Assembly: GCA_023137195.1 (NCBI GenBank)
Contig: JAGLPV010000010.1
Span: 15,383 to 79,382, forward strand
DNA: 64,000 nt
Reading direction: 5' to 3'
DNA from: Candidatus Aenigmatarchaeota archaeon
GTDB taxonomy: Archaea; EX4484-52
Shown here: one piece after another, positions 1 to 64,000 of the stretch
How positions within the stretch are numbered: position 1 is the first letter of the stretch
Layout of the letters: each line of letters opens with the position of its first letter
Translations under genes and position numbers: made by a program
The notes under the pieces: model-generated
The model's database searches: none
What the model was told of the DNA's origin: nothing
What the model saw: the letters and a program-made list of their open reading frames with translations, nothing else

Positions 1-82
1 CATAAGGGATGGATGCACGCAATTCCAAAAATGGAAGGAATGTCAGCATGACTATCTCCAGCATATTTTGTATTTGCACCAT
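1..82 (-). CDS. N-terminal part of a small multidrug export (COG2426-like) membrane protein, runs off the window edge
   Basis: Minus-strand ATG at 82 gives MVQIQNMLEIVMLTFLPFLELRASIPY; the PxxELRxxIP motif is typical of the family; GGTGA upstream. Confidence 0.6.
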   Translation of the reverse strand, partial: MVQIQNMLEIVMLTFLPFLELRASIPY

Positions 83-122
83 ACTGACCTATGTTTTATT
101 CACCTATATTTGTCTAAATACT

Positions 123-1403
123 TCACAAAGACACAATTGATATCTTAGATGAAGTTAAATTTGTCTTTTCCGTACATCCTATACAATTTATTGTGCTTTG
201 CTCTGCTGTCTTCAACAATTCAAGATCAAGTTCGCCGTCAATCACAATAGCAGTAGGATTTTCCAGTTTTGAAATTACATTTCCCAGTTCTTTTATAGGA
301 ACTCTTCCTGCAAATTTATTGTCCTCTTCAAAAATTGCAGCTGCTTTTGTGCCTATTATCTTATCTAATTGCTCTTTCAGAAATTTTTTTGTATTCTCAT
401 CTGCGCCCTGCCTTGAAACAGATCTTTTTTGTCTGACATCTCTGTTCGCAGGAGAATTTTCAGAAGAAGGTTTCTTTTTCATAAATCCAAAAAACGATTT
501 ACTTTCATTTTTTTCATTGGTCTTTACCGACCGGACAACTACCTTCTTGCTACCGCCATTATCATTACTTTTTCCGATATTCTTACTATTACTTTTGTAA
601 GACGACAAAGGAACTTTGTCCCTCAATGCCTTGAATATCTCCTTTTTCGTAAGTTCCTCTACTTCCTTTCCGACAGGAGCCTTTGTAATAAAGTCTATCT
701 CAGCAATCTGTTTTAATTCCTCTATAATTATATCTCCGCCACGATCCCCGTCAACAAAGACAGTAACTTCTTTTTTTCTGCTCAGTTCAGGTATTTCTTT
801 TGAAATAGATGTCCCTCCAACAGCAACAGCATTCTTTACGCCATGCCTAAGAAGAGTCAACACATCTGCCCGACCCTCGCAAAAAATTACTGAATCCCCT
901 GATTTCACATCAGGACCGGCAGGAAGACCATTATACTCTTCAATCTCCATTGTCCTTACAGATTCCATCAATTCATCGCTAAGACTTGAAGTCTCAGGAA
1001 TGTTTGACATAGTCTTTGACAACAGTATCTTTGCCCTCTCGAGTATTTGCTTCCTTTTTACATCTCTCAAATCCTCGACAGCCTCTATCTTTACATTTAC
1101 ATTACATGGACCTATCCTGTCAACCGTCTCCAATGACGCCGCAATCAATGCTGTCTCTGCAATATCAAGACTGGACGGCACCATAACCTTACCGGAAGAT
1201 TTCCCGTGCTGGGTATTTACTTCAACTTCAATCCTGCCTATTTTACCGCATTTTTGCAATTCCCTTAAATCAAGATCCTGCCCAAGCAGACTCTCTGTTT
1301 GTCCGAATAATGCCCCGATAACATCGTGCTTTTCGATGATTCCATTAACAGTGAAATGCCCTTTAACGACATATTTTGCTATAGTTTGTGCTAATTTAGC
1401 CAT
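123..1403 (-). CDS. dnaG: Archaeal DnaG-like primase / exosome-associated protein
   Basis: DVIGALFGQTE..LDLRELQK.GKIGRIEV N-terminus; TOPRIM motifs CEGRADV and FVDGDRGG. Confidence 0.95.
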   Translation of the reverse strand: MAKLAQTIAKYVVKGHFTVNGIIEKHDVIGALFGQTESLLGQDLDLRELQKCGKIGRIEVEVNTQHGKSSGKVMVPSSLDIAETALIAASLETVDRIGPCNVNVKIEAVEDLRDVKRKQILERAKILLSKTMSNIPETSSLSDELMESVRTMEIEEYNGLPAGPDVKSGDSVIFCEGRADVLTLLRHGVKNAVAVGGTSISKEIPELSRKKEVTVFVDGDRGGDIIIEELKQIAEIDFITKAPVGKEVEELTKKEIFKALRDKVPLSSYKSNSKNIGKSNDNGGSKKVVVRSVKTNEKNESKSFFGFMKKKPSSENSPANRDVRQKRSVSRQGADENTKKFLKEQLDKIIGTKAAAIFEEDNKFAGRVPIKELGNVISKLENPTAIVIDGELDLELLKTAEQSTINCIGCTEKTNLTSSKISIVSL

Positions 1404-1424
1404 ATTAATTACCTTTTTTATTTT

Positions 1425-1715
1425 TTATTTATTTATAGAAGAAACAGTTATACTATTCAATATGTCCTTTATATCCTTTGCATCCTTACCGGTTATTGCC
1501 ACTTGTTTATGTCTATTTGACAATCCCTTTGTTATTGCTATTTGAGTGTTAAATGTATTTTTGAGCACCTTCAATACGGCTTTATTTGCCTTATTTTTTT
1601 CCGGTGCCTCGTTTATGTGAATGTGCAATTTGTCATCAGTAAATATTATTTTTTGTGTATTTGACAAAGGATGAACATATATATCTAATTTAATTATTCC
1701 TTCCTTACTTATCAT
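1425..1715 (-). CDS. DUF167 (YggU/UPF0235) family protein
   Basis: V.P.S...APEKNKANKAV...I.KG.SNRHK pattern, 96 aa. Confidence 0.85.
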   Translation of the reverse strand: MISKEGIIKLDIYVHPLSNTQKIIFTDDKLHIHINEAPEKNKANKAVLKVLKNTFNTQIAITKGLSNRHKQVAITGKDAKDIKDILNSITVSSINK

Positions 1716-1772
1716 GCTTTATAAATGAGTAATCATTAAAAAACTATGCAATAAAGATATGTATACCACACT

Positions 1773-1845
1773 AGCCCTGTAGTCTAGTGGCCAAGGATAC
1801 AAGGCTCTGAACCTTGTGACGGAGGTTCGAATCCTCCCGGGGCTA
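1773..1845 (+). tRNA. tRNA-Gln(CTG)
   Basis: Acceptor AGCCCTG/CGGGGCT, anticodon arm CAAGG-CTCTGAA-CCTTG, T-loop GGTTCGAATCC; A1-U72; no encoded CCA. Confidence 0.97.
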
Positions 1846-1863
1846 TCTCCTAATTATTCCAAT

Positions 1864-3528
1864 ATGGCAAAAAAATATCTAATTACATCAGCACTGCCCT
1901 ACATCAACAATATCCCGCATCTTGGCAATTTTATCCCTCTTCTAAGATCAGACATACATGTCCGCATTAAAAAACTCCAGGGCAAAGATGTCCTCTACAT
2001 CTGCGCAACAGACGAGTCCGGAACCAGGACAGAAATAGAAGCAGAAAAAAAGCACATGACCGAAGAGCAATACTGCAAAATAATGCACAAAAAATTCAAA
2101 GAAATCCTGGACTGGTTCTCTATCGACCTGGACTATTTCGGAAGAACCAGCTCAAAATCAAATCATGAACTGACAAAAGAAATATTCATGGATCTAAACA
2201 AACAAGGCTACATCTGCGAAAAAGAAGTCACCCTTCTTTACTGCCCGGACTGCAAACGATACCTCCCCGACTCCTATGTAGAAGGCACATGCCCTCATTG
2301 CAAAACCCCTGGAGCAAAAGGAGACCAGTGCGACGCCTGCTCAAAATTCATAAACCCTGAAGAGCTTATAGAACCCAAATGCAAACTTTGCGGGCAAAAA
2401 CCAACAGTAAAAAAAGACAAGCACCTTTTCCTCGATTTGCCAAAATTCTCCAATAAATTAAAAAAATACATTGAAGAAAACAAAAATTTCCACGGAATTG
2501 AAAGAAACCTCCCTCTTGCATGGATAAAAGAAGGTCTGGAACCAAGATGCATCAGCAGAAACCTAAAATGGGGTGTAAAAATCCCAATCAAAGGCTATGA
2601 AGACAAAGTCTTTTACGTATGGTTCGACGCCCCAATAGGCTATATTGCCGCAACAAAAGATTACTGCGATAAAAACAATCTAAACTACAAAGATTACTGG
2701 CAAAACAAAGACACCCAAATAATCCATTTCATGGGAAAAGACAACGTCCCTTTCCACACAATAATCTGGCCATCGGAATTGATGAGCAACAAAAAATGGA
2801 ACCTACCCTCCCGCATATACTCAAACGAATTCCTAAATTATCTAAGCGGAAAATTCTCCAAATCAAACAACCGCGGCGTATTCTGCGATGATGTTCTAAA
2901 ACTCAAATACAACAGCGACACATGGCGCTTTTACCTCTCCTCTGTCCTCCCTGAAGGAAAAGACAGCGACTTTGAATGGCAGGAATTCATGGACAAAATA
3001 AACAACGAACTCATTGCAAATTACGCAAACTTCGCCTACAGGATAATCTCGATAGCAAAAAGATTCGGAGAGATTACTCCCTTAACTGAAGAAAAATTAA
3101 ATAAAAGCGAAAAAGACATATTAAAAAAAATAAAAGAAAATATCGCCAATTATCTAAATGAAAACACCCGTGGTAATCTAAAGGAAGCCCTCAGGAATGC
3201 ACTTAATGTAAGCTCTCTTGGAAACCAGTATTTCCAGGAAAACAAGCCATGGGAACTAATTAAAGACGACAACAAAAAAGAAGAGGCAAATCACGTACTC
3301 TGGTTCTCTTTTTCCATCCTGCTCAACGTAAGCCTTTTGCTTCATCCATTCATTCCAACCAAAACAAAGGAAATCATCAACCTTATTGCCCCTGGATTCA
3401 GCATAAACAACGCCCTAAAAGACAAAAAACCATCGATAATAAATAAAAATATTACAATAACCGAAGCAAAACCATTATTTGCAAAAATTGAAGAAGAGGA
3501 AATTAAAGAGTTGAAGAAGAAGTTTTAA
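1864..3528 (+). CDS. metG: Methionyl-tRNA synthetase
   Basis: ITSALPY..HLGN, Zn knuckles, YVWFDAPIGY, KFSKS. True start is ATG 1864; the ORF-track start lies inside the tRNA. Confidence 0.97.
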   Translation: MAKKYLITSALPYINNIPHLGNFIPLLRSDIHVRIKKLQGKDVLYICATDESGTRTEIEAEKKHMTEEQYCKIMHKKFKEILDWFSIDLDYFGRTSSKSNHELTKEIFMDLNKQGYICEKEVTLLYCPDCKRYLPDSYVEGTCPHCKTPGAKGDQCDACSKFINPEELIEPKCKLCGQKPTVKKDKHLFLDLPKFSNKLKKYIEENKNFHGIERNLPLAWIKEGLEPRCISRNLKWGVKIPIKGYEDKVFYVWFDAPIGYIAATKDYCDKNNLNYKDYWQNKDTQIIHFMGKDNVPFHTIIWPSELMSNKKWNLPSRIYSNEFLNYLSGKFSKSNNRGVFCDDVLKLKYNSDTWRFYLSSVLPEGKDSDFEWQEFMDKINNELIANYANFAYRIISIAKRFGEITPLTEEKLNKSEKDILKKIKENIANYLNENTRGNLKEALRNALNVSSLGNQYFQENKPWELIKDDNKKEEANHVLWFSFSILLNVSLLLHPFIPTKTKEIINLIAPGFSINNALKDKKPSIINKNITITEAKPLFAKIEEEEIKELKKKF

Positions 3529-3563
3529 TTTCTCTGTATAAAATCATCTGCCAAAAGCAGATT

Positions 3564-5231
3564 TTAATATATATCTCCTTTCCGAATAAGCGACAACAAC
3601 ATTATAAATCCCAACAACGCAGCCAGCATAAATCCTAAAATCCCGACCACAGGAAACCCAAACAACAATACCCCCTTATCAGACGTCATAATCAGGGCAG
3701 AAGCAACAATAATAGCAGAAATTATCAACGCAAAAGAAAGCCTGTTAGTAACTCTGTCCATCTCCCTTGCAATCACTTCCAGGTTCTTATGCTCTAAATT
3801 TACAGTCATCCCTTTCTTCCCGAAATTTTCAACAAAATTCCTTAAAGACTCAGGAAATTCATCAAGCATATACTCCATGTCAAAAAGAGCATTTTTCAGC
3901 CGGTCAGCCATTCTTTTAGGACTCACTTTTTTTCGTATTATATCCTTTACAAATGGCTTGCATTCCTCAACAGTATTAAACTCCTTGTCCAATCTCTCCC
4001 CGTTAGACTCCACTAGAACAAGTGCCCTTACAAAAAAATACAAATCCCGGGGTATATTCAGCCTATACTTAAAGAACAGGAAAAACAAATCCCGTATGAA
4101 TTTTCCCATCTTTAAATTCTTAAGAGCAACATTGTAGTAATAATCCTTCAAATCATATATATCATTTTTCAACCCTTCAACATCTGTATCTATTGTTATT
4201 ATGCGCATGTTTTTGAACTGCTTAATCATGCCTTCAATATCTCCGCTTATCATGAATATGAACAAATTAGAAATATCATTTAATACTGGCTGGCTGAATC
4301 GCCCGGTCATCCCAAAATCAAGCAACGCCAATTTGTTATTTGGAAGTATATACAGATTGCTTGGATGTGGATCTGCATTAAAAAAACCATGAATATACAC
4401 CTGCTTAAAAAAAGCATTTGCCTGCAACTTCGCTATTCTTCTTTTATTAACAGGAAACTTATATTTCCTATTATCTCCAAACAAATCCTTTAATTTTTCT
4501 CCCTCGATAAAATCCATTGTCAGTACATGCTCTGTTGTATGGCTCCATATGATTTCAGGAACAAAAATATCCTTGTCATTCAAAAAATTATACCTAAAAA
4601 TATCTGCATTTTTCCCCTCGACAATGTAATCCAATTCCTTATGAATATACCTGTCAAACTGCCCTATAACTGTTTTCAAATCCAGGTTTCTTGAAAAAGC
4701 ATGCTTTTCAACAACAGAAGACATATAATACATTATCCTCAAATCACTTTCCAGCTCTTTCTTTATGCCCGGCCTCTGTACTTTCACAATAACTTTTTTC
4801 TTATTTCTCAACACAGCACCATAAACCTGACCAATAGATGCTGAAGCAATAGGATTTTTGTCAAATGACAAAAACAATTTACTGATTGGCTTCTTTAATT
4901 CCCTTTCAATCTGCTTTTCTGCTAAATTATAACTAAACGGCGGAACACTATCCTGTAATTTTCCAAGCTCTTCTGCAATGTCCACCCCGACCAAATCCGC
5001 CCGGGTACTCATCATCTGACCCAATTTAATAAAAGAAACTCCCATCTCCTCGAACATTTTTCTTATCTTTTGTGGAGTAGAAAGAGCACTCAATGCCTCA
5101 TCTTTTTTAAGCATTGAAATAAACTTAACATTCTGGTTCTTATCCAAGATATAAGAATAGCCATATTTCACAAATATCTTGATTATCTGCCTAAATCTTT
5201 TTGCATCCTGTATTTTTTTTATTGTATACAT
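3564..5231 (-). CDS. ABC1/UbiB (AarF) atypical kinase with C-terminal TM helices
   Basis: FIKLGQ, ASASIGQV, VKVQRP, FNADPHPSN, LLDFGM. Confidence 0.93.
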   Translation of the reverse strand: MYTIKKIQDAKRFRQIIKIFVKYGYSYILDKNQNVKFISMLKKDEALSALSTPQKIRKMFEEMGVSFIKLGQMMSTRADLVGVDIAEELGKLQDSVPPFSYNLAEKQIERELKKPISKLFLSFDKNPIASASIGQVYGAVLRNKKKVIVKVQRPGIKKELESDLRIMYYMSSVVEKHAFSRNLDLKTVIGQFDRYIHKELDYIVEGKNADIFRYNFLNDKDIFVPEIIWSHTTEHVLTMDFIEGEKLKDLFGDNRKYKFPVNKRRIAKLQANAFFKQVYIHGFFNADPHPSNLYILPNNKLALLDFGMTGRFSQPVLNDISNLFIFMISGDIEGMIKQFKNMRIITIDTDVEGLKNDIYDLKDYYYNVALKNLKMGKFIRDLFFLFFKYRLNIPRDLYFFVRALVLVESNGERLDKEFNTVEECKPFVKDIIRKKVSPKRMADRLKNALFDMEYMLDEFPESLRNFVENFGKKGMTVNLEHKNLEVIAREMDRVTNRLSFALIISAIIVASALIMTSDKGVLLFGFPVVGILGFMLAALLGFIMLLSLIRKGDIY

Positions 5232-5321
5232 ACTATTGTCATGTAAATTAATTATATATTAAAGTATTTAAAAGAAACTATTTTTCCGATTGTATGTCTT
5301 TTAACCAAGGTTTATAACAAT

Positions 5322-5894
5322 TTACTGCTCTTCTTCAGCCAGCTCTTTCTTGATTTTTTCGCCCAGATCATCCTTGACTTCAGCCTCTGCACTCAACTCT
5401 CCCATCAACTCTTTCTTCAGGTTATCTTCCTCTTCCTTATCCTCTAAACCATGGCTCCCCAGCGCAGCATCCATTGTCAAAGCAAGATTCTCTGCCATCG
5501 CCTGTGTTTTTTCCGACGCCTTCTGTATATGAGAGACCGCTTTGTTTATTCTGGACGGGTCAATCCCGAGCTTTGCCTGAATCTGGGCAAAATCCTCAGT
5601 AACATCAACCATCTCTTTCATTCCTTTTTGCATCTGGATTGCATCATCCATCGCTGTTGCAGTATCGGTCAGCCCTTCAACATATTTCAACTGCTTTTGT
5701 GCCATAGTATATCTCTGGCTGACTCTCTTGAATCTCCTTTCATCTCCTTCCTTTAACGCCTGCTTTGCTTCTTCTTTATTTTTATTGACAATATTCCTTG
5801 TCTTGCTTTCTCTCTTCTGGATTTTTGCAGTAATTATTCTCAGGTTGACCTCCATCTCTTCGGGAGTTATTTTTTTTTTAAATAGATTAAACAT
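5322..5894 (-). CDS. Putative ESCRT-III (Snf7 superfamily; Vps2/24/46-like) protein
   Basis: About 190 aa, helical, basic N-half and acidic C-half; MFNLFKKK..P N-terminus; AKQALKEGD hairpin turn; C-terminal DDLGEKIKKEL resembling MIM1. Confidence 0.7.
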   Translation of the reverse strand: MFNLFKKKITPEEMEVNLRIITAKIQKRESKTRNIVNKNKEEAKQALKEGDERRFKRVSQRYTMAQKQLKYVEGLTDTATAMDDAIQMQKGMKEMVDVTEDFAQIQAKLGIDPSRINKAVSHIQKASEKTQAMAENLALTMDAALGSHGLEDKEEEDNLKKELMGELSAEAEVKDDLGEKIKKELAEEEQ

Positions 5895-5972
5895 TTTTAT
5901 CACTCACATAATTCTTATAATATTATTAAAAAGAAAATTATATATAATTTAGGTTAAAAAACGTCAATTAAA

Positions 5973-6479
5973 TCAGCACGCCTCCTGACCTGCTTCATTT
6001 ATACGACAAAATTTTGTTGCCTTTACTCCGGTTGATGGCTCATCCAATCTAACTGTAAACTCATGTCCATTAGTTGAAACCCATGCCTCTGTACCTGCTA
6101 TTGCCTCACAACTCTCTCCTGGAGCCAATCCAGTTCCTCCTACACAATCACCACCAGTGAAATAATTATCTAATGTATCTATGTATTTTCCATCATAATA
6201 AACTTCAATATCATCTATATCTTCGCTATTAAATGTATAACTTCCTGAATTTCTTACCAATATAGCTATAGTACCGCCACTATCTTCCCATGCTGCTGTT
6301 ATTGTTAAACCAGCAGTGGCTTTCTTCCTCATTTCCTCCTGCTGTTTAGAAATATCATCCTGCATATCTTCCTGCATCTTGGTCAACCACATAAATGCAA
6401 CTCCACCAACTGCAACTGTCATCATCAATAATAACACTACCGCAATAACGGGTGTCACTGCCTTTCTTTTTAATACCAT
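5973..6479 (-). CDS. Archaeal type IV pilin/archaellin-like protein
   Basis: Class III signal peptide KRKA|VTPVIAVVLLLMMTVAVGG. Confidence 0.9.
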   Translation of the reverse strand: MVLKRKAVTPVIAVVLLLMMTVAVGGVAFMWLTKMQEDMQDDISKQQEEMRKKATAGLTITAAWEDSGGTIAILVRNSGSYTFNSEDIDDIEVYYDGKYIDTLDNYFTGGDCVGGTGLAPGESCEAIAGTEAWVSTNGHEFTVRLDEPSTGVKATKFCRINEAGQEAC

Positions 6480-6648
6480 ATTAAATCACTTCTTTTATTT
6501 AAATCCTATTTTTTATATATTATATAAACCATAATTATATATAGTTTTCGGCTTACATGTTTTTTACCAAACTAAAACATAGGGCATAAACCAAAAACCA
6601 AACCACTACTAAACTTATATAAATATTAATAACAAATATATATTGTCT

Positions 6649-7824
6649 ATGGAAGAAAAGAAAAAAACTGAATCTTCAGATTCTGTAAATTTAAACAAAA
6701 GAATGAGTTCTCTTGAAGACATCAACCTGCTCGCAAAACTCGACATAATTCACCTACAGGACAACTACGAGACAATAGAAAACCGTGTCGGAGAACTGGA
6801 AGAACACCTGAAAGTATTTGAAGAAATGACTCTCTGCGCAACAACAGGACTAAAAAAAGACATAGATAAACAAAGCGCAACAGATATATCCACAAAAAAC
6901 ATAAATAAAATAGTAGACAATAAAACACTTCCTATTCCTGAAGACAACATGCCTGAAATCCAAAAGCAACTAAATGAAACAAAAAGGCAGATAGAATTAT
7001 TAAAAAAGACAAAAACAATTCAAAGCAGTACTGGCGAAAGCACAGAACTAAATGAACGCATAAACAAATGCGAAAAACTGCTGACATTCTTAAAGGAAAG
7101 AATAGACAAAATAAATTACATAAGCTCACAAATCAACATACAGACAAAAGAATTAGAGGAGTTAAAGACAGAAAACAACACTAAAACAAAAGAAATGTCG
7201 AACATATACGATCGGTTCACTAACCTAAAAACATTTGTCTTGGGAAATATAAAAAATAAAGGCTCTAAAGCAACCCAAAAGACCCCTGTAATCGCCATGG
7301 ATGAAAACAAGCTCAACTCAATTGAAAAAAAGATTGAAAAATTAACCAATCATATAGAAACACTGAAAAAAGAACAAAAAATAAAAAAAGAGCAGATTGT
7401 GCCTGTAAGAACCCCTATAAAAGAAACAGAACCTATTTCACCCCCGGATCCAGCTCCAATAATAGAAAAAGAAGAGTCAAAACCGCAAGCCCCAATAGAA
7501 GAAGAACCAACAATTCCTATTGTGCGTGAATTATCTCATTCAAAAACAAAAACCAACTACGATGCAAAAGAAATAGAAACAGATCTCCTTGCAGAATTTG
7601 AGAAAAAAGCAAAAAAAATCATGGGTGGACCTCAAACCAATAAAAAACAGATTAGTAAAAAAGAAAAAAACAATGATGACGAGGAAACAATAAATCTCGA
7701 AGATGATGAACTTCTAAATGAAATAGAAACATTTGAAAAAGAAATAAAACAAAAGAGAAAATCAATTAAAACAGAAAGTAAAAAAGCAAAAATAGATACA
7801 ACAAACCCTGCTATAGTAGAATAA
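6649..7824 (+). CDS. Hypothetical coiled-coil protein with Pro-rich linker
   Basis: Long K/E-rich ORF with heptad pattern; no recognisable catalytic motif. Confidence 0.7.
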   Translation: MEEKKKTESSDSVNLNKRMSSLEDINLLAKLDIIHLQDNYETIENRVGELEEHLKVFEEMTLCATTGLKKDIDKQSATDISTKNINKIVDNKTLPIPEDNMPEIQKQLNETKRQIELLKKTKTIQSSTGESTELNERINKCEKLLTFLKERIDKINYISSQINIQTKELEELKTENNTKTKEMSNIYDRFTNLKTFVLGNIKNKGSKATQKTPVIAMDENKLNSIEKKIEKLTNHIETLKKEQKIKKEQIVPVRTPIKETEPISPPDPAPIIEKEESKPQAPIEEEPTIPIVRELSHSKTKTNYDAKEIETDLLAEFEKKAKKIMGGPQTNKKQISKKEKNNDDEETINLEDDELLNEIETFEKEIKQKRKSIKTESKKAKIDTTNPAIVE

Positions 7825-7830
7825 ACTCTT

Positions 7831-8679
7831 TTACAAAGCACAGGCAAATATTCCTGCCAGCATAATGATTACTGCTAGTTTTTCAAGGCGCTGGCATTCC
7901 GGAGCATATTTAACCGGGTTAAAAAGCAGACGAATAATGCAGTAAAACAAGACCGTATCTGCAAAAAATATTGCCAAAACATATAGTTTCCCAAAATATT
8001 CCATTAATCCTAAGCTTATTATAATCGACGTGCCAAGTGTCAAAGCACCTAATGCACCTGCGTGCTTAGCACTGAATTGCGTCGCTATTGTCTTTTTCCT
8101 CTTGCTGTCCCCTGCAATATCTTCAATATCCTTTGTAATCTCCCTTCCAAGCATTGCAAAAAAGGAAAGCAAAAAAAGCTTTACAACCAGATCAAAACCA
8201 CTCATTAAAATAGTTCCGGCATATAAAAACACACTGCCGCACAAATAAGCAACAACAAAATTTCCAAGTATTGTTTTTTGCTTCAATTTTGAATAGATTG
8301 TCAAAATCACGATGTTTACCAGCGCAACAAAAAAAGCATAAACATTAACAAAAAAACTCAATACCAACCCGACAGAAAAAAGAGCAAAAGTAAAGTAAAG
8401 CGCCTGTTTTTTTGTGATTATCTTTGAAGGAATCGGACGCTTAGGCTTGTTAATTTTATCAATTTCTGCATCATAATAATCATTTACTGCATTGCCTCCC
8501 CCCGTAATCAAAAATACTGCCAATGCAGCCAAAAAGGTCTTGAAAAAAAAAGAAGTATAAATAATACCGCCAATTTTGGACATCAGCAAAACAACTATAA
8601 AAACACTAAAAAACGAAATAAAACAATTGCTTAATCTCAACAGAGATAAAAAACCCCTGATATTTTTAGATATCATCAT
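7831..8679 (-). CDS. UbiA prenyltransferase, probably digeranylgeranylglyceryl phosphate (DGGGP) synthase
   Basis: GNAVNDYYDAEIDKINKPKRPIPS and REITKDIEDIAGD motifs; multi-pass membrane protein. Confidence 0.9.
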   Translation of the reverse strand: MMISKNIRGFLSLLRLSNCFISFFSVFIVVLLMSKIGGIIYTSFFFKTFLAALAVFLITGGGNAVNDYYDAEIDKINKPKRPIPSKIITKKQALYFTFALFSVGLVLSFFVNVYAFFVALVNIVILTIYSKLKQKTILGNFVVAYLCGSVFLYAGTILMSGFDLVVKLFLLSFFAMLGREITKDIEDIAGDSKRKKTIATQFSAKHAGALGALTLGTSIIISLGLMEYFGKLYVLAIFFADTVLFYCIIRLLFNPVKYAPECQRLEKLAVIIMLAGIFACAL

Positions 8680-8688
8680 CTTTTTTAA

Positions 8689-8955
8689 TTATTTTCCGAT
8701 ATACTCTCTTTTTATCTTATCCCGAACGCATTTAGAACACATATTTCCACCATAAACCCGTGAAACTGTTTTCTTCGACTTCGAAAGTTTCTTTAATTCC
8801 GCAGGTCTGCGTGATACAACACCAGGAAGAACATTTTTGCAGACTGCACAAACAGCAGGATTAACTTTCCTCTTTTCAAAATGAAGAACTACCTTCCCCG
8901 AAGGAATTTTTTTCTTAATTCTCTTGTAAGTCCCTGAACGAAATCTTGGATCCAT
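8689..8955 (-). CDS. rpl34e: 50S ribosomal protein L34e
   Basis: PRFRS..P.G..V.H; C..C...L.GV; SRVYGGNMCSKC. Confidence 0.95.
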   Translation of the reverse strand: MDPRFRSGTYKRIKKKIPSGKVVLHFEKRKVNPAVCAVCKNVLPGVVSRRPAELKKLSKSKKTVSRVYGGNMCSKCVRDKIKREYIGK

Positions 8956-8956
8956 A

Positions 8957-9244
8957 TTATATCATCCCCATGTTTGATGCAATGTCAAATGCATTATAAT
9001 CTTCTTTAAGCTTTACAATTGCTTTTTTCTCGCCCTTGGTAGAAATCAGCGTATTTACTCTCTCCACTTTCACATCAAAAACTGACTCTATTGCTTTTTT
9101 GATATCCTCTTTATTTGCTGTTCTTTTGACTATAAAAGCAAGAGTATTGGTTAACTCGATATTTTTTGTCATTTTTTCTGTCATATAAGAACATTTCACT
9201 ATTCCTATCTGACTTATTTTTTCGCTTAATTTTTCCCCTTTCAT
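8957..9244 (-). CDS. rpl23: 50S ribosomal protein L23
   Basis: TEK..NTLAFIV...ANKEDIKKAIE..FDVKVERVNTL..GEKKAIVKL; start placed at ATG 9244. Confidence 0.93.
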   Translation of the reverse strand: MKGEKLSEKISQIGIVKCSYMTEKMTKNIELTNTLAFIVKRTANKEDIKKAIESVFDVKVERVNTLISTKGEKKAIVKLKEDYNAFDIASNMGMI

Positions 9245-9438
9245 AATCTCAAATAGAAGAATACAATAAAAAAGCTTATAAATGTTTGTCTCGCCATGAA
9301 TCTGGTAAACTATGGGTTTGGTGCCGGATTTGGGGTTTCTTTGGAAAATATAGGACTTTCTTTGTTTGATGTTTGGTTGTTTGGATTGTAAGGTAGAATG
9401 TCTTGGCAAAAATTAAATTTTGTAGTCTTATAAAATTT

Positions 9439-9600
9439 TTACGCTTACGCATATTTTCTGCAGTCTTACAAAATTTACGTGCAGAAAATAACCATGAAAA
9501 TCGCTGGGCTTACATAATTTACCGCGCTTTTCAAGGTGTTTTGGTGCTCACTGCGGAATTTGCTCTTATGGGGCAAATTCCTTTGTTCACTACCGAAACA
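9439..9600 (-). ncRNA. tRNA-trailing structured element, copy 1 (directly 3' of tRNA-Glu)
   Basis: Clearly similar to 54389-54561 and 58784-58951; stems UGUUUCGGU/ACCAAAACA, GGAAUUUGC/GCAAAUUCC, UAUUUUCUGCA/UGCAGAAAAUA; ends GCGUAAGCGUAA. The repeat is seen directly; RNA status is inferred. Confidence 0.7.
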
Positions 9601-9693
9601 TGCTCCCGCCGGGATTCGAACCCGAGTCCCTGGCTTTCTTTTAAAATATTTATTGAAAGGCCAGTATCCTTGGCCGGTCTAGACTACAGGAGC
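9601..9693 (-). tRNA. tRNA-Glu(TTC) with 18-nt intron at 37/38 (9636-9653)
   Basis: GCTCCTG/CGGGAGC acceptor; CTGGC-CTTTCA[ATAAATATTTTAAAAGAA]A-GCCAG; canonical BHB with CUUU/AAAG helix and CAA/AAA bulges. Confidence 0.96.
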
Positions 9694-9894
9694 TTATGCC
9701 ATTTGTTTTCTATATTGATTTACTTCATCAGTCAAATCCGGGGTTGAAAGAAAAGCAGAACGACAACAATAATTTTCTATACCTAGTGCATCAAGCACTT
9801 CTTTTTTTGATTTAAACTTTATCTGAGCCTGGTATTGCTCCCATTTGTCTGCTAGTAACTCACCGCATGAGATGCATCTTACTGGAATTAACAT
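9694..9894 (-). CDS. rpoN: DNA-directed RNA polymerase subunit N (Rpo10)
   Basis: MLIPVRCISCG...LDALGIENYCCR. Confidence 0.96.
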   Translation of the reverse strand: MLIPVRCISCGELLADKWEQYQAQIKFKSKKEVLDALGIENYCCRSAFLSTPDLTDEVNQYRKQMA

Positions 9895-10077
9895 ATTAAT
9901 CAATCCTATAAAATAAGAGAATATTTAAAAGGTTTACTTTTTGAAAAATAACTCATATTTGTATCCACTTTGCTTCCCTGCACCAAACTATATCCATTCT
10001 CCATAGAATCAAAATATATTACCATTACAAAATCAATATAAAACAAATATTTAAATAATTTGTAATGTCATACGCTC

Positions 10078-10926
10078 ATGAGAATACTAAAAAGAAAAAA
10101 TTACTATTACCTACAGCATTCCTTTAGAAAAGAAGGAAAAGTGCTGACAAGAGAAAAATACATTGGAAAGAAAATCCCAAAAACAATAGAATCTATTAAA
10201 CTAAATTTTCTTGAAGAATGCCACAAGGAGCACTTGTTCAAATTATTTGAAAAAATAAAAAGAAAATATTCAAAACAATGGCAAAAATACCCGCAATCAA
10301 TAAAAGAAAAAATAAAGGAGCAGATTGCAGTAGACTTTACATACAATACAAATGCCATTGAAGGCTCAACAATAACCCTTAATGAAACAAGACAGATAAT
10401 AGAAGATAAAATTGCCCCAAATAAGCATTTGGGCGATATAAAAGAAACAGAATCGCATGCAAATGTATTTTTAGAGATGCAAACTGAGACAGAAAAATTA
10501 GATGTCTCTCTTATTTTAAAATGGCATAGAAATTTATTCCTACAAACCAAACCGGACATTGCAGGAAGATTCCGCAATTATTTAGTCCGTGTTGGCAATT
10601 ATAATACTCCGGATTGGCAGGATGTTGAAAAATTAATGAAAGAATTAATTGAATTTTACAAAAAGAACGACAAAATGAATACAGTTGAACTTGCATCAAG
10701 GATGCACTATCGTTTCGAAAAAATACATCCGTTCGGAGATGGCAATGGAAGAGTAGGCAGATTAATAATGAACTACATTTTAATCATTAATAATTACCCT
10801 GTACTTATGATTAAATACACCAAAAGGCAGTTTTATTACAATGCTTTGCAAAAAGACGAAAACAGGTTTTTCAATTATTTCGCAAAAAGATACCTGAAAA
10901 TGTACATGAAATACGCATGTGATTAA
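10078..10926 (+). CDS. Fic family protein
   Basis: HPFGDGNGRVGR Fic motif; TYNTNAIEG. Confidence 0.95.
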   Translation: MRILKRKNYYYLQHSFRKEGKVLTREKYIGKKIPKTIESIKLNFLEECHKEHLFKLFEKIKRKYSKQWQKYPQSIKEKIKEQIAVDFTYNTNAIEGSTITLNETRQIIEDKIAPNKHLGDIKETESHANVFLEMQTETEKLDVSLILKWHRNLFLQTKPDIAGRFRNYLVRVGNYNTPDWQDVEKLMKELIEFYKKNDKMNTVELASRMHYRFEKIHPFGDGNGRVGRLIMNYILIINNYPVLMIKYTKRQFYYNALQKDENRFFNYFAKRYLKMYMKYACD

Positions 10927-11166
10927 AATAGGCATATTCATATGAACTTCCGTACACCTTCACTTCCTGTGGAACTTTCAGACACCTCTATTTCCTATGG
11001 AAAAACGATTCACATGAAAGTATGAAGTTAAAATGAAATTAAAAATAACATAACAATACATTCACTCCTGTCTTTATGTACCGGATAACCAGATAAATGA
11101 ACTACATGAACTCAAAAGTGAACTAAAAAAACCATAAAACAGCCCTCCTATGAACCAGTGTAGTTT

Positions 11167-12489
11167 TTAGAAAGGAATATATTTCATAATAAAAGGACCT
11201 GCAAAATTAAACAAAATGACAAAGAGTGTAATCAAAGACACCCTGTATGAAATCTTTGCAGCTCTTTTTGCAGTTGTAATTTTTTTCATCAGCTCTTCAA
11301 ACATAAATCCACCATCCAGAGGAAGCCCCACCTTTATAGGAAGCAGGTTCACAAGCGCAATAGCAAATGAAATAAACCATATCCAGAACAAATACATATA
11401 CGCCCCGTTAATTAACCATATCATAAAACCCCCGACCGCACCGGCTCCCGCCAAAAATAAAGCATAATCCGGCTTCAAAGACATATGTGTTGAGAACCTG
11501 TCTCTTTTTATTCCCATAAACGGCAGAGAACTATTCTGTGGACTGGACGCAAGCATAAGCATATACTCCTTATTATTGACCGTTACATCAATTGTCTGGT
11601 TTGGCGAGCAGTTAAGAATAGTATTATAAAAACTATAATCTCCGCTAATTGTAACATTATTCATCTTAGTAATAGTCCCTTTCTCGGGCAATACCACAGA
11701 AGGCATATCCGAAACAAGCCCATTGTAATCAAACCCGCTGGGTGCATAAAGAAAAGAAGTAAGCATCAATACAATCACAGTACATACGATATTGGAAAAA
11801 GAACCCGCTGAATACACGCGTGACTTAACAATAGAATCTGCCTTTTTTAATTTCGCCTCATCTGGTTCTGCAAAACCAAGAGGCAAAAACGCCAGGAATC
11901 CATAACCAACAGACTTTACTTTAATGTTATGGGCAACAGACACAAAAGCATGTGAAAATTCGTGAATCACAACAATGACGAATATTGCACTCAAAAAATA
12001 TTCAAGAGGTATATAAAATATAGGCGCACCGGAAATTTCAACAGGAAGTGCAAGTTGCACAGCAGGAACAGTTAATTCTTTCATAACAATAGCTCTTGCA
12101 GACTCCAGCAACAATGTAAATGTTGCCCCGGATGCACCAAGCAACGTAAGAATAATCGCCGCAACAGGACTTTCAAAAACACCGGTCAAAAATACAAATG
12201 AAAGCAAGGCGGCAAACACAAGAAAAAGATCTGACCATCTCTTGTATTTTTTTTCAGCAAACACATACCACAGTCCTGTTATTCCAAATGTAAAAATAAT
12301 ACCCATATCCCCAAAAATCTTAAAGAATTTTTTGTGTTTTAATCCAAAATTATTCAAAAAAGATATGCCTTTTCGAATCTTACGAATATACATCAAAGGA
12401 GCTTCTTTCGTAAAATTTTTCCTGTCAAACAAATATATTGCCCCAAACAAGACAACCAAAAAAATCAAAGTTTCGTAATTATTCATCAT
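11167..12489 (-). CDS. Site-2 protease (M50) with PDZ-like insert
   Basis: HEFSH, GFAEPD, AGSFSN, NLLP...LDGG. Confidence 0.93.
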   Translation of the reverse strand: MMNNYETLIFLVVLFGAIYLFDRKNFTKEAPLMYIRKIRKGISFLNNFGLKHKKFFKIFGDMGIIFTFGITGLWYVFAEKKYKRWSDLFLVFAALLSFVFLTGVFESPVAAIILTLLGASGATFTLLLESARAIVMKELTVPAVQLALPVEISGAPIFYIPLEYFLSAIFVIVVIHEFSHAFVSVAHNIKVKSVGYGFLAFLPLGFAEPDEAKLKKADSIVKSRVYSAGSFSNIVCTVIVLMLTSFLYAPSGFDYNGLVSDMPSVVLPEKGTITKMNNVTISGDYSFYNTILNCSPNQTIDVTVNNKEYMLMLASSPQNSSLPFMGIKRDRFSTHMSLKPDYALFLAGAGAVGGFMIWLINGAYMYLFWIWFISFAIALVNLLPIKVGLPLDGGFMFEELMKKITTAKRAAKISYRVSLITLFVILFNFAGPFIMKYIPF

Positions 12490-12492
12490 TTA

Positions 12493-13545
12493 TCACTTTA
12501 TTTCCTTTTTGTAAATTGTCTGTATTGGGAATGGAATCTCAATACCTGCTTTTTTAAATTCTTTATTGATTTGCACATTCAATTTATCTTTAGCAGTAAA
12601 TTGCTTATAAGGACTTTCCACCCATGTTATCAAAAGAAAGTTTAAGCTAAAATCACCATGATCTGTAAAGAACACGCCGGGAGCAGGATTATCCAAAATA
12701 AGATCCACATTTTTTGCGCATTTAAGCAGTGTTTTTTTAACCAGCTCAATATCTGTACCATATTCAACACCAATAGGAATTTTTACTTTGATATTTGCCT
12801 TTGGCTCGTCGTAATTTATTATCTTGGAATTTGCAATGACATTGTTGGGGATTACCAGTATTGTCTCATCAAATGTCTTTATACGTGTGCTTCTCAGCCC
12901 GATTTCCACAACATCCCCTATATTGCCATCATCAAGCTTTATCCTGTTTCCCACTTTAAATGGCTTGTCTGCATATACTGAAAGTCCGCCAAAAATATTG
13001 CTAAGAGTATCTTTTGAAGCAAAAGCAATCGCAAATCCGGCAATACCTGCAGATGCAAGCAGTGGAGCTATATCAATATTCCATATCATGAAAAATACAC
13101 CCAAAAACAAAAAAATAAGAATTAGATTAATCATGTTTTTTGCCAACGGGAGGAGTTCATCATCAAGCTTTGTTTTTGTTTTGGAAACCAGTTTAGGGGC
13201 AATATCTATCATTAATATCTTTGACAAACGAAAACCTGCAAGTGTCCAGATTAAAAGAGCCATTGTCTTCAAAATATCCGCACTAAATGTAACTTTTCCC
13301 GCGCTTATACCAAACATCCCTATCGCAAAATAGAATCCTGCCAGAACAAAAGAAAAATACAGCGGCTTTTTTACAACAGCAATTATCTTATCGTCAATAT
13401 CTGTCTTTGTTTTTCTTGTAAAGCCAAGCAATGTTTTTTCAAGCAGAAAATTTACTAGAAGTCCAATCAGGCAAAAAAGAAAAAAAACCACAAATCCGTC
13501 AAAAACATTGTTTTTACCAAAAAGATTTATGAATTCATTAAGCAT
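12493..13545 (-). CDS. Small-conductance mechanosensitive channel (MscS family)
   Basis: AGIAGFAIAFASKDTLSNIFGG, G.V.EIGLRST, IPNN, GIEIPFP. Confidence 0.95.
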   Translation of the reverse strand: MLNEFINLFGKNNVFDGFVVFFLFCLIGLLVNFLLEKTLLGFTRKTKTDIDDKIIAVVKKPLYFSFVLAGFYFAIGMFGISAGKVTFSADILKTMALLIWTLAGFRLSKILMIDIAPKLVSKTKTKLDDELLPLAKNMINLILIFLFLGVFFMIWNIDIAPLLASAGIAGFAIAFASKDTLSNIFGGLSVYADKPFKVGNRIKLDDGNIGDVVEIGLRSTRIKTFDETILVIPNNVIANSKIINYDEPKANIKVKIPIGVEYGTDIELVKKTLLKCAKNVDLILDNPAPGVFFTDHGDFSLNFLLITWVESPYKQFTAKDKLNVQINKEFKKAGIEIPFPIQTIYKKEIK

Positions 13546-13618
13546 AAATAATTAATATAAAAGAAAGTTTATATACTTATTTAGCATGAAAATAAGAATA
13601 AACAAATATTGATTATAT

Positions 13619-14116
13619 ATGACAGATTTATTAATAATAATTGACATGCAGGAAGGATTCAGATGCAAATTGTCAGAACAAATAATCCCCAACATCAATC
13701 ACCTGATTAAAAAATTCAATGGAAACATTGTATTTTCATGCTTTAAAAACCAAAACAAGAGTATGTTTGAGACTGCACTGAAATGGAAGTCATTTCAAAA
13801 CAAAGAGGAAAGAGCCACATTGGGTGAATTAAAAAAATACGAATTTTCTGTTTACTGGCATGATTCTTATACAATTCTCAACAAGAAACTCATAGATTAC
13901 ATCAATGAAAATAAATTCAACAATATTTATTTATGTGGAATATACACTGATGTTTGCATAATAAAAGCCGCTATGGATGGTTTTGATTGTAATTTAAACA
14001 TGAAAGTGGTTGCGGACTGCTGTATGTCTTTACATTCACAAAATCACCACAAAACAACAATTGACAGTATCAAACATATTATTGGAAAAAACAATGTTGT
14101 TAACACTATTGTTTAA
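13619..14116 (+). CDS. Isochorismatase/cysteine hydrolase family protein
   Basis: LLIIIDMQEGF; CGIYTDVCI; VVADCC. Confidence 0.9.
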   Translation: MTDLLIIIDMQEGFRCKLSEQIIPNINHLIKKFNGNIVFSCFKNQNKSMFETALKWKSFQNKEERATLGELKKYEFSVYWHDSYTILNKKLIDYINENKFNNIYLCGIYTDVCIIKAAMDGFDCNLNMKVVADCCMSLHSQNHHKTTIDSIKHIIGKNNVVNTIV

Positions 14117-14153
14117 ACACCATATTTTTATACTTACTCGCCTTATTAATAAT

Positions 14154-14915
14154 ATGTTTCAAAAAAAATCAGGAACTTTTTCCTGTAAAACCACCCCTAC
14201 TAATAAAAACGCTTTTTCTGTGCACTGTAAAAGACGCAAAGCCCAAATTTTCATATCTTTCATTGTCGGAACAGGCATATTCTTAAGTGTTTGCTTTGCT
14301 GCAGCTATGCTCGTAAGCAACACATCTCCTGTCATCATAAATGACTTGGACAAACAAAAAGAGGATCTTTCTTTTTTTTCATTTACGCACAGAGTTATGG
14401 GAAATATATCTGAAGGAGAAACATTAATCGAAGAAAGCAGAGATTTATTGTCTGACTGCACTCTATTGGACATGAACGACCCCAACTCCATAAATAACCA
14501 CACCTATATCAAAAAGATATTTGAAATAGAAAACGCATATAATATAGAATTAAACGAACACCCTGTTGCAGTAACAACAACGCCAAGTGGAAGTAGTGGT
14601 GATTATACGGGAATCTTTGTTATTGAGGGGAAAACTATAACTGTAATTGTCAAAGGTCTTGCTTATACCCAGGTATTTTTAGATGATGGAGGTATACCAG
14701 AAGGACCATTTGCCAAGGGGGGGGAAACAGATGCGTTCACTAATAAACCAATATACGTAGAAAAAATAGACGAGGAAGGGCAATTCGTAATATTCAAAAA
14801 ACAATTGGTAAACTGCGGAAATTACCCGGACAAATATGCTTTATTCCAGGAAACAAACAGATATCTGGTTTCAGAAGACAAAAACATAATTTCCGTCAAA
14901 CTGAGTTTGTGGTAA
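14154..14915 (+). CDS. Pilin-like protein with class III signal peptide
   Basis: KRRKA|QIFISFIVGTGIFLSV followed by a hydrophobic helix; start ATG 14154 assumed. Confidence 0.65.
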   Translation: MFQKKSGTFSCKTTPTNKNAFSVHCKRRKAQIFISFIVGTGIFLSVCFAAAMLVSNTSPVIINDLDKQKEDLSFFSFTHRVMGNISEGETLIEESRDLLSDCTLLDMNDPNSINNHTYIKKIFEIENAYNIELNEHPVAVTTTPSGSSGDYTGIFVIEGKTITVIVKGLAYTQVFLDDGGIPEGPFAKGGETDAFTNKPIYVEKIDEEGQFVIFKKQLVNCGNYPDKYALFQETNRYLVSEDKNIISVKLSLW

Positions 14916-15006
14916 ATTACTCTTTACTTCCGGAGTTCAATGCATAAATCTCAACTCTGGTGTGTGTTTAGTTCCCTGATTTCAGGCAACATCCTTTAAC
15001 AGTTAC

Positions 15007-15267
15007 TTACCAGTCAATGTCGCCTAATTCCTTATCAATATTATCCAAATCACTATCTTCCAACTCAGTCTGCACTTCATCAATCTCCCCTACATCTATA
15101 GCCAAATCACCATCTGTGGTAGTATCTACTATTGTATCTGAAGGTGTGCTATCTGACACATCTGGCGTCGTACCTGTATTATCTACATTTCTATTCGCGC
15201 ATCCTGCTATTGCAAAGACAAGAGTCAACACCATCATCAAAGCGATTAATTTCATTATTTTTTCCAT
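15007..15267 (-). CDS. Small acidic lipoprotein
   Basis: Signal peptide with lipobox AIAGC; D/T-rich tail; AGGAGA RBS. Confidence 0.75.
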   Translation of the reverse strand: MEKIMKLIALMMVLTLVFAIAGCANRNVDNTGTTPDVSDSTPSDTIVDTTTDGDLAIDVGEIDEVQTELEDSDLDNIDKELGDIDW

Positions 15268-15292
15268 ACTATCATCATCTCCTTAATATTAT

Positions 15293-16879
15293 TTATAATT
15301 CCTCGGTTATATCAACAACTTCATATTGTTCATCAACTGCAAGTTCTGTATCTACTGCCCCACTGGCAGTCTTGATAATTTTTCCTTTCGATTTCCTGAT
15401 TTCTTTTGCAATCTCGACAACAAGTTTGTGTGCCTTTCTCAAATCATCATGCACTAACTTCACAAGTTTCTGTGCTTCAGTCATTTTTGTTTTTATCTCG
15501 CCCTTTTGCTCATCAGTTAAATTTGCATTATCCTTCCTGATTTCATATGCCTCTTTAATCAATTCTTCCGCCTGTTTATAATTCTCGTGAGCATCGCTTA
15601 TATGCTGACTGTATTGGTCTATTTTTTCATCTATTGCACTTGTATTTATTCCCTCTTCCTGCATTTTTGAAACAGACCTGTCAAATATTTCTTCCAGATG
15701 CTCTGCTCTTTTTATAAGACCCCATACCTTTGCATGGACAAGTCTTGCTCTCCATACCTGTTCAGCATGTCTTGTTTTAGCCCATATTTCCCTTACTGTA
15801 GCTGCTGCCTCTTTCACCTCTTCTTTTGTCTGGGCACCGTCTGCCTGTGTCTTTGCATTCTCCAGTTCAGAAATCGCAGAATCAATGTTTGCAATAATTT
15901 CATCTGCTCTCGTCTGGTTTATCTCTTCTGCCCTCTCAAGAGAGTATTTAATCTTATTCAAATGATTAATTAACCTCTCTGCACTCTTGGCAACCACTTC
16001 TTTTGCATGTTCCTGTGCCTGATTTCTCAATTCCTCGCATTCTGTTGTATTGGAATCATTGCATTGGGCTAATTTTGTCTTCACCGCAACGAATTTCGAA
16101 TATCTATCCTTATATTCGTTATTTATTTTCATATAATTTTGTTTGGCAAGCTTGAAATCCTTTTCCGCTTTCAGAAGTTTCTCCTTTGCTATAACTCTCT
16201 TTTTATTCACCAACTCTTTTTTTGTTTTTACAAGCTGGTAATTACTAATTCTTTTCTGCATTTCATCATTGTTAAGCTTCAACAGATTTTCCTGCTGGGC
16301 TCTTGAAAGATAAGTGAATACTTTTGCCTCTTTATCCGATAATGCTTCTATTTTTGCCTCTGCACCGGGATTTTTATTGACAACACCGTCTATTTTTCTC
16401 AATCTCCAGTCTGCTACTTTTTCCCCAACGGCAGCACCCAACATAGTCCTGCTCCTTATAGTTGCAACATTAACATTTGAACCCCTTACAATGTCTGATG
16501 TAGTTGTAATTTGCGCTGTAGTCACAAACAATTTACTGCACACAATAACAGGGTGTTCAACACCCTTTTCCTTCAGAAATTCAGCGCAATTTAACTCTTT
16601 TTTCAACATCCTGCCACAAAGCACTGCCGGGTCGTCTGCAAGATTATTATTTTTTACATAAGTTATGCATTTTGCCAACATTGGTTCTGATGTTGCAACA
16701 AGTCTATCTACCATTTGAACCCCTGATCTCAAAATAGGTTCTGTATCTGCACTTGTCAGAGCCACATCACCAGTATCCTCTCCATCAACACCATCTGCAT
16801 CTACAACTGCCAAAGCAAAAGGCACCATAGCAACTGCAATCATCATAATCGTCATCAAAAAAATAGATTTCATTTTCAT
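15293..16879 (-). CDS. Secreted alpha-helical coiled-coil protein
   Basis: Sec signal peptide ending ALA; long helical repeats; probably co-transcribed with the lipoprotein. Confidence 0.75.
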   Translation of the reverse strand: MKMKSIFLMTIMMIAVAMVPFALAVVDADGVDGEDTGDVALTSADTEPILRSGVQMVDRLVATSEPMLAKCITYVKNNNLADDPAVLCGRMLKKELNCAEFLKEKGVEHPVIVCSKLFVTTAQITTTSDIVRGSNVNVATIRSRTMLGAAVGEKVADWRLRKIDGVVNKNPGAEAKIEALSDKEAKVFTYLSRAQQENLLKLNNDEMQKRISNYQLVKTKKELVNKKRVIAKEKLLKAEKDFKLAKQNYMKINNEYKDRYSKFVAVKTKLAQCNDSNTTECEELRNQAQEHAKEVVAKSAERLINHLNKIKYSLERAEEINQTRADEIIANIDSAISELENAKTQADGAQTKEEVKEAAATVREIWAKTRHAEQVWRARLVHAKVWGLIKRAEHLEEIFDRSVSKMQEEGINTSAIDEKIDQYSQHISDAHENYKQAEELIKEAYEIRKDNANLTDEQKGEIKTKMTEAQKLVKLVHDDLRKAHKLVVEIAKEIRKSKGKIIKTASGAVDTELAVDEQYEVVDITEEL

Positions 16880-16936
16880 ATTAAATCACTTGTATTATTT
16901 ATTGTGCATTATTATTTATAAACATTACCCTACTCT

Positions 16937-18469
16937 TTAAACCCTATCCAGCACCCTGTAAGTATGTTCACGGATTGCCCTTAAATGAAGTGCTTCGAGA
17001 TTCTCATCAATCCCATAAAATGACGGCGGCAGATCCTTAGGGTTTGTATTTTTCATAAGATGCTTCTTTATCTCTCTCAATGCAATCGAAGTCCCTAAAT
17101 TTCCACTGTCAATAGAAAAAGACAGGTAGCCAAAATCCATCCCCTTTTGCTTCAGGCAATATAATATAGAATATATAGAATATATCCTGTAACTCTGCTG
17201 TCCAATACCCTGGTTGTTTATCAAATCAACAACAACTTCCTTTATGTACTTCCCGGCACCTCCGTCCATTTTATCAACGTCTTTTTCAATATCCACAAGA
17301 TTCAATATCAAATTATGCATATTCATGCAAATCCCACTATACTGCCCATTATCCAAATTCTTAGACAGCAACGCATAATCTTCTATATTATTAAGCCGCA
17401 GATTTTCACTGCTGTACTTATCCGGCGGTCTTGCAGTCGCAAACAAAACCGGCATATTGCTTCTCACGATATAATCATAAGCACTTATCTTCCCTAAATT
17501 TTTATCAAAAAGATCAAAGCAGATTGACTCATCTCCTGTCTTGAAATGTCCTATAACATAAGAGCATGCAACCGCAGAAATCATCTTTTTGATTATTCTT
17601 GAAATGCTCCTGTCTTCAAAATAAGAGTTATTGTGTGTCTTTTGCCCGGAATTTATTTTTCCAATAATACACTCCGGGTTCATATTGCCCAAATGAAAAT
17701 CACTCCATATAGTTGCCCTGGTTTGGAATAAATGCTGGGCAACAACCAAATATGCATCCTTTTCCTGTGCTTTCGACCCATTAACAATCCAGTGGTCAAA
17801 CAAAGACATAACATTATACTGCCCGAGCGCCTTTTTTATTTTCTCCTGGCTCCCTGCCAACTCTTCTATTTTGGCAAAAGAAGGAATGATGTTTTCCTCT
17901 ATCATCTTCCGGGACTCCTCTTCAAAAAACAATATAATTGCAGTCGCATCAGTATTGTTAATATTCAGATTCTCAAAAATCAGCCTGATGTATTTTGCAC
18001 AAAACCAGTCAGCAAGGTTATTGTCCTTAATAAAACTACCTAAACTATTTCCCTCCGGACAGACCTGCGGAGTGATTGTCTTGTCGCTTAGATATTCAAA
18101 ATCAAAGCAAACCGACGGCAATATCTTCGTTGCAGGATAAAAAGAAGCAAACTGCGAGTTGAACACAGTCTTATTATAAAACAACATCGAAACAAGCTTC
18201 TTATGAGATGTCTTCCACTCCCCAAGGTTTGAAGAAGAAAGATCTATACTCCCAGTAAGGCGACACCCCATCTTTATTTTTTCCACATCCGTCAATCGTT
18301 TTATTGCCTGTGCCATCTGCGGCTCCAATACAGCAGACAATTCCTCCTTTTCAAGTATGACGAATTCAGAACCATGCTTTATGGACTCAGATATAACAAT
18401 AAACGGACTTTTTTCTTTCTGATCCAGGAGCGACGAATCAATAATTGAAGAAATAATATAGTGACTCAT
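16937..18469 (-). CDS. Hypothetical protein
   Basis: 510-aa ORF; no motif recognised. Confidence 0.7.
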   Translation of the reverse strand: MSHYIISSIIDSSLLDQKEKSPFIVISESIKHGSEFVILEKEELSAVLEPQMAQAIKRLTDVEKIKMGCRLTGSIDLSSSNLGEWKTSHKKLVSMLFYNKTVFNSQFASFYPATKILPSVCFDFEYLSDKTITPQVCPEGNSLGSFIKDNNLADWFCAKYIRLIFENLNINNTDATAIILFFEEESRKMIEENIIPSFAKIEELAGSQEKIKKALGQYNVMSLFDHWIVNGSKAQEKDAYLVVAQHLFQTRATIWSDFHLGNMNPECIIGKINSGQKTHNNSYFEDRSISRIIKKMISAVACSYVIGHFKTGDESICFDLFDKNLGKISAYDYIVRSNMPVLFATARPPDKYSSENLRLNNIEDYALLSKNLDNGQYSGICMNMHNLILNLVDIEKDVDKMDGGAGKYIKEVVVDLINNQGIGQQSYRIYSIYSILYCLKQKGMDFGYLSFSIDSGNLGTSIALREIKKHLMKNTNPKDLPPSFYGIDENLEALHLRAIREHTYRVLDRV

Positions 18470-18521
18470 ACTAAAAAATAGTATTCATGTTTTTATTGTT
18501 TTCTTTTAAATAGATATTTAT

Positions 18522-19109
18522 ATGATTAAAGAGAATTCAAGAAAGAAAAATCTCCTCTTCGTTTTGCATTCATTTGATATACTTTTCTCATCCGGAAAAA
18601 GCATAGAAGAAGCAGTTGGACTAATCGCAAAAAGCCATTATGGCACAATATCAAATGATTTCTCCATGATAATAGCCAAAACAAAAAACAATTATATAAA
18701 TATAGACTCTGCACTGCTTGAATTGAAACAAAAAACAAAGGTTAAAAATTACAGACTCCTGCTGGAATATCTTGCCTTTTCATACAAAAACAATACTAAT
18801 ATACAGGAAAACATCATCAAACTCCAAAAAAAAGCAATGCATGAGCAACAAAACATGCACAAGAACTATGAAAATCTTGCAACAACATTCCTTGATGTCT
18901 ACATCCTTTTCTCATTTGTTACAGTACTTATATTGAACGTATTTGTAATCTCTACAAAAATGCTCGGTGACAATGAATTATTTAGTTACTTTGGAATTAC
19001 TGTACCTTCTATAAGCCCGCCTGCTATGTTTGGATTTTATTTTATAAATAGTGTTATCTTAGTTGCCATTGCAGGTTATGTTTATATGGCTAATCCCAAT
19101 AATCGGTGA
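18522..19109 (+). CDS. Type II/IV secretion F-domain (TadB/TadC-like) membrane protein
   Basis: SGKSIEEAV..IAKSHYGTISNDF..I..ALL pattern and C-terminal TM helices. Confidence 0.75.
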   Translation: MIKENSRKKNLLFVLHSFDILFSSGKSIEEAVGLIAKSHYGTISNDFSMIIAKTKNNYINIDSALLELKQKTKVKNYRLLLEYLAFSYKNNTNIQENIIKLQKKAMHEQQNMHKNYENLATTFLDVYILFSFVTVLILNVFVISTKMLGDNELFSYFGITVPSISPPAMFGFYFINSVILVAIAGYVYMANPNNR

Positions 19110-19161
19110 TTAACTAAAGGATGTCGAAGGATGATTGTGATGAGTGATATTGTAACCTAAG

Positions 19162-19588
19162 TTTGACATTTACTAAATTTTCACAATATTTTACATAAAG
19201 AATTTGACAGTTATATGCCCCTCTAATTCTTTAAAATTTGGTCTTTTTAGAGCATATTGTGCGAATGTGAAAAAATTTTCACCTATTTTTCACATTGGAA
19301 TTTGACAGTTTGTGAGCAGTCTTAAGAACCACAAAAATTCTATCAAAATGTACTTTTTAGAGCCATACCATTATGTTTATTTGCCAAAATTAGCATAATG
19401 AATTTGACAGTTTAGGACATTTTCAAGATAAATCAATCAAAAATATGTTTTTTATCGAATTTTAGCCTCTAAATGAGCGGATTTATAGTCGAAAACAAGC
19501 GATTATCATATAAATTCTATTGAAAAATCCTGTTTTTTACAAACTGTCAAATAGGTTTTCCTACCTTATTTCGCATCAAACTGTCAAA
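19162..19588. repeat. Non-coding repeat array: GAATTTGACAGTT at ~100-bp period plus two inverted copies
   Basis: Direct copies at 19200, 19298, 19400; degenerate TTTGACATTT at 19162; inverted AAACTGTCAAA at 19541 and 19578; CTTTTTAGAGC at 19243 and 19353. Confidence 0.85.
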
Positions 19589-19665
19589 GTTGGGCAATAA
19601 CAGACATAAAAAAACAAAACAACCATTCCAAAAAACATTTAAATATCTACACACATAAAATACAC

Positions 19666-19854
19666 ATGGACGACAAAAAATCCAAATTTATGCGAATGTA
19701 TGCCAACATTCCTGAAAAAATCCGCAAAGAGGATGTAATTGTGGTGATTGATGACGAGCCATACACATGGAATGCGGCAATGATTGAAGTAAAAAACAAT
19801 TCTGAACTTGGCGAAAAAATTATAAAAATGCTCCAAAAAACAGGGATATTATGA
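19666..19854 (+). CDS. Small hypothetical protein, gene 1 of coupled triplet
   Basis: 62 aa; ATGA overlap with the next gene. Confidence 0.75.
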   Translation: MDDKKSKFMRMYANIPEKIRKEDVIVVIDDEPYTWNAAMIEVKNNSELGEKIIKMLQKTGIL

Positions 19855-20087
19855 TAGATGACAAAAAAATTGATGAGGAAATTAAAAAACTGGTTTTGTG
19901 GCGTCTTGAGACCAGTGTACCGGAATATTTCAAATTATCTGTAGGTGGAAAAGGAACTTTCACCAAAGAGGAAATAAGAAAGCATATAGAAGCCGAAGAC
20001 GAGACAGGGATGGCCTTTGTTGATATGCAACTTAATTTCATCAAAGCAGTCGCCAGTGGCAAACTTTCTGAGGCATTGGCAAAATGA
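19851..20087 (+). CDS. Small hypothetical protein, gene 2 of coupled triplet
   Basis: 78 aa; ATGA overlaps at both ends. Confidence 0.75.
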   Translation: MIDDKKIDEEIKKLVLWRLETSVPEYFKLSVGGKGTFTKEEIRKHIEAEDETGMAFVDMQLNFIKAVASGKLSEALAK

Positions 20088-20740
20088 AAACACTTTTGAT
20101 AACCAGACCAAATTACGACGATGCAACAAGCTATTTGTTTCCTTATGCGAATCTTATTATAAAATACGCCATTAAAATCAATACAAAAACAATTGATTTG
20201 AAACGACCGCGTTTAAGGAGAAAAGATTTTACCAGTTTAATGACAAAACAGAACCCTTCTCTGGTGTTCTTTAACGCCCATGGCAGTGAAAAGTGCATAT
20301 TTGGCGATAAAATAGGTGAAAAAGAAGAGATTTTAGTTGAAGAAAACAAAAATCACTCTATTTTAAGCAACAAAATAGTTTACGCCCGCGCATGCTGGGC
20401 GGCGGCTTCCTTGGGAAAAGCATGCACCATAAAAGGAGGTTGTTTTATTGGCTATAAAACACCATTTAGTTTTTGGAGTAATGAGAAGTGGTCGACAAAG
20501 CCGTTAAATGACAATATTGCAAGACTTTTTCTTGAACCTTCAAATTTGATTGTTGAATCTTTATTGAAAGGAAATTCCGCCAAAGAAGCAACTGACAAGT
20601 CAGAAACCATGATGAAGAAAAATATATTAAGACTACTAAAAATAAAAAAAGAGCCAGGGGCAATGGCTTCTGTTATGATATTATGGAATAATATTTCCGG
20701 TCAGGAAATTCTGGGAGATAAAGAAATGAAATTTGTCTGA
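20084..20740 (+). CDS. Putative clan CD (caspase/gingipain/CHAT-like) cysteine peptidase
   Basis: LVFFNAHGS (strand-His-Gly) and IVYARAC (strand-Ala-Cys) dyad pattern; later FIGY motif. Confidence 0.6.
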   Translation: MKTLLITRPNYDDATSYLFPYANLIIKYAIKINTKTIDLKRPRLRRKDFTSLMTKQNPSLVFFNAHGSEKCIFGDKIGEKEEILVEENKNHSILSNKIVYARACWAAASLGKACTIKGGCFIGYKTPFSFWSNEKWSTKPLNDNIARLFLEPSNLIVESLLKGNSAKEATDKSETMMKKNILRLLKIKKEPGAMASVMILWNNISGQEILGDKEMKFV

Positions 20741-20744
20741 TACT

Positions 20745-21893
20745 TCAAAACCCAAACAACAAATAAAGCCCCCATATAATCACCCCGGAAATCACAGGCA
20801 TAGTTATATTATCATTAATCCTTTTCCCTCTGTATTTCACATCAATAAGCTCAGCAACCGTCCCGGCAATTGCACTCAACACCAAAAACAACAACGCCTT
20901 CATCCCGTAAATCCCGTTATAATCAAAAAAAACCAGCAACGTAATAAAACTAAACAAAAAACACGCAGCACTACCCCCAACAGATTTGTCAGGATGAAAC
21001 TTCAATTTATCTGTCTTAAAATGCGTCCCGAATATAGTCGCAAATGAATCCCCTGATGCCAAAATCAAAATAGCCATAAGAGCAATCATCTTAGGAAACA
21101 AAATACATGAAATCACACTCCCAACAATAAAATACATAGCCCCCGCAGTAGCCGACTCTTTTTTCCTTTTCACTTCATTTATCAAAATATGCAGTGGAAA
21201 TATTTTTTCCTTGTAGATAATCTCCACCAAAATACCCAATGAAAGAATAGAAAAAAGAAACAAAACAGCATGCAGTTGTTTTGAAAGATTCACCAGCACA
21301 AACACAATAAATACCCCTAGAGAAAAATGAATCACCTGCCTTTTCAACTCAAGATAATTAAATGAAAATGACTCCGGCTTGTACATCAAAATCATTTTCC
21401 CAAAAGCAAAACCAATTATTGCCCCAGCAATCACATCAGAAGGATAATGAACTCCAAGAACTATGCGCGATATTGAAATAGCAAGAGTCGCCATAACCCC
21501 ACCATAATAAATGATTTTGAAATTCTTTGTCCTCTTCATGACCGACGGCAGTATCGCCAAAAGAAAAAAAGCAAAAGCCGTATGTCTACTTGGAAAGGAC
21601 AGCGATGAAGAAATATGATACAAAACCATATTCAAATCAGGATATGTGATGCAGGGACGACTCACCTGTGTTATCTGTTTCATAATCTCTGTAAACCCAT
21701 ACAGCAAAAGAAACCAGAATGAATTCAATGCAAAATATTTGATACCTTTCCTATATGACAAATACAGGACAATCAAAACAAACACATATATCATATTCGT
21801 AACAAAGACCACCACCTCTGAATTAAATTGATTCAGGAAAAACAATATGCTTATATTTAAATTATTCATCGCATTAATTAATTCAACAGACAT
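20745..21893 (-). CDS. PAP2 phosphatase fused to CTP-dependent polyprenol/dolichol kinase-like domain
   Basis: K......RP, SFPSRH, SRIVLGVHYPSDV; then RQVIH, GDSFATIFG, KSVGGS, NDNITMP. Confidence 0.85.
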   Translation of the reverse strand: MSVELINAMNNLNISILFFLNQFNSEVVVFVTNMIYVFVLIVLYLSYRKGIKYFALNSFWFLLLYGFTEIMKQITQVSRPCITYPDLNMVLYHISSSLSFPSRHTAFAFFLLAILPSVMKRTKNFKIIYYGGVMATLAISISRIVLGVHYPSDVIAGAIIGFAFGKMILMYKPESFSFNYLELKRQVIHFSLGVFIVFVLVNLSKQLHAVLFLFSILSLGILVEIIYKEKIFPLHILINEVKRKKESATAGAMYFIVGSVISCILFPKMIALMAILILASGDSFATIFGTHFKTDKLKFHPDKSVGGSAACFLFSFITLLVFFDYNGIYGMKALLFLVLSAIAGTVAELIDVKYRGKRINDNITMPVISGVIIWGLYLLFGF

Positions 21894-21942
21894 ACAAAAT
21901 ATTTAATAGAAATATATATAAGCCAATTGTTGCTATTTAGTT

Positions 21943-23256
21943 ATGCCAGATAATGTTTACAATGAAAATGGAAATTACATCTACCGTCTCAAGCATTCCG
22001 GGACAGCCATTGACTCTTTCTTAAGCCTCCTTTATGACGACCAACTAGAAGAAGTAATGTACATTGGAGAAAGAAAAACAGTAAAGATATTTCACAGAAA
22101 ATACGGCATGTGCGACACAGATTTCACTATGAAAAAAGTTGAGGCAAATAAAATAATAGAACAGATACTCAAATCAGCCCAAGATATAAATGCCTCAGGC
22201 AACATAATAAACACGAGCCTGGCAGATGGCTCCCGTGTAAATATCGTCCGGGGAGAAATAGTGGATGGCGGACCAATCATCACAATAAGAAAATTCAAAA
22301 AAGATTCAATCACAATCATTGATCTTCTAAGAAGCAAAACAATAAATATACACTTTGCCGCATACATGTGGATGTGTATAGAAGGATTAAACCTAAATCC
22401 CGCAAATATTATTTTCTGCGGTGGAACAAGCAGCGGTAAAACAACCATACTAAATGCATTCACTGTCTTCATCCCAAAAATCTCAAGAATAATCACAATC
22501 GAAGATTGCTTTGAACTGCGCCTTCCGCACCCTCATATTGTCTCCCTTGAGTCAACAAACAATGTGCCTATGCAGAGCCTGGTAAAAACAACGCTCCGTA
22601 TGAGACCCAACAGGATAATCATCGGCGAAGTAAGAGACAAAGAAGCGCAGGATTTATTTACCGCAATGAACATCGGCTTCAATGGTTGCATGGGAACACT
22701 TCATTCAAATTCATCAAGAGAAACCATTTCGCGGATAACAAACAAGCCAATGGAAGTCCCGGTAATTTTGTTAAGAAATTTAGACTTAATAGTAATGCAA
22801 AAGAAAAAAATCATCGACGGCAAAACAACAAGATACATAAGCGAAGTCAGTGAAATCAGCGGAAGCGAAGGAGACAACCCCCTGCTCAATACTGTTTTCT
22901 CTTTCAATGAAACAACAAACATTCTTGAACGCACAAACGTCCCAAGCAGGACAAGGGCAAAAATAGTAAGCCAGTCCGGCATCAGCATCATGCGATTTGA
23001 ACAAATACTGGATGCAAGAAAAAGAATACTCTCTATGCTGACAGAAAGAGGAGACTCCTACAAGAACACAGAACTCTTAGATGTCATCGACCAGCAAAGC
23101 AAAATAACAAGAGAGCAAATCGCAACAGACACAAACACTTCTAATAACACAACCACAAACAATTATTCTCCATACGAAAAAAAAGAGGAAGAAAAAAAAG
23201 AAGACAAAGGAGTATTCAGCAAAATAGGAAGTTTCTTTGAAGAAAAGATGTTTTGA
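21943..23256 (+). CDS. CpaF/VirB11-family type IV pilus assembly ATPase
   Basis: ITIRKF, GGTSSGKTT, TIED..EL, LRMRPNRIIIGEVR, GTLHS. Confidence 0.93.
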   Translation: MPDNVYNENGNYIYRLKHSGTAIDSFLSLLYDDQLEEVMYIGERKTVKIFHRKYGMCDTDFTMKKVEANKIIEQILKSAQDINASGNIINTSLADGSRVNIVRGEIVDGGPIITIRKFKKDSITIIDLLRSKTINIHFAAYMWMCIEGLNLNPANIIFCGGTSSGKTTILNAFTVFIPKISRIITIEDCFELRLPHPHIVSLESTNNVPMQSLVKTTLRMRPNRIIIGEVRDKEAQDLFTAMNIGFNGCMGTLHSNSSRETISRITNKPMEVPVILLRNLDLIVMQKKKIIDGKTTRYISEVSEISGSEGDNPLLNTVFSFNETTNILERTNVPSRTRAKIVSQSGISIMRFEQILDARKRILSMLTERGDSYKNTELLDVIDQQSKITREQIATDTNTSNNTTTNNYSPYEKKEEEKKEDKGVFSKIGSFFEEKMF

Positions 23257-23258
23257 TT

Positions 23259-24956
23259 CTAAAGAATCAAATTAAGCAATCCTCCAACCAGTAACGTCAA
23301 AGCAATCATTATCCCGACAGATTTTACAGTATCTTTCAATCCAAGCTCCTTGAACAAAATGACAAATGTAGCAATGCATGGAAAATACATTGTAAGCACA
23401 ACAGACGATATTATCAACTGTTTAACAGTCAAACCAAGAGGTAACAGCATACCGACAGCAACGTCTTTTCTCAAAAAACCAACCACCAGGGAAGCAACCG
23501 CCTCCTTTGGCAGTCCCAGTACATTAACCACAATAGGTGCTGTAATGTTACTGATAAAATCAATTATCTTCAGGACATACAAAACATTTACAACCAAAAC
23601 CCCTAAAAATACAAAAGGAATAGCTTCAGTCAAAAAACTTCTCATTCTCATCCACAGCTTCTTGACCAACCCTTTAAAATAGGGAATCCTGTATGGCGGA
23701 ATCTCTATAAATGTCTCCGGAGAATCCCCTCGAATAAATCTATTGAGCAAAAGACCGAGTACAAACCACACTGCAAATAAAGTCATAAAAAATATGCCGA
23801 GGGCATTTATACCATACTCTCCCAACAAACCAAAAACAATAGCGATTTGAGCCATGCAAGGCACTGCAATAGCCATTAGGGTTATAGCAATAAATCTTTG
23901 TCTTTTTGTCTCTAAAATTCGGGTAGACATAGCACCAGGCACATTACATCCCAATCCAAGCAGCATTGGAATAATAGCCAACCCATGCATGCCCAACTTG
24001 TGCATTATATTATCCATAAGTGTTGCAAGACGGGGCAAATACCCGCTATCTTCAAGAAAACCAAGAATAAGATAAAATGCAAATACATAAGGCAAAACCA
24101 TCACAATAGGAACAAACAAACCTGTAGTCAACAATCCCATCGACTCAACAAAATTTATTTCTCCTTCAATCAATGCCCCTATTAAAATATCATGGACAAA
24201 GCCGGAACCCAAATAAGCACTTAATCTCTCCAATACAGGAAGATACAAATTAAACAAAGGTTCAAATACACACCCAATCAAATTCTCGCCTATAAATCGC
24301 ACAATATAAAAGGCAAAAGCCATAATCAAAACAGCAATTGGTATGCCCGTCACTGGCTTTATGCTCAAATCCTTTAATCTTTCAGGAATAGTATAATGTT
24401 CTTTCCCTATCTTCTGAACAGAATCAATTATCTCTCCTACTTTTGCCCATCTCTCTTTATCAGTACGTTTACGTGCATGTGCTTTGGCTTTCGGCAGTTT
24501 TGAAACAAGCTTTTTTATGCCTTTTCCTGTTGTTGCAACCACAGGCACCACAGGAACCTTTAAGATTTCCTCAAGTTTTTTCACATCAATTTCTATTCCC
24601 TTGCGTTTTGTCTCATTCCAGAAATTCAGCGCCAGAACCACAGGTATTTTCTTCTCCATCAATTGAAGCGTCAAATATAAATTTCTCTCCAAATTGGTTA
24701 CATCAATTACATTGATGACCAAATCCCCTTCCTTCAATATATCTACTGCGACTTCTTCTGCCTTTGAACCTGCATCCAGATGATATATCCCGGGAACATC
24801 AATCACTTCCACAGATTTCCCGCCAAGTTTCATCCTGCCCTTCTTTATTTCAACAGTGGTCCCGGCATAATTTGAACTAACAACATTCAATCCTGTTATC
24901 CTTGAAAAAAAAGTACTTTTTCCAACATTCTGGTTGCCCATCAAAAGTATCTTCAT
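23259..24956 (-). CDS. feoB: Ferrous iron transporter B
   Basis: GNQNVGKS, NYAGTTVE, DVPG, LEDSGYLPR, GLGCNVP. Confidence 0.96.
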   Translation of the reverse strand: MKILLMGNQNVGKSTFFSRITGLNVVSSNYAGTTVEIKKGRMKLGGKSVEVIDVPGIYHLDAGSKAEEVAVDILKEGDLVINVIDVTNLERNLYLTLQLMEKKIPVVLALNFWNETKRKGIEIDVKKLEEILKVPVVPVVATTGKGIKKLVSKLPKAKAHARKRTDKERWAKVGEIIDSVQKIGKEHYTIPERLKDLSIKPVTGIPIAVLIMAFAFYIVRFIGENLIGCVFEPLFNLYLPVLERLSAYLGSGFVHDILIGALIEGEINFVESMGLLTTGLFVPIVMVLPYVFAFYLILGFLEDSGYLPRLATLMDNIMHKLGMHGLAIIPMLLGLGCNVPGAMSTRILETKRQRFIAITLMAIAVPCMAQIAIVFGLLGEYGINALGIFFMTLFAVWFVLGLLLNRFIRGDSPETFIEIPPYRIPYFKGLVKKLWMRMRSFLTEAIPFVFLGVLVVNVLYVLKIIDFISNITAPIVVNVLGLPKEAVASLVVGFLRKDVAVGMLLPLGLTVKQLIISSVVLTMYFPCIATFVILFKELGLKDTVKSVGIMIALTLLVGGLLNLIL

Positions 24957-25204
24957 TTTTTCTCCTCTACAAAAATTTTCATAGCCATGCCTCTCCCCAA
25001 GGCAACTTTAGTATGGTCTATTTCCAAAACCACAGGACCCGCAAGCGGCTGTGTTGTTATCTTTTTTATAGTCTTTCCAACCCTTAAATTTAAAGTCGCT
25101 ATCTTTTTTTGAAATCCACATCCATCATCCAATCGTACTATTTTTGCCTCTTTTCCTGCCTGTAACTCCAGTAAAGATATCTCCATTTTAATTTCCTTTT
25201 TCAT
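24953..25204 (-). CDS. feoA: Ferrous iron transport protein A
   Basis: SH3-like, PLAGPVVL...VALGRGMA; directly upstream of feoB. Confidence 0.92.
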   Translation of the reverse strand: MKKEIKMEISLLELQAGKEAKIVRLDDGCGFQKKIATLNLRVGKTIKKITTQPLAGPVVLEIDHTKVALGRGMAMKIFVEEKK

Positions 25205-25559
25205 TTACAAATTTCCTGATTTTATCCAGTGTTTTTTTGCTGAGCACATGCTCTGCACGGCACGCATCCTCCAAAGCTATCTTTTTGTCAACCCCGAGAA
25301 GCAGAAAAAATTTATTCAATAATTTATGCTTCGAATAAACGCCTCGTGCAATTACCTTTCCTTTTTGTGTCAATTCAACAGGACCGTATTTTTCGCTTTT
25401 AATAAATCCTTCCTCTTCAAGTTTTTTAAACATCCCTGTTACACTCGAAAGTTTAATATCTAATTTTAAAGCAATGTCTTTTACCCGAACATGTCCTTTA
25501 TCTGCCTCTGCCAAATAAATGGCTTCAAGATAATCCTCAACACTCTGTGAAATCTCCAT
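25188..25559 (-). CDS. DtxR/MntR-family metal-dependent regulator
   Basis: SVEDYLEAIY, SSVTGMFKKL, LTQKG..H..L..F, ACRAEH. Confidence 0.95.
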   Translation of the reverse strand: MEISQSVEDYLEAIYLAEADKGHVRVKDIALKLDIKLSSVTGMFKKLEEEGFIKSEKYGPVELTQKGKVIARGVYSKHKLLNKFFLLLGVDKKIALEDACRAEHVLSKKTLDKIRKFVNEKGN

Positions 25560-25560
25560 T

Positions 25561-25603
25561 GTTAGTTTAACCTAACAATTTTAGTTAGGACTAACTTTAT
25601 AAA
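25561..25603 (-). promoter_or_regulatory. Two tandem DtxR-type operator palindromes plus TATA box of the dtxR-feoAB operon
   Basis: GTTAGTTTAACCTAAC (25561-25576) and TTAGTTAGGACTAA (25581-25594) lie between TTTATAAA (25596-25603) and the ATG. Confidence 0.8.
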
Positions 25604-25671
25604 CTTTTGTCTTTCCTCTAAAAAATTGCTAAAGCAAAATATTTTTATAAACAATACAATTACTTAAATTT

Positions 25672-25935
25672 ATGACAAAAAACAAAGATAACTTTAACGG
25701 GGCAATTATCGAAGAAAGTCTGACAAATCCAAAAATACTGGAGCGGGTGCATATTACAAAAACAGAGATATTGCCCGTAACAAAAAGACATAAAACTCCC
25801 TGGGTAAAGCAATGGACATTTCATTTTGTTGAAGTTGAAGAGAAAAAGGCAGATTCTATCGCCGAAGAAATAAGCAAAAATATGAACCCTGAACATGCAG
25901 GGTATGCAGACTTCAAGAACAAGCAAATTTTTTAA
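25672..25935 (+). CDS. Small hypothetical protein, possibly truncated
   Basis: GAIIEESL..TPWVKQWT..YADFKN; ends just before a long degenerate non-coding stretch. Confidence 0.55.
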   Translation: MTKNKDNFNGAIIEESLTNPKILERVHITKTEILPVTKRHKTPWVKQWTFHFVEVEEKKADSIAEEISKNMNPEHAGYADFKNKQIF

Positions 25936-26291
25936 CGAAAAATACGAAAAAATTTTCATGTTGCGTCTAAACTTATACGCAAGATACAGTTTATACACAA
26001 CAAGTGAACTGGCGATATTGTTAAATTTGCCACAAGGATGACACAGAAATGCGTAAGTATTGAACTTCTTTGTATGTTTTGTTTAGTCCTATGTAACTCG
26101 ATTTCCGTAAATTAACTATTTTTTCGCTGTTGAAGGAATATGAAACGCAAAGCTACGAGTTTTGAGGGAGATTATCTGCTGATTTTTGCGGGTGTTGGTT
26201 CCAATCAGCGAATGTAGTTAGGTTACGTGTCAAATTCAGGATATATATGTAAAATTAAGGATTTTAAGAAAACCACAAATATACACAGTAC

Positions 26292-27047
26292 CTACCAATA
26301 AGGAGTATAATATTCGGACGTTTTGATTACTACGCCACCTTTTTTTAAATTACAATCATTACATAATAACTGAAAATTGGTAGGGTCATTTGTTCCTCCT
26401 TTATTAAGTGGAACTATATGATCATAACATAATTCATGATGGGGTTTTCTCATTACGCTAAGATCCTTACCACAGCCTTGACATCTGTCTTTATCCCTAT
26501 GCCTTACTGCATATTTCAACCATATGGGCAAACAGTTACGACGTTTAAGAACACCATCTTTTTCTAATATTTTCGGAAATTCATTCATTTTCATACATCT
26601 CACTGTTTTCGAAGCAATTTCATTCAATTTTAAAAGGAACATACGATCTCCATAAAGAATATTGAATATTTCTCCGACAATCGGGGGATTGGCTTTTGGC
26701 ATTAATTTTTCAAGAGAATCACAATATTTTCTATCATCTGGGTCTCTTTTGTTTACTTTGACGTTATATACTTTTAATATTTCTTCGAAATGATTTATTA
26801 AATCCTCATAATCCAATTTTCTCGAGAGATATTCATAATCAAGAATCCAGCGAATTTCTATCAAATCATGTAATATTGTATGTTTTTGTGGTTTAGATAT
26901 CTTATCTAGAAATTTATTATCTTGAGGGCTGAAATAGTCTTGTAAATATTCTTCTGGCGGATTTTCATAAACTAACTGATGTACAAGACCTGCGAAATCG
27001 TAAGTCCATCTATATTTAAATTTTATATCCTCTGGATCCATAATCAT
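26292..27047 (-). CDS. HNH endonuclease
   Basis: RD..RCQGCG..DHIVPLNKGGTND..NFQLLCNDCN..K. Confidence 0.93.
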   Translation of the reverse strand: MIMDPEDIKFKYRWTYDFAGLVHQLVYENPPEEYLQDYFSPQDNKFLDKISKPQKHTILHDLIEIRWILDYEYLSRKLDYEDLINHFEEILKVYNVKVNKRDPDDRKYCDSLEKLMPKANPPIVGEIFNILYGDRMFLLKLNEIASKTVRCMKMNEFPKILEKDGVLKRRNCLPIWLKYAVRHRDKDRCQGCGKDLSVMRKPHHELCYDHIVPLNKGGTNDPTNFQLLCNDCNLKKGGVVIKTSEYYTPYW

Positions 27048-27312
27048 AATATCACTGATTAATATTTATATTAACAAATATTTATTCTTGAAAAATATAA
27101 ATTATTACTTCTTTCACATATTACAATTTAATAATATGGCACATCCTTTTCGTCTCTTCATCTTCAAAGAAGACGGAGATATTATCTTTTGCGCACGTTA
27201 TCGCCATATAAACCAAATTTCTGTTGTTGACATGCACCCATTCTCTACACATTCACCATAAAACACAATGACATTCTTAAAGCCCGACCCCGGCTTTTAT
27301 GGATGATTATGA

Positions 27313-27606
27313 TGTAAGCAGGGCTTAGGTCAAGCTGTTCTTCTTCAACAAACTCGATGACCTTATACTCTCCGTTGATGTTGAATTCTACTGTTGATGT
27401 GTCCTCGTCTTTATGGATCAATATGCCTGTATCTCGTTACATATTCCCTTCTGGTAATAGTTCATTGTGCATATTACCTGGCATCCTACGTGCATCTTTC
27501 CATCTTTTAGGAGGGCATTGTTTACTCTTTCTGCTGTTTTTATGTCGTTGTCAGGACAATATACTTCACTTTTTTTCAAAAGGGAGATAAATTGTGTTTT
27601 CTTCAC
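27313..27606 (-). pseudogene. Possible decayed HicA/HicB-like toxin-antitoxin remnants
   Basis: MKKTQFISLLKK start resembles HicA; a frameshifted MKYR..ILIHKDED fragment resembles a HicB N-terminus. Confidence 0.3.
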
Positions 27607-27754
27607 TTTGTTACGAAAACGAATTATTTATAAGATTTTAATATTTAGTTATATATTATAACAAATAAAATGCCAGATATAGCTTTCAAGATAATGTCTT
27701 TTACTTTTAAATTGATAGATATTTTTTCACCAAGAAATAAAATACAATATAGAA

Positions 27755-28063
27755 ATGATAAAAAAAGGAGGGCAATTGACACTAAGGATTCCAACAAAAG
27801 ATGATTTACTATCTTGGCTGAAAAAAGGAATTCCTCTAATATTGACCATGAAAATAGGTCCTCTTTATGGAATGGTACCTTCAAAAAAACGGAGAAAAAC
27901 AGTAGACCAGCACGGTGTTGTCGTTTATGGATATGACGGCAAAAATTTCCTGATTAACGACCCGTCCCCTGCCAGGAAAGCAATCAAAAAACTCCCTGCT
28001 GACCTGACCATATACTCATGGTACAGGGCAAAATGTTACACTCTTTTAGTAACAAAACAGTAA
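27755..28063 (+). pseudogene. C-terminal fragment of a C39-like peptidase
   Basis: GIPLIL...HGVVVYGYDGKNFLINDP; the N-terminal catalytic Cys region is not evident. Confidence 0.6.
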
Positions 28064-28244
28064 ACTAAAAAGTTGCACCAACCATAAAAACCAACAATAA
28101 CATACATTTTAAACTGTTCATCCAAACGTACAGGCGGTATGGCTCAGGAATATCGCAAATAAAGCCAAAAACGAAAGCTTTATATACTTTATTATACATA
28201 TAAAGTTGTTATTACTGAGAAGTAGTAACAAGAGGGGGGTTAAA

Positions 28245-29678
28245 ATGAAAAACATTACACTAGTAGTATTAGTCATATCATGTTTAATTACATGCTTCGG
28301 GAGCATAACCTATGCTCTCCCGGCAATTGAACTAACAGAAATAGACATTTCAGATAATATTTTTATAGGCGACATAATAGATGTTTCCATTGATTTTAGC
28401 GTTGCATCAGACAGATCAGAACTTGTTCGCCTGTCATTATACATAGACAATAAAATAAAGGACACATACAGTTCCTTTTACCCGGACGGGGACTTTTCAT
28501 TCACATTCCATTACGACACGGATCACATCTCCCGTGGAGAGCACGAGATGAAAATAAAGGCAGAAATTATCAGGGATGACGAAGTAAGAGACTCAGACAC
28601 CCAGATACAAACATTTGAATTAAAAAAAATCACATCAGACATCTATCACAACACCCAGATAACCCAGATGAACTATCCTCTCAAAGCACCGATGAACTCA
28701 AAAGTACCAATAACACTGACAATTCAAAATGACGGCGTAGTAGACGAATCAAGCCTACAAACCAAAATAACACTAAATTCAAAAACATACAAATCAGATT
28801 ATTTCTACTTAGAAAGAGATTCCAAAAAAAGCCAGACCATATACATAACAACACCTATGGACAAAGGAGAATATGAAATTATAATAGAAACAAAAAATCC
28901 CTATGTTATGGACAAAAAAACTATTGTCCTGACCGTAGAAGACATTTCCCTTATCTTAAAAACAGACGCAGTAAATATCAGTGAAGAAAAATATGTATTT
29001 ATATACGGCTATGTAAGAGAAGAAAAACCAAGACAAAATTATGTTTACCTATACAAAGACAACAAATATTCTGTAAAAATAATGCCCGAAAGCGACGGTT
29101 ATTTTTCATATTTCCTGAAATTTGACGAACCGGGAGAACACATAATCACAGCAAAAATATATGGATTAAGGGAAGACATCAAAATAAATACCTTCGCCCT
29201 ACCTGAAGAAAAAGAAGAAACTCCTGTTGAAAACAAAACAACATTTATCCCTAATGATGAAGATATAGAAAATAAAACACCTGTTGACGAGCAACCAAAA
29301 GAAACAAACAACCACATAAGCGGTCAGTTTATCAAAAAAACAGAACTGCCAAATATAATGGCATTATTCCTATTGTTCGTAGCCATCATAATACTAAGTT
29401 GCTTTGCTGTAGGTTACCATCACATAAAACCAATCCCATGGAACGGCATTGCACAACAAAAGCCAAAGGAAACATCAAAAGAAGAAGGATTTTTAGAGCC
29501 AAGCACAAAACTATTTCCCAAAGCAGCTCCCCTATCAAATCTAAGACCGGTACAGACATGGAACACGAAAGCAAGAGATATAAAAGCAAAAGTTGTTCCA
29601 AAAATCGCCAAAGAAGAAGAAACAATAGATGTGTATTCTCCCGCCCACTGGGTCAGTTATCGAAATATGGTTAAGTAA
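28245..29678 (+). CDS. Membrane-anchored cell-surface protein with Ig-like/CARDB-type domains
   Basis: Signal peptide, beta-rich repeats (TIQNDG..E), Pro/Glu linker, single TM helix; GAGGGGG RBS. Confidence 0.75.
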   Translation: MKNITLVVLVISCLITCFGSITYALPAIELTEIDISDNIFIGDIIDVSIDFSVASDRSELVRLSLYIDNKIKDTYSSFYPDGDFSFTFHYDTDHISRGEHEMKIKAEIIRDDEVRDSDTQIQTFELKKITSDIYHNTQITQMNYPLKAPMNSKVPITLTIQNDGVVDESSLQTKITLNSKTYKSDYFYLERDSKKSQTIYITTPMDKGEYEIIIETKNPYVMDKKTIVLTVEDISLILKTDAVNISEEKYVFIYGYVREEKPRQNYVYLYKDNKYSVKIMPESDGYFSYFLKFDEPGEHIITAKIYGLREDIKINTFALPEEKEETPVENKTTFIPNDEDIENKTPVDEQPKETNNHISGQFIKKTELPNIMALFLLFVAIIILSCFAVGYHHIKPIPWNGIAQQKPKETSKEEGFLEPSTKLFPKAAPLSNLRPVQTWNTKARDIKAKVVPKIAKEEETIDVYSPAHWVSYRNMVK

Positions 29679-29731
29679 GCCTATTATCTCACCCATATTT
29701 TCTTTTTTAAACATTTCCTCAATCAATTAGT

Positions 29732-30679
29732 ATGACAAATGTAGCAGATTTCAAATGGTCAAAAGACATGAAACTAAATAAATTCACCTCCAGTTTAGGA
29801 AAAATAGGCTTCCAAAGCACAGAAATCATGAATGCTTCCAACACAATAGTAAAGATGAAAACCGAAGGAGCAAAGATTTTCCTCTCATTTACCTCAAACA
29901 TGGTAACCTCAGGACTAAGAGGTTTTTTCGCCCAGCTAATCGACCTAAAAATAGCAAACATAATCATCACAACAGTCGGCGGCATAGAAGAAGACATAAT
30001 GAAAGCAAAAGGAGAAGATTTCCCAATCGGCAGTTTTTTTTCAGATGACAAAGCATTGTATGAAAGAGGACACAACCGCGTCGGAAATTTAATAATAAAA
30101 AATGAAAGCTATGAAAAATTCGAAGACATGATTGACCCCATGCTAGAAAAGTTATATGCCAAAAAGAAAAGATACACTGTCTCCGAACTATTGTATGAAT
30201 TAGGCTTACAATTAAATGACAAAAATTCTATTTTATACCAGGCATCTAAACACAATGTACCAATATTCTGCCCCGCAATAACCGACGGAGCTTTTGGGTT
30301 CCATCTATATTCTTTTTCCCTAAAACACAAGGATTTCATCGTCGATGTCGTCGGCGACTTCTCAAGACTACTGTCCGCCTCAAGCTATGATGAAAAAAAA
30401 GGATTGATTGCTTTGGGTGGAGGAGTTTCAAAACACCATGCTATTTTAGGAACCTTAATTAACGGCGGACTGGACTATGCCATCTATATGACAACTGCCA
30501 ACTATACTTCCGGCAGTATGAGCGGAGCAACAACACAGGAAGCAAAGAGCTGGGGCAAAATAAAAGATGACGCAGACGCTGTCACTGTGATAGGTGATGT
30601 AAGCGTGTTCTTTCCTCTGGCAATGTGCGGAGCATTGGAAGAGTTGAGCGAGAGAGGAGTTATAGAAATTAAAAAATAG
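29732..30679 (+). CDS. dys: Deoxyhypusine synthase
   Basis: SFTSNMVTSGLR, TVGGIEED, NRVGN, GGGVSKHH, GSMSGA..EAKSWGK. Confidence 0.95.
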   Translation: MTNVADFKWSKDMKLNKFTSSLGKIGFQSTEIMNASNTIVKMKTEGAKIFLSFTSNMVTSGLRGFFAQLIDLKIANIIITTVGGIEEDIMKAKGEDFPIGSFFSDDKALYERGHNRVGNLIIKNESYEKFEDMIDPMLEKLYAKKKRYTVSELLYELGLQLNDKNSILYQASKHNVPIFCPAITDGAFGFHLYSFSLKHKDFIVDVVGDFSRLLSASSYDEKKGLIALGGGVSKHHAILGTLINGGLDYAIYMTTANYTSGSMSGATTQEAKSWGKIKDDADAVTVIGDVSVFFPLAMCGALEELSERGVIEIKK

Positions 30680-30685
30680 TCTTCC

Positions 30686-30940
30686 TTATAGATTTTTATA
30701 GACATTCCTTCTATGACCAATTGTTGTTATTTCTATCCTTTTAGAATAATTATCAATATCTGCAATCGCCCTGTAATCACCTATTCTTAGCTTGTAATCT
30801 GGTCTTCCTTTTAGCCTTTCAAAAAAACAAAAGGGATTTTCTTTCGCAGAAATTATTTTATTGAATATCCTCTCCCGTTGGGATTTCATCAATTTATTCA
30901 GAAAATCAATTGCTTTTTCGTCAAAAATTACTTCGTACAT
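30686..30940 (-). CDS. RelE/ParE family toxin
   Basis: YEV.F...A..FL..YKLRIGDYRAI..IGHRRNVY. Confidence 0.92.
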   Translation of the reverse strand: MYEVIFDEKAIDFLNKLMKSQRERIFNKIISAKENPFCFFERLKGRPDYKLRIGDYRAIADIDNYSKRIEITTIGHRRNVYKNL

Positions 30941-31179
30941 TACAAGCCCAGTCTCTTTTTGACCTCTGCCTCAGTGAGAAATTTACCTTTCTTGATTCTT
31001 TCTCTTGCTTTTTCAATTGCTTCAATTGTTTCTTTGCTCAACTCCGGCTCTGTTCGAGATGTCTTGGCTATATAGACAATCTTTCGGATTACTTCATCAT
31101 AACTTTCATTTTTATATTCCCTAAATTGATCCAGCTGATGTTTTGTTTCCTCATATATTTTTATTGTTGTTGCACTCAT
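30940..31179 (-). CDS. Cognate antitoxin (archaeal RHH/RelB-like)
   Basis: TTIKI..ETK..L..ESYDEVI..IEKARE.IKKGK...E.KKRLGL; GGTGA RBS; overlaps the relE start. Confidence 0.88.
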   Translation of the reverse strand: MSATTIKIYEETKHQLDQFREYKNESYDEVIRKIVYIAKTSRTEPELSKETIEAIEKARERIKKGKFLTEAEVKKRLGL

Positions 31180-31190
31180 TTTTATCACCG

Positions 31191-31214
31191 TATACCATAG
31201 TATACTTTGGTATA
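31191..31214. promoter_or_regulatory. 24-bp near-perfect palindrome, probable antitoxin operator
   Basis: TATACCATAGTATACTTTGGTATA directly upstream of the antitoxin RBS. Confidence 0.65.
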
Positions 31215-31230
31215 TTTAAATGTTTGTAAA

Positions 31231-31353
31231 ATTGGAAACTATGAGATTTACCGGAAAAGGTACAATGGAAGTTCATAGCTCTCCTTTTATGTTGTCGTAT
31301 GTGTATTTTGAAAAGGAAGATAAGCTTGTTTTTCTGGATTTGTACATAAGGAT
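31231..31353 (+). pseudogene. RelE/YafQ-like toxin C-terminal remnant, copy 1
   Basis: Translates MRFTGKGTMEVHSSPFMLSYVYFEKEDKLVFLDLY; similar to 34155-34265. Confidence 0.5.
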
Positions 31354-31474
31354 TTACAATAGACTGTGCTTAGATAAATTAGAAAAATAGGAGAGAAAAT
31401 GTAATGCTGCTTGTAAAACAGAGGTAATTATAGTTTAATTCCCTCGAATTCGGGGTAATTAAAATCCAGATTAT

Positions 31475-32329
31475 TTATTCCTTTTTCTTTTCCAATCTCT
31501 TGACACTTTCAGGTTTCCCCAGATAATTCTCCTCAGAAATAACCGGTTTACCAATCTCTTTTTCAGCATCAACTCTCGCTTTTCCTGCAACATTCCCGCC
31601 TCTTTTTGCCGCATCCCTGCACCCATGAAATCCATCTGCATCTTCATTCTGCGTAATTTCAGTAGTGACTTTTTCTCCAAGCATTGTAAATATAAGTTCT
31701 AAATCATTCATGTGATCTCTTAAATTTTGGTTTTTGAGCTGTTTGTATTTTTTGTACTGGTCGACTGTTTTTCCGAAAGTCGCCATGGAAATCTCGTTTG
31801 TGAGAATTGCATAATCTCTTTGCTCTTTAATATCTCTATTTTTCCATTCATCTGTTAATTCCTGTCTTATTGCAATTCCTCTTAAGCGTTTGTCTATCCA
31901 CGCTTTAGAATATCCTTTCTGCTCATAAATCTGTTTCATGCGTTCCTGAGCAAGTTCAGGGTTTTGGATTTCCTGCACTCGCTCGTATCCGACTTTTGCA
32001 AGCCAGCGTTTGAAAGGTTCTGCTTTCGGGGAAGGAATTGACTGGATTATTCGGAAAATGCCTTCTGTGTTTGCACAACTTACTTTTTGTTTTCCGCCAA
32101 CAGTATCTATTGAAAGGGGGTGTTCAATTTGAACCCACCCTTTGGATAATTCTTCATCCCTGTTACGCATATTTTTTATGTATTGTCTTGGATTTGATGA
32201 ATCTGTTAGTGCCTCAACAATATCAGCAATTACAAACCACCATTCATCATTATGATATGTTCTTCTAATTTTCTTGTCTTCAAATACAACTAATGCTTTT
32301 TCAGAATCCATTGATTTAATTGTTGACAA
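31475..32329 (-). CDS. Bro-N domain protein (phage antirepressor-like)
   Basis: IRR..WWFVIADIVEALTDS; IFRIIQSIPSPKAEPFKRWLA; NLRDHM.DLELIF.MLGE. Confidence 0.9.
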   Translation of the reverse strand: MSTIKSMDSEKALVVFEDKKIRRTYHNDEWWFVIADIVEALTDSSNPRQYIKNMRNRDEELSKGWVQIEHPLSIDTVGGKQKVSCANTEGIFRIIQSIPSPKAEPFKRWLAKVGYERVQEIQNPELAQERMKQIYEQKGYSKAWIDKRLRGIAIRQELTDEWKNRDIKEQRDYAILTNEISMATFGKTVDQYKKYKQLKNQNLRDHMNDLELIFTMLGEKVTTEITQNEDADGFHGCRDAAKRGGNVAGKARVDAEKEIGKPVISEENYLGKPESVKRLEKKKE

Positions 32330-32474
32330 GATTCTTATATGTTTGTATCAACAAAATCAAAAGATTTATATATTTTTGTGCTAAGTAGTTAGTATCAATT
32401 AGTTATCAACTAATAAATATATATCATAATATCATTATACCTAAATTATAGAAAAAAGGAGATGTAGAATAATT

Positions 32475-32756
32475 ATGTTAAAACAAATACAAAAACAGGC
32501 AAAACTGCAACATTCACCAACACTAAATACAGTAATAATGGTAGAAAACACGCTGAAAAATATGAGTGAAAGCATCACAACAATCGCACAACTAAAAACA
32601 AAACTACCAAAGCAAATAAACCACAACACTCTCAAAATCATTCTTGAATATCTTGAAGAAAGCAACAAAATTGCTGTAAGCATAAGAGGCATTTCATGGA
32701 TACACAATACAAACTCAAATCTGCAAAACGCAATCAAAGAAGGACTTGAATTATGA
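32475..32756 (+). CDS. Small winged-helix-like protein
   Basis: PTLNTVIMVE..LPKQI.H.TLK.ILEYLEES.KI; palindrome TTAGTT-ATC-AACTAA upstream at 32399-32413. Confidence 0.7.
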   Translation: MLKQIQKQAKLQHSPTLNTVIMVENTLKNMSESITTIAQLKTKLPKQINHNTLKIILEYLEESNKIAVSIRGISWIHNTNSNLQNAIKEGLEL

Positions 32757-32777
32757 AAACCATGAGCGTGATTTTAA

Positions 32778-34115
32778 ATGGATAAGAAAGAATTAGATGA
32801 ACTCGTTAAAACCGGGGAAGGCTACACAATAGAATTTAAGGAAAGTGCAGACAAATCTTTAGGCAAAGAAATTTGCGCATTTGCAAACGCATCCGGTGGG
32901 AAAATTATTTTAGGTGTTACAGATAAAAATAAAATTAAGGGTTTTTCTTTAGCAAATAAAACAATGTCTCAAATTCAGGATATTGCTCGCAATATGGATC
33001 CATCTTTTTATGTCGCGGTTGAACAAATCGAAAATATTGCTATTGTTTATGTTCCCAAAGGCAAAGATAAACCATATTCTGTTGGCGGAAAAACATATTT
33101 AAGACAGGGTGCAAATTCTCAAAGATTAAATAGAGATGAGTTAATTGAGTTTTTTAGGAATTGTAATAAAATATCTTTTGAAAGACAAACTAATTCTGAT
33201 TTTAATTTAAAAGATGATTTTGATTATGACAAGTTTAACAGTTTTATAGACAAAGCAAATATTTCAAAAACATTGCCTGTTAATCATATTTTAAAAAATT
33301 TAAATTTACTTACGGATGAAAAACCAAATAATGCTTGCGCGTTGCTTTTTCCACACAGAGTAACTAAGTTTTTTCTTAGCGCGGATATTAGCTGTGTGTT
33401 GTATAGCGGAAATTCTAAACTAAGTATGCTTGATAAAAAAGAGTTTAATGCAGATTTTATTTCTAATTTTGAAAATGCCCTGACTTTTATTCTAAGAAAC
33501 ATTAGAACGAGTGCTGAAATCGTTGGAGTATCCAGAGTGGAAACTCCGGAAATTCCGAAAAAAGCTTTAAGGGAGGCAATATTAAATGCCATGATTCATA
33601 GAGATTATTTTGTTGAAGGTCGTATTCTGATTAACATATTTGCGAATAAAGTAGAAATTATGAATCCCGGAAAACTATTATTTGATGAAAAAGAGTTAGG
33701 TAATATTAGTGTTCCAAGAAATCCAATATTGGCGGATTGTATGCTTAGAGCAGGTTTTGTTGAAAAAATTGGTTCCGGAATTAAAAGAATCAAAGAATTA
33801 GTGCCGGATGTTAAATTTGAGATAAGTTCTAATTGGTTCAGAGTAGTATTTGATAGAGATAATCAAATTCCTGTAAAAGACACTGTAAAAAACACTGTAA
33901 AAGACACTGTAAAAGACACTGTAAAATTAACTCAAAATCAGGGAAAAATAATTGAAGAAATGAGAAAAAATCCAAATATTATAATTGTTGAGCTTGCCAA
34001 ATTAATTAATATTAATGAAAGAAATATTAAGAATAATATTTTAAAATTAAAAGAAAAAAGAATTATTAAAAGAATTGGTTCAGATAAATGCGGACATTGG
34101 GAGGTTTTAAAATGA
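32778..34115 (+). CDS. Schlafen/AlbA_2 + HATPase_c_4 + HTH protein
   Basis: GEGYTIEFKES, ICAFANASGG, ALREAILNAMIHRDY, RNPILA, EKIGSGI, C-terminal RIGSDK.GHW. Confidence 0.92.
   Translation: MDKKELDELVKTGEGYTIEFKESADKSLGKEICAFANASGGKIILGVTDKNKIKGFSLANKTMSQIQDIARNMDPSFYVAVEQIENIAIVYVPKGKDKPYSVGGKTYLRQGANSQRLNRDELIEFFRNCNKISFERQTNSDFNLKDDFDYDKFNSFIDKANISKTLPVNHILKNLNLLTDEKPNNACALLFPHRVTKFFLSADISCVLYSGNSKLSMLDKKEFNADFISNFENALTFILRNIRTSAEIVGVSRVETPEIPKKALREAILNAMIHRDYFVEGRILINIFANKVEIMNPGKLLFDEKELGNISVPRNPILADCMLRAGFVEKIGSGIKRIKELVPDVKFEISSNWFRVVFDRDNQIPVKDTVKNTVKDTVKDTVKLTQNQGKIIEEMRKNPNIIIVELAKLININERNIKNNILKLKEKRIIKRIGSDKCGHWEVLK
33871..33925 (+). repeat. In-frame 12-bp tandem repeat CTGTAAAAGACA, about 4.5 copies (VKDT)n
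   Basis: ctgtaaaagaca ctgtaaaaaaca ctgtaaaagaca ctgtaaaagaca ctgtaaa. Confidence 0.9.
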
Positions 34116-34154
34116 GTAAATTTTGTGGATTTGTTGATTGGACAAAAGAATTAG

Positions 34155-34265
34155 AAAACCTGTGAAATTTACTGGAAAAGGTACAATGATTGTATATCTC
34201 TGTTCTGGTTGTCGCATAGCATTATGGAAAAAGAGGTAAAAAAAGTTTTTTTGGATTTGTAATGA
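34155..34265 (+). pseudogene. RelE/YafQ-like toxin remnant, copy 2
   Basis: ATTTACTGGAAAAGGTACAATG matches 31246-31267 at 21/22; shared TGGATTTGTA. Confidence 0.45.
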
Positions 34266-34420
34266 ATGTTTTTGAGATAAAAGATAAATTGAGAAGCACC
34301 GAATAATTTTATAAATTTGTATGTCCTAATATTGTATAAGAAATTTTTTACTTAATATTGGACTAAATTTCAGGTAAATAATATTGTAATTTTGATAAGT
34401 GCTTATTATTAGAGGATAGT

Positions 34421-35293
34421 ATGGAATATGAAATATTAACAGGGAAGAAGGATATAGAAGATGCAAAAAACACACCGACAGACTGTTTAAATAAGGAACA
34501 GTGTTTTGATCCAAGTTTAAAAGCCATGTTTAAACATTATGGCGGCGAGTTTAAACTAATGGATTTTGTTGATTTATATGTCAACAACCAAGATAAAGTA
34601 GGAGTTGAACATCGTTTAAATCGAAAAGATGCGAAAGGAAATACACCAGAGATAAAATTATTTAATACCTTGAAATATGGCTTAAAAGACAGACGAGAAA
34701 AACATCATTTGAAGTTAATGAGAGGCAATATGGAGATAAAAGTAAGTGATGGACATACTATTGCTTTTGGCGAGAATATAAGAGTTGTTGGCGTAATAGA
34801 TAAATATTTAGGATTTTCTAATTCAAATTCAGAAGAAGCATTATACGACAAGAAGGCAATCGGAGATGTAAAAACAGAACAGAATGAAAAAGTTCAATTA
34901 TTTGAATCACAGAAAGATATTGAAGAAGCGCATAATCTTATTGAAGAATTGGATAAAAAATATTCCGGAAAACCCGAATATTATGAACGCATTGTGAATC
35001 AAATTCAAAGACCATCTGAACTTAGAGATACCATACTTAAGAAATACGGTACAAACTGCAAAATTTGTGGATATGGAGGATTTAGAAAAAAAGATGGTTC
35101 TTTTTATGCAGAAACACATCATATGATTGAATTGAACAAACAAGCTCCTCAAACCATGCAAAGTTGGAATGTTTTGGTTTTATGTCCTTTGTGTCATAAA
35201 AAAATGCATTATGCGGCAGATGTCAAATCAGAGTTTTTAGGAGATGGATGGAAAATATTTTTAGATAGAGAATGGAAAATAATAAGAAATTGA
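34421..35293 (+). CDS. HNH endonuclease (McrA-like C-terminus)
   Basis: CKICG..F....G..YAETHHM..L..NVLVLCPLCHKKMHY. Confidence 0.9.
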   Translation: MEYEILTGKKDIEDAKNTPTDCLNKEQCFDPSLKAMFKHYGGEFKLMDFVDLYVNNQDKVGVEHRLNRKDAKGNTPEIKLFNTLKYGLKDRREKHHLKLMRGNMEIKVSDGHTIAFGENIRVVGVIDKYLGFSNSNSEEALYDKKAIGDVKTEQNEKVQLFESQKDIEEAHNLIEELDKKYSGKPEYYERIVNQIQRPSELRDTILKKYGTNCKICGYGGFRKKDGSFYAETHHMIELNKQAPQTMQSWNVLVLCPLCHKKMHYAADVKSEFLGDGWKIFLDREWKIIRN

Positions 35294-35321
35294 TTTAAAA
35301 TCTTATTTATCTTAAATAAAC

Positions 35322-36296
35322 ATGAATAGAATAAAACAAACAAAAGAAGAACTACATAAGACTAATAAAAAAATAGAAGAATTAGAGAAAAACAACTATT
35401 TTATTGGAAGATGGTTTTTTAATAATTTCTTAGAACGTGGGTTTCTTACTACTTTATTTATAGGTATTCCGGGTATGATATGTATACTATTTTGGATATT
35501 TATTATTTTAATTTTTTTGTTTGAAAATACTATTATTTCTGTTTTTTTAATTATCTTAATAGTTATTATTTTATTTTTAGCAATGGAAAGATATACTAAA
35601 CAAAAAAAAGAAATAAATCAATTAAGCCAAAGAAGAGAAATATTAATAAAACAAGTTAAGAAAAAAGAAAAAGAACTATCCAGAAGAAGAAGAAGAAAAC
35701 ATCAATTAAATGAGTTAATTGAGCGAAAAAGGAAAGACAAAGAAGCGGAAGAAAACCTAAAAATCCGCGAAAACTTCATAGCATCTCAAAAGAAAAAAGA
35801 TTTAGCCCTGTATTCTTTTAAAGGCAAAAAATGCTGGCTCTCCAACAAAATAATCAATGAATTAAACATAATAAAAAAGCATATTGACACAAATTTTATG
35901 CAAATCAACCCTTATGATTTTGAAGAATTTACAAAGCATTTATTCGGTCAGATGGGCTATTCTGCAATCCAGACAAAAAACACAGGAGATTTCGGGGCAG
36001 ATGTCATTGCAAAGAAAGGAAAAGATACGGTATTAATCCAATGCAAAAGAAATTCTGTCGGCAATAACGTCTCTAATGTAATTGTCCAGCAGACATTAGG
36101 AGCAATGTGGAAATACAAGGCAAATAAATCTATAATCGTAACAACTTCGGACTACACAGTTTCAGCCCACCATCAGGCAAGAAATGCCCCTGTTGAATTA
36201 TGGAACGGAACTTACTTTAAAAAATTAGTAAAAGAAATCCTAATAGAAGACACAATCAAAAAACAAGGAACAATAGATAAAGAGGAAACAAAATGA
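35322..36296 (+). CDS. Membrane-anchored Mrr-type restriction endonuclease
   Basis: Two TM helices, coiled coil, FEEF...LF..MGY..T..TGDFGADVIA..IQCKR. Confidence 0.9.
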   Translation: MNRIKQTKEELHKTNKKIEELEKNNYFIGRWFFNNFLERGFLTTLFIGIPGMICILFWIFIILIFLFENTIISVFLIILIVIILFLAMERYTKQKKEINQLSQRREILIKQVKKKEKELSRRRRRKHQLNELIERKRKDKEAEENLKIRENFIASQKKKDLALYSFKGKKCWLSNKIINELNIIKKHIDTNFMQINPYDFEEFTKHLFGQMGYSAIQTKNTGDFGADVIAKKGKDTVLIQCKRNSVGNNVSNVIVQQTLGAMWKYKANKSIIVTTSDYTVSAHHQARNAPVELWNGTYFKKLVKEILIEDTIKKQGTIDKEETK

Positions 36297-37321
36297 ACAA
36301 CCCAAAATTCAACCTATCAAAATCCAAACTCCTATCTCAATACAACACAGTCAAAGAACTAGCAGACGAAACATCCTACAGCTTCAAGACAAACAACATT
36401 GTCGGAAACATACTGGAAGAATCCACAACCTGCCTTTTCAGCATCCACACAAAAGAAGCCACAAATAAAATAAAAGACAAAAAAAGAATCTGGTTCCTTG
36501 CACAAGGCTGGACAGAAAATGACATAGACGAACTAACCAACAAAGGCATCAACCATTTCGTAGTAGACAACACAGTAGACCTAAACACCCTAACAACCCA
36601 CATAAACAAAAATAACCGCAAAATTCACCTCCTATTAAGAATGAACCTAAAAGAAAACACAATCTTCACAGGCAGATATTTCGTATTCGGAATGAAGCAG
36701 GACGAAATAAACTCCAAAATCCCAATCTTAGCCAAAAACAAAAACATAGAAAAACTAGGCATCCATTTCCACAGGAAAACCCAGAACATCAATGAATGGT
36801 CAATAAAAGAAGAACTCGAAGAAAAACTAACCAAAGAAGTATTCAACTGCATAGACATAATAAACATCGGCGGAGGACTACCAACAAAATACAAGAACAG
36901 CAATGACGACACACTAAACTACATCTTCAGCAAAATCAAAGAACTAAAACAACACCTGAACAAAAAAAACATAAAACTAATCATAGAACCCGGCAGATTC
37001 CTGGCAGCCCCGTGCATCACCTTAGAAACCCATATCAAAAGCATAATCGGCAAAAACATAATCATCAACGCCTCTGTCTACAACTCCTCGATGGACACCC
37101 TAATCGCCCCCTTAAAACTCCTCGTAGACGGAGAACTGGAATCAGGAGAAGAATATCTAATCAAAGGATGCACCCCCTGCTCAATGGACATCTTCCGCTA
37201 TTCCGTCCGCTTAAAAAACCCAAAAATAGGCGATAAAATAATATTCCAAAATGCCGGAGCCTACAACTTCCACACAACTTTTTGCTCGCTTCCAAAAATA
37301 GAGACAGATATTGTCGATTAG
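36293..37321 (+). CDS. PLP-dependent Orn/DAP/Arg decarboxylase (fold type III)
   Basis: YSFKTN, INIGGG, IIEPGRF, GCTPCSMD, AGAY. Confidence 0.88.
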   Translation: MNNPKFNLSKSKLLSQYNTVKELADETSYSFKTNNIVGNILEESTTCLFSIHTKEATNKIKDKKRIWFLAQGWTENDIDELTNKGINHFVVDNTVDLNTLTTHINKNNRKIHLLLRMNLKENTIFTGRYFVFGMKQDEINSKIPILAKNKNIEKLGIHFHRKTQNINEWSIKEELEEKLTKEVFNCIDIINIGGGLPTKYKNSNDDTLNYIFSKIKELKQHLNKKNIKLIIEPGRFLAAPCITLETHIKSIIGKNIIINASVYNSSMDTLIAPLKLLVDGELESGEEYLIKGCTPCSMDIFRYSVRLKNPKIGDKIIFQNAGAYNFHTTFCSLPKIETDIVD

Positions 37322-37367
37322 CCAGATATAGGTATACCTTTATTAACTTTATTTTTTATTCTACTCT

Positions 37368-38090
37368 ATGAAAGTTGCACTCTTTGGTTTGATAGAAAAA
37401 GACAAGTCCAAAGAAACTCTTGTAAAAAAAACCGCAAAAAAATACGGCTTAGAGATTACAAGAAAAGACCCGGAAGTCGGCATCTGCACTAAAGGAGACG
37501 GCACTATTTTATACGCCGAAGAAAAATTCCCGACCCTTCCTAAACTCACCCTGAGAAGCAAAAACCATGTGGGCTACAAATGCACCTACGACATAAGCAG
37601 GATTGATGAACTCTTCAGCAAAATATCCCAGAAAAAATACACCCTAAAAAAACACATCAAGATAAAATGCATATTTAACGATAAGGAAATCAATGCACTA
37701 AATGAATTTCAGATACACAACATAGTAACGACAAAAGCATTAAGATTTTCGATAAACGTAAAACAAAAAAACAAAATTCTGTTTGATGAAAAAAACATAA
37801 TCGGAGACGGATGCATATTTTCCACTCCCTTCGGCTCAAGCGCCTATTTTTCTTCAGTAGGCGGCAAAACATTTGAAAAAGGACTCGGGCTTGCCCTGAA
37901 CAATCCCTATAATATGGATAAAAAAGCATTCTATTTTGACGAAGATGTTGTTTTTGAATTTATTCTGAACCGAAGCCCTGCATATTTACTGCACGACAAC
38001 AACCCAAAAACAATAACCATTAAAGAAAATCAAAAAATCACCCTGATGAAATCCGAAGAATACTTCAACGAAATCCACATAAATGCATAA
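37368..38090 (+). CDS. NAD kinase family protein
   Basis: KGDGT (GGDG variant), ALNE, GDG..FSTPFGSSAY..SVGG. Confidence 0.85.
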   Translation: MKVALFGLIEKDKSKETLVKKTAKKYGLEITRKDPEVGICTKGDGTILYAEEKFPTLPKLTLRSKNHVGYKCTYDISRIDELFSKISQKKYTLKKHIKIKCIFNDKEINALNEFQIHNIVTTKALRFSINVKQKNKILFDEKNIIGDGCIFSTPFGSSAYFSSVGGKTFEKGLGLALNNPYNMDKKAFYFDEDVVFEFILNRSPAYLLHDNNPKTITIKENQKITLMKSEEYFNEIHINA

Positions 38091-39119
38091 TCACCAAACA
38101 TAAGGAATAAACATATATTTCGTCTTTTTACAATATTCCTGGTACTCCGGGTCTCTCATCAAATGCTTCTCCTCTGTTACCGTCCGCAAATAATATATAA
38201 ATGACCAGCCAAACATCGCAATAAACGCAGGAACGCTCATCACAGGCAACACAGTAATCCACCAAGCAAGATTCTTTGAAATATAAGCAGGATGCCTTAT
38301 CCATCGATAAGCCCCGGTAGTAACAATCCCTCTGTTAGTAAGATTAGAACATTTCGTCCCCAGAGATATTGTAGCCCACAAATACACCAACAGCAATAAT
38401 ATAATACTGCTCCTCGCAATAAACGTAATATTGATGGTAGAAAACATAATGTAGTCACTGGCAGACCAGCCGATGTATTTCGTAACAGTAGTATTAAATG
38501 GCGGATAGCACGCCAGCGTAACCGCCCACCCAATCAGTGTCGGCTCCACAGAACGCACTTTATTCTTGAGATAGTTTGCCTCAAACATATACCCAAATGA
38601 AAAAAAAGCCACATCCACAAAAAATATAAAAGACAACGCAAAAGTATATCCTGCATAAGTCATTGTCTCAATACTATTTATCTTCACCAAATCCCCGACA
38701 TTTGAAAAAAATGAATGATAGTTCCCAATCAAAAAATTAAGCATCAATGGCAGGTAAAACAATTTTACAAGCATAAACAATATCGCCGTCTTTTCCCTGT
38801 GACTAAAAAAAGGCATGATTTGAGAGTTTTTACCAAAACTGCCAATATACTTCGCAAACGCAATAGTATTTCTAATTATTGAACTAAATATCAGGTATGG
38901 TTTGTGATTATTGATGTCTTTCTTCCTATCCAAAAAAAACATAAACGGCGCAACAACCAGGTAAGCAATAAATAAATTAACGAGAATATCATTTGTTGAA
39001 CTCTTCAGGAAAGAAACATAATATCTGTTGTTAAGACAAAAATACAAACCCATGCCATAAAGCATGACTCCATAAAAATAATGCTGGAGTGATGAACGTA
39101 TATTTTTTGAGGAGAACAT
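38091..39119 (-). CDS. ICMT/PEMT-like membrane methyltransferase
   Basis: Multi-TM; GIVTTGAYRWIRHPAY; R...EEKHL..Y..YC. Confidence 0.85.
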   Translation of the reverse strand: MFSSKNIRSSLQHYFYGVMLYGMGLYFCLNNRYYVSFLKSSTNDILVNLFIAYLVVAPFMFFLDRKKDINNHKPYLIFSSIIRNTIAFAKYIGSFGKNSQIMPFFSHREKTAILFMLVKLFYLPLMLNFLIGNYHSFFSNVGDLVKINSIETMTYAGYTFALSFIFFVDVAFFSFGYMFEANYLKNKVRSVEPTLIGWAVTLACYPPFNTTVTKYIGWSASDYIMFSTINITFIARSSIILLLLVYLWATISLGTKCSNLTNRGIVTTGAYRWIRHPAYISKNLAWWITVLPVMSVPAFIAMFGWSFIYYLRTVTEEKHLMRDPEYQEYCKKTKYMFIPYVW

Positions 39120-39178
39120 AGAACTAATATAAATAAAATTAATTTAAGTTTAATCCCCGTACAACATTCATACCAATA

Positions 39179-40656
39179 TTATTTTGTCGATTTAACCGTC
39201 AAAAATCCCCACCAAGGCTTCTTCTCCTCTAAAACCTCAGCTCCGGCAGCATCCACAGTTATATTTTTCCTGACAGTTACAGGAATAAGACCAATCAATT
39301 TCCTTCTCTCCTCTGTCCTTATTTTATAGACTGCCCTACCATTTTCTTCAACCAACTCCACTTCCTTTGGCTCAACCTTTATTCTCTCCATAACTTCACT
39401 TGCCATGAGTTTAACCTCGGAATTGCCGACTCTCAGAACATTGTTTTTTATCTTCAGCTCAGGCGCCTTTATCTCAAAATCCTTATCATGAATAATCACA
39501 TGAGTCTTTACAGGCATTATCGTTATATTTCTTTTATTGACTCTTGCCATTACTCTCTTGTTGACGGTGCTGACAATGACATCGTCTGCCCTTATCTCAT
39601 TCGGCTTTACTCTTATTTCCTCGACAAGTTCGCTCATCTCATCTGTCCTGATTTCATCTTTGCTTTTTATCAACTCTTCTATCAGTTTATCAATCTCATT
39701 TCTCAGTCCCTTAAGCTCAGCTATCCTTTCTTCTGTTTTTATCTCCTTAGTCATTATACTGCCAACTTTCATATTATAATAACCAGTTATCTCTTCTCCT
39801 CTAGACACTGCCACTGGTCTTTCCATCGATGCAAAAACGGGTTTTGCCTCACCTGTCGAAACAGCAACTCCGGCAGCAGCACTGCCGGACATTTCAGCTT
39901 CACATTCTTCGCCTTTCCTGATATCCTCCTCAAGTTTTTCTATTGTCCGTTTAATCTCTTCTTTCCCCTCACGATATCCTCTCTTTCCAAGCTCTTCTTC
40001 AGACAATAAATATAAGGATTCATAGTGCTTTTTCTTCTCCCGAAGTTTTTCTGTCTGGACGCACACTCTACCCATAGATATTAATGGAGTGCCGAGCATT
40101 ACCATCTTTGTCTCTCCGATCTGACTTTCCTGACAATCCTTTTCATCTTCCCTTATCTTTTCCTTTATCGCACGTATTTTCTCATACAACAGACTTATTG
40201 ATTTCTCATCATTACTGTACTCTGCTTCTTTAAGCTCTCTCATCAACAGATTCAACTCTTTCATCAACTTGGCATCAACCAAACACAACCCATGCTCACC
40301 GGTGAATTTTGAGTTACTTTTATTGCGTGCATCACAGTATCAACACTCGCCTTACGTGAAATTGATATTGAACTATTTGAATCCCTTGTTATCACAGCAT
40401 CTGTATGAAATTCCCCTGATAATGACGGAACATCCAACTCTCCCATACTGCCTAACCCAGACACAATAATTTCTGAAGTAACTGTCGGGTTTTGAATTCC
40501 TGTATTTGTAGTCGAAACACTTATCAACGGACCTGAACCACCGCCGGCACTTCCACCGGAAACAGTAATATTTTCCGTAGCACTGACCATACCACCAAAA
40601 ACACTCATCAACATCCCAAAAACAATCAAACCCACCAGGCATCCCTTCAACTCCAT
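39179..40656 (-). pseudogene. Secreted protein gene split by one frameshift (40264-40656 and 39179-40288)
   Basis: The upstream ORF has a signal peptide; the overlapping downstream ORF has only a TTG start and ends in a PepSY-like ...KLIGLIPV...KPWWGFL tail. Confidence 0.55.
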
Positions 40657-40709
40657 ACTAATATAGATACTAAACCAAACATTTATATAATTTAAAAAAT
40701 CATATTCTC

Positions 40710-41459
40710 ATGGAAACAATCTTAATTTTTGGCGCCATTTTTTTAGCATCCGGCTTGAAAGTAATAAAGCAATATGAAAAAGGAGTAAAATTTACTCTGG
40801 GAAAATACAGCGGCATAATGAATCCAGGTCTGAGGTTCATAATTCCTGTAATCCAGTCAATGGAGCGAACAGACATGAGGATAAAAACAGTAGACGTCCC
40901 AAGACAGGAAACAATGACAAAAGACAATATCTCTGTAAAAGTAAATGCAGTAATCTATTTTAGGATTAATGATGCGGCAAGGTCAGTCATAGAGATAGAA
41001 GATTATTTTTATGCAGTAAGCCAGCTTGCCCAGACTTCAATGAGAAACATTATTGGCGAAATAACCCTTGACGAGGTCCTGTCAAAAAGAAATGAAATTT
41101 CCCAAAAAATAAAGATTATTGTTGATAAAGCATCAGACCCATGGGGAATTGATGTTACCAGCGTTGAACTAAAGGATGTCGAACTCCCTGAAGACTTGAA
41201 AAGAGTGATGGCAAAACAGGCAGAAGCAGAGAGAGAGAAAAGAGCAGTAATTATTAAGGCAGAAGGAGAAGTCATTGCATCGACCAACCTGACAAAAGCC
41301 GCACACACGCTCTCAAGAGCACCAGGAGCACTCCACTTAAGGACACTCCAGACCCTAAACGACCTTTCAAGCGACCAGAGCAACACAATAATATTTGCAA
41401 TGCCTCTTGAAATCTTAAAAGCATTTGAAGGATATAAAGAGAAAAAACAACATGGTTAA
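40710..41459 (+). CDS. SPFH/band 7 (stomatin/slipin) protein
   Basis: PGLRFIIP, QE.MTKDNISV.VNAV, AQTSMR, WGI.V..VELKD, QAEAERE. Confidence 0.95.
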   Translation: METILIFGAIFLASGLKVIKQYEKGVKFTLGKYSGIMNPGLRFIIPVIQSMERTDMRIKTVDVPRQETMTKDNISVKVNAVIYFRINDAARSVIEIEDYFYAVSQLAQTSMRNIIGEITLDEVLSKRNEISQKIKIIVDKASDPWGIDVTSVELKDVELPEDLKRVMAKQAEAEREKRAVIIKAEGEVIASTNLTKAAHTLSRAPGALHLRTLQTLNDLSSDQSNTIIFAMPLEILKAFEGYKEKKQHG

Positions 41460-42567
41460 TGTAAGAACACTTTTTTTTTACGCTATTCTTGCCTTGGGAG
41501 TTTATACATTAACTCCTTTCCTTTTTGTTATTCTTTTATCATTTATCACAGCTTACGCCCTTTATCCTTTTTTGAGTTGGCTAAGAAATTACGTCAAATA
41601 CAAGAGTATTGCTTTGTTTCTCCTCATTTGCTGGGTTTTCATCCCTCTTTATTTCTTCTCAATTTTGACTTACATAGAATTCCAAAAACTTATTCCTGTA
41701 TTGCCATTCGTCCAGCAATGGGTTTCTGACGCATTTGTTCAGATAAACATATACACCCCGGATATCATCGCAAAATACAACTTAGGAACATTTATCCAGA
41801 CCGGAACCATAGATATGATTGAATTTTTAAGGCAATTCATGATTGCAAAACTAACTGTCTTGGCAGTCAGCCTGCCGTGGGTTCTGCTCCAGTTCATATT
41901 ATACATATTCTCAACATATTACATACTAAAAGACTTTGACATATTCTCAAAAAAGACAGATAGATACATAGAGATTCTCTCAGGGGAAAAGAAAGAGTTC
42001 GTACAGACAATAGTAAATGGCATAAAAAACAGTTTTAATTTCCTTATATTTAATTACGTCGTCCTCGCCATTGTAATTGGTCTGATGACATACATTATAT
42101 TTCTCATCGCAGGAATGCCATTTTCCCTTTTGTTTGCGCTCATCATCGCACTTATAACATTTGTGCCAAACGTCGGTCCATGGCCTTTCATCGGTCTGAT
42201 AGGCATCGGCTATTACTTCACAGGAATAAACACACAGGGTGCTATTGGAATAATTGCTTACTCATTGATATGTCTTGTCGTCTTTGAATATTTCATACGA
42301 CCTTCTTACGGAGCAAAAGTAGGCGGCGTCCATCCGCTTACAACCCTTTTCGGACTGCTTGGAGGAACAATAGTCTTCGGCATAAAAGGTGTCCTACTAG
42401 GACCAATGATATTAATCCTTGCCGAAACATTCGTCCGGACACATTACAAAATGAAAGAAAAGGAAGCGGAAAAAGAAAAAGAAACATTGACCCGGACGCA
42501 TTATAAAATGAAAGAAAAGGAAGCGGAAAAAGAAAAAATAAGAAGAAGACCTGTTATTATTGGATAA
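41452..42567 (+). CDS. AI-2E (PerM/UPF0118) transporter
   Basis: FVPNVGP; IRP......VHPL..LFGLLGG..FG..G.LLGP. Confidence 0.9.
   Translation: MVNVRTLFFYAILALGVYTLTPFLFVILLSFITAYALYPFLSWLRNYVKYKSIALFLLICWVFIPLYFFSILTYIEFQKLIPVLPFVQQWVSDAFVQINIYTPDIIAKYNLGTFIQTGTIDMIEFLRQFMIAKLTVLAVSLPWVLLQFILYIFSTYYILKDFDIFSKKTDRYIEILSGEKKEFVQTIVNGIKNSFNFLIFNYVVLAIVIGLMTYIIFLIAGMPFSLLFALIIALITFVPNVGPWPFIGLIGIGYYFTGINTQGAIGIIAYSLICLVVFEYFIRPSYGAKVGGVHPLTTLFGLLGGTIVFGIKGVLLGPMILILAETFVRTHYKMKEKEAEKEKETLTRTHYKMKEKEAEKEKIRRRPVIIG
42424..42537 (+). repeat. 57-bp in-frame tandem duplication at the transporter C-terminus
   Basis: ET(FV/LT)RTHYKMKEKEAEKEK twice. Confidence 0.9.
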
Positions 42568-42570
42568 GTC

Positions 42571-42897
42571 TTATTTCTCCTTCTTTTGACCTTTGGTCTT
42601 AGGTGCATTTACCTGCTTATTTAATTTATCTATTTTTCTCTCAAGCACCTTGAGATCTGCTTTGGTTGCAAAAGGCATCTTTTTTACTGCCATTTTCAAC
42701 TCCAAATCTATTATTTTTCTGACATCATCGGTCTGTTTTTTCGATTTTTTCACAAAATCTTCTTTTATTTTATTTCCCTCTTTTGCGCTTAGTTCTCCTT
42801 TCTTTACAAGCTCTTTAATTAGCTTTTCTATTTTATCTTTCGTTGTTGCTCCGATTCCCAGACCGAGCAATATTACTTTCTTTACTACATTATCCAT
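42571..42897 (-). CDS. Phasin/PhaF-like polyhydroxyalkanoate granule-associated family protein
   Basis: KKVILLGLG...TKDKIE..LVKKGELS..EG; ATKADL..LE.KI; GGTGA RBS before ATG 42897. Confidence 0.8.
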   Translation of the reverse strand: MDNVVKKVILLGLGIGATTKDKIEKLIKELVKKGELSAKEGNKIKEDFVKKSKKQTDDVRKIIDLELKMAVKKMPFATKADLKVLERKIDKLNKQVNAPKTKGQKKEK

Positions 42898-42911
42898 TTT
42901 ATCACCTTTGA

Positions 42912-43955
42912 TCATACAAATAATATGAATACAACCATTACTGAAACATACATAAATGCCATATGATTGAATCCTGCAACTATATTTCCTCTCTTCAACA
43001 CACCAGCTATTACTCCGGTGCATGATGCCTGAACCATGGCCATAAGAAAAAACAGGGATTTGAAGTAAAGATATGACTGCTCTGCATCTTCCAGACTATC
43101 TTCTCCCCCAACATCGGATTCCTCTTCAGCACTAAACATATCGGGCGGTTCATATTCCTTGACGTTGATGTCCTTGTCAAACCCAAGCGCCGAACCAAAA
43201 GCACACAATAGAGGTGCAACTGGAGGCACATCACAGAAATTAGGCATGGCTTTTTTGCTCACCCCCATACTACTGTCCCCGCCAAATCCTCCTGAGAATG
43301 TAGAACCTATATCTATATCTAAAGAAAGCATCGGAATCAACATCTTGTAAATTCCGACAAGAGTCCCCAGAAATATGAAGAAAATAAAATACATGACCAT
43401 TATTTGTTGTGAAATTGTAGCCTCTCTTCTTTCATTGATCTCTTTTATTGAATAGATATTTCTTGCAAGGTCTCTCATCGTGTTTACAACATTACCGCCC
43501 ATCTCAAATGCCTCTGAAATCACGATAAAAGACTGTTTTATTATCTTACTGTTAATTGCCGCAGCAAGGTTTTTCAGGGCTTTTGGAAACGGGATGCCCC
43601 ATGATATCTGGGCTGCGGTCTTTTTGATATGTGGTGTCAGCGGACCAAGATCAGTATGGGATATCTGCTCAAATGCCTGCGGAAAAGACATCCCTGTCTT
43701 CTTGATTTCCGCAAAATTCTTGATAAACACAGGAAACTCCTCCTCAAGATTATCCTGCTTCCTGAATTTTAAATAATTCAGAATAGACATAGGTATAATA
43801 AGAAACAGTACACCTATCATAAAAAAGAATGCCGACGCCTTCCTGTTGATATCCAGAAAATAAACTGCCGACCCTCCAAGCACAAAAAAAAGACCAATAA
43901 CTAAGGATGCTATCTTTATGTTCTTTTGAAATTTTGCATCAAAAATATCTATCAT
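42912..43955 (-). CDS. Type II/IV secretion F-domain (TadC/FlaJ-like) membrane protein
   Basis: EEEFPVF..GMSFPQA..GPLT..ISWGIPF..AL; MGG. Confidence 0.9.
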   Translation of the reverse strand: MIDIFDAKFQKNIKIASLVIGLFFVLGGSAVYFLDINRKASAFFFMIGVLFLIIPMSILNYLKFRKQDNLEEEFPVFIKNFAEIKKTGMSFPQAFEQISHTDLGPLTPHIKKTAAQISWGIPFPKALKNLAAAINSKIIKQSFIVISEAFEMGGNVVNTMRDLARNIYSIKEINERREATISQQIMVMYFIFFIFLGTLVGIYKMLIPMLSLDIDIGSTFSGGFGGDSSMGVSKKAMPNFCDVPPVAPLLCAFGSALGFDKDINVKEYEPPDMFSAEEESDVGGEDSLEDAEQSYLYFKSLFFLMAMVQASCTGVIAGVLKRGNIVAGFNHMAFMYVSVMVVFILFV

Positions 43956-44012
43956 ACAATATATAAGAAAGAATATTTATATATTTAAATAATTTCTTGA
44001 ACAAAAGAGTAT

Positions 44013-44351
44013 ATGAAACAGGCAATTATCATAAGAAATGATTTAAAAATGGGCAGGGGAAAAATCGCAGCTCAGGCATCCCATGCAAGTCTAAGTGCTT
44101 ATGAAAAAACACCCCTTGCAACAAAAAACAAATGGAAAATAGAAGGACAAAAGAAAATAGTCCTTAAAACAAACACAGAGAAAGAACTGATAGACCTCTT
44201 AAAAACAGCACAGATGAAAAACATAAAATGCGCAATGATAAAAGATGCAGGTCACACACAGGTCGAGCCAGGCACAATCACAGCACTTGGAATAGGTCCT
44301 GACGAAGACAGAAAAATTGATGAGATTGTAGGAAATTTAAAACTACTATAA
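44013..44351 (+). CDS. pth2: Peptidyl-tRNA hydrolase Pth2
   Basis: DLKMGRGKIAAQASHA; GQKKIVL; DAGHTQV.PGT.TALGIGP. Confidence 0.97.
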   Translation: MKQAIIIRNDLKMGRGKIAAQASHASLSAYEKTPLATKNKWKIEGQKKIVLKTNTEKELIDLLKTAQMKNIKCAMIKDAGHTQVEPGTITALGIGPDEDRKIDEIVGNLKLL

Positions 44352-46310
44352 TCATTCTTTTTTCAGCAGGCACTGATTCTTTATATATTCAAACATGAAT
44401 TTCTGCTCATAACCCTTGATTGTGTTATGCATTTTTTCAAATTCATCCAAATCCTTATATTCAATAAGTATGTAGTCTCCATAAAACAAAGTTTCCTGTA
44501 AAATGTATTTTCCATCCTCGCTCAGGGAAATCCCAATAATAAGTTTTTTATTGATTTTTTTCGCTTTTATGCTAAAACTCTTGATTAAATTTGCAATCTT
44601 GCTTATATTCTGGTTGTTCAGGTTCTCATTTGCAAGTTCGCCCAATATAGCATTCATGTTTATGAAAATATACTGGGGTATGTTCGCGCTGGCAAAATCA
44701 AACAATATTAATTCCTTCAGCCCGTCAAACTGGACATAATGATTAATCTTGATATTTTCCCCCAGCAGTTGGTTTATTTTTGTCGCCTCGTCATTCCTGT
44801 CCGCAAACAATTCCTTGATTTTGAGATTCCGAAGTACATTCTCATTCGTCTGTCCATCTTCTGTGTTTGAATAATAACTGCTGTAATTAAAAAAATAATT
44901 ATGCTCTGAATTTTCATCCCCTGTACATTTTTCCAGCAAAAACAGATTCCTGTATTTGCCTGCTTTTTCATTCAAATGTGCTATATTATTTTCATCCAGA
45001 CCAGAGGGTATCTTTATTATGGTTTTTGAAAAGAATTCTTCATGAGTCTCTTCAGACTGTGTTTCAGATGACACCACAGGCGTAGTAAAAAAAGAAGTCT
45101 CCTCTGCCGGTCTTTCTGTATACAACTCTACTTTTTTATTCTCTACCAATAACTTCTTACCTTCAAGTTCCCTTGCATTTAGTTTACATGAAATACAAAT
45201 ATGCCTGTCTATATATCTTTTTTTCATCTCTCTTGCAATTTCTCCTGCACGGGATAAAGTTCCTTCCTCAGACAGAATAATCACTGAAGCTTTGGGATAC
45301 GAAAACAGCAAATCCTTTGTAAATTTTTCACCGACCAAAATATCATTTTGGGCAAAAGTCCCGCTGGACTTCGCCGTTGCAGTAATTTGCTGGTTGTATA
45401 TTTCTTCCCCCGGAAATGTCAATTTCCTGATATTTGAAATATGCACCTTGCCCTTTGCTATTATCCAGTCAACAATAATATCCTGCCTTCCGACAGCAGA
45501 ACATGCCTTTGTCGCAACATTGATGATTGATTTTTCTTCTGCACTCATCTCATCCCTACTGTCCGATAAGTCATCGATAAGAATATGCTTTGTTTCTAAA
45601 GACCCTCTGTCTTCTTCAACCCCATGCGACTCTATTATAATTTCCTCTTTTCCTGTATCTGGGTTCTTAAGGCAAAAAGAACCTTTATTATCACCTTGAA
45701 GATATTGCTGAACAAGCACAGAAAAATTAATCTCCTTTGCAGCTATTGCGTGAGTCTGGTAGTAAAAAAGCGCATGAACAGTAAAATAAGACACGACAAT
45801 CTGTCTTATTGCATCCAGCAACTGGGTTTTCCAGATATGATTCTTGGATTCAAAAACAGAAAAACAATAATTACTGTTCTCTTCATCGTTCTTGTAAAAC
45901 ACAGTTGGACGGACAATCACTGCCTTATCCCTTCCCGTACTTATAATATCTCTTATCTGATCAGAGACTCCCTCTATCTCATCATCTATAAAAATATCAT
46001 TGTAATATTTGAAAATCTCATTCCTGTAGTTATCCTTTATCTCCAGGTTGGCAAATATACTTATTATTTTCTGGGAAATATTCTTCATTGCCTCTACATC
46101 ATCTTTTTTTACATTCTCAAGTTCGCCCAGATTTGAAACAAACCCATCTATCTGTTCCTTGCTAAAATTGAACAAGGATAAAACATCTGTTATGATAAAA
46201 CCACCTGCAATCCCAAAACCCTTTGATTTCAACAGGCTCAGATTTTTTATTTTGCCTCCTGCCGAAGAACTGCCTATCTGCGAATAATCATCCAGATTAA
46301 TAAAAGCCAT
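44352..46310 (-). CDS. Divergent PEP synthase/PPDK-like protein, probably inactive
   Basis: AGGKIKNL..GFII nucleotide-binding start, VLVQQY, IVDW; swivel motif GTLSRAGEIARE has Arg in place of the phospho-His. Confidence 0.7.
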   Translation of the reverse strand: MAFINLDDYSQIGSSSAGGKIKNLSLLKSKGFGIAGGFIITDVLSLFNFSKEQIDGFVSNLGELENVKKDDVEAMKNISQKIISIFANLEIKDNYRNEIFKYYNDIFIDDEIEGVSDQIRDIISTGRDKAVIVRPTVFYKNDEENSNYCFSVFESKNHIWKTQLLDAIRQIVVSYFTVHALFYYQTHAIAAKEINFSVLVQQYLQGDNKGSFCLKNPDTGKEEIIIESHGVEEDRGSLETKHILIDDLSDSRDEMSAEEKSIINVATKACSAVGRQDIIVDWIIAKGKVHISNIRKLTFPGEEIYNQQITATAKSSGTFAQNDILVGEKFTKDLLFSYPKASVIILSEEGTLSRAGEIAREMKKRYIDRHICISCKLNARELEGKKLLVENKKVELYTERPAEETSFFTTPVVSSETQSEETHEEFFSKTIIKIPSGLDENNIAHLNEKAGKYRNLFLLEKCTGDENSEHNYFFNYSSYYSNTEDGQTNENVLRNLKIKELFADRNDEATKINQLLGENIKINHYVQFDGLKELILFDFASANIPQYIFINMNAILGELANENLNNQNISKIANLIKSFSIKAKKINKKLIIGISLSEDGKYILQETLFYGDYILIEYKDLDEFEKMHNTIKGYEQKFMFEYIKNQCLLKKE

Positions 46311-46381
46311 AACTTCTCTTTGTACAAAACTTAAAATAGCTTTTGTTTTGGCTTTTTTAAATTTGTATTTAAATTTATTAT

Positions 46382-47113
46382 ATGTCTAAACACATATACA
46401 ACAATTCTTCAAAAAAATTATCTCTTTCAGTTATAATTCCTGTCTACAATGAGGCAGATATTCTTGAGAAAAATACAAAAAAAATACAAAAAGCAATTGA
46501 AAAAATCACAAAAAACTATGAACTTATTTTTGCAGAGGATGGAAGTACAGATGGCACAGATAAATTAGCAAAAAAATTATCATCCAAATGCAGAAATATC
46601 CAACATATTCATTTTGAAAAAAGACAGGGAAAAGGACAGGCACTCTCAAATGCATTTAAAAAATCAAAAGGAGATATTCTGGTCTTCATGGATATTGACC
46701 TTGCAACAGACCTAACTCATGTCTCTGATCTGGTTAATGCAATAAAAAATGGCGCAGATATTGCGATTGGCTCAAGAGGAATAAAATCATTAGAAAGGTC
46801 ATTAAAAAGAAACATTGTAAGTTATTGCTACAATAGATGTGTGAGATTTTTATTCAATATAGACATCCGGGATGCTCAGTGTGGGTTTAAGGCATTAAAC
46901 AGGGGAAAATTACTCACTGTTTTGCCCCACATAAAGGATAAAGAATGGTTCTGGGATACAGAATTGCTGATAAAAGCTCATAAAAGAAAATATAAAATTG
47001 TTGAAATCCCAATAAAATGGAAAGAGACGAATTTGAGGAAAAGCAAGGTAAATGTATTTAAAGATGGAATGAAGATGGGATTAAAGTTAATTAAACTGAA
47101 GATGGGGTTGTAA
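46382..47113 (+). CDS. GT2 dolichyl-phosphate glycosyltransferase
   Basis: SVIIPVYNE, EDGSTDGT, GKGQA, FMDID, DAQCGFK, WFWDTELL. Confidence 0.93.
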   Translation: MSKHIYNNSSKKLSLSVIIPVYNEADILEKNTKKIQKAIEKITKNYELIFAEDGSTDGTDKLAKKLSSKCRNIQHIHFEKRQGKGQALSNAFKKSKGDILVFMDIDLATDLTHVSDLVNAIKNGADIAIGSRGIKSLERSLKRNIVSYCYNRCVRFLFNIDIRDAQCGFKALNRGKLLTVLPHIKDKEWFWDTELLIKAHKRKYKIVEIPIKWKETNLRKSKVNVFKDGMKMGLKLIKLKMGL

Positions 47114-47116
47114 TGC

Positions 47117-48505
47117 ATGGATTCGAAAATAAATATAATTTCAAAATACATAATTATAGTTTTATTTTTATTCTCACTTTATATTGGCTTTTCTCAAAGC
47201 GACAATATTTATTTGTGGGATGAAGCAGTGTACTTGTCAACAGCAGAGAATTTATTTTCATCAAATCCATATTACAGCGAAATAGATTACCGCCCCCCCT
47301 TATTGCCATTCCTTCTGAAAACAGGCTCTTTTTTCATTGAAATTGAATTAGCAGCTAAATTAATTGTGTCTTTATTTTTTTCATTCGGCGTTCTGGGGAT
47401 ATATTTGCTGGCAAACCAAACACACAATAAGAAAACAGGTTTAATTGCATCAATTTTGTTTATTGCCTCATTGTTTTTACAGCACAGTTCATCTCAACTA
47501 ATGACAGATATACCTTCAACAACATTGATAATTTTCTGTTTTTATTTCCTGCTTAAAAAAGAAGACAAAAAAAACACAGGAAAGAATTTTCTCTATTCTG
47601 GGCTTTTCATGGGGCTTGCTATTTTGATGCGCTTTACATCTGCTGTATTTTTTGTACTGGTGCTTGCTTTTTTATACCTGAAAAAAAAAGATATGAAATT
47701 GATTTACAAATATCTCGTTTTCACGCTTATCCCAATGATGCCTTACTTAATATGGGCGCAACTAACCCAGAAATTTGCCCTGATGCCATTTATTAAAGCG
47801 CAGGTAATTATTGCCGGTAGTGGCGCAGTTGGTGGATTGACTTATTATTTAAATGCAATATATGTCGCCGGAGGAATAGTTTCAATCATTGGTTTGATTT
47901 TATATGTATTTCATCTAAAAAACTTCAACAAAAAAGAATTTCTTCAAAAAGATGTTTTTTTTGTTTTATGGGCTTTTTTTTTAATTCTTTATTTGACAAT
48001 AAACCCACACAAAGAAATAAGATATATCTTACCTGCTATGCCGGCAGTTTTTATCCTGGCAGGCATCGGATTTTCCCAATTCAAAGACAAATGGATTAAT
48101 ATTTTTACGGCAATTGTATTTTGTTTTGCTCTTCTATATCCCTTGAGCAATGTTGGCTTCTTTGACGGAACGCATGATATTGGAGAAGCAACAATGATAA
48201 ACAGGTCACAATCCATTTATGGCTGTTCTGAATATATCTCAAAAAACATCCCACAAGACAGGGTTATTTACTCACATTCTCTTTACCCGGTGATTGCATA
48301 TTACACTAAAAAAAATTGCATTGCAACATGGCCATGGGACGAGAAATTCTACGAAAAATTCCCGCAAAACATGCCTCATAAAGCATGGTATATTCATTTC
48401 ACTGATATAAACAAGGAACCGAACCAGGAATGGTTGGACTCGGACAAGCACTTTACCAAGTTAAAGGAATTTGAAAATATAATTATTTATGAATATGATA
48501 TCTGA
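47117..48505 (+). CDS. GT-C (PMT_2/GT39-like) glycosyltransferase
   Basis: WDEAVY, RPPL, MTD, KE.RY..P; multi-pass membrane protein. Confidence 0.85.
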   Translation: MDSKINIISKYIIIVLFLFSLYIGFSQSDNIYLWDEAVYLSTAENLFSSNPYYSEIDYRPPLLPFLLKTGSFFIEIELAAKLIVSLFFSFGVLGIYLLANQTHNKKTGLIASILFIASLFLQHSSSQLMTDIPSTTLIIFCFYFLLKKEDKKNTGKNFLYSGLFMGLAILMRFTSAVFFVLVLAFLYLKKKDMKLIYKYLVFTLIPMMPYLIWAQLTQKFALMPFIKAQVIIAGSGAVGGLTYYLNAIYVAGGIVSIIGLILYVFHLKNFNKKEFLQKDVFFVLWAFFLILYLTINPHKEIRYILPAMPAVFILAGIGFSQFKDKWINIFTAIVFCFALLYPLSNVGFFDGTHDIGEATMINRSQSIYGCSEYISKNIPQDRVIYSHSLYPVIAYYTKKNCIATWPWDEKFYEKFPQNMPHKAWYIHFTDINKEPNQEWLDSDKHFTKLKEFENIIIYEYDI

Positions 48506-50372
48506 TTACCTAAAAACCAAAGAGTCATTGCTTGTTATTATTTTTTTTGCTTTCTTTTTAGCCATACCCTTATTTTTCGGACCTTTATACACGACAGATG
48601 ACCGGACAGGTCATACAATTAGACTTGCCCAATTCTCTAAAGTTTTGTTTGAAGGAAATCTTATTGTTAGATGGGCGCCGGATTTACTGGGTGGTTTTGG
48701 AATGCCTGCTTTCAACTATTACCCTCCTTTAGTTTCTTATATCGGCTCGGTTTTTTTATTTTTTGGTTTTAATTATATAACAGCTACAAATATCGTGTTT
48801 TTCCTGTCAATAATACTATCTGCAATCACCATGTTTTTTTTCTCAAAAACGATTTTTAAAACAAAAGAACAAGTCCTTCTCTGCTCATTGGCCTATATAT
48901 TTATTCCATACCGAATTTTAGATATTTACACTCGCGGAGCATTTGCAGAATGTTTTGCGTTTGTCTTTTTCCCATTAATATTGTATTTTATAACCTTGTA
49001 TCTAAAAGAAAATAAATTCAAATATCTTGTGTACTTTAGTTTATCTTATTGTGGACTAATACTCACTCATCTGATAAGTGTATTGATTTTCACTCCAATA
49101 ATGATTGCATATTTCCTCTATCTATTGCTTATATTTTATAATAAAAACACAAAAAAGAAAATATTTAATTTTCTTTGCATGTTTGTTCTTGGAATATTAT
49201 TATCTGCATTTTATCTATTTCCTGCAATGCTTGAAAAAAATTTAGTGAAAATAGACGATTCGGATGGTATTTTACAATATAAAACAGAGGATCATCTTCT
49301 ATGCCCCACTCAATTAATAGATCCCTTCTGGAAATTTGGTTATAGTAAAATAGGATGCAACGACGGTCTAAGTTTTCAGATAGGTGCTATTTTTTCCATG
49401 GCAATAATTCTATGCCTGCTCTATTGGGCATATAACCATAAAAAAAAGGATTTTTTATTCAAAAAACAAAATAAATTAATGATATTTTTTTTATCTCTTA
49501 CAATTATATACTTATTTTTCGCAACATACCCCTCTTCTTTTTTATGGGACATCATTCCTTTTATTGAATATGTTCAGTTTCCATGGCGCCTGTTGATGAT
49601 GGTTAGCTTTTGTTCACCCATTTTAATTTCTTTTTCATACTTTGTCTTAATAAAAGAAAAACCAAGAAAATGGGTTGCTTTTATCCCTTTGCTATTTTTA
49701 ATACCATATTTATTTTCAGATGTTTTTTATTTTTCTCTCTTTTTAATGGTGTTTGCCTCAATAAGTTCAATATTATTGTGCTGTAAAAAAAAATATTTAT
49801 TTTATTCTTTTATTTGCTATATTGTACTGGGAAGTATTTTTTTTACTCCTCCCATCCAGAATATTGTTTCCAGCGTTCCCGGACTGGAAAAAGAATTCAA
49901 CCGTAGTAGTTCATTTGAACCAGAGTATCTCGTAAGTACAATATATACTTCTACTGCAGGAAATGAATATATTCCAAAAAACATCTCGATTTGGCCACAA
50001 CCGGAATCAAAAAGATATAAATTTATTTACGGCAATTACAATATAAAAAATCACATAGTTAAATCAAACAGGATATTTCTTGATTTGGAAGTATTGAACA
50101 AGACAAAAATACAATATAATATTTTCTATTTCCCTGGATGGAATTTGTACATAAATAATAACAAAACAAATTTTTCCTATTTTGAATTACACAAACCGCA
50201 CCTAATTATATTTGAAAAAGGAAATTATACTCTTGATTTAAAATTTGAAAACACAAAAATAAGAAACACAAGCGAGAAAATTACAGTCTATGCGATACTA
50301 ATAATAACAATAATTTCTCTTATTTTAATTGCCCGTTCTTTGTTGCCGCCTCAAGTTCCCCCAAATCCTTAA
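48489..50372 (+). CDS. GT-C membrane protein (YfhO/PTPS-related-like)
   Basis: RWAPDL.GGFG.P.FNYYPPL; RGAFAE; QFPWR; YFPGW. Confidence 0.8.
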   Translation: MNMISDYLKTKESLLVIIFFAFFLAIPLFFGPLYTTDDRTGHTIRLAQFSKVLFEGNLIVRWAPDLLGGFGMPAFNYYPPLVSYIGSVFLFFGFNYITATNIVFFLSIILSAITMFFFSKTIFKTKEQVLLCSLAYIFIPYRILDIYTRGAFAECFAFVFFPLILYFITLYLKENKFKYLVYFSLSYCGLILTHLISVLIFTPIMIAYFLYLLLIFYNKNTKKKIFNFLCMFVLGILLSAFYLFPAMLEKNLVKIDDSDGILQYKTEDHLLCPTQLIDPFWKFGYSKIGCNDGLSFQIGAIFSMAIILCLLYWAYNHKKKDFLFKKQNKLMIFFLSLTIIYLFFATYPSSFLWDIIPFIEYVQFPWRLLMMVSFCSPILISFSYFVLIKEKPRKWVAFIPLLFLIPYLFSDVFYFSLFLMVFASISSILLCCKKKYLFYSFICYIVLGSIFFTPPIQNIVSSVPGLEKEFNRSSSFEPEYLVSTIYTSTAGNEYIPKNISIWPQPESKRYKFIYGNYNIKNHIVKSNRIFLDLEVLNKTKIQYNIFYFPGWNLYINNNKTNFSYFELHKPHLIIFEKGNYTLDLKFENTKIRNTSEKITVYAILIITIISLILIARSLLPPQVPPNP

Positions 50373-50985
50373 AACCAGAAAGCCTCTTTTCATTTACAAC
50401 CAAACTTGGTGTCTCATTTCCAACATTATAAATTTGTTTTATTGTATTCAAAGCAGCATTATCCATATTTATATCAAAAGAATAAAGGAAAATGCCCTCA
50501 TATTTTTCCTTCAGATGTCCAAGCACAAACGCCTGGCTTTCGCATTTCGGACAGTCCCCCTTATTGGAGTAAAAATAAAGTATAGTTGTGTAATTAAAAC
50601 CGCATTTTTCATTTATTTTTTTCATATATAACCAGTGCCTTAATTCAAGAAGAGAATAATATTTTTTCATCCTCCACACTTGTGGGTCCTCCCATCCAAG
50701 CTGGTTTTCAAGATACCCTAGTCTTGCAGACAAATCATACAATGACTGGGTGAGTTGAAGTTGCCCTGTAGCATTGCATCCTGCTTCTTCTATAATTCGA
50801 TCCTCTATTTCAGAAGCCATTAAATCAATCTTCAAATCCTGCTCATAATCTGCAAATTTACTTAGTTTATACGTAAGCATATAATTCCCCACAATAACGC
50901 CAATCAGAAATATACAAAGAGTAAGAGAAAAAGCAATCAGAAACTTAGAATAAGAAATATCTCTTCTTACTTTCTTTGGTATCAT
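50320..50985 (-). CDS. Membrane-anchored thioredoxin-fold protein
   Basis: N-terminal TM; LYFYS...CPKC; TPSLVVN. Confidence 0.8.
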   Translation of the reverse strand: MIPKKVRRDISYSKFLIAFSLTLCIFLIGVIVGNYMLTYKLSKFADYEQDLKIDLMASEIEDRIIEEAGCNATGQLQLTQSLYDLSARLGYLENQLGWEDPQVWRMKKYYSLLELRHWLYMKKINEKCGFNYTTILYFYSNKGDCPKCESQAFVLGHLKEKYEGIFLYSFDINMDNAALNTIKQIYNVGNETPSLVVNEKRLSGFKDLGELEAATKNGQLK

Positions 50986-51016
50986 ACAAATAATAAAAAA
51001 GAAGAGTTTTATATAT

Positions 51017-52051
51017 TTAGAGATTTTCTCTCATCATTTCAGTCAAATCTTCAGGCATTGTTGAAATCACAGGCGTGTCCTGCAATACTTCCATAAAAGC
51101 ACGATCTGCTGTATAATTCTCTGTTAATTTCGGTCTTGCTATTATCCTTATTATTATATTGAAAAAATCAAATTCCCTGTTCTTCTCTTCATCTGAACAC
51201 ATAGGCGCAGAAATTATTGACATGTTCAAAGACGATACGCCTGTTTTTTCATAGGCAGACAAAATTTTCACCAGCCCTTCTGACAAAGCCATTATATCTG
51301 TATCGTCCATATCATAAAAGGAAGATTTGTTTAGCATAACGCCCAAGAGTTCTCTATCTGCGGAAGGAGCAAATTTTGATTTAAACCACAAATCATTAGT
51401 CTGGTATATCCCTCTTTGCTTGTCCTGTAACATCAATTCCTTGAAATAATTTACCTCGTTTTTTTCATGGAATTCTCTTGCCTTCTCTATGATTCTCTTA
51501 GTATAATTCGAAGGGGTTTCATCTGCGACAATCTGGATATGGGGATGCACCAAAGATGCCCCGGCAGGCATCATGTAGTTAAAATTAATTGAAGGATATA
51601 GGAAATTTGCTGAATATTTTGCCTGAGCTTTCAAAAACATGACAGATGTGTATATTGCATTTTCCCATTCTCTTTGAGTTATTTTACTATATGGAAGAAA
51701 ATGTTTTTGCGATAGAACCCCTATAGCATGAACCTGCGCAAATGGATATAGATTTGGAAACATCAGATAATCATTATATTCAATATGTTCTTTATTGGAC
51801 ATCACACGCTCAAAACGAGGTGTTTTTTCAAGAACATTTTTCTTGCAAAATGCACAATTCTCATCGCTTTCTATTTCCTCTACATCCTCATCTGACGTAT
51901 AACTATGCGGTCTTTTTGCCCTTTCAAGATTAATTCTGCATATATCTCCGGTTAATGGATCTTCTCTGTATTCCACCCTATGCTTTTCTATACGAAATTT
52001 CGGCGGCGCCTTCAACTTTACATATTTAAAATAAATTTTGAAATTAATCAT
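51017..52051 (-). CDS. galT: Galactose-1-phosphate uridylyltransferase
   Basis: R.DPLTG..RAKRP; CAFC; PNLYPF; AGASLVHPHIQ. Confidence 0.9.
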   Translation of the reverse strand: MINFKIYFKYVKLKAPPKFRIEKHRVEYREDPLTGDICRINLERAKRPHSYTSDEDVEEIESDENCAFCKKNVLEKTPRFERVMSNKEHIEYNDYLMFPNLYPFAQVHAIGVLSQKHFLPYSKITQREWENAIYTSVMFLKAQAKYSANFLYPSINFNYMMPAGASLVHPHIQIVADETPSNYTKRIIEKAREFHEKNEVNYFKELMLQDKQRGIYQTNDLWFKSKFAPSADRELLGVMLNKSSFYDMDDTDIMALSEGLVKILSAYEKTGVSSLNMSIISAPMCSDEEKNREFDFFNIIIRIIARPKLTENYTADRAFMEVLQDTPVISTMPEDLTEMMRENL

Positions 52052-52121
52052 AATTAATAACCCTTGCCTTTATATATTATATTGCTAGTTTGTTTTAAAA
52101 GGTTACTGATAAAAAAATACT

Positions 52122-52373
52122 ATGCACTGGACTGAAAAACTAACTAAAAAAGACCAAAAACACATGAAATTGTTGCTGAAAAGCGCTTCGGAATACAGAA
52201 ATATCGCAAAAAAAGATGATGAAGCCATGATGCAGATGTGGGTTTGCCTTATTCGCCTGTATGAAAACCAGGTATTGCTGGAAAAGAAAATCAACCATCT
52301 TATGGGTAAAAAAAAGAAAATAAAAACAGACGGGTGCAAACCAAAGATTTTAAATGATTTAATGAAGTATTAA
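52122..52373 (+). CDS. Small hypothetical protein
   Basis: 83-aa ORF 9 bp upstream of HMG-CoA synthase. Confidence 0.6.
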   Translation: MHWTEKLTKKDQKHMKLLLKSASEYRNIAKKDDEAMMQMWVCLIRLYENQVLLEKKINHLMGKKKKIKTDGCKPKILNDLMKY

Positions 52374-52382
52374 TTATTAAAT

Positions 52383-53429
52383 ATGGAAAAAGCAAAGATT
52401 ATTGGCTATGGCGCTTACGTACCAAAATACCGAATTAGAACAGAAGAGATAGCAAAGGTATGGGGTGCTGATGAAAATTCAATAAAAAATGGCTTGAAGA
52501 TAACTGAAAAAGCCGTGGGTGCCGAAGACGAGGACAGTGCAACAATCGGCACAGAAGCAACAAAAAACGCATTAAAAAGAGCGCAGATAGATGTATCTGA
52601 AGTTGGCGCAATCTACATGGGCTCAGAATCTCACCCTTATGCCGTAAACCCCTCCGCTACAATGATTGGCGACGCAATAGGCGCAGGACCAAATTACACT
52701 GCCGCAGATACTGAATTCGCATGCAAAGCAGGTACTGCCGCAATGCAGATGGTACTGGGGCTTGTAGAATCAAAAAACATAAAATACGGCATTGCGATCG
52801 GCGCTGACACAGCACAGGGAATGCCCGGCAATGCACTGGAATATTCTGCCGCCTCAGGTGGAGCCAGTTTTGTAATTGGCTTGTCACCGGATACAGAAGC
52901 ATGCGCAGAAATCACACAAACAGCATCCTACTCAACAGATACACCGGATTTCTGGAGAAGACCAAAAGAAGAGTATCCACAGCACGCAGGAAGATTTACC
53001 GGCGGACCTGCTTATTTCAAGCACGTATGCGGCGCAACAGATTTATTGCTAAAAAAAACAAAAACAACAATAGATGATTATGACTATTTCGTATTTCACA
53101 TGCCCAATGGCAAATTCCCTCTTTTAATGGCAAAAAAATACAAAATCCCGATAGAAAAAATAAAACCATCCCTTGTTGTTGAAAAAATAGGAAATACCTA
53201 CTCTGGCTCATCAATACTGGGTCTTTGCAGTGTACTCGATATAGCAAAGCCAAACGACAAAATTCTAATGACCTCCTATGGTTCAGGTGCAGGTTCAGAC
53301 AGCTTCTCAATAAAAGTTTGTTCAGGCATAGAAAAACTAAGAAAAAAGGCACCAATGGTAAATGAATACATAAATGATAAAGAATACATCAATTATGCGG
53401 TCTATGCCAAAATAAGAGGAAAAATATAA
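52383..53429 (+). CDS. Hydroxymethylglutaryl-CoA synthase (archaeal)
   Basis: GSESHPYAV, EFACKAGT, FHMPNGKFP, IGNTYSG, SYGSGAGSD. Confidence 0.96.
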   Translation: MEKAKIIGYGAYVPKYRIRTEEIAKVWGADENSIKNGLKITEKAVGAEDEDSATIGTEATKNALKRAQIDVSEVGAIYMGSESHPYAVNPSATMIGDAIGAGPNYTAADTEFACKAGTAAMQMVLGLVESKNIKYGIAIGADTAQGMPGNALEYSAASGGASFVIGLSPDTEACAEITQTASYSTDTPDFWRRPKEEYPQHAGRFTGGPAYFKHVCGATDLLLKKTKTTIDDYDYFVFHMPNGKFPLLMAKKYKIPIEKIKPSLVVEKIGNTYSGSSILGLCSVLDIAKPNDKILMTSYGSGAGSDSFSIKVCSGIEKLRKKAPMVNEYINDKEYINYAVYAKIRGKI

Positions 53430-53504
53430 TCAATAATCTCATCATCCTAAATCCTTAACCCCACATTTACTATATGTTTTTAAAATTACCCAGAAAATAA
53501 GAAT

Positions 53505-54251
53505 ATGAGCGACAAAGAAAAAATTGTAGAAACAGAAAAAGAAGTTGAGACTAAAACAGATTCCACTACAGAAATCAAAGAAGAAACAAAAAAAAATAGT
53601 GATTCTTTGAATAAAGAAGATAGCCAGTTGGATGAAAAAACAAAAACACTATTTGTTAACCAGGATATGTACTTAGCTTCAGGAATTTATATAGGAATGA
53701 GCAGAAAATTAAAAATAATGATGCCATTTATCTACAAGATAAGATCTGATGGATTATGCATATTTGATTTAAAAAAAATAGAAAAAAGAATACAATTACT
53801 TGTTAAATGGCTTTCAAGATACCAGCCAAATGAAATTTTAATAGTAAGCAGGAAAAAAAACGGTCACAAAGCAGTCGCTACCGTAGGAAAAGCAATAGGA
53901 GCAAAAACAGTCTATGGAAGATTCATGCCAGGAATGCTTTCAAACCCGGCATACAAAGGATATATTGAACCAAAAATTCTTATCGCATGCGACCCTTATG
54001 GAGACAAACAGGCAATAGAAGAAGCATACAAGATAAAAATCCCGGTAGTTTGTCTATGCGACACATATAATTTCCCACGTCTGGTAGATTTTGTTATTCC
54101 ATTAAATAACAAAGGAAGAAAATCAATAGCACTATTTTACTACATCCTTGCCAAGGAATTGTTAAAAGAAAACAAGACCATAAACGGCGATGCAGAATTC
54201 AAATACACTCCTGAAGACTTTGAGATGACTGCTGAAGATACGAAGTTATAA
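53505..54251 (+). CDS. rps2: 30S ribosomal protein S2
   Basis: YLASGIYIG..IYKIRSDGL; GRFMPG.L.NP; IP.NNKGRKS. Confidence 0.96.
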   Translation: MSDKEKIVETEKEVETKTDSTTEIKEETKKNSDSLNKEDSQLDEKTKTLFVNQDMYLASGIYIGMSRKLKIMMPFIYKIRSDGLCIFDLKKIEKRIQLLVKWLSRYQPNEILIVSRKKNGHKAVATVGKAIGAKTVYGRFMPGMLSNPAYKGYIEPKILIACDPYGDKQAIEEAYKIKIPVVCLCDTYNFPRLVDFVIPLNNKGRKSIALFYYILAKELLKENKTINGDAEFKYTPEDFEMTAEDTKL

Positions 54252-54279
54252 AAACTTTTTTATTCTCATATAATCATTT

Positions 54280-54388
54280 GCCTTGATAGCTCAGTTGGTA
54301 GAGCGCGTGACTTGTATGCGCGAAACTCGTATGCGTGAAAACACTCCAGGAAATCACGCGGTCGGGGGTTCAAATCCCTCTCAAGGCT
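54280..54388 (+). tRNA. tRNA-Thr(TGT) with 36-nt intron at 37/38 (54317-54352)
   Basis: GCCTTGA/TCAAGGC acceptor; CGTGA-CTTGTA[intron]A-TCACG; BHB-like CUUG/CAGG helix with UAU and AAA bulges. Confidence 0.93.
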
Positions 54389-54561
54389 TAATTGGATAGT
54401 AAACAAAGGAATTCGCCGTCTTTCTCGTAAGGAGAGCGAATTCCGCAGTGAGCATCCAATTACCTTGAAAAGCGCGGTATTTAGCGTAAGCCCAGCGATT
54501 TTCATGGTTTTTTTCTGCATGTAATTTTCGTAGGACTGCAGAAAAAAGGCGTAAGCGTAAG
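54389..54561 (+). ncRNA. tRNA-trailing structured element, copy 2 (directly 3' of tRNA-Thr)
   Basis: UAAUUGGAU/AUCCAAUUA, GGAAUUCGC/GCGAAUUCC, UGAAAA/UUUUCA, UUUUUUCUGCA/UGCAGAAAAAA; GCGUAAGCGUAAG end. Confidence 0.7.
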
Positions 54562-54758
54562 AACACGCAATGAATCCTTATTAACCTCAAAAAGCATGGT
54601 ATTTTTCGTAAATCCAGTAATTTTAAACCCACATATCTTATCTAAAAAGAAAATTTATATTCTATTCGCCTACGCCAATCCATAAAGTAAAGTATATAAA
54701 GATTATCTTACAATTTTAATATGTATTATAAGTTTAAAACTAAAAAAGTAGATTTAAT

Positions 54759-55235
54759 ATGAGTGCGGAAAAAACTGAAAATGAAACATCAAATAGTTTA
54801 AAATGGATTGCTGTACTAATTTTATTATTTCTTATTTTTGTGCCCACAGAAATAAGCTATCAAGTGTCAGAACCAACACAGGTACAATATCCGATTTCAT
54901 ATAAAGTGCAAAATGCATATAATACAGGGAGTCTTTCAGGATTTAATTGGGTTACAGAGGGTATTGTAGAAATAGAAAATACAGATACCGTACCGGGAAC
55001 TTTTAGCGTAAGTTGTAATTTTAAAACATTAAAGAGAACTCTTACAGATAGTAAAAAGGTATATATTGTACCTGGAGAGAGAAAGACTGCGGAGTGTTTA
55101 GCTGACACGGATTTTGGTGAGGATGTGGAATTCACTTATGCAATTAATCCCGGAACAAAAACCATAACAGAAGTCAGAACCATTACTAAACAAAAAACAG
55201 TACGTATTTATCAAAAGGTGCTTGGCTTATATTAA
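54759..55235 (+). CDS. Membrane-anchored beta-rich hypothetical protein
   Basis: N-terminal TM; Ig-like V.IENTD..PGTF.V segment. Confidence 0.7.
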   Translation: MSAEKTENETSNSLKWIAVLILLFLIFVPTEISYQVSEPTQVQYPISYKVQNAYNTGSLSGFNWVTEGIVEIENTDTVPGTFSVSCNFKTLKRTLTDSKKVYIVPGERKTAECLADTDFGEDVEFTYAINPGTKTITEVRTITKQKTVRIYQKVLGLY

Positions 55236-55257
55236 TTATAGTAATAAAAGATAGCTA

Positions 55258-55770
55258 ATGTACCCAACAATATGTTCTATTAAGGGGATTCTAAACAAAA
55301 TGCTTATGAAATTTAAAATAAAAAGATACTACAAACTATTCCTTGTGTTGGTATTACTTGTTTTTATCTCTGGTTGTGTAGAAGTAAAGCAACCAACAGT
55401 TACTGGATCTGCAACAATTAAACACATAAACATTGAGTATGACTTAGATATACTCCTTACAAATCCAAATAATTTTGATTTCACAGTAACTGACATCTCA
55501 ATAGTTTTACAAAGAGAAAATGGCGAAAATATAGGTATGGGTACAATTTTAGGAGGGATAATTTCAAAGCAGGATTCAAAGCATTTCTATGGTGTATTGA
55601 GACTGGAAGATTCAATTTTAATAGCTCAATATGACGAAACGGTTTACCTAATAATTGAGACAACAGCAAAGGGCGGGATTTGGCCCATAGAAAAGAAAGA
55701 GAAAATTTATAGAAAAATTAAGATGAACAATCCAATTAAAGGTAAAACAGAATTAGAAATAAATATTTAA
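55258..55770 (+). CDS. LEA_2/Ig-like lipoprotein (start uncertain)
   Basis: Lipobox FISGC; L.NPN.F...V.DI motif. Confidence 0.65.
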   Translation: MYPTICSIKGILNKMLMKFKIKRYYKLFLVLVLLVFISGCVEVKQPTVTGSATIKHINIEYDLDILLTNPNNFDFTVTDISIVLQRENGENIGMGTILGGIISKQDSKHFYGVLRLEDSILIAQYDETVYLIIETTAKGGIWPIEKKEKIYRKIKMNNPIKGKTELEINI

Positions 55771-56047
55771 TTTTCTTACTGACATTAGAAAGCAGAATTA
55801 TGATACTTTAACTAATCAACGACGGGCTACGGCGGACTCTTCGTCACTCGCTTCATCATATTTCCAATAAGAATAGAACAACAAATATACGACTTCGCTA
55901 TGCTCCATTCAAATTCGTCTGCGGAACTTAGTATATCTCCATTTCACCCCTCCAAAAACAACAATGCAAATCCCCCTCTCAATATATAACATTTAAAAAA
56001 GATACTCCTCTTTATTACAATACAATTAACTATCAAAAGTGATTATC

Positions 56048-56572
56048 ATGGGATTAAGACCTGCAAGAATATACAGAAACATGGACAATAAAAGACCTTA
56101 CACTAGAAGAGCCATTAAAGTCCATAAAAAAAACTACATCAAAGGAGTACCAGGAATGAAATTAAAATTATTTGAAATGGGTGTCAAAAAAGATTACAAT
56201 ACATGCCTGTCCTTATACATAAAAAACAACGCACAGATAAGACACAACGCATTAGAAGCAGCAAGGGTTGCCTCAAATTCATACATCAAAAAGAACACAA
56301 ATTTCTTTTTCTTAAAAGTAATGGTCTTCCCACACCACATATTAAGAGAACACGCTCAGGCAGCTATCGCTCAGGCAGACCGTTTCTATCAGGGAATGGC
56401 GCATCCATTCGGAAAGCCAAAATCAACAGCAGCAAGAGTTAGGTCCCACAAAGCAGTAATTAAACTCTATGTATACAAAGAAAATATAGAAGACGCAAAA
56501 ATTGCATTAAAACGAGCAGGAATGAAGCTACCCGCATCAACAAGAATAACTGTAGACGATATAGCCCTGTAG
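56048..56572 (+). CDS. rpl10e: 50S ribosomal protein L10e (uL16)
   Basis: MGLRPARIYR; QIRHNALEAARV; FPHHILRE; ADR...GM..FGKP...AARV. Confidence 0.97.
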   Translation: MGLRPARIYRNMDNKRPYTRRAIKVHKKNYIKGVPGMKLKLFEMGVKKDYNTCLSLYIKNNAQIRHNALEAARVASNSYIKKNTNFFFLKVMVFPHHILREHAQAAIAQADRFYQGMAHPFGKPKSTAARVRSHKAVIKLYVYKENIEDAKIALKRAGMKLPASTRITVDDIAL

Positions 56573-56635
56573 TGTAGTGGCCAATCATTGCGGGCTTTGA
56601 ACCCGCGGACAGAGGTTCGAATCCTCTCAGGGCTA
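56563..56635 (+). tRNA. tRNA-Gln(TTG)
   Basis: AGCCCTG/CAGGGCT; GCGGG-CTTTGAA-CCCGC; GGTTCGAATCC; overlaps the last 10 nt of rpl10e. Confidence 0.96.
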
Positions 56636-56644
56636 TTTTTGATT

Positions 56645-57046
56645 ATGGACGAATACGAAAAATTATTAAAACAAGGTCAAGACAAACTCCCAAAAGACAG
56701 GCTAAACAAAAGTCGTTTTACTCCCCCAAAAATAAGCTCATTTATAGAAGGAAACAAAACAGTCCTAAAAAACATAGATGATGCCGCCAAAACAATAAGA
56801 AGGGATGCCACCCACCTAATGAAATTCATGGCAGCAGAACTCGCAAGCCAGGGAGTCAAAACAGGCATGACTGTCACTTTCATCGGAAAATTCCCAAACT
56901 CTTTAGTAAACAAAAAACTAGATAAGTACATAACAACCTTCGTACTATGCCCTGCCTGCAAAAAACCAGACACCACAATAATTAAAATTGAAAGAATCAA
57001 TTTCATAAAATGTGAAGCATGCGGCGCAAAAAACCCAATAGTATAA
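56645..57046 (+). CDS. eif2b: Translation initiation factor aIF2 beta subunit
   Basis: YEKLL..RF..EGNKT..RD..HL.KF...EL; CPAC.KPDT..CEACGA; ATG 56645. Confidence 0.95.
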   Translation: MDEYEKLLKQGQDKLPKDRLNKSRFTPPKISSFIEGNKTVLKNIDDAAKTIRRDATHLMKFMAAELASQGVKTGMTVTFIGKFPNSLVNKKLDKYITTFVLCPACKKPDTTIIKIERINFIKCEACGAKNPIV

Positions 57047-57053
57047 AATCCCT

Positions 57054-57449
57054 ATGGATGAAACCATCTATATTTTAGACACCTGTATTTTTGTAAAAGA
57101 AGGATTTTTTTTTGACACAGAAAAAATATATGTAAGCCCATATTCTGTAATAGAAGAAGTAAAATCCCCGGACGCGCAAATAAGACTAAACTACATTGAA
57201 AAGCAAAAAGGAATAGAATTTGTCCAGCCAAAAAAAGAATTCATAGAAAAAGCAAAACAGCTGGAACTAAAACTAAAATCAAAAAAAGGAAAATTAAGCG
57301 CAACAGACCTGGATGTAATTGCCATCGCCCTGTTTTTTGCCAACAACAACAAAAAAGTATGCGTAATCACAGACGACACATTAATACAAAAAGTATGCAA
57401 AAAAAACAAACTAGGATATGATTCCTTCTTCCTACTGCGTACAATATGA
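57054..57449 (+). CDS. Nob1-like PIN domain protein without Zn ribbon
   Basis: ILDT, VIEEV, LSATDLDVIAIA, ITDD..IQ.V. Confidence 0.8.
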   Translation: MDETIYILDTCIFVKEGFFFDTEKIYVSPYSVIEEVKSPDAQIRLNYIEKQKGIEFVQPKKEFIEKAKQLELKLKSKKGKLSATDLDVIAIALFFANNNKKVCVITDDTLIQKVCKKNKLGYDSFFLLRTI

Positions 57450-57451
57450 TT

Positions 57452-58621
57452 TTATTTTGAAATCTTAGAATACTCTTTTTTATTCAACAACATATCTGTC
57501 TTTATGAACAACCCACTGTAATGGCAATGAGAAGCAGAAAACCCCTCTTTTTTTATAATCTCTATTGCCTTTTCTGTTCTCAAAATATCTTTTTTCGAAG
57601 CTTTTGCCAATTCATGAAGAGAATAGCAAATACCATTAATCTTGTTCTCTTCCATCAAAATTTCAATAAACTCTTTCATTTTCTCATCTTTTGCCGAAGA
57701 GCTTATTTTTTTGCAAAACCCAGTATCGTGTAAATTTCCCGTCCACAACGGACCGGCATAATCATAAACCTCACCACACGAGCATTTATTATCCTTATTG
57801 TTGAACAAATCCAAATCAACAAACTTTCTTTCCATGCATTTATTGCAGTAAAGCATATACCCAATATTATTCAGATGTTCTTTTATCTTTCCCTTGGACG
57901 ATTTTTTAACTCTCCCGAAAAACCTGAAATAGTGCCTCCTTGAAAACGAGACAAGAGGATGATATGTCTTTTCATGCATCGCGGCAATGATGTTCGTTTT
58001 TGCAATCAATATTCTCAAACCAATTTCCTGCATATTATCCATGTGCGCAGGTTTCGCAAAATAGCGGATAAAACATGTCTTTGGATATGTCCCGCATAAA
58101 GGCGCAGTATCAGTATATGTTGTCGCAAGAAGGCAATTATGCATACAATTACCAAAAAAAGAGTCAAGATAATACACACTACTACCAAACGGATCAATAT
58201 CGACAAAATCATATTTATTAACAGAAAACAAAGACTCTGCCTTGCCATTGCTCAAAAATATCTTTTTCCCTGTTTGATTGTCCAACTTATTCAACTTCAG
58301 GTTTTCTTTTGCATGACCCAATGCTTCCTCTTTTATATCATTTAGATAGATGCAAAATATCTGTTTTTTGTGCTCCTTCTCTATTTTCTGGAGTTCTTTA
58401 AAATATCTTATTGCCCTGACACCACTTGCCGTCATTGAATCGCACACAGAATAATAATCTCTTTTGTCGATTTTTGATTTGAAATCCTCTGCCAGAACAA
58501 GGCATGATATATCCCTGTTAAATTTCATTTCCGGATTGTAGAAAACTTCTGCACCTCTTGTAAGGTCTTGGCTGTCCGGGACTTTTATGGTCGTGTCCTC
58601 TTCCTGAATTGTATCTGGCAT
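57452..58621 (-). CDS. trm1: tRNA (guanine-26-N2)-dimethyltransferase
   Basis: VFYNPEMKFNRD, ASGVRAIRY, DIDPFGS, TDTAPLCG, E.GLRIL, GPLWTG. Confidence 0.96.
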   Translation of the reverse strand: MPDTIQEEDTTIKVPDSQDLTRGAEVFYNPEMKFNRDISCLVLAEDFKSKIDKRDYYSVCDSMTASGVRAIRYFKELQKIEKEHKKQIFCIYLNDIKEEALGHAKENLKLNKLDNQTGKKIFLSNGKAESLFSVNKYDFVDIDPFGSSVYYLDSFFGNCMHNCLLATTYTDTAPLCGTYPKTCFIRYFAKPAHMDNMQEIGLRILIAKTNIIAAMHEKTYHPLVSFSRRHYFRFFGRVKKSSKGKIKEHLNNIGYMLYCNKCMERKFVDLDLFNNKDNKCSCGEVYDYAGPLWTGNLHDTGFCKKISSSAKDEKMKEFIEILMEENKINGICYSLHELAKASKKDILRTEKAIEIIKKEGFSASHCHYSGLFIKTDMLLNKKEYSKISK

Positions 58622-58676
58622 ATTTATAGAAAGGGCATTATTTTATAAAATATATCCTATTTTAATTACATTAAAT

Positions 58677-58760
58677 GTTGAGATCGCATAGCTCGGTATT
58701 GCGCCAGCCTGGAAAGCTGGTGGGTTTCGACCCTCGAGGGTTCAAATCCCTCTCTCAACG
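58677..58760 (+). tRNA. tRNA-Ser(GGA)
   Basis: GTTGAGA/TCTCAAC, discriminator G; CCAGC-CTGGAAA-GCTGG; long variable arm GGGT-TTCG-ACCC. Confidence 0.95.
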
Positions 58761-58951
58761 TTAAAAAGGAGTGAACAAAGGAATGTTTGGTGAGAGAACA
58801 AAGGAATTCGCCGTCTTCTCGTAAGGAGAGCAAATTCCGCAGTGAACCATCAAACACCTTAAAAAGCAAAGTAACACCTGTAAGACTTGATTTTTATGGT
58901 TTTTTTTCTGCGTATTTCTTGTAAGATGCAGAAAAAAGTCGTAAGCGTAAG
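58761..58951 (+). ncRNA. tRNA-trailing structured element, copy 3 (3' of tRNA-Ser), preceded by a partial duplicate of its 5' motif
   Basis: UGUUUGGUG/CAUCAAACA (58784-58792/58848-58856), GGAAUU/AAUUCC, UAAAAA/UUUUUA, UUUUCUGCGU/AUGCAGAAAA; CGUAAGCGUAAG end. Confidence 0.7.
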
Positions 58952-59028
58952 AAATAAGGAAGTTATGATAACCTCCTGTATTAGCGGTTATACGTAAATC
59001 TTGTTAAATTCAATCTGGTTTTTGACGC

Positions 59029-59544
59029 TTATTTATTCTCGACAATATTGCATATGTCAATAAGGAAAATTTGATCTTTTTCTCAATTATAAACAAAATT
59101 ATCAAGTTTACAATCCAGTTGATATTTAATTTCTAATTTCTTTATTGTCATCTCAGCACGCTTAAGTAGACCATTCTTTTTCCATATTTCATAATTATAT
59201 TCTTGCATAAATGGTTCGACAATACATACTATATTACCATCATCAATTATGGCAACTTTTCTCAAAATAGGAATTTTTTCTTTATATTTTTGCCATAAGT
59301 TTATTTCATTCATTAATTCTTCAATTGGACTTAGCCAAACGCCAGTTTTACCCCTATCACAAGATTTTAAAATGAAAGAATCAAAAATTTTTATTTCCTC
59401 TCTCATCCAAGCTCTATCTTTAGAATATTCAATTTTTAGTCCTGGAATATTCTTTACTTTAATGAATGGAAAGTTTTCTATTTTCTCTTCTTTAAAATAT
59501 ACATGATTTTTTATTAAAGCTTTTCTGAAATTATGAATGTTCAT
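59029..59544 (-). pseudogene. Minimal protein-kinase-like gene with an in-frame TGA at 59083-59085
   Basis: FILK, NEINLW, IVEPF, LDCKLDNFVYN*EKDQIFLIDI: catalytic loop before the stop, Mg-binding Asp strand after it. Confidence 0.6.
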
Positions 59545-59850
59545 TATAGTAGTTGATGATAGTAAGTTATATTTCTTTCTATTTTACATCAAAAACCAGA
59601 CTTCTGCGTCACTTGTTCTTTGACCCCACTAGTGCTCTCACTTCGTTCGAGGTGTTTAACAGGAGCTAGAGAAAAATACTCTGCTCGCATTTATCCCAAA
59701 TCCCTTCTCTATTCGCTCCGAGACTTTTCTAACTCCAATGTCAACTCCAACAAACTAAATCAATCAACCCACACAACCTCACACCACACAACCTAAAAAT
59801 ACCCACCCATTTTTTAAGTTTTTTAATAATATCTTATCTATTAATTAAAT

Positions 59851-60015
59851 ATGGCAAAAATGAAAGATCCTGACGCAGAAGCAAGAATGCATCAAAATGT
59901 ATTTATATGCATGAAATGCAACGCAAAAAGAAGGGCAAAATCCAAAGTAAATCTTTTATGCAGGAAATGCGGTTCTAATAGCATGAGAGCAAAGAAAAAA
60001 GCAGCTAAGAAATAA
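59851..60015 (+). CDS. rpl40e: 50S ribosomal protein L40e (absent from the ORF track, 54 aa)
   Basis: MAKMKDPDAEARMHQNVFICMKCNAKRR...CRKCGSNSMRAKKK. Confidence 0.93.
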   Translation: MAKMKDPDAEARMHQNVFICMKCNAKRRAKSKVNLLCRKCGSNSMRAKKKAAKK

Positions 60016-60037
60016 TGTTGATTGAAGGTGAATTAGC

Positions 60038-61972
60038 ATTCTTGTAGGTGAAGTAGATGGAAAGACGACGACGCACACTTTTAAGTTTAAAGCCTATCGG
60101 GATGTAAAAAAAATGGACTTTGTCGCCGCAAAATCAGACGACGACAAATGGACATTAGCCCAAATTACAGAAATTAATATTTATCCGGACAACAAAATAC
60201 TGGCAAATTGTTTTGTCCTGGGTCGCCGCGAAGAAGGCATGCTAAAAGTCCCGAGAATCCCGATAAAACCGGCAAGCTTAGTATACCAGGCAAGCGAAGA
60301 GCAGATAAGAAACACACTTTGCCTAAAAGACAAGGGTCTATACCTCGGTATGCTCGAATCAACAACCTCTGTAAAATTCTACATCGACCCTGATGACGTA
60401 ATCACAAAACACATCGCTGTCCTCGCCCAGACCGGCGCAGGAAAAAGCTATACTGTGGGAGTTCTAATAGAAGAATTACTGGAAAAAAACATTGCCGTTG
60501 TAATAATAGACCCTCATGGGGAATATTCCGCATTAAGCAAAAAAAATAAAAAAGCAAATGAAAAGGATCTGGAATATTATGGCGTCGAACCAAAAGCATA
60601 CAATATAAATGAATACAGCCCTGACACGACCATTAACCGAAACGCCTCAAAATTATCTTTTTCAGATATTTCCCTGGATGCATCAGAAATAGTATCTTTA
60701 TTCCCTACAAAGCCCACCCCTACCCAAACCGCGCTATTATACGGCGCAATAAACGAACTACGTGCCATAAAAGAAAATTATACTTTAACAGACATCATCA
60801 ACAATGTACAGGCAAATGAATCCAACTCAAAATGGACTCTAGTAAATCTACTGGAAATGGCAAAAGCTTCTTCCCTATTCTCAAAAAACCCCACGCCACT
60901 ACAAACAATCGTAAAAAGAGGAACCGCCTCCGTAGTAAACCTAAAAGGAGTAAACGAGCAGTTACAACATACCTCGATGTGCAAACTTCTTGAACAACTC
61001 TTTACCGCAAGAAAAAAAGAGCAAATCTCCCCATTATGCTTAATTGTTGAAGAAGCACACAATTTTTGCCCTGAAAGAGAAGTCGTATCAACATCAAAAA
61101 TAATAAGAACACTTGTAGCAGAAGGAAGAAAATTCGGATTCGGTGTAGGCATAGTCAGCCAGAGACCCGCAAGAGTAGACAAAAACGTATTATCCCAGTG
61201 TAATACCCAGGTAATCCTAAGAGTAAAAAACCCAAATGACCTAAAAGCAATAAGCTATGCAGAAGGAATAACAAAACAGGCAGAAGAAGAAATCAAAAGT
61301 CTGGCTTCAGGAACCGCCCTTGTTCTGGGTGCAGAAATACCCTTGTTTGTAAACATAAGAACAAGAAGAACAGCCCATGGAGGCGAAACACAGACATTAA
61401 CCGAAACAAAAAAAACAACAAAAGAAAACCAGATTACTCATTTTAAGATATCCGACAAATATCTAAACGTTGAAGACCCCGGCGTAAAATTCATATTTGT
61501 CCCCTGCTATGAATTGAATATTACGGGCAATACCTATATGTTTGATGCAATAAGAGGAAATGTCCTGCACAGGGAAGACAATATTATAAAAGACAACCCT
61601 TTGAAATTGTCAAACCACGAAAAGAAAATCACAGGCAACCTGATAGAATCCAACTGCACAAAAGAAGAGCTCTTCAAAAAAACCAACCTCTCCTTCAGTG
61701 AATTCTCACATGCCGTCATTTCCCTGATAGAAAAAAAAATCATAAAAGAAGAAAACAATATCCTTTTCTTTTGCCTAAATTCAATGAATCAACTACCAAA
61801 AGAAAAATTCAGCAAATCAGATTTCAAATTCGAAAAAGAATTTCTCGATGTAAAGATACTGGGTTCAAAAATACTGGATAATCTTGGCATCCTAAAAAAA
61901 ACAAATATATCTCTTGTATATTACCCATATATAAACATCGGCAATAAATTAAATGACGCAACTGTTAATTAA
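60038..61972 (+). CDS. HerA/FtsK-like ATPase (DUF87) with HAS barrel; probable ATT start at 60038 (first ATG 60113)
   Basis: HIAVLAQTGAGKSY, IDPHGEY, VEEAHNF, EGRKFG, SQRPA, SQCNT. Confidence 0.9.
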   Translation: MLVGEVDGKTTTHTFKFKAYRDVKKMDFVAAKSDDDKWTLAQITEINIYPDNKILANCFVLGRREEGMLKVPRIPIKPASLVYQASEEQIRNTLCLKDKGLYLGMLESTTSVKFYIDPDDVITKHIAVLAQTGAGKSYTVGVLIEELLEKNIAVVIIDPHGEYSALSKKNKKANEKDLEYYGVEPKAYNINEYSPDTTINRNASKLSFSDISLDASEIVSLFPTKPTPTQTALLYGAINELRAIKENYTLTDIINNVQANESNSKWTLVNLLEMAKASSLFSKNPTPLQTIVKRGTASVVNLKGVNEQLQHTSMCKLLEQLFTARKKEQISPLCLIVEEAHNFCPEREVVSTSKIIRTLVAEGRKFGFGVGIVSQRPARVDKNVLSQCNTQVILRVKNPNDLKAISYAEGITKQAEEEIKSLASGTALVLGAEIPLFVNIRTRRTAHGGETQTLTETKKTTKENQITHFKISDKYLNVEDPGVKFIFVPCYELNITGNTYMFDAIRGNVLHREDNIIKDNPLKLSNHEKKITGNLIESNCTKEELFKKTNLSFSEFSHAVISLIEKKIIKEENNILFFCLNSMNQLPKEKFSKSDFKFEKEFLDVKILGSKILDNLGILKKTNISLVYYPYINIGNKLNDATVN

Positions 61973-61974
61973 TT

Positions 61975-63831
61975 ATGAACAAAGAAAAAACACAGGACTA
62001 TTATTCTAAAATTGGTCTGAAATGCGGACTCGAAATACATAAACGACTAAACACCAAAAAACTATTCTGCAATTGCTCAACAAACATGTGCGGGAAAAGA
62101 ACCGGCTCAATAACAAGGAAATTAAATATGTCTGTTGGAGAGTTAGGAGAGCATGATGAAGTCGCAAAAAAAGAAGTATGCAAAGAAAAAACATTTGAAT
62201 ACATATGCTTTGATGGAGAAACATGCCTTGTTGACATAGACGAAGAACCGCCTCATTCAATCAATAATGACGCATTAGACATAGTCCTTGATTTATGCCT
62301 GAAATTCAACTGCCTTATTCCCAACTGTCTCCACATCATGAGAAAAACCGTGCTTGACGGCTCAAACACAAGCGGATTCCAGAGAACAGCCCTTGTCGGA
62401 ACCGATGGAACCATAACTCCTTTAGATGATAAAACAAAAGAAATAGGAATCGACTCAGTCTGTATTGAAGAAGAAAGTGCCCAAATAGAAAAAGACGAAG
62501 AACAAAAAAGAACATACCTGCTGAACCGCCTGGGAATACCTCTGGTAGAAATAACAACAAATGCATTCTTCACAACCCCAACAGAACTAAAAGAAATTGC
62601 TCTTCATATCGGAATGCTTCTGAACAGTACAGAAAAAGTTAAAAGAGGAATCGGCACGATAAGGCAGGATGTAAACATTTCCATCACAGGGGGCAACAGA
62701 GTAGAGTTAAAAGGAGTGCAGGATGTACGAAAGATAGACAAAGTCACAGACCTGGAAATTCAACGACAGCAGTCATTAATCAAATTAAAAGAAACTTTAC
62801 AGGACAAAAAAATAACATTCAAAGACATCTTTAACGCCAAAGAATTTTTTTCCAACACAAAATCCGCAATCTTTGCAGGAAAAGAAGCATATGGCTTTGT
62901 TATTGAAAACTTTAACGGAAAATTCAGCGGAAAATTAAACGATATAAAGACACTCGGCAATGAAATCGCAAAAATCGCCTGTGTTGGGACAAACGCAAAA
63001 GGAATAATCCACACAGATGAAGACCTCAAAAAATACAAGCTAACAGATGAATTCGGACAAATAAAAAATCACCTTAAACTAAGCAACAAAGATTTAATCC
63101 TCTGTGTTGCAACAGACCAAAAGAACGCCAAAAAAGTATTTGAACAGCTAAAAAAAAGAGTTTTAGAGTTAAAAAAAGGCATCCCTGAAGAGACAAGAGC
63201 AGTGCTTGCAAACTGCGACTCCATCTACATGCGCCCTATTGCCGGAGCAAAAAGAATGTATCCTGAAACCGATATCCTAAAAATACAAATCTCGCAGCAA
63301 TATCTAAAAGACCGCAAAAAAAACCTCTTTGAGACATACGAAGAAAAAAAGGAATTCTACAAAAAAAAATTAAACATACCGGACGAAACAGTAAATCAAA
63401 TAATAAACCTAAAAATGAACACATTGTTTGATGAATTGATAAAATCAAATTCATTTAAAAATAAAGAAAAAGATGCCTCAAAATTAATAATTTCTTTTTC
63501 AGGTATCTTAACAAAAATCCAAACCAAATATGATGCCAAAACAACAATAAAATTTTTTGAAGAATGTTTTATGGCTTTGCAAAACAACAAAATCACAAAA
63601 CAGGGAGCAGGAATTTTCCTGAAAGAAAAAATAAAAAACCCCGCAAAACCAGAAATCCAAATAATAAAAGAAAACAATCTTGAAAAACTCAGCAAAGGCA
63701 AACTAGTCCAAATTATAGAAGAAGCAAAAAAACAAACTAAAAACACAAAAGAAATAATCCGATTTATTGAGTCTAAATACTGCTACCAGATAGACAAAAA
63801 AGAGTTGATTGAACTGTTAATCAAAAAATAA
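61975..63831 (+). CDS. gatE: Glu-tRNA(Gln) amidotransferase subunit E
   Basis: GLKCGLEIH..KLFC; DGSNTSGFQRT; RLGIPLVEI; RGIGTIRQDVNISI; RMYPETD. Confidence 0.97.
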   Translation: MNKEKTQDYYSKIGLKCGLEIHKRLNTKKLFCNCSTNMCGKRTGSITRKLNMSVGELGEHDEVAKKEVCKEKTFEYICFDGETCLVDIDEEPPHSINNDALDIVLDLCLKFNCLIPNCLHIMRKTVLDGSNTSGFQRTALVGTDGTITPLDDKTKEIGIDSVCIEEESAQIEKDEEQKRTYLLNRLGIPLVEITTNAFFTTPTELKEIALHIGMLLNSTEKVKRGIGTIRQDVNISITGGNRVELKGVQDVRKIDKVTDLEIQRQQSLIKLKETLQDKKITFKDIFNAKEFFSNTKSAIFAGKEAYGFVIENFNGKFSGKLNDIKTLGNEIAKIACVGTNAKGIIHTDEDLKKYKLTDEFGQIKNHLKLSNKDLILCVATDQKNAKKVFEQLKKRVLELKKGIPEETRAVLANCDSIYMRPIAGAKRMYPETDILKIQISQQYLKDRKKNLFETYEEKKEFYKKKLNIPDETVNQIINLKMNTLFDELIKSNSFKNKEKDASKLIISFSGILTKIQTKYDAKTTIKFFEECFMALQNNKITKQGAGIFLKEKIKNPAKPEIQIIKENNLEKLSKGKLVQIIEEAKKQTKNTKEIIRFIESKYCYQIDKKELIELLIKK

Positions 63832-64000
63832 TACTGGTAATTTTTGATTGTTGTATATAAACTATATCCCACGTACAAGTTTAGACATTATATACAAATC
63901 ATTTTGGATATAACATTAAAAGTAGTATTTAGAGTAAGACTCTTTTATTGCAACATGAAAAAATCCTACACATTCTAAAATGAACAACCCCGCAGCAAGC

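Follow-up and report, generated by a model that had tools for sequence, protein, structure and literature searches.

Plant dicistronic tRNA-snoRNA genes and the MALAT1/mascRNA locus, with its tRNA-like-dependent 3'/5' processing, yield promoter-less small RNAs whose ends are set by tRNA-processing enzymes, and they are single, conserved eukaryotic loci with known functions. R2 elements, which carry HDV-like ribozymes and are co-transcribed with 28S rRNA, likewise lack a promoter and are released from the transcript of a stable-RNA gene at an exact 5' end, in their case by a self-catalysed cut, and they encode an enzyme of their own. The REP/BIME sequences of bacteria, which are mobilised by RAYT/Y1 proteins, are ORF-less, multi-copy, simple palindromes of 20-40 nt, not specific for tRNA ends, with compensatory changes in their hairpins that occur singly, as inverted pairs or in clusters and have a patchy distribution. 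Integron attC sites combine a variable sequence with a conserved, strand-specific fold containing unpaired or mismatched positions, separate gene cassettes in arrays that run head-to-tail from a fixed platform, and depend on an adjacent IntI integrase. The retrotransposons TRE of Dictyostelium and Ty3 of yeast target tRNA genes in compact eukaryotic genomes, where these genes offer safe places to insert among densely packed genes, and they do so in a fixed orientation and at a fixed distance (PMC5006619, PMC6101501).

The stretch of DNA analyzed here (the window, 64,000 nt, positions 15383-79382 of contig C2 in an archaeal assembly of 1.42 Mb and 57 contigs that is 85% complete and is referred to below as G000) contains three copies of a family of small, strongly folded non-coding elements. 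Judged by Rfam and by the titles and abstract beginnings of the literature searched, among which no description of such an element was found, this family is previously undescribed. The element resembles the plant tRNA-snoRNA and mascRNA loci in that, under the model preferred below, it would be a promoter-less small RNA with an end set by tRNA-processing enzymes, but it is archaeal, present in high copy number, subject to fast turnover and, in one genus, also found upstream of tRNA genes in antisense orientation. The same model shares with R2 the co-transcription with a stable-RNA gene and the release at an exact 5' end, whereas the cut would presumably be made by the RNase Z of the host and no ribozyme family was matched. 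With REP/BIME sequences the element has the lack of an ORF, the high copy number, the compensatory hairpins, the single, paired or clustered occurrence and the patchiness in common; in contrast to them it measures 103-175 nt, has several domains with non-canonical pairs, lies flush with tRNA genes and is not accompanied by a RAYT/Y1 gene (none in G000; only a Y1 fragment in G003, another species of the genus). Similarly, variable sequence, a strand-specific fold with unpaired or mismatched positions and head-to-tail arrays are shared with attC sites, but the units are contiguous and cargo-free, their platform is the end of any tRNA gene, and instead of IntI the only tyrosine recombinases found are two Xer-like genes that are unlinked to the units. 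TRE and Ty3 are comparable in targeting tRNA genes of compact genomes in a fixed orientation and at a fixed distance, but they code for a reverse transcriptase and an integrase and, guided by Pol III factors, insert tens of bases away, while the element has no ORF, a junction of 0-2 nt and no consistent reverse transcriptase.

The window contains five tRNA genes according to Rfam, including two intron-bearing ones that were missed by plain ARAGORN (Table 1). The intron-bearing Glu(ttc) gene was called by aragorn -i at C2:24983-25075, which corresponds to 9601..9693(-) in the window, and the Thr(UGU) anticodon was taken from the sequence, the aragorn -i label Ser(tga) being wrong and the orthologue in G002, a further species of the genus, being called Thr(tgt). 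The Rfam tRNA matches and a covariance model (R1) built from 15 full copies of G000 placed the three element copies at the coordinates and in the tRNA-sense orientation given in an initial annotation of the window, which had also observed correctly that both tRNA-Gln genes lack the element. Its description of the copies as trailing tRNA genes holds for tRNA-Glu and tRNA-Thr, where the junction is flush, but not strictly for tRNA-Ser, where a fragment matching the first 23 nt of UUAAAAAGG subfamily copies lies in between. Mean column identity in the alignment of the three window copies was 83%. Spurious ORFs overlap the copies, for example at window positions 54266-54520(-) and 54381-54632(-).

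Table 1. tRNA genes, element copies and element parts in the window (window positions; parts are listed in element orientation).
Feature	Position	Strand	Evidence
tRNA-Gln(CUG), element-free	1773..1845	+	Rfam and ARAGORN; no element match near
tRNA-Glu(UUC) gene with intron, host of copy 1	9601..9693	-	Rfam RF00005, 47.5 bits
Element copy 1, 163 nt, subfamily P1 UGUUUCGGU	9438..9600	-	R1, 183.1 bits; tRNA gap 0
Copy 1, domain 1	9600-9538	-	
Copy 1, domain 2	9537-9491	-	
Copy 1, domain 3	9489-9453	-	
Copy 1, GCGUAAGC tail hairpin	9452-9438	-	
tRNA-Thr(UGU) gene with intron, host of copy 2	54280..54388	+	Rfam RF00005, 60.1 bits
Element copy 2, 173 nt, P1 UAAUUGGAU	54389..54561	+	R1, 192.7 bits; tRNA gap 0
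Copy 2, domain 1 (P1, GYGARC core, P2)	54389-54462	+	
Copy 2, domain 2	54463-54507	+	
Copy 2, domain 3	54508-54547	+	
Copy 2, tail	54548-54561	+	
tRNA-Gln(UUG), element-free	56563..56635	+	Rfam and ARAGORN; no element match near
tRNA-Ser(GGA) gene, host of copy 3	58677..58760	+	Rfam, 56.7 bits; ARAGORN
23-nt 5' fragment (UUAAAAAGG-AGUGAACAAAGGAA) of other-subfamily copy, abutting tRNA-Ser discriminator	58761..58783	+	Read from sequence
Element copy 3, 168 nt, P1 UGUUUGGUG, most divergent of the three window copies	58784..58951	+	R1, 152.1 bits; C2:74166-74333

The initial annotation had confined the element to these three tRNA genes, which proved too narrow. The scan with R1 returned 21 matches in G000, where the Rfam tRNA model gives 39 tRNA matches, and 15 of the 21 begin one base after the end of the tRNA match, directly behind the discriminator and on the same strand, with a gap of 0 between the matches of two independent models. 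In two further cases (Ser-GGA and Val-UAC) element sequence is flush with the tRNA but interrupted, by the 23-nt fragment of another copy and by an insertion of about 70 nt, respectively. One of the remaining matches lies at a contig start, one (C43) is the distal half of the tRNA-Met copy, cut by an unrelated, true insertion sequence with inverted ends and a 6-bp duplication, and two, arranged in tandem, lie at the 3' end of a 441-aa ORF away from any tRNA. The element thus occupies 17 of the 39 tRNA genes, which decode many different amino acids, and because the gap at the junction is 0, there is no space for a promoter or terminator between tRNA and element. No conserved ORF was found in the element, as its helices change by compensatory substitutions, nor was a longer, ORF-bearing copy present among the 21 matches in G000 and the 30 in its congeners. 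Since nothing conserved and no ORF follows downstream of the element, it is not the end of a larger unit. Copies are found at the ends of six contigs (C6, C36, C43, C49, C50 and C35, the last within about 115 nt of the end). An assembly artefact is excluded, as long contigs contain copies in their interior and further copies are present in other, independent MAGs and in contigs from metagenomes. Four DNA runs from one study, one of them possibly the source, showed a depth of about 40-fold over the repeat and many repeat-induced joints, and no clean allele without the element was present in their covered parts.

Domain 1 of the element is a long irregular hairpin consisting of a variable 9-bp stem (P1), a GYGARC/GYGARC duplex, a small internal loop and a second variable stem (P2). 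The GYGARC/GYGARC core between P1 and P2 is conserved and near-palindromic and contains two sheared G·A pairs. Domain 2, likewise conserved, folds as a hairpin (CUUGAAAAGC...GAUUUUCAUG) that includes one U·U (or C-G) and one G·A position and precedes a U-run, and the genus of G000 adds a third, AU-rich hairpin (domain 3) as well as a CGUAAGCGUAAG tail. RNAalifold applied to the 15 genome copies recovered the layout that had been read from the three window copies, namely P1, an AGUGAAC core, a GGAAUUYGC stem, GCAGUGAGC, two more hairpins and a CGUAAGCGUAA tail, and predicted four helices with 46 pairs. P1 pairs in each window copy as had been quoted, except for one C·A mismatch in the Glu copy (UGUUUCGGU/ACCAAAACA; pair 6-70). 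Some tails are followed by a conserved stretch of about 40 nt (AGTTATGATAAC...CTGTATTAG).

The structure is under selection. Compensatory changes, some of which had been pointed out in the initial annotation, were found at 22 of the 46 pairs among the 15 genome copies. In an alignment of 42 copies from three species of the genus, which was fitted to the model and is hence biased towards the predicted structure, 95.3% of cells were paired, 31 of the 46 pairs showed double changes and all four helices covaried; the covariation score of 0.379 compares with 0.149 in shuffles, none of 500 shuffles reached it, and sliding the partners by 1-3 columns lowered it to at most 0.084. The minimum free energies of the Thr copy (-58.2 kcal/mol, z -4.53, with a structure equal to the alifold consensus) and the Glu copy (-48.7 kcal/mol, z -4.26, likewise with the predicted structure) were not attained by any of 200 shuffles each. 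The Thr copy folds more stably in the sense than in the antisense direction (-58.2 vs -49.6 kcal/mol), and the tetranucleotide GUAA, located at the predicted tips of domain 2 and the tail hairpin, occurs 77 times in the 15 copies compared to a single occurrence of its complement. G-U cells exceed A-C cells in the genus itself (16 vs 8) as well as in the second genus described below (59 vs 9), and the tandem G·A is conserved in the alignments of both. The G-U excess, the tandem G·A and the GUAA bias favour a fold formed by RNA, or at least by a single strand read outward from the tRNA. Runs of 4-8 T are present at the border of domains 2 and 3. Archaeal polymerases tend to stop at T-runs; domain 3 nevertheless covaries.

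The initial annotation had not recognised a named RNA family in the element, in agreement with our searches. Rfam at gathering thresholds reported tRNA alone over the whole window, the best non-tRNA matches on 54380-54650 at E up to 10 were microRNA models with E of at least 2.9, and Rfam 15 on an array of the second genus returned only tRNAs and noise at E up to 1. No Rfam intron or retron match was obtained on the window or the copy. The tandem-GA pattern reported earlier does correspond to conserved G·A pairs, which stand in a regular helix of G-C, Y-R, G·A, A·G, R-Y and C-G. A kink-turn consists of a 3-nt bulge and tandem G·A pairs next to a canonical stem. At the position in question the would-be bulge bases pair and covary (pair 12-64 in the 15-copy alignment; pair 12-55 in the second genus, with CG 22, UA 19 and UG 2), and because this Y-R pair covaries, the core is not a kink-turn. 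Box C/D sRNAs carry a C box (RUGAUGA) and a D box (CUGA); no C/D box spacing was noticed by eye in the aligned copies of both genera, and this reading was set aside. H/ACA and bulge-helix-bulge readings of the core go against the covarying pairs and the loop geometry.

Across 61 genomes, all relatives among them being incomplete MAGs, R1 matched in G000, G001 (10 matches), G003 (20 matches) and four species of another genus (g11), while the other 54 gave none; the E-values of such purpose-built models are rough. Two of the three other species of the genus thus carry the element. The exception, G002 (71% complete), has 25 tRNA genes well inside contigs, including ten types that are occupied in G000, and 0 copies. 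A search at the level of the phylum yielded no genomes beyond the 42 of the order-level search. The true matches come from MAG records that bear the labels Candidatus Nanohalarchaeota, Candidatus Aenigmatarchaeota, 'Bathyarchaeota' or uncultured archaeon, and the sequencing runs that contain window DNA are cold-seep metagenomes, with no RNA run among them. In a pattern scan of genome contigs, 12 of the 80 loci listed had a model match, all in archaeal MAG records, the bacterial hits being chance. Of the loci listed from viral (26) and metagenome (80) sequences, L208 and L273, both from one metagenome, were the sole ones to match an nhmmer profile of the type found in this genus.

Occupancy of orthologous tRNA genes differs within the genus. 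Behind tRNA-Glu(CUC), G000 has an ordinary spacer, G001 a UUAAAAGUG-type copy and G003 a UAUUUGCCG-type copy and, in tandem with it, an identical partial repeat; past the element, the sequences at this gene have diverged too far to be aligned between the species. tRNA-Leu(UAG) is followed by different P1 subfamilies in G000 and G001. The rnz/tRNA-Leu locus offered no empty-site comparison, the tRNA being absent there in G002. Within G000, copies behind unrelated tRNA genes are up to 92.5% identical (97% in domain 1), and no identical copies were found at different loci. The clusters obtained from domain 1 and domain 3 disagree, and the copies are therefore mosaic. An intact copy is often followed closely by degenerate partial ones, and truncated, tandem and nested-insertion copies were observed. 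As this presence and absence, the mosaicism and the decayed copies show, the element is dispensable, comes and goes on the time scale of species within a genus and is exchanged between loci.

All four species of g11, which belongs to another family, carry a shorter form of the element, a 103-nt unit composed of domains 1 and 2 only. Between 30 and 36 units per genome were found in the order-wide search and 39 in G014 when it was searched alone. In a structure-independent MAFFT alignment of 44 distinct units, 97.3% of cells were paired and 22 of 29 pairs were compensatory, a result that none of 500 shuffles reached. Two to four diverged units stand head-to-tail in arrays that directly adjoin tRNA genes, upstream or downstream, with about half of the arrays lying upstream in antisense, and the 5' end of a unit always faces the tRNA, whether downstream in sense or upstream in antisense. 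All 13 distinct downstream first units start at a tRNA gap of 0, and of the 13 distinct upstream first units, two have a gap of 0, eight a gap of 1 nt and three a gap of 2 nt; at tRNA-His the unit begins just past the extra G-1 base (gap 2 by ARAGORN). The two sides carry different subfamilies, with a TCTAC start in 8/13 downstream vs 0/13 upstream first units and a T[TA]TTTAATG start, characteristic of AT-rich subfamilies, in 6/13 upstream ones; as the g11 MAGs are congeneric, these counts are not independent. The difference in subfamily points to prolonged adaptation of the units to their respective side and not to free hopping. P1 of the upstream antisense units still shows compensatory changes. 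Weak, domain-2-centred matches in three further genera are relics; none of the four examined is next to a tRNA.

G000 encodes an RNase Z (TIGR02651, 332.9 bits at C9:534-1427), and its gene lies directly upstream of an element-carrying tRNA-Leu. RNase Z was above the cut-off in 42 of the 46 genomes searched, G000 included, and RNase P RNA was present in four of the five genomes searched. The element is accordingly not a substitute for RNase Z, nor are these leaderless tRNAs of genomes without RNase P. With a junction that leaves no base and hence no space for a promoter, a strand-specific, RNA-like fold and an RNase Z in the genome, the simplest working model for the window copies is co-transcription with the tRNA followed by RNase Z release. 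Tentatively, and with a confidence that falls a little short of an even chance, we favour the explanation that the elements are promoter-less hitch-hiker RNA genes that are transcribed together with tRNA genes, released by RNase Z and accessory to the host, either selfish or domesticated not long ago, and not a component of tRNA biogenesis. According to this model, the element would lack a promoter of its own and be transcribed when the polymerase reads on from that of the tRNA, and cleavage by RNase Z directly behind the discriminator would both mature the tRNA and create the 5' end of the element, at the foot of P1. The active form would be the released RNA, some 100-170 nt long, with the conserved loops and GUAA tetraloops as putative binding or docking surfaces, and the family would spread and be reshuffled between tRNA loci as a hitch-hiker rather than as part of tRNA biogenesis. 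Of this picture, the data show the anatomy, covariation, strand specificity, exact junction, copy number, presence and absence, and the two processing components RNase Z and RNase P RNA, whereas transcription, release, the RNA as active form and any mechanism of spread are inferred.

The interpretation in the initial annotation, which had offered two options, is partly supported. A tRNA-co-transcribed ncRNA agrees with the strand-specific fold, the GUAA loops, the zero gap and RNase Z, but pure co-transcription leaves the arrays on both tRNA flanks of g11 unexplained. The structured end of a mobile unit agrees with presence and absence, with subfamilies common to unrelated tRNA genes and with truncated and tandem copies, but neither a larger unit nor an ORF was found. 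The g11 upstream antisense arrays are also the main weakness of the hitch-hiker model, as a sense RNA would need transcription of the opposite strand out of the tRNA gene, and no promoter is evident for transcription through these units. Further points against the model are the T-runs ahead of a covarying domain 3, the different subfamilies on the two tRNA sides, and, with regard to spread, the lack of identical copies at different loci and of a consistent transposase or reverse transcriptase.

Those upstream arrays with their compensatory P1 fit DNA-level targeting or single-stranded DNA folding better. A non-autonomous mobile element that folds as single-stranded DNA, comparable to attC, REP/BIME or IS200/IS605-like sequences, could have been inserted on either strand by a putative structure-specific recombinase or nuclease, one base past the acceptor-stem strand of the cloverleaf. 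We consider this unlikely on the whole, even though such insertion would account for units at both tRNA ends with the 5' end facing the tRNA (no gap at any of the 13 3' units and 0-2 nt, mostly 1, at the 13 5' units), for the head-to-tail arrays of diverged units, for variable sequence on a conserved structure, for one copy at a non-tRNA site and for the patchy distribution, the high-copy form being restricted to two of the three other species of the genus and all four g11 species, with weak matches of domain 2 alone in three further genera. Sheared G·A pairs in a Y-GA-R context are stable in DNA as well, which also fits. On the other hand, the ratio of 77 GUAA to one complement points to RNA tetraloops, the upstream and downstream units belong to different subfamilies, and enzymes of the expected kinds are scarce. 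Y1 (HUH) transposase (PF01797), TnpB (PF07282, for which G000 was the sole carrier searched) and reverse transcriptase (PF00078) each gave 0 matches in G000; among the five other carriers, G003 has the only Y1 match, a stop-containing fragment of 71 aa, and another genome has a reverse transcriptase. Neither a Y1 transposase nor a reverse transcriptase was thus found in more than one of the six element-bearing genomes searched, all of which are incomplete (57-86%). The two Xer-like tyrosine recombinase genes of G000 (C1:6913 and C45:31442) are unlinked to elements.

Inspection of junction sequences by eye bears on the same question. The P1 5' end and the CGUAAGCGUAAG 3' end do not look inverted to each other as in a MITE or IS end, and no duplicated flank was noticed; neither terminal inverted repeats nor target duplications were apparent in these sequences, which may be a further point against insertion as DNA. 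Likewise, no duplicate of a tRNA 3' end that would mark an integrase att scar was noticed by eye in the flanks inspected behind the elements, and an att reading would need seventeen att specificities for seventeen different tRNAs.

Equally unlikely in our view is a small RNA family that benefits the host, as an RNP scaffold or regulator, and that is expressed in many copies through its tie to tRNA genes and homogenised by gene conversion. In its favour, two genera that belong to different families show strong purifying selection on the structure as well as on particular positions that are unpaired or non-canonical, the copy number is high (17/39 tRNA genes in G000 and 30-39 units per g11 genome), side-specific subfamilies exist, and plant dicistronic tRNA-snoRNA genes and tRNA-like-dependent mascRNA processing provide precedents. 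It is, however, difficult to reconcile with a congener (G002) that has 25 tRNA genes and 0 copies, with most genera of the phylum having none or domain-2-like relics, with the frequency of decayed and truncated copies, and with orthologous tRNA genes being occupied differently in sister species.

A reading that we rate as improbable is that of a new class of element that recognises the structural end of any tRNA, the acceptor stem and one further base, on either strand and that, encoding no enzyme, inserts or copies itself there. Hijacked enzymes of tRNA processing or repair might make this possible, or the conserved core of the element might have the required activity, and a higher-order particle may form from its GUAA-rich released RNA.

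Portable expression cassettes for tRNA genes, in which the downstream units would supply terminator or insulator hairpins with U-runs and the upstream antisense units a promoter, are in our judgement quite improbable. Every g11 unit does end in a hairpin followed by ...GAUUUUCAUGAUUUUU, the first run of at least five T lies about 110-138 nt past the tRNA, near the border of domains 2 and 3, in 9 of the 17 G000 loci, and AT-rich subfamilies upstream (6/13 T[TA]TTTAATG) stand against TCTAC starts downstream (8/13). However, a terminator needs no conserved, covarying architecture of about 100 nt with a tandem G·A, the position of the T-run differs at the other 8 of 17 loci, element-free tRNA genes have no uniform T-run nearby, G002 does without the element, and no promoter consensus has been demonstrated. 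Finally, an HDV-like or hatchet-like ribozyme that cuts at its own 5' end and so frees the element from the tRNA is very improbable, since, despite a junction exactly at the foot of the variable P1 and conserved internal loops that could form a catalytic core, no Rfam ribozyme matched at E values as high as 10, the RNase Z that is present suffices, and the predicted fold is a simple series of three or four consecutive hairpins in which neither a pseudoknot nor a multi-helix junction was detected.

In practical terms, the family is a hazard for assembly, six contigs having copies at their ends, and for annotation, where spurious ORFs overlap the copies. With more than 80 diverged copies and rich covariation it is at the same time a natural data set for RNA structure work. 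If the elements are inserted as DNA, the precision of 0-2 nt at both ends of unrelated tRNA genes would mean that the shape of the tRNA rather than its sequence is recognised; among the titles and abstract beginnings of the literature searched, no principle of tRNA-shape targeting with this precision turned up. Should the improbable enzyme-free reading hold, this would be the first structure-guided, tRNA-end-specific mobile RNA/DNA element in archaea. If, as we tentatively prefer, the elements are RNAs released by RNase Z, they would be the first prokaryotic high-copy element known to us that depends on tRNA 3' processing for its maturation, and they would constitute a new, abundant family of structured RNAs in a barely studied archaeal phylum with very small genomes.

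Several copies of the element departed from the usual arrangement of a complete unit flush behind a tRNA gene. In the source genome (G000), a tandem pair occupies a site with no tRNA at the extreme end of a 441-aa ORF, whose terminal residues are ...IPAWLFL and whose reading frame continues a few codons into the element. An exact tandem partial duplicate in G003, another species of the same genus, begins at ACAAAGG (element position ~15) immediately behind the tail of the first copy, which suggests slippage or unequal recombination within arrays. The copy behind an intron-bearing tRNA-Met was found in two halves, its domain 2 being interrupted by a different element, which has inverted ends (CCTAAGTTTGACA...) and shows what looks like a 6-bp duplication, TTGAAA. 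Since contigs C36 and C43 both terminate within this insertion, the inserted element is probably an IS present in multiple copies, which caused the assembly to break.

After the CGTAAGCGTAAG element tail, a conserved stretch of ~40 nt (AGTTATGATAAC..CTGTATTAG..GGTTAT) was observed at four loci of the source genome, two of which carry only the final ~30 nt of the element ahead of the stretch, without a tRNA. The stretch may represent either an independent module or an extended version of the element 3' end. On contig C9, the RNase Z gene ends one base ahead of tRNA-Leu(UAG), with an element copy flush behind the tRNA; the order rnz, tRNA-Leu, element also occurs in G001 (85-nt spacer) and is not retained in G002, both being species of the same genus.

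Features discussed in the text (window positions, or genome:contig:positions)
Feature	Location	Strand	Locus
Tandem pair, non-tRNA site	G000:C8:35003-35246	-	L019/L359
Exact tandem partial duplication	G003:C29:9458-9752		L362:1259-1553
tRNA-Met copy, two halves	G000:C36:15704-15795 + G000:C43:560-694		L021, L017
Post-tail stretch, ~40 nt	window 58955-59000; G000:C15:5548-5616; C15:6612-6670; C54:2487-2546
RNase Z gene + tRNA-Leu(UAG)	G000:C9:443-1427	-
Mechanical ORFs, 67-114 aa	window 54266-54520; 54381-54632; 58666-58869; 9403-9747	-; -; -; +
Weak matches, other genera	G033:C241:2134-2196; G015:C53:6035-6107; G039:C97:672-764; G010:C10:26448-26543

Both tRNA genes at window positions 9601-9693 and 54280-54388 contain introns and are overlooked by default ARAGORN. 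With introns permitted, the program mislabelled the latter, a Thr(UGU) gene, as Ser(tga) and reported on contig C39 of the source genome a tRNA-Leu with a 1.4-kb 'intron', which is probably a spurious call. The mechanical ORFs lying over elements and tRNAs could be annotated as hypothetical proteins by gene callers.

In g11, the second genus with 103-nt units, the 13-nt apical loop of domain 1 stem P2 contains a conserved RUGCUCRC (e.g. L055:1453-1555 and L035:1025-1127), a motif not found in the genus of the window's archaeon. Its sequence complements the GYGAGC core strands, whether those of the same unit or of neighbouring ones, which makes alternative or intermolecular pairing possible. 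Other genera of the phylum each yielded one to four weak matches, consisting of a simple hairpin and a domain-2-like hairpin (AGCUUGAAAAGC...GAUUUUCAUGA), and no tRNA was detected beside the four tabulated examples. These hairpins may represent relics or an ancestral form of the element.

Follow-up and report, generated by a model that had tools for sequence, protein, structure and literature searches.

The window, a stretch of 64,000 nucleotides from contig JAGLPV010000010.1 of a Candidatus Aenigmatarchaeota archaeon, carries three tRNA genes that are each followed by a copy of the same structured element. Copies were scored with R1, a covariance model of the element built in the present analysis. 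The tRNA genes and the element copies of the window are:

54280..54388, + strand: tRNA-Thr(UGU) with a 38-nt intron (Rfam RF00005, 60.1 bits, model positions 1-71); discriminator T54388, CCA not encoded
54389..54564, + strand: element copy 1, a full-length tRNA trailer (R1 195.1 bits, model positions 1-174)
54566..54640, + strand: degenerate, 5'-truncated second copy, a remnant of J2/1, the P1 3' arm and P3 (by eye against the consensus)
58677..58760, + strand: tRNA-Ser(GGA) (Rfam, 56.7 bits)
58761..58783, + strand: 23-nt 5' fragment of another copy, P1 type TTAAAAAGG, between tRNA-Ser and copy 3 (comparison with the consensus)
58784..58954, + strand: element copy 3 (R1 143.7 bits, model positions 1-174)
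9601..9693, - strand: tRNA-Glu(UUC) with an intron (Rfam, 47.5 bits; ARAGORN in intron mode); discriminator 9601, without CCA
9435..9600, - strand: element copy 2, its first base adjoining the discriminator (R1 187.1 bits, model positions 1-174)

ARAGORN missed both tRNA-Thr and tRNA-Glu when run without its intron mode, and in intron mode it mistyped tRNA-Thr(UGU) as Ser(tga). R1 did not score the remnant at 54566..54640 at E <= 1. The first-pass annotation had described two copies of the element, those behind tRNA-Thr and tRNA-Glu; both are real, but the third window copy (58784-58954) and a family of about 20 copies per genome had been overlooked. Its placement of the P1 stem was borne out: in the Thr copy, P1 begins at the first base past T54388, with TAATTGGAT (54389-54397) the exact reverse complement of ATCCAATTA (54454-54462; 9/9 pairs), and in the Glu copy it begins at 9600, directly past discriminator 9601, with 8/9 pairs and one C.A. 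CCA is likewise absent from both tRNA genes, as had been noted, with TAA and TGT directly past the discriminators. The Thr and Glu copies can be aligned from the first base after the tRNA through the tail GCGTAAGCGTAA and diverge further 3'. A search of the window against Rfam returned only tRNA at gathering scores, and positions 54250-54700 gave only noise at E <= 10; no known sRNA class (C/D box, H/ACA, miRNA precursor) or self-cleaving ribozyme family (HDV-like, hatchet, twister and others) was matched in Rfam. Coding on the minus strand, where ORFs of 84 and 83 amino acids run across the element, was ruled out by P2 indels of 1, 2, 10, 11 and 13 nt among copies.

Fold and sequence motif of the element

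The conserved element, as seen in copy 1, consists of a first domain, two hairpins and a tail:

54389..54462, + strand: domain 1, with P1 (54389-54397/54454-54462), an inner helix and P2 (54408-54416/54436-54444)
54463..54507, + strand: P3 hairpin CCTTGAAAAGCGCGG...CCAGCGATTTTCATGG, loop with GTA-N6-GTAAG; the sequence-invariant core of the family
54508..54547, + strand: P4 hairpin, loop with GTA-N6-GTAGG; a T7 run at the start of the 5' arm and an A run at the end of the 3' arm
54548..54561, + strand: single-stranded tail GGCGTAAGCGTAAG, the 3' border of the conserved element

The inner helix of domain 1 includes a tandem purine-purine (G.A-type) step, and P2 is capped by a loop containing CGTAAGG. 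In an alignment of 14 copies, similarity is lost directly past the tail. The four helices comprise 46 pairs, with 98.6% of cells paired in the 14 copies compared with 86.3% in shuffles and only 36-51% in slid controls. Both-sided changes are present at 19 of the 46 pairs, at a covariation score matched by 0 of 500 shuffles, and these changes are spread over helix 1 (10/12 pairs), helix 2 (4/9) and P4 (5/11); in P3, 13 of 14 pairs never vary among the 14 copies. The sense strand of copy 1 folds with a minimum free energy of -58.2 kcal/mol (z -4.53) and the antisense strand with -49.6. The ratio of G.U to A.C within pairs is 12:7 and 19:6. We considered whether the tandem G.A step (columns 13-14/62-63) marks a kink-turn, that is, an L7Ae-binding RNA. 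The kink-turn consensus has tandem G.A pairs next to a 3-nt bulge; the step in the element has Watson-Crick pairs on both sides and only a 1-nt bulge, two pairs off, and this assignment was rejected by eye against that consensus.

The recurrence of GUA(A/G)G that had been reported from the two copies is real, with five occurrences in the Thr copy and three in the Glu copy against approximately 0.4 per copy in composition-matched shuffles. Across the 14 copies GTARG has 51 sense-strand occurrences, three to five in each copy, against none in antisense, and the sites are confined to loops or the tail, the loops of P2, P3 and P4 carrying GTA-N6-GTARG. The covarying fold and the strand-specific motif point to an RNA that would be made from the sense strand. 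Over the whole genome, GTA-N6-GTARG occurs at 98 sites (neighbouring spacings, 17-39), which is not above mononucleotide shuffles (77-106), and GTA-Nx-GTARG spacings of 3, 9 and 12 likewise peak. Of the 75 motif sites outside the element, 32 have flanking stems of >=5 bp, and other hairpin repeat families share the GTA-N6-GTAAG loop.

Distribution at tRNA genes in two genera

In the genome as a whole, 19 of 39 tRNA matches are followed by the element from the very next base; 16 of these copies are full, one (at tRNA-Met) is split by an insertion sequence and continued on another contig, and two consist of domain 1 only. Chance is excluded by the R1 scores, by these 19 adjoining elements and by the covariation. 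Two congeners carry the element at gap 0 behind 6 of 24 and 5 of 29 tRNAs, both counts being lower bounds, and at every tRNA-linked copy in the genus the gap to the discriminator is 0 bases. All 30 tRNA-adjacent copies counted (19 + 6 + 5) are in the sense of the tRNA. Occupancy is kept in three species of the genus; genomes within one genus are kin, and their rows are not independent events. Assemblies break at tRNA genes through the repeat, with 7 of 20 BLAST matches lying no more than approximately 700 bases from a contig end. Three further DNA samples, all from a single study, gave contigs that bridge the junction between tRNA and element, which is therefore not an assembly artefact. Four DNA runs yielded no credible empty-site joint; a lone 825-nt skip has a 22-nt side and probably reflects the tRNA of another organism.

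A further congener (G002) has none of its 25 tRNAs occupied, and the element is therefore dispensable. Upstream of tRNA-Thr and tRNA-Glu the flanks show synteny with this congener; the downstream flanks could not be aligned to it. A T at +1 cannot be assigned to the element, because 22 of the 25 empty sites in G002 have it too. The copies are mosaics: domain 1, P3 and P4 plus tail cluster discordantly, such that the Ala and Gly_C55 copies are 97% identical in domain 1 and 65% in P4 plus tail, and truncated tandem remnants are present among them.

The sister genus g11 places the element on both sides of its tRNA genes. There, 26 units follow the discriminator at gap 0, and 26 inverted units lie on the other strand, 0-2 nt before tRNA +1 (20 of them at exactly 1 nt) and at approximately 10 distinct tRNA species, 3 of these 26 rows resting on tRNA matches under the gathering score (28.4-28.5 bits). 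Inverted units point away from the tRNA 5' end, so that the tRNA promoter cannot drive them, and since they make up half of the tRNA-adjacent units, co-transcription cannot explain the placement of the family in general. An A/T-rich P1, TTTTTAATG, is found in 14 of the 26 inverted units versus none of the 26 3'-sense units, and T5 stands directly past the discriminator in 5 of the latter. The core (domain 1 and P3) is kept in the sister genus, with the arms of the P3 stem conserved apart from one C-G versus U.U exchange, but the GUAAG loops, P4 and the tail are missing. Orthologous tRNAs of four g11 species keep their occupancy, which fits stable inheritance and gene conversion as well as active homing. 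No shortage of acceptor-stem G.U, which would be expected if an antisense fold must pair perfectly, was seen in the small sample of tRNAs with inverted units.

Full units are patchy, being found in 2 of 13 genera; seven genomes of the set bear the element, and 30 gave no match at all. P3-like hairpins in two further genera gave 11 weak R2 matches in 4 genomes, and none of the 4 loci fetched had a tRNA match. A pattern scan of the genome collection returned 9 stretches, 7 on MAGs labelled 'Candidatus Nanohalarchaeota archaeon' and 2 that look like chance bacterial matches. The P3 pattern gave at least 120 stretches in metagenomes; R1, applied to 80 of these, recovered only 3 loci on two contigs of one metagenome, and no new lineage was seen among the 80. 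Viral contigs gave 5 pattern matches and no R1 match. We also inspected six tRNA introns as possible relatives of the element and saw no similarity.

Proposed transcription, release and origin of the element

The genome encodes an RNase Z (TIGR02651, 332.9 bits against a cut-off of 292.95; G000:C9:534-1427) and an archaeal CCA-adding enzyme (TIGR03671, 390 bits). The tRNA and the element adjoin without space for a terminator or a promoter, which makes co-transcription from the tRNA promoter most likely. RNase Z would then remove the trailer, and the RNA so released would begin with a 5' U that is locked, together with the next eight bases, in P1, followed by the invariant P3, P4 and the GUAAG-rich tail. 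The T runs of 4-8 that open P4 could also end transcription inside the element. The earlier proposal of a tRNA-ncRNA dicistron thus survives in part: the zero gap, the missing CCA, the genes for RNase Z and the CCA-adding enzyme, the fold and the sense-strand motif all speak for it, but the element is a mosaic repeat family found after half of the tRNAs, missing in a congener and, in the sister genus, also present in inverted form before tRNA genes. Because of this half occupancy, the exchange of modules, the congener without the element and the mirror copies of g11, the element is not a conventional single host sRNA gene.

We favour, with moderate confidence, a structured modular element that homes to tRNA ends, is here co-transcribed as a trailer and is probably released by RNase Z. 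The 173 bases would be one copy of a family living at tRNA-gene ends, for which the tRNA would serve as promoter and processing handle. From the mirror position in g11, the occupancy of half of the tRNAs, the mosaicism and the absence from a congener, we read its position as one that would be set by a tRNA-shaped fold, the ruler that RNase Z uses. A more specific proposal, which we regard as speculative and rather doubtful, is a homing element of a new kind, which would recognise its landing site by the shape of RNA or single-stranded DNA and not by sequence and would join its 5' end to whatever is found one base past an acceptor stem of tRNA type, whichever the strand. Among known mobile elements it would be the first to integrate at a site of tRNA processing. 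The target would then be the position at which RNase Z cuts a tRNA or the mirror fold of its antisense strand, and spread might proceed through re-joined RNase Z products, or through a structure-specific nick at folded tDNA, and then copying into the genome.

Other explanations were weighed against this homing element. A DNA-level selfish repeat in the manner of MITEs, REPs or BIMEs, for which a DNA enzyme would recognise folded single-stranded tDNA on either strand and the transcript would be a by-product, would account for the mirror-symmetric placement on both strands in g11, the mosaics of modules, the GTA-N6-GTAAG loop common to other hairpin repeat families of the genome, the patchy distribution over genera and the fact that both strands fold well. 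We nevertheless consider it unlikely. No match to the Y1_Tnp/RAYT transposase PF01797 or to the reverse transcriptase RVT_1 PF00078, the latter sought as the mark of a SINE or non-autonomous retroelement, was found in this genome (84.78% complete, so that absence is not proven), and no transposase, integrase signature or reverse transcriptase was linked to the element. The inverted repeats and flanking direct repeats of a MITE are missing: P1 closes domain 1 only, the 3' end is a single-stranded tail and no target duplication was found. Nor is the tRNA end duplicated as at the att site of an integrase-borne island, shared words within 450 nt downstream being at most 7 nt at 16 of 16 loci. The uniform tRNA-sense orientation of all 30 copies in the present genus, the strand-specific motif and the G.U bias are not predicted by a strand-neutral DNA element.

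That motif could instead speak for a host-beneficial ncRNA of approximately 170 nt, a scaffold or sponge for a GUA(A/G)G-binding protein, with the tRNA as no more than promoter and RNase Z handle and the number of copies raising the dose. GTARG recurs three to five times per copy on the sense strand only and always in loops or the tail, compensatory change conserves the structure, and three species of the genus retain occupancy. Yet the RNA is dispensable, given the congener without the element at all 25 tRNAs found, inverted copies before tRNA genes cannot be produced with the tRNA as promoter and handle, and no candidate binding protein was identified. Since the sister genus keeps domain 1 and P3 without the GUAAG loops, P4 and tail, the motif is limited to the present genus, and a multivalent GUAAG-binding scaffold, as suggested in the first-pass annotation, cannot be the basic function of the family; we doubt that such an ncRNA explains the element. 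A cis-acting accessory module of the tRNA gene appears improbable. As a trailer, or on the leader side in the sister genus, its role would be to stop or insulate tRNA transcription, to protect the end of the pre-tRNA or to provide a promoter, and there is a T run after P3 in both genera, P4 presents a T-run/stem/A-run on both strands that resembles a two-way oligo-T stop, and the P1 of inverted g11 units described above would place a TATA-like word approximately 70 nt upstream of the tRNA. A palindromic motif behind about half of the tRNAs of Methanopyrus kandleri, a suggested 3'-maturation signal in the available part of PMC5217627, provides a precedent. Against such a module, it is missing from half of the tRNAs in this genome and from all 25 found in G002, the P4 T run varies from 4 to 8 with 5 of 16 full copies lacking T5 anywhere inside the element, a simple terminator scan, built for bacteria, found 0 sites at the locus, and 170 nt with four covarying helices far exceed what termination needs. 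The position of the T run as a conserved stop was rejected, as that position is not conserved. We judge it very improbable that the element is a ribozyme which cleaves itself at the 5' edge and so generates the tRNA 3' end independently of RNase Z, even though it starts exactly at the processing site and combines an invariant core, formed by P3 and the joining strands, with helices that covary: no Rfam ribozyme or other family was matched even at E <= 10, an RNase Z gene is present, and P1 is weak and A/U-rich with U as its first base, which differs from HDV-type sites. Self-cleavage leaves a cyclic phosphate, which would block CCA addition.

The element looks less like a single, ordinary small-RNA gene than like an undescribed element homing to tRNA ends; a search of full-text articles from outside the subscription journals gave no description of it. 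If the RNA is made and released as we infer, an archaeon with a minimal genome devotes a substantial part of its tRNA transcription to a single structured RNA encoded in about 20 copies, and this RNA would be either an abundant constituent of an RNP or a parasite that exploits the pathway of tRNA expression. Base-exact placement at both mature tRNA ends, on opposite strands and at more than 20 tRNA species, would be hard for a sequence-specific recombinase. The pattern raises the testable question of whether a tRNA-shaped fold or an RNase Z site can be a genetic insertion target.

Comparison with known systems

Several mobile elements target tRNA genes, among them integrative elements that use tRNA 3' ends as att sites and the retrotransposons Ty3 and Dictyostelium TRE. 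With these the element shares a tRNA gene as landing site that stays intact, but it has neither a duplicated tRNA end nor a link to an integrase or reverse transcriptase, and it lies base-exact at mature tRNA ends on either strand. The REP, BIME and REPIN sequences of bacteria with RAYT transposases are, like the element, made of short hairpin modules that vary in the stem and have one motif in common; both form numerous non-coding, intergenic mosaics. The element differs in that no Y1/RAYT gene was found, in its base-exact position at tRNA ends, in its strand-specific motif and in its constant orientation to the tRNA in the present genus. R2-type elements, which are freed from the host transcript by a 5' HDV-like ribozyme, follow the same logic, that of a parasite that lies in or behind a highly transcribed stable-RNA gene and has its 5' end precisely where it is cut out of the co-transcript. 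In the present case the cutting enzyme would be the host RNase Z, and the element has no coding capacity or ribozyme match.

Gammaherpesvirus tRNA-miRNA units are dicistrons released by RNase Z, and plants reportedly have tRNA-snoRNA dicistronic units, said to have been described by Kruszka in 2003. Like RNase Z-released tRNA-sRNA dicistrons, the element starts directly past the discriminator of a tRNA without encoded CCA, in a genome with an RNase Z gene, and the tRNA would provide promoter and 5' processing. An archaeal precedent is the Nanoarchaeum equitans tRNA-Val/sRNA8 unit, in which RNase Z generates the 5' end of a C/D sRNA that follows the tRNA, according to the available part of PMC3491384. 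That unit, as it appears there, and other tRNA-sRNA dicistrons are single genes of known guide-RNA classes, whereas the element has no C/D or other Rfam match and numbers about 20 mosaic copies, which follow half of the tRNAs; one congener is free of it, and the sister genus has mirror copies. A feature of similar distribution is the 18-nt palindromic motif of M. kandleri, which follows about half of the tRNA genes at a distance of approximately 10 bp and was suggested by the authors to be a 3'-maturation signal (PMC5217627, available part). Both are archaeal, lineage-specific palindromic features behind about half of the tRNA genes, but compared with that motif as given in the same part of the source (18 nt, approximately +10), the element is 170 nt long with four helices, begins at +1, and shows covariation, tandem remnants and antisense placements.

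Junctions between tRNA genes and the element

In the window, Rfam identifies five tRNA genes. Two carry introns (54280-54388, plus strand, and 9601-9693, minus strand), and both of these escaped ARAGORN in its default mode. The tRNA-element loci comprise the following features.

54280-54388, plus strand: tRNA-Thr(UGU) gene (Rfam), intron-bearing, discriminator T54388
54389-54564: full element copy behind tRNA-Thr
~54566-54640, 3' of the Thr copy: degenerate 5'-truncated element remnant, recognized by eye only and unscored by the covariance model
9601-9693, minus strand: tRNA-Glu(UUC) gene (Rfam), intron-bearing, discriminator at 9601
9435-9600: full element copy behind tRNA-Glu
58677-58760: tRNA-Ser(GGA) gene, followed by an element fragment and a full copy
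58761-58783: 23-nt 5' fragment of a different element sub-family, between tRNA-Ser(GGA) and the full copy
58784-58954: third full element copy in the window (143.7 bits), unlisted in the first-pass annotation

The first-pass annotation had placed the start of the outermost helix, P1, directly after the discriminator in the Thr and Glu copies. Behind tRNA-Thr, the nine nucleotides following T54388, TAATTGGAT (54389-54397), match exactly the reverse complement of 54454-54462, and the matching helix of the Glu copy begins at 9600 with 8 of 9 pairs formed. The bases 3' of the discriminators are TAA (Thr) and TGT (Glu) and, therefore, neither gene encodes CCA, as had been stated. The GUA(A/G)G motif reported to recur in the loops and 3' tail is present as GUA-N6-GUA(A/G)G in the loops of P2, P3, and P4 and twice as the motif word in the tail; the observation is correct in all details. 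Alignment of the Thr and Glu loci runs from the first post-tRNA base through the tail GCGTAAGCGTAA, with divergence beyond. Contigs from three further DNA samples (one study) span the tRNA-element junction without differences, which rules out an assembly artefact. The fragment at 58761-58783 gives the impression of a newer copy starting to enter at the tRNA end.

Run in intron mode, ARAGORN assigns 54280-54388 a 36-nt intron and the type Ser(tga); Thr(UGU) is indicated both by the Rfam alignment and by the orthologue in the element-free congener G002. Automatic typing of intron-bearing tRNAs of this kind is unreliable. The stretch from the element to tRNA-Gln(UUG) (54759-56572) encodes two small proteins of 158 and 170 aa, predicted to be membrane-located or secreted, and contains an ORF resembling ribosomal protein uL16/L10e, named by eye. 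In G002, tRNA-Gln lies 25 nt after tRNA-Thr, so the local gene order differs.

Across the organism's own assembly (1.42 Mb, 57 contigs, 84.78% complete), the 173-nt element used as a BLAST query gave 20 matches. We inspected the 200 nt behind each of 39 Rfam tRNA hits, and found the element from the very next base behind 19 of them, as a full copy in 16 cases (two with extra 5'-side material). Only domain 1 is kept behind tRNA-Ser(UGA) and tRNA-Cys, and the tRNA-Met copy reaches a contig end, split by an insertion sequence, and resumes at C43:~594. The break (C36:15704-15795, C43:580-694) lies inside the 5' arm of P3, with insertion ends CCTAAGTTTGACA and TGTCAAACTTAGG and the halves at two contig ends. 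Two element loci are without a visible tRNA link: C6:1-157, at a contig start, and C8:34972-35246, a decayed tandem pair 3' of a protein-coding region with no tRNA-like match upstream. This genome mixes CCA-encoding and CCA-less tRNA genes; CCA follows 4 of the 39 hits (3' ends C1:142499, C31:253, C14:47974, and C5:22532), none of which bears an element.

Fold, strand, and mosaic make-up

RNAalifold analysis of an alignment of 14 full copies (A2) gave four helices, arranged as follows.

P1: closes domain 1; followed by an inner helix with a tandem G.A step between Watson-Crick pairs
P2: hairpin within domain 1, loop length variable
P3: hairpin CCUUGAAAAGCGCGG...CCAGCGAUUUUCAUGG
P4: hairpin with a U run as 5' arm and an A run as 3' arm
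Tail: single-stranded, GUCGUAAGCGUAAG, at the end of the element

In a MAFFT alignment, pairs filled 98.6% of 642 cells versus 86.3% after shuffling, with two-sided changes at 19 pairs, and the covariation score was attained by 0 of 500 shuffles; the shuffle figures are not probabilities because copies of one genome are kin. The stronger argument for the fold comes from slid partners, of which 36-51% paired, together with the many distinct P1 sequences. Covarying pairs fall in P1 plus the inner helix (10/12), P2 (4/9), and P4 (5/11); 13 of the 14 pairs of P3 are invariant in this genus, so covariation says nothing either way on P3. A kink-turn was considered and rejected, the tandem G.A step being without the required 3-nt bulge. 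A protein-coding reading was likewise rejected, since the minus-strand ORFs that cross the element lack conservation: the indels between copies have lengths not divisible by three.

The 14 copies contain 51 GTARG words in sense and 0 in antisense (shuffles ∼0.4 per copy), G.U pairs outnumber A.C pairs (12:7 in A2 and 19:6 in a second alignment, A3), and the sense fold is the stabler (-58.2 versus -49.6 kcal/mol for antisense). Jointly, these features point modestly to a sense-strand RNA.

Among the 14 copies, three element parts cluster discordantly. Domain 1 is 96-97% identical between the Ala, C35, and Gly_C55 copies, and P4 plus tail of Gly_C55 is 65% identical to Ala/C35 and 85% to Leu_C9; the Thr, C45:43608, and Leu_C15 copies have identical P3 and differing domain 1 (52-66%). 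At orthologous tRNAs across species, P1 and P2 differ in sequence and keep their pairing. Fragments truncated at the 3' end adjoin the tRNA; remnants lacking the 5' part are found on the side of a full copy that faces away from it. Further hairpin repeat families, seemingly unrelated, are capped by the GTA-N6-GTARG loop too, and the element itself resembles a mosaic built from modules of this kind. Genome-wide there are 98 GTA-N6-GTARG sites, a count not above mononucleotide shuffles; 23 lie in tRNA-linked elements, and 32 of the 75 others are flanked by stems of at least 5 bp. Repeats with the GTA-N6-GTAAG loop on different stems occur at C14:19951-20043, C20:15585-16070, C45:53249-53341, C54:14389-14716, and elsewhere, some of them grouped in non-coding tracts several hundred bases long.

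Distribution and placement in related genomes

The 42 genomes searched for the order are identical to the 42 for the phylum. R1, a covariance model spanning the full element, matched 21 times in the own genome, 21 and 10 times in two congeners, and 0 times in the third, G002; all four genomes of g11, a sister genus in another family, were matched more weakly (E about 1e-8). A second model built from both genera and restricted to domain 1 and P3 (R2) found 26-30 units in each g11 genome and 11 weak matches in four genomes of two further genera. The four such loci fetched (g6 and g8, L223-L226) are stand-alone P3-like hairpins that share the arms of P3 (GCUUGAAAA...GAUUUUCAUGAUUUU) and lie away from tRNA genes, which suggests that P3 may be the older and more widespread module. 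In G002 (71% complete), 25 of 25 tRNA hits have ordinary A/T-rich flanks, and synteny with the own genome, at 74-77% identity, extends over the genes that precede tRNA-Thr and tRNA-Glu; the element is therefore dispensable and patchy in distribution. Since 22 of the 25 empty sites also begin with T, the T at +1 is not assignable to the element. A metagenome scan gave no new lineage among the matches listed.

The g11 unit consists of domain 1 and P3 (∼107 nt), frequently in tandem, without P4, tail, or GUAAG loops. The R2 matches listed were set against the tRNA hits from all four genomes (rows include orthologues), giving a sense class of at least 26 units directly behind the discriminator (gap 0) and on the tRNA strand, and an inverted class of at least 26 units on the opposite strand, 0-2 nt before tRNA +1 and pointing away from the gene, three rows of which rest on tRNA hits just below the gathering score (28.4-28.5 bits). 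Both kinds occur at at least five g11 tRNAs, and the 52 loci fetched (L228-L279) cover ∼10 distinct tRNA species for the inverted class and 12 for the sense class. Among the matches listed, spacing is exactly 1 nt in 20 of 26 inverted units, and the one-base spacer is a purine (A or G) in 24 of 26 rows. On the element strand the two classes are alike: a 7-bp acceptor-stem strand, one unpaired base, and the element. Every one of the 30 tRNA-adjacent copies counted in the own genus (19 + 6 + 5) belongs to the sense class. Inverted copies cannot be driven by a tRNA promoter, and a position behind such a promoter is therefore not the whole placement rule; judged from these positions, the rule appears to be one base past the end of a tRNA-shaped fold on either strand, which is the RNase Z cutting position. 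The P1 sub-family TTTTTAATG is found in 14/26 inverted versus 0/26 sense units, and TCTACRRYG in 11/26 sense versus 1/26 inverted units, a segregation that fits both context-specific function and conversion among like sites.

Processing, rival readings, and known systems

Genes for RNase Z (C9:534-1427; 332.9 bits, cut-off 292.95) and an archaeal CCA-adding enzyme (390 bits) are present in the genome. With a gap of zero, neither a terminator nor a promoter fits between the tRNA and the element, so co-transcription is the default expectation. The RNase Z gene, on the minus strand, precedes tRNA-Leu(UAG) by 9 nt; this tRNA is itself trailed by an element copy (269-442), and the presumed enzyme and one presumed substrate may therefore share a transcript (C9:269-1427).

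We favor, at about an even chance, an account in two layers. In its own organism the element would be a tRNA 3' trailer, co-transcribed with the tRNA and freed by RNase Z, its 5' end held paired in P1; the family would be a repeat that homes to, or is retained only at, the ends of tRNA-shaped folds, the tRNA serving it as promoter and processing handle. A hairpin repeat acting purely at the DNA level is unlikely: the mosaic make-up and the inverted g11 units are consistent with it, and the strandedness of the motif points modestly to RNA. Known classes of mobile element were also considered. The longest word of the tRNA 3' end shared downstream is ≤7 nt at 16 of 16 loci, and, with no second tRNA 3' end there, insertion of the integrase att type is rejected; terminal inverted repeats do not bound the element as a whole, the 84.78%-complete genome gave no matches for RVT_1 or a Y1 transposase, and the viral contigs scanned carry no element copies.

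A host scaffold for a GUAAG-binding protein, which the recurring loops would suit, is likewise improbable, the g11 units having no such loops and G002 no element. Still less probable is a cis-acting terminator, insulator, or promoter module; T runs of 4-8 do open P4, with a length that is not conserved and with T5 absent from 5 of 16 full copies. A ribozyme is very improbable; Rfam matched only tRNAs at the locus, with no ribozyme, C/D, or H/ACA family.

A full-text literature search found no published description of the element. The nearest published cases are a short palindromic motif that follows half of the Methanopyrus kandleri tRNA genes (PMC5217627) and a dicistron of Nanoarchaeum equitans, whose most abundant C/D sRNA lies directly 3' of tRNA-Val, with a 5' end that the author proposes to be made by RNase Z (PMC3491384). 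The latter provides an archaeal precedent for the tRNA-ncRNA mechanism put forward in the first-pass annotation.
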